Virus record (IMG/VR): IMGVR_UViG_3300016484_000437
Location: 1-34,849 of that record
DNA length: 34,849 nucleotides
Strand: one strand, 5' to 3'
Source: a virus
Lineage: Duplodnaviria > Caudoviricetes
The notes under the pieces were generated by a model. The model had not been told where the DNA came from and searched no databases. It saw only the letters and a program-made list of their open reading frames with translations. A program made the translations under genes and the position numbers. The first letter of the stretch is position 1, and every line of letters begins with the position of its first letter. Of this stretch, positions 1 to 34,849 are shown one piece after another.

Positions 1-1473
1 GGCGCGTTGGCAAGAACGCAAAACCAGTTCGGGTCAATATTTGAAAACATTGGTCGGTCGGTCGTTGCAAACCCCGCCGTCATTCAATCTCTCAAGGCGA
101 TTGGGGATGTGTTTGCGATCATTGCCGATGCAATTTCGGATTCTGAGGGAACGTTCCGCCAGCTCGTGACGGGTTCCGTTCAACTCGCGATCCAGTCGTT
201 TGGAACGTTGCTTGAGATTCTTGCCCAAATCGATCGCATCGCAACGAGCATCAATAGGTTCTTTTCCCGATCGGTGAAAACCGCAACCGAACTTGGCGCA
301 CCATTGTCTGAGATTCAGAAAATCAAGGACAAGATCGAGCGGCAGGACAACCGTCAAAATTTCCTGCAGCGACTCATCACCGCGACCGCAACGGCGTCAG
401 GAAATATTGACCGCTACGCGCAAAAACAAGACAAGGTTGCCGAGACGCAAAAGAAAATCGCCGATGGGTTTGACGACCAAATCAACAAGAACAAGGTCTT
501 GATTGAGCAAGAGGAACAACGGCTTGCCATTCAAGAGGAATTCAACCGCGTATTGAACGAGGAATTCCAACGTCGCCAAGGCATATTGCGCCAATTGACT
601 CAAAACCCATTTGGCGAACGCGATTCGTTTCAGCAACAAAACCGCCTCGGACTTTCATTCGACACGCAACAACGTGTTGCGCAAGGGGTTGGGATCGCTG
701 GTCAAGCGTTGCGCGGGGCCGACGGCGCGAGACAACTCGTCAGCCAAGCGATTGAGGTTGCTGGGAGGGCATTGCTTGGCGTTCCAGGTCTTGGGGAACT
801 GGCGTCGCTTCTATCCCAAGGTCCTGACCAAGTTCGCGAACTGGTCCGGCAATTTGCCGATGCAATTCCTGAGGTCATCACCGCCATCGCCGAGGCGATT
901 CCGGTTGTGCTTGAAACACTTGCCGAAAAGCTACCGGACATCATCACAAAACTGGTTGAGAACGCGCCTCGAATCATCGTGGCACTTGCCAGAGCAATTC
1001 CAACCGTGGCGTTCGTACTTGCCCGCGAAATCGGACGGGCAGCATTGCAATTCACCGAACAAGTTCTTGGCGGGGCCGTCAAATTTGTTGGCGAGATTCT
1101 CAAAGGGGCGTTCAAGTTCATTGACGAAATCGTTCGAGGAATTGGCGACGCGCTGAATCGGCTGGTCGACAACCTGAACCCGTTCAAGGCACTTGGCATT
1201 GGAGGCGGAGGCGACAACCCAGCGGGCGGGGCGGCAGTCGGCGCCGGTATTGGTTTCGCGGTTGGCGGACCAGTTGGCGCGGTTATCGGCGGCATTGCCG
1301 GTGCGTTGTTTGGAAAACAGGGCGGACCTCAAGCGTCAGCGGGGGCGGGTTTTTCAGGCAGTCAATCAAGGTTAAGTTCATCATCTCAACCCGTTCAAAT
1401 CAATCTCAAGGTTGGGGCGCGTGACCTGGCAACGGTCATGACCGACATCAAACGACAGGGATTTGCGACATGA
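1..1473 (+). CDS. Tape measure protein, C-terminal part (continues in frame from 34208..34849; ~704 aa total)
   Basis: Ala/Gly/Ile-rich helical protein with amphipathic repeats (IPEVITAIAEAIPVVLETLAEKLPDII) and a C-terminal glycine zipper; frame open from position 1; followed by tail-tip genes. Confidence 0.9.
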   Translation, partial: GALARTQNQFGSIFENIGRSVVANPAVIQSLKAIGDVFAIIADAISDSEGTFRQLVTGSVQLAIQSFGTLLEILAQIDRIATSINRFFSRSVKTATELGAPLSEIQKIKDKIERQDNRQNFLQRLITATATASGNIDRYAQKQDKVAETQKKIADGFDDQINKNKVLIEQEEQRLAIQEEFNRVLNEEFQRRQGILRQLTQNPFGERDSFQQQNRLGLSFDTQQRVAQGVGIAGQALRGADGARQLVSQAIEVAGRALLGVPGLGELASLLSQGPDQVRELVRQFADAIPEVITAIAEAIPVVLETLAEKLPDIITKLVENAPRIIVALARAIPTVAFVLAREIGRAALQFTEQVLGGAVKFVGEILKGAFKFIDEIVRGIGDALNRLVDNLNPFKALGIGGGGDNPAGGAAVGAGIGFAVGGPVGAVIGGIAGALFGKQGGPQASAGAGFSGSQSRLSSSSQPVQINLKVGARDLATVMTDIKRQGFAT

Positions 1474-2603
1474 GTGTGCACGTGTGTTACCCGAACTATT
1501 TGAACCCTGAGGCGTATTCAGGTTTGAGCGCGTATTCGGCCAACTCAGATTTTCCCGTGACGAACTTGCAATCGACGGCGAGGCGCTCACGCGTCTACCA
1601 GTCGGCCGGGTATTTCAATGTGACCGTGTCGAACAACGTGATTGTTTTCAGGGACGCATCTGGCGGTGCGGACAAGAACGCAACGATTGCCGTTGGAACG
1701 TATTCCACGGTTGCCGCATTCCTCGCTGCAGTCGATGCCGCATTTGAGGCGGCGGGCGCGGCCAACTATACGGTCACGCAAACGGCGGCCAAGAAAATCC
1801 AAATCACGTCGGATTTGTCTGGCGGGGCAACTCATTTTGAATTGAGGTTTGCCGACGTTGCGAGCACGGCAAGGGACATGCTCGGCTTTGCAGCAACGAA
1901 CCTGACCGGTGCGTCAAGTTATACGGCGCCAGATGTCCGCATTCATACTGAGGAACGAATCACAATCGACCTTGGAAGCGCGTTCAATCCGCAAGCGTTC
2001 ATTTTGTTCGGACCAAGAAACGAACCGATTCGCATTTCACAGACCGCAACCATCAAGTTGCAGGGGAATGCGTCGGATTCTTGGTCGTCACCGGCCTATG
2101 ATCAAACGCTCACTTGGAATGAATTTGCGATTGCCAAGTTCAGCGCAACCGGACTCCACTCATCGGCGCTGAGATATTGGTCAATTCAAATCATCGACCG
2201 AGACAACCCTCGAGGTTACATCGAGATTTCGTCAATATTCCTTGGCGATACGATTGACCTCACTCGCGGTTGTCCTCAATTCCCGCTTGAAATCAATGAG
2301 GTTGATTTGTCGCAATCAGAACGAACGCTTGCGGGCGGGTCGTTCACGGCGATCTATGGGAAGACCGCCGAGATTGCGCTCGACTGGCAATTCCTGACCA
2401 ACCAAGAGGTCGAGGCGTTTCGGGACATGTTCAAGGAACTTGGGACCGCATTGCCGTTTGGTTTGATCCTTGACCCCAACGAAGTATTCTCGAGCGACCT
2501 TGAACGGTATTGTCTGCAAGTGAAATTCCAAAGCGAACCAACGCACCGGCTTGACCGGCCAGCGCAATGGTCATCGCAATGGAACGTGGTCGAGGACGTC
2601 TGA
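1470..2603 (+). CDS. Putative distal tail/tail-tip protein with inserted beta-rich domain
   Basis: Directly after tape measure (ATGA overlap); 377 aa; inserted domain resembles one in the tail tube protein. Confidence 0.6.
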   Translation: MSVHVCYPNYLNPEAYSGLSAYSANSDFPVTNLQSTARRSRVYQSAGYFNVTVSNNVIVFRDASGGADKNATIAVGTYSTVAAFLAAVDAAFEAAGAANYTVTQTAAKKIQITSDLSGGATHFELRFADVASTARDMLGFAATNLTGASSYTAPDVRIHTEERITIDLGSAFNPQAFILFGPRNEPIRISQTATIKLQGNASDSWSSPAYDQTLTWNEFAIAKFSATGLHSSALRYWSIQIIDRDNPRGYIEISSIFLGDTIDLTRGCPQFPLEINEVDLSQSERTLAGGSFTAIYGKTAEIALDWQFLTNQEVEAFRDMFKELGTALPFGLILDPNEVFSSDLERYCLQVKFQSEPTHRLDRPAQWSSQWNVVEDV

Positions 2604-2604
2604 G

Positions 2605-3093
2605 ATGGGTTTAATTGTCATTGGCGAGGTTTTCAAAACCGGAAATCAGGAAACGGACCCGCCGACGTTTTTTCATCGGTTCACGCCCGAAATATGGTTC
2701 GAGCTTTTGGTCGTTCAGACGTGGGTCGTCAAATATTTGAACCCAACGACTGACCCGATTGGCATGGCATTGTATTCGGTGGACCCAACGACGCAAATCA
2801 GGAAACTCCTTGCGACGGCTGAGACGGTCTGGCAATTGTCTGAAATCTCGTCGAGCGACTACGCCGTCAAGCAACTCTATTTCAAATTCGCTCAAGCGCC
2901 GACGCTCGCCCCTGGCGTCGAATACGCGTTGTCGTTGCTCACGCCAAACTACGTTGGGGACGACGACAATCATCTCGCGTGGGTCCGATCGTGGCCTGAC
3001 CCGATTGTGGATTTCACCGGATCGGATCAATTGCGGGCCTTGAATCGGTTTCCGTTTCAGGTTGGACTCATTGGGCGGGAGGTCCGTCCATGA
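2605..3093 (+). CDS. Hypothetical tail-associated protein (162 aa)
   Basis: ATG 1 nt after upstream stop; ATGA overlap with next gene; within tail operon. Confidence 0.6.
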   Translation: MGLIVIGEVFKTGNQETDPPTFFHRFTPEIWFELLVVQTWVVKYLNPTTDPIGMALYSVDPTTQIRKLLATAETVWQLSEISSSDYAVKQLYFKFAQAPTLAPGVEYALSLLTPNYVGDDDNHLAWVRSWPDPIVDFTGSDQLRALNRFPFQVGLIGREVRP

Positions 3094-5252
3094 CGTATGC
3101 GAGCGTTCTTGCGAGACAAGCCAAGGAAGTGACGACGTTTGCGAAAATCACGCGCAAGAAAAAAATCCTCTACTCTGAACTCGACGGTTCCAATCAGATT
3201 TCGTTTCCCTACGGAACGCCAATTTCAATCACCGGTTCAGATGGCAACGCAACCAACGGTGCGATCTATACGGTTGTCTATTCAACGAGCGAATGGTCGT
3301 ATGATTCCGCAACTCAGATTCTCACGATTGACGATCCGTTCAGCGATGAATTTGGGAACTCGGTTGCTGACGTATCTGGCGCCGTGTTTTTCGTTGAATA
3401 CGAATCAAGGTTTGCGTCCGAGGAAGTCGTATTTCACGACATACCGACATCAAGTGCGTCAAGCATTGTGAAATGGAATGAGGGAATTTTGAACACGCCC
3501 GAGGTTCGTCGATCGGTCGCCGATGCATTTGGCGGACTTCTGACGAGTGAATCCTCGCCGCTCGTTGTTGCCCACAATGGTTCAAACCTTTGGGAATCTC
3601 TCTACGATGAATCGTTTTTCAGATGCCGCGTTGACATCTGGCAATGCGTCGGACCGTTGAGAACAACGAATTGCCAAAAGATTTTTTCGGGCCTGATCGA
3701 CTCGGTAACATTCAACGACGTGTCCATTGAGTTCGCTCTCATCGAAAACACGCGGTTGATTGACGGTTCGTATCGGGGCCGATTCTATACCTCGGACACG
3801 TTCTCAAAATTGGATCCGTCTTTTGAGGGTCGACCGATTCCAATTTGCTACGGCAACGCGTTGTGGGTTCGCGCCGTCAATATCGACTACATTTCAGACG
3901 GTGCCACGACATCCGACAACCGAGTTTGGGCGGTCTACGACAAACGCTTGATTGAATCAGGAACTCAAAATCTCACACTTGGAACCGTCACGGCATTGGT
4001 TCCACCGGAATACCGAATCAGCGGAATGGCCGAGGCTGACGTCCGCTGCCTCAAGGCTGGCGACAGAATCAGACGATCATCTGACGGCGCTTGGGCGTTC
4101 GTTCTTCAAATCGAATCAGCAACGCAAATCCGAATTGGCGCCAGTAGTCACACGCCAGCGGTTGGCAACCTATACGTTCGACCGGCGATCCAGAATATTT
4201 ATTTCCAAGTTCCGAGCAAACAAGCAACCGTTCTCGCCGCTCAAATCAATGACAGTTCGACAATCAGTTACGGAGAAACGAACGATGTTGTCACGGTCAA
4301 TTTGACCAGCGGTTTTGAGGCGTATGCAACCGCACTTGGAATCACGACGATTGATCCAAATGATTTTGAGGTTTGGGTTGAGGTTTGCGGCGCCCCTCAA
4401 CGTTTGTTGTTTGACGGTGCGTACATCGGTCAACTTGATTTCAACGACAATGTGAGTTGCCTTTATTGGTATCTGACCGAGGTCGTTGGAATTCCTGACG
4501 ACTACATCAACGGCCAATCGTTCATTGATGCAATTGCATCTATGTCGGACCCAGGTGATGAGGCATTGTTCACTCATCCAACGTGGTCTAGTGACTTTGA
4601 GGATCACAAGACGGTGATCGGTCGATTGCTTGCGACGCTTGGCGCGATTGGATATTTCAACAATGAGGGGAAATTCACAATCAAGTTGCGTGGGCTTCTC
4701 GGCACGCCAGATTTTGAATTGACTGACGCTGATTTGATTGGACGGCCACGGTACGAAATCAGGCACGAAGACATGGCGGCATTCCAACTCGACGCATCGA
4801 GCGAGATTGTCGGCGTTCAAACGAACGTACTCAAAACAAAGCCGTCAACTTTTCAAACCGTTATCCGAACGGTTCAGGGTCCCGTCGACGTACCATATTC
4901 GTCGATATACGGTCGAGCCCAAGGCGCACTCGATAACGTGTCAATTCAGACGTACGACATCAATCGGACTCGTGGCGGTAGCAACTTGCCGCTGTGGCCA
5001 GGACTTGAGCGTCGTGCGATCTATTGCGGCCGTCGACGATTGTTGTGCAAGGTCCGGGCATCTGGCGAAGTCTTGGACGCGGAACCGGGTGACATCGTAT
5101 CGTTGACCAGAGAATTGATTCCGGGCGAGGCTCGAGTTGCCGGAACGGAATTCACTCGCAAATATTTCGTCGTTGAAACATCCCGCGAAGGCGCGGCAAT
5201 TGACCTGGTTCTCGACGACCAGTTTGCAATTGAAGAGAATGGGAGCTTTTGA
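3090..5252 (+). CDS. Putative tail tip/baseplate hub protein (720 aa)
   Basis: Size and position; motifs GRPIPICYG and AEPGDIVSL typical of siphovirus central tail proteins. Confidence 0.65.
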   Translation: MTYASVLARQAKEVTTFAKITRKKKILYSELDGSNQISFPYGTPISITGSDGNATNGAIYTVVYSTSEWSYDSATQILTIDDPFSDEFGNSVADVSGAVFFVEYESRFASEEVVFHDIPTSSASSIVKWNEGILNTPEVRRSVADAFGGLLTSESSPLVVAHNGSNLWESLYDESFFRCRVDIWQCVGPLRTTNCQKIFSGLIDSVTFNDVSIEFALIENTRLIDGSYRGRFYTSDTFSKLDPSFEGRPIPICYGNALWVRAVNIDYISDGATTSDNRVWAVYDKRLIESGTQNLTLGTVTALVPPEYRISGMAEADVRCLKAGDRIRRSSDGAWAFVLQIESATQIRIGASSHTPAVGNLYVRPAIQNIYFQVPSKQATVLAAQINDSSTISYGETNDVVTVNLTSGFEAYATALGITTIDPNDFEVWVEVCGAPQRLLFDGAYIGQLDFNDNVSCLYWYLTEVVGIPDDYINGQSFIDAIASMSDPGDEALFTHPTWSSDFEDHKTVIGRLLATLGAIGYFNNEGKFTIKLRGLLGTPDFELTDADLIGRPRYEIRHEDMAAFQLDASSEIVGVQTNVLKTKPSTFQTVIRTVQGPVDVPYSSIYGRAQGALDNVSIQTYDINRTRGGSNLPLWPGLERRAIYCGRRRLLCKVRASGEVLDAEPGDIVSLTRELIPGEARVAGTEFTRKYFVVETSREGAAIDLVLDDQFAIEENGSF

Positions 5253-6370
5253 TGGGAACACGGGCCTATGATTTCATCACCGGGTTTGACCAGACGTCAC
5301 AACCGCAAGGTTCAAGTCCATCTGGCCTTGCGGATTTTGCAACGCTGGAATATGGCGTCGACAACTACGCAATCTATATTGACACAATCGCAAACGCGAA
5401 ACTGATTGCCGCAACATTCCGGGCCGATGGGAAACCACTCTACGTCAAGGAATTGCTGGCTTGGTTTTATTTCGATTCGGCGTCGGCGGCGACGGGTGAT
5501 GATCAAAACGTCATCACGCCAGCCTTTGGCACCGGTCGATGGTTGAGAGTTCCGATCAAGGGTTTTGGAACGTTTCAGGACGTGGCAACATCAGCAACGA
5601 TTGCCGCGATGGCGTCCTCAACGCCCGTGGTTCGATTGACTGGCTCAACCACGACTGAACTCCAAGGCATCACGGCGGGAATCAAGGAACAAATCCTCGC
5701 GCTATACAACGCAAGTTCCGCCGTCATCACGGTCAAACATGAGTCGGGTTCAGCGTCGGCGGCCAATCGTTTGTCGCTCCAACAATCACGCGATGTGACA
5801 TTGCAAGCGGGCGGAGCATTGTTGCTCAGGTACGATGCAACTTTGACCCGATGGGTTCCGGCCGCTGGATCCGGAGCAGGCGGCGGCGGCATGGGCGGCT
5901 TCCCGGTCAAATGGGTTTCCGACGTGAACGCACCGTTGAACGTGCAGGAGAACCTCATGAACGTCTGGCAATTTCAGGCTGGCGGGTCACAAGCGCTTTA
6001 TGCGGTCTACAAGGTCCCGGCCTCGTATTCGGCGGGCACGCAATTGTCGCTGAGATTTCAATGGTATTCAGCCGGAACAAGTGGAACCGTTTTGCTGAGA
6101 ACCGTCGCGACATTGATCCGAGCGGCAACTGACGCCGTGACATCGACGACCAATCAGGAAACGTCGACGAACTCAGCCGTCACGCTGTCAGCCGGAACGG
6201 TGAACGAACCGCAAACGGTTGCGGCGAACCTGACCAACGCGACCGGTCAAATCAATTCGGTTGCGGTTTCTGCCGGCGATCTTATCATCATCAAACTTGA
6301 GCGAGCGACCGACACGGCAACCGCCGATGCGGCATTGATTGCGGACAGCGCGGAGGTATCTGAGACATGA
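5252..6370 (+). CDS. Tail fibre/receptor-binding adaptor-like protein
   Basis: Ser/Thr/Ala-rich, GRWLR motif, poly-Gly hinge (GSGAGGGGMGG); after tail hub gene. Confidence 0.55.
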   Translation: MGTRAYDFITGFDQTSQPQGSSPSGLADFATLEYGVDNYAIYIDTIANAKLIAATFRADGKPLYVKELLAWFYFDSASAATGDDQNVITPAFGTGRWLRVPIKGFGTFQDVATSATIAAMASSTPVVRLTGSTTTELQGITAGIKEQILALYNASSAVITVKHESGSASAANRLSLQQSRDVTLQAGGALLLRYDATLTRWVPAAGSGAGGGGMGGFPVKWVSDVNAPLNVQENLMNVWQFQAGGSQALYAVYKVPASYSAGTQLSLRFQWYSAGTSGTVLLRTVATLIRAATDAVTSTTNQETSTNSAVTLSAGTVNEPQTVAANLTNATGQINSVAVSAGDLIIIKLERATDTATADAALIADSAEVSET

Positions 6371-8418
6371 TGCGTTCAATCTTTGGTTTCATCATTGCGA
6401 CGTTTTTGGTTCTTGGCGTTTTCATTGATCGAGCGCCAGCCCAACTCAACGATTTCGACCGTCAGGAATTCACGTTCGAGAACGCGCTGGCGGGGAAAAA
6501 CCCAGGTTTTGAATCCGGCACCGTTCAATGGACGGCATCGGGCGGGACATTTGTCGTCAACTCGGGAACTCAAATCGTTCCAAACTCGAAACAATTTGCG
6601 ACGTGGGACTCAAACTCGGCCGGTCAAACGCTGCAGACGGCGGCGGTCACGGTTCCAAAAACTGGCAATTGCGAGTTCTCGATTTGGATTGCGGTTCCGA
6701 GTGGAACTGCGACTCACACAATCACGGTCACTGATGGGACCAACGACCTCGTCACCGCGCAAACGATAACGAACAACACGAATGCACTGAAACACATTGT
6801 CAACTTTCCTTGCCCGTCCAGTGGAACGGTTCGCGGGAAACTGACCTCAGTCGCGAGCAACGAACCGTCAATCAGTCTGGACAACGGGCGGCTTGGAAGC
6901 GCGACCAACGTTGGGTCAGTAGCCCAAGCGTTTCACAAAGGTTCAATATTGATGACGGGTTGTACCGACTGGACAAGGAGCAACGTCGCGTTTGGAAATT
7001 TCACCGCAACCGCAGGTTGCTCCTATACCGTGACCGGCGATGTCTTATCTCCGTCGACGTTTATTCCTGGATTCAGACTGCAAAATGTTGCACCTGGCCG
7101 ATATTTGATAATTGCCCGAGGATATTTTGGGAAAACGGTAACAACAACGAACTCAGATATTTCGTTCAGATTTTCTGACGGAACAAACACATTTTCGGAG
7201 CAGGTCGCAATATCGGTGTCATCGTCGAGCGGGCAATCATTCGGAGTTGGAGAATTAACTGGTTCAATTGGTTATACAACAACACAATCGACATTAACGT
7301 TTCAAATTCAAGGACAAACCTCAAACACTGCATCAAGCACAGCGGCCGTCATTTCGGATGACGGGGGTTCATTTGCGACTAGTGAAATCAATGGATTGCA
7401 ATTTGATGTTTTCTATTTCCCAAGTCACAGTCAGCAGGTCGTGACGCCTGAGCAGCAGGGGTGGTGGGCTGCTGGAAATATCTCTGGAGCAAATCCAAGT
7501 TTGGGCGTTGGAAACGTCTCAACATTCACTGAAATCACGAGTGCATCCCTTACATTGACTCCGAAAAGCGGCTCGGCTCCGGTCGGTATTATGTGTTCAG
7601 GAACAAACGCCGCCGCGACTCCATCAACCAGTTCAACTACTTGTTCTGCTGGAAGTGAGTCTATTGGATTTAATGTTTCGGTTCCAAGGTCTGGAGCTTA
7701 TGAGATTTGTTTTCATTTTGCACACAATATGACTTCAAATTCAAATGCAGCAGGGGTGACAACTTTTCAAGTGATCCGAACCCCAACCAATAGTCAGACA
7801 ATTTCAGAAGAGGGCGGTGGGAAAACTCACAGCGGTAATGGCGGCGGGTCAACTTCCGGAGCTAGTAACGTAGCATTTATGTCGCGCTCAGCTTGCGGTA
7901 ATTTCAATTTATCGGCTGGGATAAATGGCTTCCGATTGATGTACGAGCAAAGTGTTGGCCCAACTCCGCCAGTCGCCAGTGATGTCGTAGCTGATGCAGA
8001 TGCTTCCGCTGGGCAGCGAGACATTTATTTTTTGATGAAGCCGATTTCCCAGCAGCAGCAAGCCATCCTCGCGAACAGCGTGAGCACGTTCAATCAAAAT
8101 GGGTCCTATGCCTTTGGCGCGGGCGTCACGGCGGCAGATTGCACAAGTACCCCGTGCACGTTGTATGATGGCTCGACGCCTGGGGTAACGATCACGCGCG
8201 CTTCGACCGGCGTTTATTCGCTCAACTATGCTGGTTTGGGTATAACGAAAACGCCAACGTGCACAATCGGTCACAACCGTGGCTCAGGGGATTATAAGTG
8301 CGACGGTGGTACGGCAACGACAACCTCGCAAACGATATTCTGTTATCAAAACACGACTGGTTCGACATGGGTTGCTGTTGATTCAAGACCGTCGGCAGTT
8401 TGCCTTGCAAACAGATAA
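6367..8418 (+). CDS. Ser/Thr/Gly-rich tail-fibre/adhesin-like protein with N-terminal signal peptide (683 aa)
   Basis: N-terminus MMRSIFGFIIATFLVLGVFIDRAPA-Q; NPGFESG..W motif of CBM-like domains; C-terminal TRASTGVYSL motif seen in fibre tips; 14 Cys. Confidence 0.6.
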   Translation: MMRSIFGFIIATFLVLGVFIDRAPAQLNDFDRQEFTFENALAGKNPGFESGTVQWTASGGTFVVNSGTQIVPNSKQFATWDSNSAGQTLQTAAVTVPKTGNCEFSIWIAVPSGTATHTITVTDGTNDLVTAQTITNNTNALKHIVNFPCPSSGTVRGKLTSVASNEPSISLDNGRLGSATNVGSVAQAFHKGSILMTGCTDWTRSNVAFGNFTATAGCSYTVTGDVLSPSTFIPGFRLQNVAPGRYLIIARGYFGKTVTTTNSDISFRFSDGTNTFSEQVAISVSSSSGQSFGVGELTGSIGYTTTQSTLTFQIQGQTSNTASSTAAVISDDGGSFATSEINGLQFDVFYFPSHSQQVVTPEQQGWWAAGNISGANPSLGVGNVSTFTEITSASLTLTPKSGSAPVGIMCSGTNAAATPSTSSTTCSAGSESIGFNVSVPRSGAYEICFHFAHNMTSNSNAAGVTTFQVIRTPTNSQTISEEGGGKTHSGNGGGSTSGASNVAFMSRSACGNFNLSAGINGFRLMYEQSVGPTPPVASDVVADADASAGQRDIYFLMKPISQQQQAILANSVSTFNQNGSYAFGAGVTAADCTSTPCTLYDGSTPGVTITRASTGVYSLNYAGLGITKTPTCTIGHNRGSGDYKCDGGTATTTSQTIFCYQNTTGSTWVAVDSRPSAVCLANR

Positions 8419-8438
8419 GTGCTCGCTAAAGGAGAAAC

Positions 8439-8633
8439 GTGAAGGAATCCATCCAAACATTTTTTGAGGTACTCGCAACGTTCTTACTGATTTTCGGCGG
8501 GGCATTCGCAATCGTGTTCTTGACGGGTTGCGCAAGCAATATCCTGGTCAGCAATTGCCGTGAGGTCCAGGTCCAGGGCGATTCTAAAAAGCGTTGGGTT
8601 TGCGACAAACAATTTTCCGATCAATGGCGCTGA
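8439..8633 (+). CDS. Small lipoprotein
   Basis: AAGGAG RBS, GTG start, hydrophobic stretch and lipobox LTG-C. Confidence 0.6.
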   Translation: MKESIQTFFEVLATFLLIFGGAFAIVFLTGCASNILVSNCREVQVQGDSKKRWVCDKQFSDQWR

Positions 8634-8666
8634 TTCGTGATTGAATGAAACGCGGAGGATTTGTTC

Positions 8667-8936
8667 ATGCATGAATTTTTCGCGCGTTTTGATTGGCTGG
8701 CATTCATCCTCGCAATCGTAGGTTTTGTCGTTTGGCTGGTTCGTCTCGAGGGTCGCGTCAAACAAAACGAACGCCTGACCGAAATTGCGCAAGGGTCAGT
8801 TGACGAACTCAGAAAACGCCATGAACAATTGGACTCTGAACTGGTTCGCAAACTCTCAAGACTTGAGACCGCAATCGCGAGAATCGAGGGGTACTTGAGG
8901 GGCAAAACCGAATCACAAGAACACATGGAGGAATGA
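8667..8936 (+). CDS. Single-TM coiled-coil membrane protein, holin/lysis accessory candidate
   Basis: GGAGG RBS; TM segment WLAFILAIVGFVVWLV then coiled coil; in lysis cassette. Confidence 0.5.
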   Translation: MHEFFARFDWLAFILAIVGFVVWLVRLEGRVKQNERLTEIAQGSVDELRKRHEQLDSELVRKLSRLETAIARIEGYLRGKTESQEHMEE

Positions 8937-9244
8937 TGGCAAAAGAACTCAAGGAATCAAAAGAGATTGTTCTCGCGGTTGCATACGTTGGCGTCAAGGC
9001 GCTGCAAGCATACAAGACGGCCAAGGCTGACGACAAAATCGACTTGTCGGATGTTGGCGTTGCATTCTCGCTTCTCATGGACCCAGTCCTCAAGGACAAG
9101 GTTGAGGCGGCGATTGCTGACGCGGACAAACTTGGCGAGGAATTCAAGGACGTGAATCTCTTCGACGTCGTCCATGCGCTGGTTCAAGTTCAACCAGACA
9201 TCGAAGCGTTGGTTGCTGAAATCAAGGCACTCAAGTCCGTCTAA
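8933..9244 (+). CDS. Hypothetical protein in lysis cassette (possible holin-like)
   Basis: GGAGG RBS, overlapping start; amphipathic helices. Confidence 0.45.
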   Translation: MMAKELKESKEIVLAVAYVGVKALQAYKTAKADDKIDLSDVGVAFSLLMDPVLKDKVEAAIADADKLGEEFKDVNLFDVVHALVQVQPDIEALVAEIKALKSV

Positions 9245-9273
9245 GATCGGAAAACCGAAACCAGGGGGAAATC

Positions 9274-9522
9274 ATGTGGAAGGCCATCTTCGAGGTCATC
9301 AAGGCGTTGCCGCAATTGTTCAAGTTATACGAACAATGGGAACGCGCAAAACTCAGACGCATGCAAGCCGAAGAGGAACAGCGTCGCAAAAATGAAATCG
9401 AACAAGGAATCGCAACCGGTGACACCGATCGCATTGAACAGGCGATTGGATCCGGAAACGCTGGCTTGCCAGCTCGAGAACAAACCGGCGTTCGCACGCG
9501 TCCAGTAAGGAAACAACCATGA
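9274..9522 (+). CDS. Hypothetical protein, possible inner-membrane spanin-like component
   Basis: GGGGG RBS; amphipathic N-terminus plus coiled coil; overlaps downstream lipoprotein gene. Confidence 0.4.
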   Translation: MWKAIFEVIKALPQLFKLYEQWERAKLRRMQAEEEQRRKNEIEQGIATGDTDRIEQAIGSGNAGLPAREQTGVRTRPVRKQP

Positions 9523-9887
9523 CAAACTTGATGAGGATTTTCGCCGCTTGTTTCATCATCATGGTTTCAGTTGGCGCGACAAGTTGCCAACGAAAAAAGG
9601 ATGATTTGTTCAAGGCCGTCGACGCTGACGTTTGGCTCCATGACAAATTGCCGCCCGAGATTTGCGACCAACATCCGGACTTGAAGGATGGTCTTGGCGT
9701 ATATCGCAAGGTGCGTTGTACCGAGCAAGCAAGGGTTGCAGGGTTGTGCGGTCCAGAGGATAAGCACTACGAGGAAGTGATTCCGTATTGTGACCCAAAA
9801 CTTGAAACCCATATTTCGATGTCAAAAACCGATTTCAAAAAATGGATTGATTTGGCCAAGCGCGAAATCAATGAGTGCCTCCAATGA
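9519..9887 (+). CDS. Lipoprotein, possible outer-membrane spanin
   Basis: Signal peptide with lipobox-like ATS-C; several Cys; directly before endolysin. Confidence 0.5.
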   Translation: MTNLMRIFAACFIIMVSVGATSCQRKKDDLFKAVDADVWLHDKLPPEICDQHPDLKDGLGVYRKVRCTEQARVAGLCGPEDKHYEEVIPYCDPKLETHISMSKTDFKKWIDLAKREINECLQ

Positions 9888-10663
9888 GAAACATTTGGCG
9901 GAAAATCAAGAGTTGGTTCAAACGAGACGAACCGACCGGCGTTGTCATGCGGCCGCGCCCGGAACCGGAAACGGAACATCCTCGCAAACTTGAGCGGAAA
10001 AATGTCCTCATTGATTTTGCCGTTCAATCGACGGTGCGAATGCCAGTTCGCGGAACATACTCAGACGGCTGGCCAAAAGGACTTGTCGTTCATTTCACGG
10101 CTGGCCGCCGAGGCGGAATCCGCAAGGCGCTTGATTCCGTCAAATCAGGCTCAGAAAAGGGTTTCACTTATTTGGTCATTGGCGATGACGGGTCACTTGT
10201 CCAAGGTCATCCGGTTGAGCAATGGGGGTATCATGCCGGTGAATCGAAATGGCCTGGCCTCAAGTCATCGGTTCACAAGGACTTGATTGGCGTTGAAATC
10301 AATTGCGCTGGGAAACTCGAGCGCATTGCACCCGGCAAATTGCAGACATGGTTTGGAACGCCAGTGCCGCTTGAAAACGCAAGACGGGTTGAGGAATCCG
10401 AGTGGGGTTGTCCGACCGGGTACTATGAGAAATTCACCGACAAGCAAGAGGAGACCTTGATGCGTCTCATCCTCTGGCTCAAGCGAAACGACCCGACCGG
10501 AAAAACGTTCTCGTTTGATTTCGTTCTTGGGCATCATGAGGTTTCAGGAAAACGAGGCATTGGCCGTTGGCGGAAAAACGACCCAGGCGGGTCGCTTTCG
10601 ATGTCAATGGACAAGTTCCGCGAACGCCTCAAGCAACAATGGGAAATGGACTCACGCGTCTAG
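9884..10663 (+). CDS. Endolysin, N-acetylmuramoyl-L-alanine amidase (Amidase_2-like)
   Basis: Motifs VVHFTAG, YHAG, IGVEI, GHHEV, KNDPG. Confidence 0.88.
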   Translation: MRNIWRKIKSWFKRDEPTGVVMRPRPEPETEHPRKLERKNVLIDFAVQSTVRMPVRGTYSDGWPKGLVVHFTAGRRGGIRKALDSVKSGSEKGFTYLVIGDDGSLVQGHPVEQWGYHAGESKWPGLKSSVHKDLIGVEINCAGKLERIAPGKLQTWFGTPVPLENARRVEESEWGCPTGYYEKFTDKQEETLMRLILWLKRNDPTGKTFSFDFVLGHHEVSGKRGIGRWRKNDPGGSLSMSMDKFRERLKQQWEMDSRV

Positions 10664-10873
10664 TTTGCCGTCAGTTCGTTTGACGATCGCGATTTGGCGG
10701 CCGCCGCATTGAGCCTCGATTTCGAGAAGTTCAAGCGCCATTGATTTCGCCGTCTCGCGATCGATTCTCACCGCAAATTCCTGGTCGTCCAAATAGATGA
10801 TGATGACCGGGCAAACGTTTCCGTCGTCGTCTCGCCCAATTGCTACCGCAAATCCCGTGGTTCTTTTGTCCAA
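10652..10873 (-). CDS. Hypothetical protein (73 aa)
   Basis: GGAGG RBS before TTG at 10873; overlaps end of upstream minus-strand gene. Confidence 0.55.
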   Translation of the reverse strand: MDKRTTGFAVAIGRDDDGNVCPVIIIYLDDQEFAVRIDRETAKSMALELLEIEAQCGGRQIAIVKRTDGKLDA

Positions 10874-11661
10874 GTGAATTCCTCCAACCACGGGTGCCAC
10901 AATTTCGCGAGGTCTTGGTCGCCGTGAGCTTCTGGCCGATGCTTCCAATACATCGCACCAGCCAATTTGTTTTTGATTCCAAGTTTGATCGTGCCGTCAG
11001 TTTTCGGCATCGCCCATGCGTGAAGGTTTCGCGCAACCCACGCGACCGGCGTTGGCATCAACGCCCACGCAATCCAATACTGCAAAACCGCATTGTCAAC
11101 GTCGGCATCATCCGTTGATCGGCGGACAAACCTCATCGTTTCATGCTTCCAACGCCAGGGTATCGCCTCAACCAGTGCCCCGAAAACAAGCAACAAATCA
11201 GTGACGAACAAGACAGGCCACAACAGAAGTGAGAACGGGTGCCAACATCGAATGATCAGTGAGGCTTGGCCAATGAGATGATCACGCCAATTTGGGGCAA
11301 ATCCCAGTCGCAAAACCACGCCAAGCGTTGTCTCCGAAAGCGTTTTCCACGATCGACCGATGCGGCAAAGCACGAAACCGTTGATGAGCTGGTCACGCGA
11401 AATCATCTTCGGGTCAGTCCAAAACGACGCATGCGGTTTCGGATCCAGGGCGGGGTCCTGGTCATGGTCGATTTGTCGTCCAGGGTGCCGCCGCCAGTTC
11501 CCACGGCCAAGGTACAATTGACCGATCACGAATCGTGCGAACCAATACGCGGACAAGTCGCCGCGTGAGAGACGCCCAGAGGCCCACGCCCCAGACCGTT
11601 GAAGCGTGTCGCCGCCGTCCCCGTCGAGCGCAACTGGCAAACCGAATTCATCCTTGAACAT
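10843..11661 (-). CDS. Hypothetical Trp-rich membrane-associated protein (272 aa)
   Basis: GGAGG RBS; motifs DGDGGD, WRRHP, SRDQL; hydrophobic segment LLLWPVLFVTDLLLVFGALV. Confidence 0.7.
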   Translation of the reverse strand: MFKDEFGLPVALDGDGGDTLQRSGAWASGRLSRGDLSAYWFARFVIGQLYLGRGNWRRHPGRQIDHDQDPALDPKPHASFWTDPKMISRDQLINGFVLCRIGRSWKTLSETTLGVVLRLGFAPNWRDHLIGQASLIIRCWHPFSLLLWPVLFVTDLLLVFGALVEAIPWRWKHETMRFVRRSTDDADVDNAVLQYWIAWALMPTPVAWVARNLHAWAMPKTDGTIKLGIKNKLAGAMYWKHRPEAHGDQDLAKLWHPWLEEFTWTKEPRDLR

Positions 11662-11683
11662 CGTGGACCTCCGAGGCTACCCT
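11654..11683 (+). promoter_or_regulatory. Possible sigma70-like promoter for the ParB-MTase gene
   Basis: TTGAAC-N18-TACCCT in the 50 bp divergent gap. Confidence 0.25.
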
Positions 11684-11711
11684 CATTGAAAAGCATCACA
11701 CGGGGGACCAT

Positions 11712-12989
11712 TTGGAAAAAGCGATTTCAATTCGTTGCACGGGCGCGGCCGCAATGGACATCGAGGACTTGTCTCCGTTTCAGGACGACATCAAAACAAT
11801 GACACCTTCGACCCTCAAAAAACTTGAGAACGTCATCATTTCCCAAGGGTTTTCGGAACCGATTGCCGTCTGGCCAAGCGAAGGACGCAATTGGATTTTG
11901 AACGGACATCAACGTCATACCGCGTTGCAATCGCTCAGGTCCAAAGGCTGGTTTGTTCCCCCGGTCCCGGTCGCACTTGTCGATGCGGCTGACGAGGATG
12001 AGGCAAGGAAAAAAGTCCTCACGCTTGCAAGCCAGTTTGGCGATTTCAACCAGGACCATTTGCTCGAGTTCGTTGCCAAGGCCCGGCTTGATACTGATTG
12101 GATCCGGAACAATGCAAGACTTGCCGCCGGTGATTTCAAATGGCCAGTTTTGGTAACTCCAAAAGACGACGAAGAAGTTCCCGCGCCGCCAGAAACGCCA
12201 ATCGTTCGACCAGGCGAATTGTTCATTCTTGGCGACCACAGAATACTTTGCGGTGATTCGACCGTTGAGAGCGACGTTGCGCGTTTGATGAATGGGGAAC
12301 ACGCGTCAGTTTGGTTATCAGATCCTCCATACGGAATTTCGTATGTTGACAAAGTTGCACAAGAAAAAGGTCAGGCAATTGGATACAAACCAATTGCCAA
12401 TGATGAACTCGAAGACAAGGCTCTTTACGATTTCATTCTGAAAGTCATCACGGTTTCTCTACCGCACATGAAAAAAGGTTTTGCGTTCTATATGTGGCAT
12501 GCAATGAAAATGCAGGCATATTTCTCGCAAGCCGCCGCCGCCGCCGGAATACTATTTCACCGTCAAATTATTTGGGTCAAACCGCAATTTGTTTTTGGAC
12601 GCGGACACTATCACTGGCGTCATGAACTTTGCCTGATGGGATGGCTACAGGGAAATGAACCTCCATTCTACGGTTCAAAAAACCAGTCAACGGTTTGGGA
12701 GGTTGGCCGCGAAAACGACAAAATTCATCCAACGCAAAAGCCAATCGATCTCTGGAAGCCATCAATATTGAATCACACAAATGAGGGTGAAATTGTTTAT
12801 GAACCATTCAGCGGAAGTGGCTCAAATTTGATGGCTTGTGAGCAAACAAAGCGCCGATGTTTCGCAATGGAACTTGAGCCTACCTACGTTCAAGTCGCAA
12901 TTGAGCGTTGGCAAAACGCCACGGGCAAAATCGCTCACCGTGATGACGGCGAGACATGGGACTCAATCAAGGCGACTCGGAACGGCTGA
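11712..12989 (+). CDS. ParB-like N-terminal domain fused to N6A/N4C DNA methyltransferase (beta order)
   Basis: ILNGHQR ParB/Srx-like motif; HRILCGDS, DPPY, HPTQKP, EPFSGSGS motifs. Confidence 0.9.
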   Translation: MEKAISIRCTGAAAMDIEDLSPFQDDIKTMTPSTLKKLENVIISQGFSEPIAVWPSEGRNWILNGHQRHTALQSLRSKGWFVPPVPVALVDAADEDEARKKVLTLASQFGDFNQDHLLEFVAKARLDTDWIRNNARLAAGDFKWPVLVTPKDDEEVPAPPETPIVRPGELFILGDHRILCGDSTVESDVARLMNGEHASVWLSDPPYGISYVDKVAQEKGQAIGYKPIANDELEDKALYDFILKVITVSLPHMKKGFAFYMWHAMKMQAYFSQAAAAAGILFHRQIIWVKPQFVFGRGHYHWRHELCLMGWLQGNEPPFYGSKNQSTVWEVGRENDKIHPTQKPIDLWKPSILNHTNEGEIVYEPFSGSGSNLMACEQTKRRCFAMELEPTYVQVAIERWQNATGKIAHRDDGETWDSIKATRNG

Positions 12990-13167
12990 CCTTGAGGTTT
13001 TTCGGTGCGACGATGAGAACCTTGACGTTGTGGGGCGTGGCCGACTCAATGCGAATGATTGAGTCGCCAATCGTGAACAAGGTTCCGGGTCGGATGTTGA
13101 ATTTCAAAACCCCGTGGGTTTCAGGTACAAAATGGCGGTCCCTCAATTTTGGCTTGGCGGGTTCCAA
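12967..13167 (-). CDS. CsrA/RsmA-like RNA-binding protein
   Basis: VLKFNIRPGTLFTIGD...NVKVLIVAPKNLKVSRSE aligns by eye with CsrA MLILTRRVGETLMIGD...QVRIGVNAPKEVSVHREE; GAGGG RBS before TTG. Confidence 0.7.
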   Translation of the reverse strand: MEPAKPKLRDRHFVPETHGVLKFNIRPGTLFTIGDSIIRIESATPHNVKVLIVAPKNLKVSRSESP

Positions 13168-13613
13168 TCAAACACCCTCATTTGTTGACCGTTGTCGTAT
13201 GAAATCGTGAGCTTCTGACCAAGGATTCCAAACCTCGTCATTGATTTCAACCACTCGCAACGCGTGTCGTTGATGCCAATTGGCTCGACCTCGTACAACG
13301 ATTCATTCACATTCGTGACCAGCCAATCGGTTGGACCGCCGTCAATCGTGACGCCAATGCGACAAGTCACGGTTCCCGTGATTGGGTCCTCGGCGCGATA
13401 TTGCATCACCGACTCAGTCCCCATCAGGGAAACGAATTGCAAGTCGAGATGTTCAAAAAACCCGTCATCGTCGCTGGTCCAGATCGTATTGAGGTATGGG
13501 GGCAACTTGGGCTTGTCTTGCAATGCGGATTGCGGACCGCAAGCGGTTGCCGCCAGCGCGATGGTTGCCAAGAACACAATCCAAGCAAGTCTCAAGTCGG
13601 CTGATATTCTCAC
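13143..13613 (-). CDS. Lipoprotein, possible superinfection-exclusion protein
   Basis: Signal peptide with lipobox ATA-C; GGGGG RBS, GTG start; in early leftward operon. Confidence 0.6.
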   Translation of the reverse strand: MRISADLRLAWIVFLATIALAATACGPQSALQDKPKLPPYLNTIWTSDDDGFFEHLDLQFVSLMGTESVMQYRAEDPITGTVTCRIGVTIDGGPTDWLVTNVNESLYEVEPIGINDTRCEWLKSMTRFGILGQKLTISYDNGQQMRVFDWNPPSQN

Positions 13614-13789
13614 GATTCCCCCTTGGCAAATTGTCGTTTGACCGCGACGGCAACCTCGATTGGTTCCTTGTGAAACGAGAACGCCACGGCACGAACGGAT
13701 TTCGATTTTGCGATGACCTCGGCTGGTTTTGTTGGTTCGTGCAACGTCGCCAGAAATTCAATTGTTTTTCGGTACGATGGTCGTTTCAT
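13610..13789 (-). CDS. Hypothetical protein (59 aa, MKRPSYRKTIEFL...)
   Basis: Fills the gap with 4-nt start/stop overlaps on both sides; below ORF-track cutoff. Confidence 0.6.
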   Translation of the reverse strand: MKRPSYRKTIEFLATLHEPTKPAEVIAKSKSVRAVAFSFHKEPIEVAVAVKRQFAKGES

Positions 13790-14007
13790 CGGTCTTGCCT
13801 CGCAAGTGTTTCAAGTTCGTTTTTCATGTCGAGTTCATCGGTTTCCATCTCAATCAATATTTCAAGCGTTGATTGAATGATGACGTCGACCGGCGGTGGG
13901 TCCTCATCAAGACCGAAATCCTTGACGTGGTCTCGAGCGACCTCAAAAATCTGACGCAACCGTTCATTGAGTTCGAGCAAATATTTGGACTCACTTTTCG
14001 TTTTCAT
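13786..14007 (-). CDS. Hypothetical acidic protein (73 aa)
   Basis: GGGGG RBS before ATG; coupled to next gene. Confidence 0.6.
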   Translation of the reverse strand: MKTKSESKYLLELNERLRQIFEVARDHVKDFGLDEDPPPVDVIIQSTLEILIEMETDELDMKNELETLARQDR

Positions 14008-14251
14008 TTTTCCCCCGTCCGTATGATGACCAAAAATCGGCCTCCGATTCCAATTCATCAAGGTCGCATCCAAGGCTCGTCAACATCCCGTCGATTCGGT
14101 CACAAATGGTTTCGCTTGAATCGCGGCCAGTTTGAATGACATGCATCCAAGCCGTGTCGGTCACACCCCCGCCCGCGCCGACGATGATTGAGAATTTGAT
14201 TTGTTTCAAATGGTCAATCAGCCATGCCCGTTGTTGTTCATCCAAATTCAT
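13991..14251 (-). CDS. Hypothetical protein (86 aa)
   Basis: GAGGTG RBS; ATG adjacent to upstream stop. Confidence 0.6.
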   Translation of the reverse strand: MNLDEQQRAWLIDHLKQIKFSIIVGAGGGVTDTAWMHVIQTGRDSSETICDRIDGMLTSLGCDLDELESEADFWSSYGRGKNENEK

Positions 14252-14252
14252 T

Positions 14253-14456
14253 TCACACCTCGTTTTTTTCAACAAATGCAATTGCCTCGCAATCAATTGT
14301 TTCCATGACGTACATCATTTGTTCATGAGTGCACGCAACGGCCTCGTCAGGGGACGAAACGAGTTCAAGGTTCTCGCCAATCCATAATTTGAAATTCAAA
14401 CCAGCAAATGGGAGAAATCGACTTGGAATTTCAATCCGATACTTTTTCAGGTTCAT
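14253..14456 (-). CDS. Hypothetical protein (67 aa), first gene of leftward operon
   Basis: GAGG RBS; ATG just downstream of a promoter. Confidence 0.6.
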   Translation of the reverse strand: MNLKKYRIEIPSRFLPFAGLNFKLWIGENLELVSSPDEAVACTHEQMMYVMETIDCEAIAFVEKNEV

Positions 14457-14478
14457 GTGGACCTCGCTTGTTTGAACC

Positions 14479-14507
14479 AGTATGCCGCAACGCATCTGAA
14501 TTGTCAA
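14479..14507 (-). promoter_or_regulatory. Sigma70-type leftward early promoter
   Basis: Minus strand TTGACA-N17-CATACT, ~22 nt upstream of ATG 14456. Confidence 0.75.
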
Positions 14508-14556
14508 CTCAAGTGGCAACAAAACACGCCAGTTTCATTCAAATCAAACCAATTGA

Positions 14557-14573
14557 AATTGGCGTCGCCAATT
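14557..14573. promoter_or_regulatory. Perfect palindrome, operator candidate
   Basis: AATTGGCG-T-CGCCAATT, 50 bp upstream of the -35 box. Confidence 0.4.
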
Positions 14574-14574
14574 C

Positions 14575-15345
14575 GCCTCAGTTTGAGGCAATGTGCAAAA
14601 CCCGGTGGAAAAGAATTTCAAATGTTGCAGCGTGAAAAAGGTTCACCCCCGCATTGCGCGGGGGGTACGTTTGTCTTGCACAACAAAAACGTGGTCACAG
14701 GACTACGGTTTCAATCGCAAACCGTCAATATCCAAACCACGAAAATTGAAATCAATGGCGGGTGAACCGCTCGGTTGATTGAATGCACGGAACGAGGACG
14801 ACAAGCCAAACCGTTGGAGATTGCGTCCGGTCAGGCCAAACGACGTTGCGGGGTTGAAATATCGCAAGACCGTTTGGAATCGGCGAGGGGAGACATCCTC
14901 AATGATTGATCGGACGTTCACCGTGGACGGGTCGAGGGAACGCGCTGAATGGCGTTTCAAAACACGGGGAGCCAATCGGGCACAGCATGCCGATTGAACC
15001 GCACCTCTGGGTCGCGAGAATTCCCGGCCGATTGCCAAGCCGACCAGGCGGACAATCGAACGTGAGCGGAATTCGGGGCGGCACAACCAGGGGGAGATTG
15101 CGTCCGCACGGATCCAAACGAATTCAATTCGCTGAAAATATCCCTCAACTGATTCCAAGCGTACTCGACCGGCCCTGACGGGACCGGTTGCGCCCGATGT
15201 TCGCCGCTGGCGAAATCGTGCACTCGTCACAAAGTGATTGCATCGTGTTTGAAATTGGGACACAACGAAATGGCAACCGGGTGATTGATTGCTGTTCAGT
15301 GTGTGGCACCGCTCACGATGGGACGTCGCCCGGTTGCGTTTTCAT
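14575..15345 (+). ncRNA. Putative large structured RNA / origin-control region
   Basis: No convincing ORF; more than ten stems; 14-nt direct repeat GGAGATTGCGTCCG at 14816 and 15093; strand inferred from G-U pairings and the downstream operon. Confidence 0.4.
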
Positions 15346-15357
15346 CAAGGGGGGACA

Positions 15358-15714
15358 ATGGAAAACGAGGAACTACTGGAGCCATCCGTTCGCGAACGTG
15401 AAATGCATTTCCTTGCATACGCAATCAGGGAAGCAACCGAACAACGACTTGATTTCGATTCACTCATTCGAGTCGGTCGATACCTCGTGAACATTGGCAA
15501 ACAAGAACAAATGGACCATCGTCGCAAAGCGGCCAAGGACAACTATCGGATGCACAAAGAAATGCTCGAGACGGTCGTCAAGAGCAACCGTGAACATCCA
15601 ATTGACCCCGAGACGTTCCGCCGAATCGTTCACACTGAATGCTTCCTCGCTGAACAAGCGGCAACGTTGTTCAACCAAACGATACCGCCAGCACTTGGCG
15701 CCGGACGATTCTGA
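15358..15714 (+). CDS. Hypothetical protein (118 aa)
   Basis: GGGGGG RBS before ATG 15358. Confidence 0.7.
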   Translation: MENEELLEPSVREREMHFLAYAIREATEQRLDFDSLIRVGRYLVNIGKQEQMDHRRKAAKDNYRMHKEMLETVVKSNREHPIDPETFRRIVHTECFLAEQAATLFNQTIPPALGAGRF

Positions 15715-15788
15715 TGACTGGCGTTCAAATCGTCATCGTCACGACGGTCGTTTTCTGGGGCGCCATAATATTCATCGCATTCAAATAA
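15714..15788 (+). CDS. Small hydrophobic peptide (24 aa, MTGVQIVIVTTVVFWGAIIFIAFK)
   Basis: TGATG coupling to upstream gene; single TM helix with C-terminal Lys. Confidence 0.5.
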   Translation: MTGVQIVIVTTVVFWGAIIFIAFK

Positions 15789-15789
15789 A

Positions 15790-15848
15790 CCCCCGCCCGC
15801 GCGGCGTTGTGGAATTGGTCCACGGCGTCGGGGGAACGCTGGGCGGGG
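15790..15848 (+). promoter_or_regulatory. GC-rich stem-loop upstream of exonuclease gene
   Basis: CCCCGCCC/GGGCGGGG outer stem and GGCGTTGTGGA/TCCACGGCGTC inner stem. Confidence 0.45.
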
Positions 15849-15865
15849 AATCATCAGGAGACCAA

Positions 15866-16459
15866 ATGCTCAAAGGTACAAACGTCGTTGTGTTCGATTG
15901 CGAGACCGTGAACCCAGTTGATGGGTTTGTCATCACTTGGAACGATCACGCCAAAATGGGATTGTCAGTCGCATGCATGTACGATTTCAAAACCGACGAT
16001 TTTTCGGTTCACCTTGAACCAGATGTTCCAAGAATGGTCGAACGGTTCAAAACCGCTGACCTCGTCGTTGCGTTCAATTCCAAGGGTTTCGACAACAAGT
16101 TGCTCCGCGCACTTGGCCACGACATCGACGAATCAAATCACTGGGACATGCTCGAGGTATCACGCCGCGCAGCTGGTTGGTATGATGGTCAGTTGTTTCC
16201 AAAGGGCCTGAGGCTTGATGACCATTTGTCGGCGATGTTTGGCGCTCAGAATATGAAAACCACGGCGGGGGAAAATGCCCCATTGTGGTGGCAAGAGGGC
16301 CGGATGTCCGAGGTCATTTCGTATTGCCTGGCTGACGTGAAACGTGAACGCGACTTGTTCATTCACATGATGACCTACGGCTGGGTTGAGACGGCAACGC
16401 ATGGTCGCAAGTTCGTTGACCGATCGTTTGCGGCCAAACGGATTTGGGGGTCAAAATGA
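15866..16459 (+). CDS. DEDD(y)/RNase H-like 3'-5' exonuclease
   Basis: ExoI VFDCET, ExoII FNSKGFD, ExoIII YCLADV; AGGAG RBS. Confidence 0.82.
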   Translation: MLKGTNVVVFDCETVNPVDGFVITWNDHAKMGLSVACMYDFKTDDFSVHLEPDVPRMVERFKTADLVVAFNSKGFDNKLLRALGHDIDESNHWDMLEVSRRAAGWYDGQLFPKGLRLDDHLSAMFGAQNMKTTAGENAPLWWQEGRMSEVISYCLADVKRERDLFIHMMTYGWVETATHGRKFVDRSFAAKRIWGSK

Positions 16460-17025
16460 CATCGAACGGGCATTGCGCGATTTGTCGCGAAGTCACCGGG
16501 TATTGGATCGAGCAAATCAAGGAATGGCGTTGCGAGTTGCACTTGCCAACAAGACCGATTCCGCCAACCAAACAAGAACGGGAGCAAGCCATCATGACAC
16601 GCAAGGAGCGCCGAGCACTTGAGCGAGCAAAGGAAAAGCACGTCGCCGCGTTGATGCGTTCCGGATATTCGTCCGACTGGACTGACATCACCGAACTTGA
16701 ATCAACGAAGAAATTGACCAGCCGCATGACCAATCCGCCCTACAAGGTCGTGATGAACGGTCGGTTCATAGTCCAGATGTTCAAGCAATCGACCGCGTGG
16801 GGCGAGTGCACGCGACTCATGATTCGTTGGAACGACGCAAGGCCGGTTCACGATTGGCAGATTTTTCAGCGCATCAAGAATGACTTGGTTGGCGAGGAAC
16901 GAACCGCCGTGGAAGTATATCCAAAACAATCAAACTTGGTTGACGTTGCAAACATGTATTGGCTTTTCGTATTGCCTGAGGGGTTTGATTGTCCGTTTGA
17001 AATGGTTGAGGGGAAATTTCAATGA
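16456..17025 (+). CDS. Conserved phage hypothetical protein (DUF7694-like C-terminal domain)
   Basis: Motif W..FQRIKNDLVGEE..AVEVYP....LVDVANMYWL. Confidence 0.6.
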   Translation: MTSNGHCAICREVTGYWIEQIKEWRCELHLPTRPIPPTKQEREQAIMTRKERRALERAKEKHVAALMRSGYSSDWTDITELESTKKLTSRMTNPPYKVVMNGRFIVQMFKQSTAWGECTRLMIRWNDARPVHDWQIFQRIKNDLVGEERTAVEVYPKQSNLVDVANMYWLFVLPEGFDCPFEMVEGKFQ

Positions 17026-17810
17026 AACAAACCAGACCGGCTTTGAGATATTTCGGCGGGAAGTGGCGTCTCGCTGACTGGATCGTTTCGCACTTGCCGC
17101 CTCATCGCGTCTATGTCGAACCGTTTTGCGGTGCCGCGTCGGTATTGTTCAAAAAGCCCAGGTCATACGCCGAAGTCATCAATGACCTAGATGATTCAAT
17201 TTTCAATTTGTTCTCGGTCATGCGATGCCCGCGAGCGCATCGCGATTTGAAGGCTTCGTTGGAATCAACGGCGTATTCAAGGCGTGAATTTGAACTTGCC
17301 CATGTGTTTCACCCGGATCCAGTTGAATCCGCAAGGCGTTTGATCATCCGTTCGTTCATGGGTTTCGGTGCCGACTCGGTGACAAACATCGAATCGAAAA
17401 CCGGGTTTCGATCAAACTCAAATAGATCAGGGACAACCCCGGCGCATGATTGGATCAACTATCCGAGTCAAATTGTTGCAATTCACGAGCGACTAAAGGG
17501 CGTTGTGATTGAAAACCGAGATGCGTTTGATTTGATGAAAACTCACGACGGACCGGAAACGGTTTTCTACATTGACCCGCCATGCCATTCAGACACGCGT
17601 CGTTCAGGCCGTTATCAATTCGAGTTCTCACATGACGACCATGTCCGATTGATTGAGGTGATGCGAGAATTGAAGGGCGCTTGCGTTGTGAGCGGATACG
17701 AACACCCGCTCTATGATTCGCTTGGCTGGACAAAACACGTCAAGGAAGCACGGGCGGACAAGGCTGGCAAACGCCTTGAATGCATCTGGATCAAGGAGGC
17801 TCATGAATGA
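17022..17810 (+). CDS. DNA adenine methyltransferase (Dam/D12 class), catalytic motif reads DPPC
   Basis: YFGGK, YVEPFCG, EVINDLD, IENRDA, FYIDPPC. Confidence 0.85.
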   Translation: MKQTRPALRYFGGKWRLADWIVSHLPPHRVYVEPFCGAASVLFKKPRSYAEVINDLDDSIFNLFSVMRCPRAHRDLKASLESTAYSRREFELAHVFHPDPVESARRLIIRSFMGFGADSVTNIESKTGFRSNSNRSGTTPAHDWINYPSQIVAIHERLKGVVIENRDAFDLMKTHDGPETVFYIDPPCHSDTRRSGRYQFEFSHDDHVRLIEVMRELKGACVVSGYEHPLYDSLGWTKHVKEARADKAGKRLECIWIKEAHE

Positions 17811-18229
17811 GGAAATCAGTTTGCGAACATTGCGGCGCCTCGATGATGATGAATTGCGCGACGATGTCGAAACACGCCGCCCGTTGCCTTTGGAAAGCGT
17901 TCATTCATTCGGAACAAATCGGACGCCGTGAATTCAAAACGGCTGACCTGAAACTGAACCGCACCGAATATCCAAACTTCACGAAACTGAAATATTGGGG
18001 GTTCATCGAACGGCGCGGGAACTATTGGCGAGTGACTGAACGTGCGCTTCAATTCTTGAGGGGCGACATCACCGTGCCCGCCAAAATCTGGTATTTCCGC
18101 GACGAACCACAATCAACCGACGGTGAGGTTCACATCACGACAATTGTCGACGAACACGAGTCACGGGAAAAGTACGTCGAACTCATGAGGCCATACATCG
18201 GCGAGATGCAAATGCGGTGGCAACTATGA
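17807..18229 (+). CDS. Hypothetical protein, CxxC N-terminus, possible winged helix
   Basis: AGGAGG RBS; KLKYWGFIER...WRVTERALQFL resembles a wing. Confidence 0.55.
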   Translation: MRKSVCEHCGASMMMNCATMSKHAARCLWKAFIHSEQIGRREFKTADLKLNRTEYPNFTKLKYWGFIERRGNYWRVTERALQFLRGDITVPAKIWYFRDEPQSTDGEVHITTIVDEHESREKYVELMRPYIGEMQMRWQL

Positions 18230-18681
18230 ATGAATCAAAGTCCGTTCACGAAATGTTGTTTCGTCTCAAATATCTCACGATGATGTCGCCAGGGACCGGC
18301 AAGACGGAGGCGATTTGCGACTTGGCCAAGGTCATGGGCGCTAGGGTTTTGGTCCACAATGTCCGCGAGGCATTGAGAATCGAACGGGAATATGGCGCCC
18401 GTGGCATCACGATTGACTCGGATTTTCGAGGAATCAATTCGCCGATACTTGTCGACACGCATTCGGTTTCGGTCATCGCCTCACGGCTTCAAACGTACAT
18501 CAAACACATTGAGCAATTGTTGGTTGAGCAAACGTTCGTCATCAGAAAACTTGAGGAACAACGCAACGATTTGATTCGTCAATCGTGCGATGATGACAAG
18601 GCGTTCAACGACGCGGTTGCCCGTGCACAATATGAATTGGTTCAGTCAATCGGAACAAACGTGGAGGGACGAAATGCTTGA
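18226..18681 (+). CDS. Hypothetical protein with Walker A-like motif
   Basis: SPGTGKT near N-terminus; C-terminal coiled coil. Confidence 0.55.
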   Translation: MNESKSVHEMLFRLKYLTMMSPGTGKTEAICDLAKVMGARVLVHNVREALRIEREYGARGITIDSDFRGINSPILVDTHSVSVIASRLQTYIKHIEQLLVEQTFVIRKLEEQRNDLIRQSCDDDKAFNDAVARAQYELVQSIGTNVEGRNA

Positions 18682-18925
18682 GCGTTCACATGAGGAACAG
18701 GAACAATTGATTGCGTCGCTTGAATCAATCGTCGAATGCTACAAAATGGAAATGGCACTCAATCGTTTGCAACGCGACGAGTTGGTCAAATTGGTCAATG
18801 ATGTCCGCCAACTTCTCATCGACGGAAAACCAAACATTGCAAGGGAACGAATCGACAATTGGATTTTGCCGATCGATCAAAAACCAAATCCGATTGAGGA
18901 TGAAATCGCAAAGGTGATGACATGA
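18674..18925 (+). CDS. Hypothetical protein (83 aa)
   Basis: GGAGG RBS; overlaps neighbours. Confidence 0.6.
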   Translation: MLERSHEEQEQLIASLESIVECYKMEMALNRLQRDELVKLVNDVRQLLIDGKPNIARERIDNWILPIDQKPNPIEDEIAKVMT

Positions 18926-19272
18926 GGAAAATGCGTTGCGACGTGCCCGTCATACCCGGTGAACTTGCAACGGATCCGGAAGCCCAGGAACGTGTCCGCC
19001 GAGGCGTTGCCATGTTTGCGATGCCGAAACCCCGTGGCGTGAACGGCATTCAAACCCAATTCAAGCCTGGCGATATTGTGACCTGGCTTCCGCGCAAGGC
19101 GCGTCGAGGATGTTTCGGGTTGCCAATTGCCTACCAGCCGGTTGATGTTGAGATTTTGCTCGGGCCAAGAACCAATGGCGAGTACCGGGTTCGAGTTGTC
19201 GAACCAGCAATCCGCCGCGTCTTGTCTCGACCGTTCTATGAAATCGACGGGCAATCATTGGTGGAAAAATGA
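18922..19272 (+). CDS. Hypothetical protein
   Basis: ATGA overlaps; FKPGDIVTW SH3/KOW-like motif. Confidence 0.55.
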   Translation: MRKMRCDVPVIPGELATDPEAQERVRRGVAMFAMPKPRGVNGIQTQFKPGDIVTWLPRKARRGCFGLPIAYQPVDVEILLGPRTNGEYRVRVVEPAIRRVLSRPFYEIDGQSLVEK

Positions 19273-19613
19273 GCGACGCAAGCAAAGTGAAGCGCTTCAT
19301 CTACTGGTTTGGTCCAGACTACGATGGTTCGGCTCAGTTTTCACAAGAGGTTGTCTTGGCTTCTGACTTTGACCGCATCGTGGCTGAGTTGAAAACAGAC
19401 GTGGCACGACTTTGTGAGACAGTTAGATACCTCGAATCAACAAACCCTAAACTGACCGATGCAGAAGAGGCCATAGCCAAACTACGAGCGGGGGTTGAGA
19501 GACAAGCGAGGGTGATTGAAGGCGTGAAGTCTGCGTTAAACAACCATGCTACCAGGCCGTCCGATGCGCTGATTCAAATACGTGAAACCGTCGAGCAAGG
19601 GGAGGGAACGTGA
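19269..19613 (+). CDS. Hypothetical coiled-coil protein
   Basis: ATGA overlap; VVLASDFD motif followed by coiled coil. Confidence 0.6.
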   Translation: MSDASKVKRFIYWFGPDYDGSAQFSQEVVLASDFDRIVAELKTDVARLCETVRYLESTNPKLTDAEEAIAKLRAGVERQARVIEGVKSALNNHATRPSDALIQIRETVEQGEGT

Positions 19614-19789
19614 GGCGTCCAATTCATTTAATTTCACGTCATCAACCGCTGACTCCATGCGGCCAAAACGCATGGCACAGCCCAATTCGCGCAGTGGAAT
19701 CGACCCATAAAGTTACTTGCAAGCGATGTAAAAAAACGCACTGGTACAAAGATCAACGCAAACTTGATATTGAGAGCAGTAGAAAATGA
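19610..19789 (+). CDS. Small putative zinc-binding protein (59 aa)
   Basis: GGAGG RBS, GTGA/ATGA overlaps; H..C...CKRC pattern. Confidence 0.55.
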   Translation: MRRPIHLISRHQPLTPCGQNAWHSPIRAVESTHKVTCKRCKKTHWYKDQRKLDIESSRK

Positions 19790-20127
19790 ACCGCAAAGCT
19801 AAAATGGAAAAGGCGCTGGCTCAAAAAACAAGTTGGGATGAATGGTGGCTCATCAATGGCGGTCAGCTCCATAGCTATTGGAAAAACAAAAAATACTCTG
19901 CGATTCGAGATGCGGCCAATCGCCTCCCTCGTGCGGCATGGGAATACCAGGAAAACGAAATTCAGCGTCTAGCCCCGCTGCGCGCTGCGCTGATTGAAGC
20001 GGTGGAGGCGTTGAAGTGTAATGAGACCTTTCACCGTCTAGGCGGCATTGATGATTGCGAACCATGCAAAGCCCTAGCGAAAATCGACAAGGCGCTTGAT
20101 CAGCAAACAAAAAATTCAAACTCGTGA
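19786..20127 (+). CDS. Hypothetical protein
   Basis: ATGA overlap; CEPC motif. Confidence 0.55.
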   Translation: MNRKAKMEKALAQKTSWDEWWLINGGQLHSYWKNKKYSAIRDAANRLPRAAWEYQENEIQRLAPLRAALIEAVEALKCNETFHRLGGIDDCEPCKALAKIDKALDQQTKNSNS

Positions 20128-20183
20128 AACCATTTGGCCAATCACCGGCATTGTGCAAGACGTGAAACGTCAAGGGGGGAACC

Positions 20184-21074
20184 ATGTCCGACGTTGAAAT
20201 CAAAACCGACAAACCTGAACCGCAACCCGCGCCCAAGCCAGCCAGACAAATCGCCAAACTTGCCGAGGCACTTGCCAAGGCTCAAGGCGAATTCGTGCAA
20301 CCTGAGAAAAACAAGGAGGTTGAGGTTCGCAAGGAAGGACGGGTTTTGTACGCAACCCGATACGCGGATTTGAAAAACGTCATTGAGGCGTTTCGCGTGG
20401 CACTCAGCCGAAACGGACTTGCGTTCACGCAGAAAACCCGCGAGACGCCAAACGGCTGGCGTTTGGTTTTGACGCTGATGCATTCCTCAGGCGAGTTTGA
20501 CGAAACGTCAATGCCGATCAATTTGGAACAAGCGCCCCAACAAGTCGGTTCGCAGCTGACATACCTCAAGCGATACCAAGCCGCCGCGTATTTTGGAATT
20601 GCGGCCGACGACGACGACGACGCAAACGGCGCCCACGGGAATGAGGCCGAGTTCAAGGACCAAAAAGCCAAACCAAAAAATCAACCCAAGCCTCAGGCGA
20701 CTGGTTCAAAACCAATCACCCCCGCCGTCAAGCCTGAACCCAAACCAGCGATCAAGCCAAAAGTTGAACCTCATCGTTCGGAACATTCACCGGATCCATC
20801 TGAGGTCGCCAGAGATTCAATGGATTCAAACGCAAACGGCGAACAACGACCGGCAGCGAGGCCCACTCTCACGGTTCAGGACGTTGCGCAAATGGGGGCC
20901 AAGAAGGGTTGGCATGCCCAACTCATGAACCGATTCATGGTTGTTCAGTTTGGGAAATCCAATGCGGCCAGCCTCACACAAGACGAACTTCACTCAATGG
21001 CGGAATCAATTCAGACCATGAACGGGTTTGACGCGACGACGTTCATCGAGCAAATGGAAAAATCAAAGGCTTGA
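20184..21074 (+). CDS. ERF-family single-strand annealing protein
   Basis: ALAKAQ, YADL, HSSGE, GSQLTYLKRY, GIA.DDDDDAN; Pro/Lys linker and C-terminal domain. Confidence 0.88.
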   Translation: MSDVEIKTDKPEPQPAPKPARQIAKLAEALAKAQGEFVQPEKNKEVEVRKEGRVLYATRYADLKNVIEAFRVALSRNGLAFTQKTRETPNGWRLVLTLMHSSGEFDETSMPINLEQAPQQVGSQLTYLKRYQAAAYFGIAADDDDDANGAHGNEAEFKDQKAKPKNQPKPQATGSKPITPAVKPEPKPAIKPKVEPHRSEHSPDPSEVARDSMDSNANGEQRPAARPTLTVQDVAQMGAKKGWHAQLMNRFMVVQFGKSNAASLTQDELHSMAESIQTMNGFDATTFIEQMEKSKA

Positions 21075-21123
21075 CCAGAAATGGGACATGATGAAACCTC
21101 GGTCAAAATGATTGGGGGAAATC

Positions 21124-21396
21124 ATGGCAACCGACTATCAACGAATTGTTTCAACGATCGCCAAACTTGAGGGGAAAAAACGCCAGGTCAAGGTTGGCGA
21201 CATTCGCGAAATTATCCGATGCCTCGTCGCAATCGAAGCGGCAAGCCGTATCCAGCGAGTTCTTGGTCCTGAATATTCCGTCGGACCGCTTGAGGGTGAA
21301 ACTGGATTCGTGTTTGACCAGCTCGGACGTCAGGCCCATGCATTGGCCGTCCGCGAGTGGAAACGAATCAAGCGCGAGCAACGGAAAAAGAAATGA
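21124..21396 (+). CDS. Hypothetical basic protein
   Basis: GGGGG RBS; EGKKRQVKVGDIREI. Confidence 0.65.
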   Translation: MATDYQRIVSTIAKLEGKKRQVKVGDIREIIRCLVAIEAASRIQRVLGPEYSVGPLEGETGFVFDQLGRQAHALAVREWKRIKREQRKKK

Positions 21397-22013
21397 GTCG
21401 TTGGCGTAATCACGCGCAATGGATTCTTGCGACTTGGCCGGTTCAATGGTTCCTGCAGGTCGCATTGCCAAAAATCCGTTTCACTACTCAACCGCCAAAA
21501 ATGACAAGCGGGCAATTCCGCGAATTCATCGCCGCAATCCAACCCGGCGACATCGTGTTCTCAAAGGATCGGTCCAAGTTGTCGAACATACTCATCGGCG
21601 GATTCTGGGCGCACGTCGGGGTTGTGGACAAGTTCGGCGAAATCGTTGAAGCACACTATCCAAGGGTCCGGCGAATTCATCCAGCCGAGTTTTGTTTCAC
21701 GTCCGACCTGGTAGGAATTGTCCGGCCAAATGACGCGCAGCTCAGGCAAACAATCGCCGAACAATCGCCGTCCCTGGTCGGCATCCCATACGACACGCTT
21801 TTCGTTGACGGTCGCGAATCCCTTTATTGTTCCGAACTCGTTTGGACATTGGATCCATCAAACAAACTTGGTTTTGATACGACTGACGAGGTTGGCCTCG
21901 GTATCGGATACGTTGCCCCCGATGACATTTTCAAATCCAAGAACGTTGAATTCGCCGTGATATTTCAGCCGGAACCAGTGAACCATCCAATCAGGAGCGA
22001 GTTCATTGACTAA
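21393..22013 (+). CDS. Permuted papain-like NlpC/P60 enzyme (YiiX/YebB-like)
   Basis: QPGDIVF, WAHVG (His), PYD, LYCSELV (Cys after His). Confidence 0.8.
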   Translation: MSRWRNHAQWILATWPVQWFLQVALPKIRFTTQPPKMTSGQFREFIAAIQPGDIVFSKDRSKLSNILIGGFWAHVGVVDKFGEIVEAHYPRVRRIHPAEFCFTSDLVGIVRPNDAQLRQTIAEQSPSLVGIPYDTLFVDGRESLYCSELVWTLDPSNKLGFDTTDEVGLGIGYVAPDDIFKSKNVEFAVIFQPEPVNHPIRSEFID

Positions 22014-22401
22014 TCGAAACAAGTTCACCTCGTTCGGACGTGGCAAGCGGAAGAAACCAGGCGAGATGAATAAAAACGAGGCACGATATTCCGAGCATCT
22101 GACCAAACTCAAGCACGCCGGAATCATTCAATGGTTTCAGTACGAGCCTTTGACGCTCAAAATTGCGGACTCAACAACATACAAACCTGATTTTGTTTTG
22201 ATGGATTCGGAAGGGTTCATTCAATGCATCGAGGTCAAGGGCGGGACGACCAAGACCAACGAGGCGGGGGAACGTGTTTCCAAGCCGTTCATCCATGACG
22301 CCAAATCGCTCGTCAAAATCAAGGTCGCAGCTGAGAAGTTCCCATTCAAGTTTGTGGTTGTTTGGCCGAATCGTGACAATTGGATGTCGCAAGAATATTG
22401 A
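22006..22401 (+). CDS. PD-(D/E)XK endonuclease (DUF1064-like; resolvase candidate)
   Basis: EARY, YKPDF, IEVKG motifs. Confidence 0.75.
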   Translation: MTNRNKFTSFGRGKRKKPGEMNKNEARYSEHLTKLKHAGIIQWFQYEPLTLKIADSTTYKPDFVLMDSEGFIQCIEVKGGTTKTNEAGERVSKPFIHDAKSLVKIKVAAEKFPFKFVVVWPNRDNWMSQEY

Positions 22402-22454
22402 CGCCAACCCCCGCGCCATGCTCCCATTTTGAAAACTCAATCCAATTTGGAGGC

Positions 22455-23084
22455 ATGATGGCAGACCAAGATCAAAAGGCGCCCAAAGTTCGCAAGGTAA
22501 CTGACGCGCGTGAAATTCCAGCGCACCTCGAGATGCGTGCGGATACGGAACCAAAACCCCGCGAATTTCGATTTGTGGAAAAAAACTCGATTTCAGTGAC
22601 GCATCATTTATTCAAGGCCAAGGTTGCCAAGTTCCTGAAAAACAATTCCTACAAGAAGGACAACCCCGACCTGATTCCAATGGCGCACGAACACATTTTC
22701 CACACGGTTGATTCGCGCGGCAAAAAAATGACTCATTGTGGTTTCGTCGGCGGACACACGCACGAAATCAAAGTCGTCGAGCATCCAGACGGGCGCATCG
22801 AGGTTGAATGCGGACCGCCGCTCAAGCAAGTTGTGACCAAGGATCGCACCGGCCGACGCAAAACAAAGTATGTTCCAGTTGAATTCTATGACGCATTTGC
22901 GCGTGACGGCGAGGGTGAAACCATCGTCGACGGCCACGTTCATGACATGGAATATCGCGGCTCAGAGGTTTGGACTCAAGCCGAAATGAAATCGCGAGGC
23001 GGAACGGTTGCCGTGGCACTGGACGATGGTCTCACGAAACAACGTGAAATCCTCAAAAAGGCCAACGTTCAAATCACTGAATGA
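22455..23084 (+). CDS. His-motif protein (YmaF-like HxH repeats)
   Basis: HEHIFH, GHTHEI, GHVHDM; GGAGG RBS. Confidence 0.55.
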   Translation: MMADQDQKAPKVRKVTDAREIPAHLEMRADTEPKPREFRFVEKNSISVTHHLFKAKVAKFLKNNSYKKDNPDLIPMAHEHIFHTVDSRGKKMTHCGFVGGHTHEIKVVEHPDGRIEVECGPPLKQVVTKDRTGRRKTKYVPVEFYDAFARDGEGETIVDGHVHDMEYRGSEVWTQAEMKSRGGTVAVALDDGLTKQREILKKANVQITE

Positions 23085-23210
23085 TATTGTGAGAACGAAT
23101 CGCCGGGGCTTGGCGATGATTCTCAGGCGCTTGCAATGGTTTCCCCCTGGTCAATCGTTTGAGTTCCCATGCCCCGGCACTAAACCCCCCAAGACAAAAC
23201 GGGAGGAATC

Positions 23211-23594
23211 ATGGACATCATTTCGGCAAGTGCGGCCGCCAGGGTCGTCGACCGACATCTGGACGAATTGTTCAAGACGAATGACAGCGTCAAAACGTTT
23301 TTGAAAAACCATCCCCATCGGAGACGTTTCGAGCAAGCATTGACGATGCAATTGCAATCAGCCGATGCAAGGAAGGCACTGAAAACCGGGCCTGAGTTCA
23401 TCGACAAAACCATTCGGGAGATCGTCAAGTTTTGGGCTGGTCGAATGATTGAGTTTCACGAGGCATCGTTGCTTTCGCAAAACGAACTACGGCGCCAGCA
23501 AGACGAAAACAGAAAACTTGAAATCGCAAAAGACACCGTCAGGGATATTGCGCCAAACATTGACGAGGATGATTTCGACGTTGAGGAGGTCTGA
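23211..23594 (+). CDS. Hypothetical protein
   Basis: GGAGG RBS; TGATG-coupled to small terminase. Confidence 0.7.
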   Translation: MDIISASAAARVVDRHLDELFKTNDSVKTFLKNHPHRRRFEQALTMQLQSADARKALKTGPEFIDKTIREIVKFWAGRMIEFHEASLLSQNELRRQQDENRKLEIAKDTVRDIAPNIDEDDFDVEEV

Positions 23595-23953
23595 TGGGCA
23601 AGACCTCGAACAAATATCGACCGGAATATTGTGACCTGTTGATTCAGTTTGGCGAACGTGGGGAATCGGTTGTCGCGTTTTGCGCTGAGATTGGCGTCAG
23701 CGCCAATGCATTCTATGACTGGCGCAAAAAATATCCCAAATTCAACCAAGCCGCCGAAATTTCCAAAACCAAGGCTTGCGCTTTTTGGGAACGTCTCGGC
23801 GTCAATATCATGTTGAACGAGCCATTGACCAAGAACTCCAAGCGAACGGGCGACCGTGCGGTTTGGATGTTTTTCATGAAAAACCGGTTCAAGGAATTTG
23901 GCTACAATACCGACCTACCTCAATCGAATCAGTCGGATGGCTTTGACGTGTGA
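23594..23953 (+). CDS. Terminase small subunit
   Basis: KYRPEYC start, HTH (FCAEIGVSANAFYDW), FFMKNRF; directly upstream of large terminase. Confidence 0.8.
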   Translation: MGKTSNKYRPEYCDLLIQFGERGESVVAFCAEIGVSANAFYDWRKKYPKFNQAAEISKTKACAFWERLGVNIMLNEPLTKNSKRTGDRAVWMFFMKNRFKEFGYNTDLPQSNQSDGFDV

Positions 23954-25242
23954 AAATCAAAATCAAGTATGATCGGCTTGAGTATCAAGACGAGTTCCAC
24001 GAGGCGACGGAATTCTATGACATTTTGTCGGCTGGGATGGGCGCCGGGAAAACATACTCGCTCGTCATGAAAGCCTTGAGGCTTGCCACAATCAACCGCA
24101 ACCTACCGGCCGGCATCCTTGCGCCAGACCTCAAAATGTTTCGTCGCGACGTGTTGCCAACGTTTGAGCAAATTGCCGACGAACATGAGTTCACCGTCAA
24201 ATTTCGGCGGTCTGATTCTGAATTGATATTGCCCGCGACCGGAACCAAATTCATGGTTTTCCACTCAGAAGACGAGGGTCGATCGATTCGCGGACCCAAC
24301 CTCGCGTTCGGTATTGTGAACGAGGTCACACTTTGCGACAAGCCATCGTTCGATGCGTTCAACGCAAGGATTCGTTTGAAACAAGCCGCACTTCCGCAAA
24401 TCGCAATGTCGGGAACGCCCGAGGGTTTCAATTGGTTTTATCGTGATTTCATCGAAAAACCCCGCCCCGATGTTCGCGTTGTGTATGGGGACATGACTCA
24501 AAACCCCCACTTGCCCGAGTCGTACAAGCAACGCCTCATGGAACAATTCGACCCTGAGGCCCGCGAGGCATACGTCAAAGGCCGATTCGTCAACATGAAG
24601 GGCAAGGCCGTCGTCCACATGTTCAATCGCCAAAAACATGGGATCCGTGGCATTGAGGTCGATCGCCGCTGGCCGGTTTGGGTCGCGGTCGATTTCAACG
24701 TTGACCCAATGGCCGCAAGCATTTGGCAACCCCGCCCAAACGATCGTGGACGCATGTGTTTGTACGGCGTCGGCGAACTCAAATTGCGTGATTCATCAAC
24801 CGAAGCACTGTGTCATGCCATATATGTATGGCTGTCTGAACATACCGCGACAAGACATGGCGAGGTCAGGCCATTCGCCGAGGTTGCAATTTTCCCTGAC
24901 CCGGCTGGCGCCGCGCGTTCGACCAAGGGATTCTCGGACATCTCGATCATGACTCAATTCGGTTTCAAGGACGTCCGGTTCAAAAAATCAATCCAGTCGG
25001 TTCGCGATTGCATCAACGCCCTGAACGCAAAGTTCCATCGAAATGAAATATTCCTCGACCTCGAAAAAATGCCTGAGACGGTTGCCGATCTTGAGCAATG
25101 CATTTGGCGTGATGGTACGTTTGAAATCGACAAGCGAGATTCCCAGCGCACGCACTGGCTGGACGGTCTCAAGAACATGGTCGACTTTGAATTCCCGATC
25201 GGGGAAACGCGCGGAGGCTGGCGTCGCGATGCAATACGTTGA
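23950..25242 (+). CDS. terL: Terminase large subunit
   Basis: Walker A GMGAGKT, Walker B-like GIVNE, SGTPEG coupling motif, nuclease VDFNVDP, PDPAG, HWLDG. Confidence 0.92.
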   Translation: MKIKIKYDRLEYQDEFHEATEFYDILSAGMGAGKTYSLVMKALRLATINRNLPAGILAPDLKMFRRDVLPTFEQIADEHEFTVKFRRSDSELILPATGTKFMVFHSEDEGRSIRGPNLAFGIVNEVTLCDKPSFDAFNARIRLKQAALPQIAMSGTPEGFNWFYRDFIEKPRPDVRVVYGDMTQNPHLPESYKQRLMEQFDPEAREAYVKGRFVNMKGKAVVHMFNRQKHGIRGIEVDRRWPVWVAVDFNVDPMAASIWQPRPNDRGRMCLYGVGELKLRDSSTEALCHAIYVWLSEHTATRHGEVRPFAEVAIFPDPAGAARSTKGFSDISIMTQFGFKDVRFKKSIQSVRDCINALNAKFHRNEIFLDLEKMPETVADLEQCIWRDGTFEIDKRDSQRTHWLDGLKNMVDFEFPIGETRGGWRRDAIR

Positions 25243-25292
25243 CCAGGGGCGGGGAATGAGACGAACATCAATCGGACTACATGGGAGGCGTC

Positions 25293-26900
25293 ATGCGCAT
25301 TTTCAGTGAATCAAACGTTCTCGACCAAGCGTTCCGCGCAAAAGTGATTGAGGAAATTCGGTCACAATCCAACCAGGCTCGAAAACGTGAGGCGCTCAAA
25401 CGTCAAGAATGCTACCGAGACAACACAATCAAGCACGTCATGAAGTCGCTCAAGGAACTTGGACTCAAGCACGACACGCTCAACGTCATGCAAAACCACG
25501 CATCCAATATCTCGATCGTCAAAAAAGTCGTGAACAAAAAGGCCAGGTCGTACCGAGGTCAGGTCATGCGGTCGGCGGGGGATGAGGTTGTCACGTCGCA
25601 AATCACCTCGATGGCCGCCGCAATGGGCATCAATGACCAACTGAAAAAAGCCGATGCAATCACCGAACTTCAAAACAATTCGGCGTTGTTTATTTTGCCC
25701 GAGAAGACGCCGGAAAACCGGGCACGACTTCGCGCGTCCGTTCTTGGACCTTGGCAATATGATGTCATTGAGGACGCAAGGAACCCTGAACGTCCGGCCG
25801 CAATCATTCTCTCAGAATACATCGACAACCAATCGCAACGTTCGTTCAACTCGCTTCAAATCCAGGCGATCGATACGGAGACGACGGTCATTGGCGACCA
25901 AATCATTGCGCAAGGTTCAGGCATCACCGAACTGAAAAAGGGTGAAACGTTCATCTGGTGGACGGACTCCTACCATTTCACGACCGACGAGATGGGCGTC
26001 ATCATCAAGGAAATTTCCCCGGACGATTTGCTCAACCCAATCGGCATGATGCCAGCCGTCACGATCGACAAAAACCAGGACGGCAACTATTGGGGTTCGG
26101 GCGGCCAAGACTTGGTTGATGGCGCGATCCTCGTGAACGTCATGGCAACCGACATGAACGCCATCATGTATATGCAGGGATGGGGACAACTCGTCATCTC
26201 AGGCCCGAACATTCCGACCGAATATCACGTCGGACCGCACACGGCACTTGTGCTCGAGACTCGAGAGGGACAGACGGCACCGAACGTGGAACTCATTTCC
26301 AACAACCCGCCCATTGATTCTTGGTTGAAGGTCATTGAGCAGTATGTTGCCCTTCTTTTGTCGACCAATGACTTGTCTACATCAGCGGTTTCGATGCGCC
26401 TTGATGCATCGTCATTCCCGTCAGGCATCGCAATGCTTGTCGACAAATCTGAGGCGGTTGGGTCCATCGAGGACCGTCGACAATCGTTTGCCAAGGCCGA
26501 GCGGCGCATTTGGAAAATCAGCGCGGGATGGTCTCAGTTGTATGGCGGGGCCGGTCAACTGGACGGCGAATTTGCGCAAATCGGAATGGTTCCGCCCGAC
26601 GTTGAGGTTTCCGTTCGGTATCAAGGTGAGGAACAAATCGTCACCGAAAAAGAAAAACTAGAAATCATGAAAATGCGCAAGGACCTTGGCCTGGTGACCG
26701 AGTTGGATTTGATTCTCGCCGACAACCCGAACATGACCAAGGACGAGGCTGAACGAAAACTTGCGGAAATCAAAACCTCCGCCGCGCGAGTGGTTGCACA
26801 AGCAATGACCGATGTCGTGGCAAATGCCGTTGACAACGCTTCGGACGAAAATGAAAAGGATGAGGATGACACAAACGACGGACAAGACCAAGACGATTGA
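25293..26900 (+). CDS. Portal protein
   Basis: ~535 aa after terL; SGIA motif; acidic tail. Confidence 0.8.
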   Translation: MRIFSESNVLDQAFRAKVIEEIRSQSNQARKREALKRQECYRDNTIKHVMKSLKELGLKHDTLNVMQNHASNISIVKKVVNKKARSYRGQVMRSAGDEVVTSQITSMAAAMGINDQLKKADAITELQNNSALFILPEKTPENRARLRASVLGPWQYDVIEDARNPERPAAIILSEYIDNQSQRSFNSLQIQAIDTETTVIGDQIIAQGSGITELKKGETFIWWTDSYHFTTDEMGVIIKEISPDDLLNPIGMMPAVTIDKNQDGNYWGSGGQDLVDGAILVNVMATDMNAIMYMQGWGQLVISGPNIPTEYHVGPHTALVLETREGQTAPNVELISNNPPIDSWLKVIEQYVALLLSTNDLSTSAVSMRLDASSFPSGIAMLVDKSEAVGSIEDRRQSFAKAERRIWKISAGWSQLYGGAGQLDGEFAQIGMVPPDVEVSVRYQGEEQIVTEKEKLEIMKMRKDLGLVTELDLILADNPNMTKDEAERKLAEIKTSAARVVAQAMTDVVANAVDNASDENEKDEDDTNDGQDQDD

Positions 26901-27045
26901 ATGCGTCGTTCATGAACACGTTTTGAAAACGATTGAAATGTGCGGCGGTCAGAAACGAAAAGCCGCACGGGAACTCGGAATCAGCCGCTCGACATTGTAT
27001 CGGATACTTGCGAGGACTCATGGCAATCAAAAAGGTAGCATTTGA
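26866..27045 (+). CDS. Stand-alone Fis/NtrC-type HTH protein
   Basis: HVLKTIEMCGGQKRKAARELGISRSTLYRIL matches the HTH_8 consensus; AAGGA RBS. Confidence 0.75.
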   Translation: MTQTTDKTKTIECVVHEHVLKTIEMCGGQKRKAARELGISRSTLYRILARTHGNQKGSI

Positions 27046-27490
27046 GTTTGACCCGTTTGAGGTTCTTGGAATCAAACCCCCGCGCGATCGGCAATTGAGA
27101 GACGAGGCACTCGAAAGAGTTGCCGAATTAGTCCAGACCTCGGTCCTCGAATATGTGGGCGATGCCAAGTCGCCAGTCAAAGGTGGACCGTGGAAGCGGT
27201 CATTGTCCCCCGCCTACAAGAAAATCAAGGACCAGGAATCGGGCGTCACGGTTGCAAACCTTGAATTGACCGGTGACATGCTTGACGCACTCGAGGTTGT
27301 GCGAAAACGTGGCAACAAGCTATCGTTGCAAATTGAGGGTGAGGAAGCGCCTAAGGCCGATGGTCACAACAACCATTCAGGCGATTCAAGGCTGCCGGAA
27401 CGCCGGTTCATTCCAAAGGGTGACGAGACGTTGCGCGACGGAATTTGGCGAGACGTGAAACGGATACTGCAAGAATACGAGGACGAATGA
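27020..27490 (+). CDS. Virion morphogenesis-like protein (paralog 1)
   Basis: W..LSPAY, NLELTGDML, HN...LPERRFIP motifs. Confidence 0.6.
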   Translation: MAIKKVAFEFDPFEVLGIKPPRDRQLRDEALERVAELVQTSVLEYVGDAKSPVKGGPWKRSLSPAYKKIKDQESGVTVANLELTGDMLDALEVVRKRGNKLSLQIEGEEAPKADGHNNHSGDSRLPERRFIPKGDETLRDGIWRDVKRILQEYEDE

Positions 27491-27720
27491 AAGTCATCGA
27501 GATGAAACCAGGCAAGGACCGTTCAGACCAATGCCGCAAGGTCGTTGATGACTTCCTTGCCGCGTATGGTGAGACGTGTGACGTCATCGTGATTCTCGGC
27601 GTTGACCGCAATCAAGGTGAATTCATGATGGCAAACTATTCAAGCCAGCGTGAAAAAACCCATCTGTTCGCATTTTTCCAGGCAATCGTTATGAGTTGGT
27701 TCAACATCGAGGCCCGCTGA
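27487..27720 (+). CDS. Hypothetical protein (77 aa)
   Basis: GAGG RBS; overlaps both neighbours. Confidence 0.6.
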   Translation: MKVIEMKPGKDRSDQCRKVVDDFLAAYGETCDVIVILGVDRNQGEFMMANYSSQREKTHLFAFFQAIVMSWFNIEAR

Positions 27721-28361
27721 TGGCTTCCGCGAGGACCAGGGCACAACAACTCAAGGCCGATCTTCGCGCGGCGGTACAAGCGGCAAGCCGTGAGGAACTC
27801 AAAAAGAAACTGACACCGTCGGCACTCAAGCGGATTGGCGACCGGGTCGTTGCAAGAATGCTCCAACAAATATCCAAAGGCATTTCGCCAGTTTCGGGTT
27901 TCGGACGATTCCCGGAATACAAGTCCCGGACGAATGCGCGTGGACTACGAGACCAAGCCAAGGCACTCAGCAAGGCGGCCAAGTCGGCCAAGGGTCAGGT
28001 CAAAAAACAAATCCGCGCTCGTCAAAAAACATTGAGAAGCCTTGCGTCACAAGCACAACGGCGGGGATACCCTGACTCACTTGGTCCCAAGGTTCTTGCG
28101 CAAACTGGAAAAAAGGCGAGGCCAGTGAACCTCAAATTGTATGGTGATTTCCTCGAGAATCTCGAGGCACGGGTTCGCGGCCGCATAGTGGAAATTGGTT
28201 TTTTCAAGGACTCGGAGGCCATCAAGGAACTTGGTCATCGCGAGGGTGCAAACGGGCAAGCCGTTCGTCCAACGATCCCCATTGAGAATGAGAAATTCAA
28301 CGCCGCAATCGACGCCGAGATTCTCAAGGCCGTTGACGAGGTCCTGAATCGTCGTCTCTAA
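27720..28361 (+). CDS. Virion morphogenesis-like protein (paralog 2)
   Basis: SPV, NLKLYGDFL, GHREG...RPTIP motifs parallel those of 27020..27490. Confidence 0.55.
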   Translation: MASARTRAQQLKADLRAAVQAASREELKKKLTPSALKRIGDRVVARMLQQISKGISPVSGFGRFPEYKSRTNARGLRDQAKALSKAAKSAKGQVKKQIRARQKTLRSLASQAQRRGYPDSLGPKVLAQTGKKARPVNLKLYGDFLENLEARVRGRIVEIGFFKDSEAIKELGHREGANGQAVRPTIPIENEKFNAAIDAEILKAVDEVLNRRL

Positions 28362-28396
28362 TCTTTACAAAACCGATTCAATGGAGGACCATTCAC

Positions 28397-29074
28397 ATGG
28401 GCGACAAGAACAACAACGCCACGGCTTCTGACGATCAAACTCAGACGACCGACGAAACGAACACCCAAACGACCGACACGACGACGGACAACACTGACCA
28501 ATCGCAAACGTTGAGCGATCAAACAAACATTGAGTTGCTCAAACTCAAGCGCGAATTGGCAGACGCTCAAAAGAAATTGCGCGATGCTGAATCGGACAAG
28601 TTGAAGGCGTCAGGCGATTTCAAAAAGTTGTGGGAACAAGAACGGCAACAACGCGAGGAACTTGAGAACAAACTCAAGAAAAACACTCAAGCCTTCGTTG
28701 ACGCTCAGAAACGGTCGGTTGTGAAGGATGCCATGCTCAAGGCTGGCTTGCGTGCCGACGCAATGAAACTCGTCGAGACCGCGCAAATTGATGAACTGGC
28801 CGTCGATGTCGATGACGGTTCGTTCAAAGTCCTCGGGGTTGAAACATTCGTTTCGAGGTACAAGTCGGAATTCCCATTCATGTTTGCAAAGGAACCTGGA
28901 ACCGTGAACACCGGGGGAACTGGAAACAAGAACGGGTCGACCAGCGGAACGGGACGTGTGACAAACGCGGACGTTTTTGCCGCTGAAAAGAAATTCGGAA
29001 ACGGGTCGCAGGAACACAAGGCCGTGCTGGCAAAGTTCCTTGACCAGAAACGAAACCAGCAAAAAACCCAGTAG
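28397..29074 (+). CDS. Capsid scaffolding protein
   Basis: Thr/Asp-rich N-terminus, coiled coil, PFMF then Gly-rich segment; directly before capsid. Confidence 0.75.
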   Translation: MGDKNNNATASDDQTQTTDETNTQTTDTTTDNTDQSQTLSDQTNIELLKLKRELADAQKKLRDAESDKLKASGDFKKLWEQERQQREELENKLKKNTQAFVDAQKRSVVKDAMLKAGLRADAMKLVETAQIDELAVDVDDGSFKVLGVETFVSRYKSEFPFMFAKEPGTVNTGGTGNKNGSTSGTGRVTNADVFAAEKKFGNGSQEHKAVLAKFLDQKRNQQKTQ

Positions 29075-29082
29075 GAGGGTCA

Positions 29083-29916
29083 ATGGACGAAATGTTCAAA
29101 TCGGATGCAGAAGCAGCGGCGGCGATTCCAGAATTGTGGGCGGCGGCGTTCTATCCAACGTTGCTCGAAAAACTCCCATTCGCGGGATCGGTAGCAACCA
29201 ACTATCAAGGTGTCATCAGCAACCTTGGCGACACGGTCAACATCACGTCATGGCCGCAGTTCGACGAGGCTGAGGAAATCCTTGAGAACCAAGCGGTCGC
29301 GGCTGACGCTGTCACTGCGCAAAACATTCAGTTGCTCATCAACAAGCAACTTGCGAAGGATTTCATCATCACTCGCAAAACTGAATTGCAATCACTTGAA
29401 ATCATGGGCGCGTTGCGAGACCTCGCATTGCACTCAATTCTCAAGAAGATGCAAAAAATCATCATCGCGGCAATTGTCCCTTCGACATCGCCCGATCACA
29501 CGATTGGATATTCGTCCGGCACGACGCTCCAACTCGTCGACATTCTCGCGGCAAAAGAATTGCTCGACAATGCTGACGTTGAAGAAGCTGGCCGCACAAT
29601 GATCCTTGGCGCCGCTCAGTACAACGACCTGTTCAACATCGCGGGCATCGTATCAACTGACTTCGGTCAGTCTGGTTCGCTTGTCAGCGGTCAAGTGAAC
29701 GGTCTTGTTCTCGGCATGCAAGTGAAATGGACAAGCGAGGTTGGCAACACGGCCTACTTCTCTCATCCATTGTTCATTGAAATGGCGGTTCAACAGGCGC
29801 CAACTCCAAGCGTTCATGACCTTGGCGTCAGCGGCGTTCGTGGAACTCGCGTCAACATGGAAGTGTTGTTCGGCTTGAAACAAGCCAGCGACCTCCGCGT
29901 TGTCACCGTTTCCTAA
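29083..29916 (+). CDS. Major capsid protein
   Basis: IPELWA, GDTVNI, ADVEEAGR, VLFG motifs; GGAGG RBS; follows scaffold. Confidence 0.85.
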   Translation: MDEMFKSDAEAAAAIPELWAAAFYPTLLEKLPFAGSVATNYQGVISNLGDTVNITSWPQFDEAEEILENQAVAADAVTAQNIQLLINKQLAKDFIITRKTELQSLEIMGALRDLALHSILKKMQKIIIAAIVPSTSPDHTIGYSSGTTLQLVDILAAKELLDNADVEEAGRTMILGAAQYNDLFNIAGIVSTDFGQSGSLVSGQVNGLVLGMQVKWTSEVGNTAYFSHPLFIEMAVQQAPTPSVHDLGVSGVRGTRVNMEVLFGLKQASDLRVVTVS

Positions 29917-29944
29917 CGGACGGCACAAGTATTCGGCAAACGAT

Positions 29945-29970
29945 ACCCTGCCCGGAATCGGGCGGGGTTT
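29945..29970 (+). terminator. Hairpin after capsid gene (weak intrinsic terminator or stabiliser)
   Basis: ACCCTGCCCG-GAAT-CGGGCGGGGT with short T run. Confidence 0.5.
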
Positions 29971-30009
29971 CCCAAGAAACGAAAACCAAATTCAAAACCA
30001 GGAGACACA

Positions 30010-30561
30010 ATGGAATTCTTGAAAACAATGATGATTGGCTTCGGGCTGATTGTCGCGATGACATTCGGCCAAGGCGCAGAAGCGCAAGTGATGAAACAAA
30101 CGTTTCAGAAACAAGTGCACTTTGCGGTGAGCGGTTGCGCGGCTGGAAATGGCGGCGACTCGTATGCGGCGCCCAAGTGTTTCGGTGACGTTGACGTGTG
30201 GGCAATCCCCGCCGGAACGGTCATCGAGCGCGTCTATGCAATCATTGATACCGGCATCACCGGAACAACTGATTTCGACATTGGCGACGATGATTCGGCA
30301 AACGGTTTCCTTGATGGTTCGTTGTCACTCACAATTGGAACGGCTGGCATGTACGGCTGGAACGCGAAGGTTGCTGGATCGTACTTGCGAGTTCAAACCG
30401 CTGGCGCGACTGACGCACTGGACATCTATGTTGTTCCGAATGCGAAATACTATTCGGCATCTGGCAAGGAAGTGAAAATGGATGCGACGGGCGCGGCCAC
30501 TGGCTCGAGCCAAGCGCGAATCGTCATCGAGGGATATTTCGTCGGACCGAAACAACCCTGA
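30010..30561 (+). CDS. Capsid decoration/spike-like protein with N-terminal signal peptide
   Basis: Position after capsid; IPAGTVIERV...FDIGD beta-sandwich pattern; N-terminus MEFLKTMMIGFGLIVAMTFGQGAEA-Q. Confidence 0.55.
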   Translation: MEFLKTMMIGFGLIVAMTFGQGAEAQVMKQTFQKQVHFAVSGCAAGNGGDSYAAPKCFGDVDVWAIPAGTVIERVYAIIDTGITGTTDFDIGDDDSANGFLDGSLSLTIGTAGMYGWNAKVAGSYLRVQTAGATDALDIYVVPNAKYYSASGKEVKMDATGAATGSSQARIVIEGYFVGPKQP

Positions 30562-30577
30562 TTGATTTCGTGACCGT

Positions 30578-30615
30578 ATGGCGACGGGTTTTCCATCCCT
30601 GCCCGTCGCCATTTT
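30578..30615 (+). terminator. Putative intrinsic terminator
   Basis: 11-bp perfect stem ATGGCGACGGG/CCCGTCGCCAT followed by TTT. Confidence 0.55.
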
Positions 30616-30638
30616 CAAACACAAATGGAGGCCCTGAA

Positions 30639-30776
30639 ATGATTGTGAAACCAGACCAAGCCGCAAGCGTGCTCAAGCTAATTTTGTCAAATGGTTCGCC
30701 TACTGACCATGTGACCAAGCCCGGCGATTCGGTTTCCGGCATTTCAAGTTCGCCATCTGCAAAAACTTGGAGTTGA
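30639..30776 (+). CDS. Small hypothetical protein (45 aa)
   Basis: GGAGG RBS before ATG 30639. Confidence 0.5.
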   Translation: MIVKPDQAASVLKLILSNGSPTDHVTKPGDSVSGISSSPSAKTWS

Positions 30777-30779
30777 TGA

Positions 30780-31616
30780 ATGCTCACCGGGCAACGGGTC
30801 ATATTCAGCGACAACGGAACGTTGGTTGACTATTCCCGGCAGCTCGGGGACTTGTTCAATCAAAACGTCAGCCTGACGGTCGTGGCCGCTGATGACAAAA
30901 TGTTTGTCGGCGGCGACCAGCCATTCAATCACCGGTACGTCAAAGTTCACACGCCGAACGCGAATGCGTCGGTTTTGTCCGTTGATATTTGGAACGGATC
31001 CGCATGGGTCCCCGCCGTAGACGTCCTTGATGGGACATCATCGGGCGGCAAAACATTCGCACAAACCGGAATCATCCAATGGACAACCGATCGCAACAAG
31101 GGTTGGAGTCGCGAGGCTGATTCAAACGACGTGACTGGTCTGACGGGAACGCGGATCTATGACATGTTTTGGGTTCGCTTGTCGGTATCGGCAGACACGT
31201 CGGCCAAGCAGCTTGCGTACATGGGTCACAACTTCTCGGACGACAACCTTCTTGGCGGATACTATCCAGACCTCGTGAGAGCCAAACTCATTGCGTCATG
31301 GGAAACTGGCAAGGCTGATTGGGTTGACCAACACATTTTGGCGGCCGAGGAATTGATTCGCGATTTGCGCAAGCGCCGGTATGTCATCAGCGGCAACCAA
31401 GTTTTTGATTGGGAATTGTTTTCAGTTCCGGCAATGCACAAGTGTGCAAACATCATCATGGCTGGACTCGGGCCTGACTACGTTGACCGTGCGATTGAGG
31501 CCCAAGAAGCATACCAGAATGAACTTGAAAACACGATGGCCGGTCTCGACCGTGATCGCGACGGGCGATTGTCGCTCGAGGAACGAAAACCAGCCGTCGG
31601 CTTGCGGAGGGTTTGA
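30780..31616 (+). CDS. Putative head-tail adaptor with N-terminal beta-rich domain
   Basis: Position between head and tail genes; helical C-terminal half. Confidence 0.5.
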   Translation: MLTGQRVIFSDNGTLVDYSRQLGDLFNQNVSLTVVAADDKMFVGGDQPFNHRYVKVHTPNANASVLSVDIWNGSAWVPAVDVLDGTSSGGKTFAQTGIIQWTTDRNKGWSREADSNDVTGLTGTRIYDMFWVRLSVSADTSAKQLAYMGHNFSDDNLLGGYYPDLVRAKLIASWETGKADWVDQHILAAEELIRDLRKRRYVISGNQVFDWELFSVPAMHKCANIIMAGLGPDYVDRAIEAQEAYQNELENTMAGLDRDRDGRLSLEERKPAVGLRRV

Positions 31617-32074
31617 TGTCGATTGTCTCGGACGCATACGATGAACTTGTGTCGAGATTGACGACGCTTTTCCCGACCGGCAATGGGTATCAACGTCTCT
31701 CGAATGCATACGACGTGGAACAAAACCCGATCACGATTTTGGACCAAGGTTGGGGACTTGCGGCGGGGCCGCTCGCGAACTCCAACCGGAACTTGTGCGG
31801 GGTTGTTTCAACCATCCGAACTTGGCAAGTTGTATTGACCAGGGCGCTTGATGCGACCGATTCTGACGACACGCTCCGAGACACGAACACGAAATTGATT
31901 CTCGAGGATGCCCGAAGTGTTGTGAACTCGTTTGAGCGAGAGGTCCGGCTTGATGATTTGAACCTCAATTGTCGGTTCATTTCCGACGGGGGAATTGAGA
32001 CAATCTCACCGGACGATGGTTCGATTCTTGTCATGAGGCTAACTTTTGAAGTTGAGGCGTTCGACGCCCCATAG
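31616..32074 (+). CDS. Putative tail terminator/completion protein
   Basis: ~152 aa directly before tail tube; ends in a beta strand (LTFEVE). Confidence 0.55.
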   Translation: MSIVSDAYDELVSRLTTLFPTGNGYQRLSNAYDVEQNPITILDQGWGLAAGPLANSNRNLCGVVSTIRTWQVVLTRALDATDSDDTLRDTNTKLILEDARSVVNSFEREVRLDDLNLNCRFISDGGIETISPDDGSILVMRLTFEVEAFDAP

Positions 32075-32082
32075 GAGGAAAA

Positions 32083-33588
32083 ATGTCGTTGGGTTCATCT
32101 CGGGCAAACGTGCTCGGTATCAAGAAGGAAGTCACCGAGGGAACGCTCGTTGACCCCGCCGCAACAACGGATTTCGTGGCGTTGCAACCAGACGTCACGC
32201 TGACCCCATCGTTTGAGGTCCTGCAGTCTGAGGAAATCAGAAACTCAATCGGGTCGGCAAAACCGATTCAAGGACTCGAGCAACCTGAAATGTCGTTCTC
32301 GCACTATCTCAAGGCGAGCGGGGTTGAGGGAACCGCGCCGGAATTCGGCGACTTGCTTGAGTCGGCATTTGGTTCCACGTCGGCAAACGGAACCGAGCGT
32401 CAGACAACAACCGCATCGACGGTTTCATTGTTGAAACTCGCAGCTGGCGGAACTGATTTCGCACGAGGAAAAGCGGTTCTCATCAAGGACGGGACGAACG
32501 GCTACAATATCCGAAACGTTTTGAGCGTCGCAACCAACGACCTGACGCTTGCGTTCAACGTTCCTGTTGCACCGGCATCTGGCGTTGCGGTTGGGAAATG
32601 CGTCAACTACGCGCCAACCAACTCAGGACATCCATCGTTTTCGGCGCACTTGTATCGCGGCAACGGTCATTCCTATGAGGCAATGGCTGGATGCCAAACG
32701 ACTCAGTTTGGGTTTTCCGCTCAGGCCGGTCAGTTGATCAATGCCAACTTCACGGCACAAGGGACGAAATACTTTTTCAACCCAATCCGCATTGCGGCGA
32801 CAGACCAGTTCCTCGATTTCCTTGATGACGCGACAACCCGCGCGGCAAGCATCACGGCCAAGGTCTATCGTGACCCGTATGAACTGGCACAAGCACTCGA
32901 AGACGCAATGAACTCGCTTGGATCGTCGAACACGTTCACCGTTGAATATTCGTCAACGACGGGCAAGTTCACAATCACAAGCGATGGAACAACTCTTTCG
33001 TTGTTGTGGAACACTGGCGCGAATACCGCGAACACAATCGGCGACAAGTTGGGCTTCTCGGTTGCGGCTGACGATACTGGCGCACTGACCTACACATCGG
33101 ACAACGAACAAGCCTATGCGGCACCATACACGCCAGCCTATGACTCGACCGACCCAATCGCCGCCAAATATCTCGAATTGCTGATTGGCGATGCAACCGA
33201 CACGACTTGTTTCTGTGCTCAGTCCGTTGAAGTATCAATGGAAATCACGAAATCAGACGTGTTGTGCATTTGCGCGGAATCGGGCGTTCAACAGAAATTG
33301 GCGACTGCGCGTCAAGTCACGATGACCGTGACGGCACTTCTCGACAAACATCAAGCCAAGTTTTTCGAGCGGTTCCGTTCCAACGCGACAATTGCGGCGG
33401 CGTTCAACTTCGGACCTCGATCGGGCGGCAACTGGGTTGCTGGGCAATGCGGCAACTTCTACATGCCATCGGCGGTTGTCTCGTCATACGAGTTGACGGA
33501 CCTCGACTCGGTCGTTGGACTCAGTTTGGAATTGACAGGTTTCGTTGATGCAAGTGGAAATGGTGAGGCATACCTCAACTTTCTATAG
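32083..33588 (+). CDS. Major tail tube protein with inserted domain
   Basis: AGGAGG RBS; KKEVTEGT N-terminal motif; precedes chaperone and tape measure. Confidence 0.78.
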   Translation: MSLGSSRANVLGIKKEVTEGTLVDPAATTDFVALQPDVTLTPSFEVLQSEEIRNSIGSAKPIQGLEQPEMSFSHYLKASGVEGTAPEFGDLLESAFGSTSANGTERQTTTASTVSLLKLAAGGTDFARGKAVLIKDGTNGYNIRNVLSVATNDLTLAFNVPVAPASGVAVGKCVNYAPTNSGHPSFSAHLYRGNGHSYEAMAGCQTTQFGFSAQAGQLINANFTAQGTKYFFNPIRIAATDQFLDFLDDATTRAASITAKVYRDPYELAQALEDAMNSLGSSNTFTVEYSSTTGKFTITSDGTTLSLLWNTGANTANTIGDKLGFSVAADDTGALTYTSDNEQAYAAPYTPAYDSTDPIAAKYLELLIGDATDTTCFCAQSVEVSMEITKSDVLCICAESGVQQKLATARQVTMTVTALLDKHQAKFFERFRSNATIAAAFNFGPRSGGNWVAGQCGNFYMPSAVVSSYELTDLDSVVGLSLELTGFVDASGNGEAYLNFL

Positions 33589-33606
33589 CATCAATCAGGG
33601 GGAACC

Positions 33607-33978
33607 ATGATCGAACTTAGTTTTGTTCCAAGCACATGCAAGGGCGAAAATCCGACAATGAAGGGCGAGATGAAAGTTCTCGCCCCGCCGTATCCGAAAC
33701 GTTTGCAATATCAGGCCAAGTTCGCCGGTATGGCAAAACAGGAAACGGATGCGCCGAAATCGGAGGCCAAGGCCCGCGAGGAACAAATGCTGATGATTGC
33801 CGAACTCGTTTCAGAATCTCAGCAATACATCAAGTCAGTCGACTTGGAACTTCTCGATGGATCCGTCAAGGCCAAGACCGTTGACGAGTTGTTTTGCATC
33901 AATGAGTTTGAAGGCGTTCTCATTGAAGTTGCAATGGCAATGGTTCAAGGTTTTTCGGGAAACTCGCAACGCCCCTGA
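33607..33978 (+). CDS. Tail assembly chaperone (lambda gpG-like)
   Basis: Between tube and tape measure; in-frame G GGA AAC slippery site near 3' end. Confidence 0.8.
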   Translation: MIELSFVPSTCKGENPTMKGEMKVLAPPYPKRLQYQAKFAGMAKQETDAPKSEAKAREEQMLMIAELVSESQQYIKSVDLELLDGSVKAKTVDELFCINEFEGVLIEVAMAMVQGFSGNSQRP

Positions 33979-34205
33979 GGCAACAAGTCCGGGGGGCGTG
34001 GAACAAAATCGCCTTCGACAACGGCACGGCTTGGCTGGTTGCCGAATACAATTGGAGGCGAAGACTTGCGAAACTTGGTTTCACCCAGTCGTTGAATGAA
34101 CTGGACTCGTACCGCGCAGAAGCGTTTTTGATTATTTCGGACGAGGTTGATAGTCTTGAGGCCAAGGCCCGCGAGGCCGATCGCAAGAAAACGAAACGGG
34201 GTTGA
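33957..34205 (+). CDS. -1 frameshift extension of tail chaperone (gpGT-like)
   Basis: -1 frame open for 82 codons from the slippery site to TGA 34203-34205, 2 nt before tape measure start. Confidence 0.8.
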   Translation, partial: GKLATPLRQQVRGAWNKIAFDNGTAWLVAEYNWRRRLAKLGFTQSLNELDSYRAEAFLIISDEVDSLEAKAREADRKKTKRG

Positions 34206-34207
34206 TT

Positions 34208-34849
34208 GTGGCGGTGACGGTTCCGGTCGAGATAGTCTTGAAAATCGAGGAGGCGGTCCGGCAAGCCGCCCAAACATCGGACCAAATTTCCAAACAATTG
34301 AGCAAGGTCGACAAAACCGCCGAACGAACATCAAAGGCCGTGACGGCCATTTCGTTCATTGAAATCACACGGGCGGCGATCGATTTCGGGCGGGCGGTGA
34401 CGCGCGTCCTGTCTGACGTGATTGATGAGGCCGTTCAGGCTGACGATGCGTTCAATTCGCTTGCAAACTCACTCAAGGCATCTGGCGATTTTTCCGAGCA
34501 AAACGTCAATGCGTTTCAACGTCTCGCCGAGCAACTGGCCGCGACATCTCGTTTCGATGACGATTTGATTTTGTCTCAGGTTCGACTCGGCAAGCAATTT
34601 GGACTGACAAACCGTGAAGTCGCAAGACTCATTGAGGCGTCGGTTGAGTATGCGTCATTCACTGGCGAAGACCTCACGACATCAGTTCGCCAGCTCGGGC
34701 AAACGTTTGACGGAACCGCTGGACGATTGGCCGAACAAATCCCGGCACTTCGCAACTTGAGCAAGGAATCATTGCGTGCGGGCGGGGCGATTGACGTTGT
34801 CTTGAGCAATTTTAGCGGGTCCAGGCTTCGGGACGTCGAGACATTTTCT
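34208..34849 (+). CDS. Tape measure protein, N-terminal part (214 codons, joins position 1)
   Basis: GTG at 34208, no stop to window end; junction reads ...ETFS|GALARTQNQFG. Confidence 0.88.
   Translation, partial: MAVTVPVEIVLKIEEAVRQAAQTSDQISKQLSKVDKTAERTSKAVTAISFIEITRAAIDFGRAVTRVLSDVIDEAVQADDAFNSLANSLKASGDFSEQNVNAFQRLAEQLAATSRFDDDLILSQVRLGKQFGLTNREVARLIEASVEYASFTGEDLTTSVRQLGQTFDGTAGRLAEQIPALRNLSKESLRAGGAIDVVLSNFSGSRLRDVETFS

Follow-up and report, generated by a model that had tools for sequence, protein, structure and literature searches.

The 34,849-nucleotide stretch of DNA analysed here (the window) comes from a tailed phage and encodes terminase, a portal-sized gene, scaffold, major capsid protein (MCP), tail tube, tape measure and amidase. 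Its ends cut the tape-measure gene, and its assembly agrees without differences with a public contig, possibly its source. The MCP gene (29083..29916, plus strand, 277 residues; PF19821, E 2e-6; phrog_267, E 1e-14) encodes no leader, our leader rule being negative on 122 of 122 MCPs, and is followed after 93 nt by an ATG-initiated ORF of 183 residues (30010-30561, plus strand). This is the slot in which the original prediction had placed a decoration protein, and the arrangement is constant, with the MCP directly upstream of the corresponding gene in all 31 viral loci read. In many distant members (e.g. L122, L113, L127) a gene of 65-80 residues sits between the two. The ORF comprises a predicted Sec/SPase I signal peptide (residues 1-26, 30010..30087, plus strand), cut between AEA and Q, and a mature β-sandwich domain of 157 residues (30088..30561, plus strand) which, from the model and alignment described below, is assigned as a capsid cement (decoration) protein with a predicted disulfide between C43 and C57, the exactly two cysteines noted originally.

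Translation signals and flanking structures are likewise as first described. The strong Shine-Dalgarno sequence AGGAG (30000..30004, plus strand) lies 5 nt upstream of the ATG, and real hairpins flank the gene, one of 10 bp in the MCP-cement spacer (29945..29968, plus strand), which may be an attenuator or mRNA stabiliser, and one of 12 bp followed by a short T run (30578..30612, plus strand), which may be a weak terminator or stabiliser. Their folding z-scores of -4.8 and -5.0, respectively, were obtained on intervals trimmed after viewing, those of the whole spacers being only -1.9 and -2.6, and a terminator scan lists neither, probably because of the short T runs. The spacer is at least 62 nt long in 17 of 18 leader-bearing but only 3 of 12 leaderless close relatives, and the long spacers of the leader-bearing loci fold at -10 to -41 kcal/mol.

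The ORF has no Pfam, PHROG or PDB-sequence match. Its AF2 model (pLDDT 83) shows a separate N-terminal helix, formed by residues 2-18 of the leader, and a β-sandwich. The top three VIA-align matches of this model are all cement-containing capsid chains, 7eel_H (Z 9.5, rmsd 3.0, 110 residues aligned), 8h89_J (Z 9.2, rmsd 3.3, 119 aligned) and 7dou_4 (Z 8.8, rmsd 3.8, 108 aligned), whose scores of 8.8-9.5 stand only modestly above background; a siphophage baseplate chain follows (8gtc_S, Z 8.0). The Foldseek comparison with decoration proteins that had been proposed gave as best match the same Pam1 capsid chain, 7eel_H (E 3e-4). Fold and gene position thus support the cement identity, and the product is predicted to be a β-sandwich cement of the Pam1/GP4/KHP40 type. 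No other cement-like gene was found in the window genome or in most leader-bearing relatives. The loop at residues 117-148 holds most of the invariant residues yet is poorly modelled as a monomer, which suggests that it forms an interface. A complex prediction with two MCP and two mature cement chains scored 0.00 and counts neither way.

The known cements of Pam1 (PDB 7EEL chain H), Ralstonia phage GP4 (gp1, 8H89), Helicobacter phages KHP30/KHP40 (7DN2, 7DOU) and phi24B (gp67) have the same predicted fold, mature size and gene position beside the MCP, and are described as trimers that attach to the outside of the capsid (PMC9698820; bioRxiv 10.64898/2026.04.10.717836). The window protein is 9-16% identical to the Pam1/GP4/KHP30-type cements, and differs from the Pam1, GP4 and KHP proteins in its Sec-type leader, its Cys pair, an extra conserved loop of 30 residues, and its presence in a phage with tail-tube and tape-measure genes. 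GP4 gp1, by contrast, is described as traced from Ala2, and therefore lacks a cleaved leader.

The window leader, MEFLKTMMIGFGLIVAMTFGQGAEA/Q, shows n-, h- and c-regions with A-E-A before Q27; its n-region is weak (E2, K5; no net positive charge), whereas close relatives have K2. A homologue search found 285 proteins, 120 of them listed, and our alignment (A1) joins the window protein to 118 of the listed ones, with P0001 excluded as near-identical and P0114 as a fragment. Judged by eye and with a home-made signal-peptide rule, 79 of these 119 aligned listed members carry a Sec-type leader and 40 are truly without one, and the residues preceding the conserved F32 number 19-44 in the former and 3-14 in the latter, with no overlap. 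Among the 79 listed leader-bearing members K or R occurs within the first six residues in 76, D and E are absent from residues 4-16 in 77, and a small-x-A motif is present in 75, while neither a Tat motif nor a lipobox was found in any. Leader identity among them is 25%, against 67% for the core. When each listed protein is cut after its first small-x-A, the predicted mature stub before F32 has a median of about 9 residues, compared with 8 in leaderless forms, so cleaved and leaderless N-termini match. These features point to a Sec/SPase I signal peptide cleaved after A26, the AEA-Q type of leader originally proposed.

The homologues lacking the N-terminal extension, which the original prediction had named as evidence against itself, do exist (40 of the 119 listed), but we take them as an internal control that strengthens the idea. 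They are real forms and not start-call errors, as each of the 14 leaderless loci has an in-frame stop 1-17 codons ahead of the short start. Conversely, a Shine-Dalgarno-backed internal start near the cleavage site was found in none of 18 leader-bearing loci. Across related loci the home-made rule fires on 24 of 72 cement genes and 1 of 702 core structural genes, and a cement-like gene is present in 115 of 220 locus groups and leader-bearing in 25 of them, including the distant subtypes L314, L122 and L340. In L340 (4134-5405) a leaderless cement follows the MCP and, after a small gene, comes a further cement-like paralogue, which has a leader, two Cys and an additional segment at its N-terminus. 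L320 has a second leader-bearing match elsewhere in the locus, and L113 (2196-3038) has two tandem leaderless cement-like genes behind the MCP.

Leader-bearing and leaderless cements have 35 near-invariant positions in common, and in 30 close loci cement identity is 55% between leader-bearing pairs, 56% between leaderless pairs and 53% between mixed pairs, MCP identity being similar. From these alignments cement function seems to be kept in both forms. An MCP tree with 105 rows requires 10 changes of leader state, at least 6 of them forced by well-supported branches. The cement-core tree, which is short, needs 12 changes but does not reject a single origin (AU p 0.059), so that cement gene exchange between phages may explain part of the pattern. 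A search for longer, fused cement forms found none, which is weak evidence.

The two forms differ in cysteine parity. Mature leader-bearing cements (79 listed) have 0 Cys in 42 cases, 2 in 36 and 1 in a single case, whereas the 40 listed leaderless cements have 0 in 16, 1 in 17, 2 in 6 and 3 in one. Odd counts therefore occur in 1 of 79 listed leader-bearing members against 18 of 40 listed leaderless ones, and in 1 of 33 against 14 of 26 representatives of 50% clusters. The contrast survives collapse at 80% and at 70% identity (0 of 16 against 6 of 11 at the latter), and at 65%, where 10 rows are left, has p 0.07. These counts share ancestry, 20 listed leader-bearing members carrying C43/C57 and 10 carrying C58/C163. 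Cys pairs occupy six different position sets. An even-Cys bias is described as a mark of exported, disulfide-forming proteins in PMC2823432. Since air after lysis would reach both forms, a parity that follows the leader speaks for passage through an oxidising compartment, and the even mature Cys count in 78 of the 79 listed leader-bearing members bears out the disulfide-type pairing that had been suggested. It does not make the two cysteines a family feature, C43/C57 being specific to a clade (20 of the 79 listed). The family therefore cannot owe its export to a conserved C43/C57 disulfide, and because 42 of the 79 have no Cys, disulfides in general cannot be the sole reason. Glycosylation marks (N-x-S/T, TN, D-S/T-x, D/E-x-N-x-S/T) showed no difference between the leader-bearing and leaderless cements of A1.

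The second leader of the window is on a predicted tail protein. Behind a hub-like gene, a leaderless, Cys-free protein of 372 residues (5252..6370, plus strand; PF25692 at 125-198; 0 Cys), assigned as a tail-fibre anchor or adaptor, precedes a leader-bearing protein of 683 residues with 14 Cys (6367..8418, plus strand), and this in turn a lysis region (8439..10663, plus strand) in which an amidase gene (Amidase_2, E 7e-9, at 9875-10663) accompanies small genes for membrane and lipoprotein-like products that by eye resemble holins and spanins. The 683-residue protein is modelled as a chain of β-sandwiches, with CBM-like and TNF/C1q-like domains, and is predicted to be a tandem β-sandwich adhesin forming the distal tail fibre. 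Its homologues number 208, of which 120 were listed; 98 of these 120 pass the home-made leader rule, in support of the leader originally assigned to it, and 116 have an even Cys count, with 8-22 Cys. Alignments spanning hundreds of residues (E 2e-22 to 3e-46) link four leader-bearing tail proteins to the distal portion of fused fibres that have no leader, and in relatives the N-terminus of the short anchor matches that of the fused fibre. An anchor-type first gene after the hub, sought by pattern, was found in 30 of the 60 groups with a visible tail end. It is 344-934 residues long in the 20 groups without a following leader-bearing gene and 111-313 residues in 8 of the 10 groups with one, among which L138 is probably a lipoprotein. 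The window's own anchor, missed by the pattern, was assigned by eye; it may be the docking site of the exported adhesin.

Several tail ends vary on this arrangement. L352 (group G020) has, at 16959, a separate tail-end protein of 658 residues without a leader, with a stop and a Shine-Dalgarno sequence just upstream, which by eye resembles the N-terminus of a leader-bearing fibre. Runs of three to five leader-bearing tail-end genes occur at L358:5880-9960 (G023) and G005:22286-18129 (minus strand), and a lipoprotein-like gene of about 220-310 residues often lies between fibre and lysis genes (L146, L093, L101, L243, L053, L140, L138; about 120 residues are visible in L243).

The profile of the 683-residue family matches the Bdellovibrio bacteriovorus MAT fibre Bd2734 (PDB 8OKW; HMM E 3e-20; Foldseek TM by target 0.79), and the two share homologous TNF-like adhesin domains as well as a signal peptide and disulfides. 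All MATs are described in PMC10769870 as signal-peptide proteins, with a conserved β-rich domain of 130 residues directly behind the signal peptide; the TNF-like domain is described there as the fibre tip. MATs are displayed on the bacterial surface with this domain at their end, whereas that of the 683-residue protein is internal, not terminal, and its gene sits in a phage tail operon between anchor and lysis genes. We considered the protein as a MAT and rejected this, as the gene is inside the tail operon of a virus record.

Co-occurrence of the two signal peptides in relatives, anticipated by the original prediction, is seen as a tendency. A leader-bearing tail protein is present in 8 of 10 phages with a leader-bearing cement and in 10 of 31 without (p 0.012), in a table entered by hand from which L122 was dropped because its tail region is cut off, and L109 and L209 because their cement was not located, and in which lipoprotein-like genes and the 180-residue gene of G009 were scored negative. 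With kinship taken into account, which leaves 3 independent pairs, the association is not significant. A distant leader-bearing cement accompanies a leader-bearing homologue, 35% identical, of the 683-residue protein in G017, while L265 has a leader on its cement but a fused, leaderless fibre. The pattern of 8 of 10 against 10 of 31 indicates that, as judged from predicted leaders, export is commoner on tails and cement export mostly added on top.

The best explanation of these data, which we regard as probable, is Sec export of the cement, periplasmic cleavage and disulfide folding, and docking on finished heads at lysis. Export itself is very likely from the leader sequences; docking on virions is the weaker step. 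On late expression the leader would direct the protein through the host Sec machinery into the periplasm, where it would be cleaved after A26 and the C43-C57 disulfide formed. Holin and endolysin would then open the cell, and the mixing of compartments would let cement bind finished heads, perhaps as trimers at the capsid three-fold sites by analogy with Pam1, GP4 and KHP30. The 683-residue adhesin would take the same route and dock on the 372-residue anchor already on the tail. Cement arriving so late would be useless during DNA packaging and would instead serve as late armour or an adhesive coat. Post-lysis docking faces rapid dilution, and disulfide formation gives no reason for export in the 42 listed leader-bearing forms that have no Cys. 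Decoration of mature capsids is feasible, as the Dec protein of phage L is described as binding mature capsids in vitro (PMC7602432). Like Dec, T4 Soc and Hoc are dispensable proteins that can be added to finished capsids, as a post-lysis route requires, though their folds differ; for Soc and Hoc this in vitro binding is given by the title of reference 59 in PMC7602432. The extracytoplasmic maturation of outer head and tail parts that was first proposed is partly supported, by the cement fold, both leaders and the Cys pairing, but not by a conserved Cys pair. A more general formulation, which we consider about as likely as not, is a two-compartment virion whose core is made in the cytoplasm and whose whole outer coat, cement and TNF/C1q-type fibre, is Sec-secreted, disulfide-folded and added at lysis, the export switch being repeatedly gained and lost through the leader and the fibre-anchor split.

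The alternative that survives best, though we consider it unlikely, is that the cement-fold protein and the adhesin are exported for a role outside the virion, as periplasmic or surface decoys, superinfection blockers or host adhesins like the Bdellovibrio MAT fibres. Sec export would part the cement from the heads, the 683-residue protein has a domain in common with the surface-displayed Bd2734, and the leader-bearing paralogue beside a leaderless cement in L340 fits a separate role for exported copies. Such a role would, however, leave the window genome and most leader-bearing relatives, in which a sole cement-like gene was found, with no other candidate cement. Nor does it sit well with the late head operon position, the retention of the family's invariant positions, a divergence no faster than that of leaderless forms, or the split tails, where the leader-bearing gene replaces the distal part of a fused fibre.

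We find it improbable that the leader acts as a membrane tether, weak or left uncleaved, with much of the protein cytoplasmic (or freed by a protease), heads decorated before lysis and the cysteines oxidised later by air. This would make timing and stoichiometry easier, and would suit the window n-region, with no net positive charge, and the half of leader-bearing forms that are Cys-free. Against it, a textbook n/h/c layout in a variable sequence is found in 75-77 of the 79 listed members, leaderless homologues meet the same air oxidation yet keep odd Cys counts, and there is no Shine-Dalgarno-backed internal start. Less probable by far is a staged release in which particles meet periplasmic proteins before lysis by crossing the membrane or budding; it would solve the dilution problem, the one point for it, but the lysis region is an ordinary amidase one and the leader rule fires on only 1 of 702 core head and tail genes. 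An artefact, whether a misassigned start codon or a hydrophobic extension arising by chance, with the true start near M28, is hardly credible despite the GTG-ATG at codons 27-28 of the window gene, as AGGAG lies ahead of M1 and not of M28, relatives do not conserve the internal start, and the leader recurs in 79 listed homologues and in distant subtypes.

Late docking of an exported coat, the reading we prefer, would depart from the general view that tailed-phage particles are complete in the cytoplasm. Phage proteins are otherwise known to use the host Sec pathway, as the window cement is predicted to do: the M13 coat proteins pVIII and pIII carry signal peptides, but assembly of these filamentous particles takes place in the membrane and involves no lysis, and the Sec-exported and SAR endolysins are not virion parts. 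Our full-text literature search listed no report of exported virion proteins of tailed phages, though subscription papers or supplements could hold one, and the main text of a review of decoration proteins (PMC7602432) is without the terms 'signal', 'periplasm', 'secret' and 'lysis'. While fold and gene slot are known, the assembly route is therefore possibly undescribed. The locus adds a matched leader-bearing and leaderless family, a parity switch, repeated state change and a split-fibre architecture in a phage of long-tailed type. If the route is true, it implies a late extracytoplasmic assembly step and opens host disulfide chemistry to virions. The family lends itself well to tests, its leader-bearing and leaderless forms being about 55-65% identical and in the same gene slot, hence swappable. 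It is also a caution for annotation, in that a signal peptide encoded within a phage structural operon does not by itself mark a gene as one for lysogenic conversion or lysis.

The source is an uncultured freshwater phage, and its lysis region suggests a diderm host. More speculatively, the Bd2734-type domain hints at Bdellovibrio-like hosts, where bursting within the prey envelope would stop particles and coat proteins from drifting apart. Genomes scanned with the cement alignment gave no match, and with the MCP alignment three short, phage-sized contigs of this lineage (L197, L198, L199) in MAGs of three unrelated taxa, which are probably mis-binned; the Atlas clusters are viral. Among cultured phages, cement, tube and fibre were all without a match, and there were only terminase matches of 27-30% and weak, partial MCP matches. 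In a sludge metatranscriptome the MCP and cement genes of a relative about 90% identical are covered by contigs, which in themselves show neither transcription, ends nor levels.

Elsewhere in the window, ORFs at 10843-11661 and 13143-13613 (both minus strand) have no Pfam match, the second starting with a lipoprotein-like leader by eye, and a CsrA-like gene lies at 12967-13167 (minus strand; PF02599, E 1e-4, below the cut-off). The genes at 11712-12989, 17022-17810, 20184-21074 and 21357-22013 encode two DNA methyltransferases, an ERF-family recombinase and a papain-like C92 amidase.
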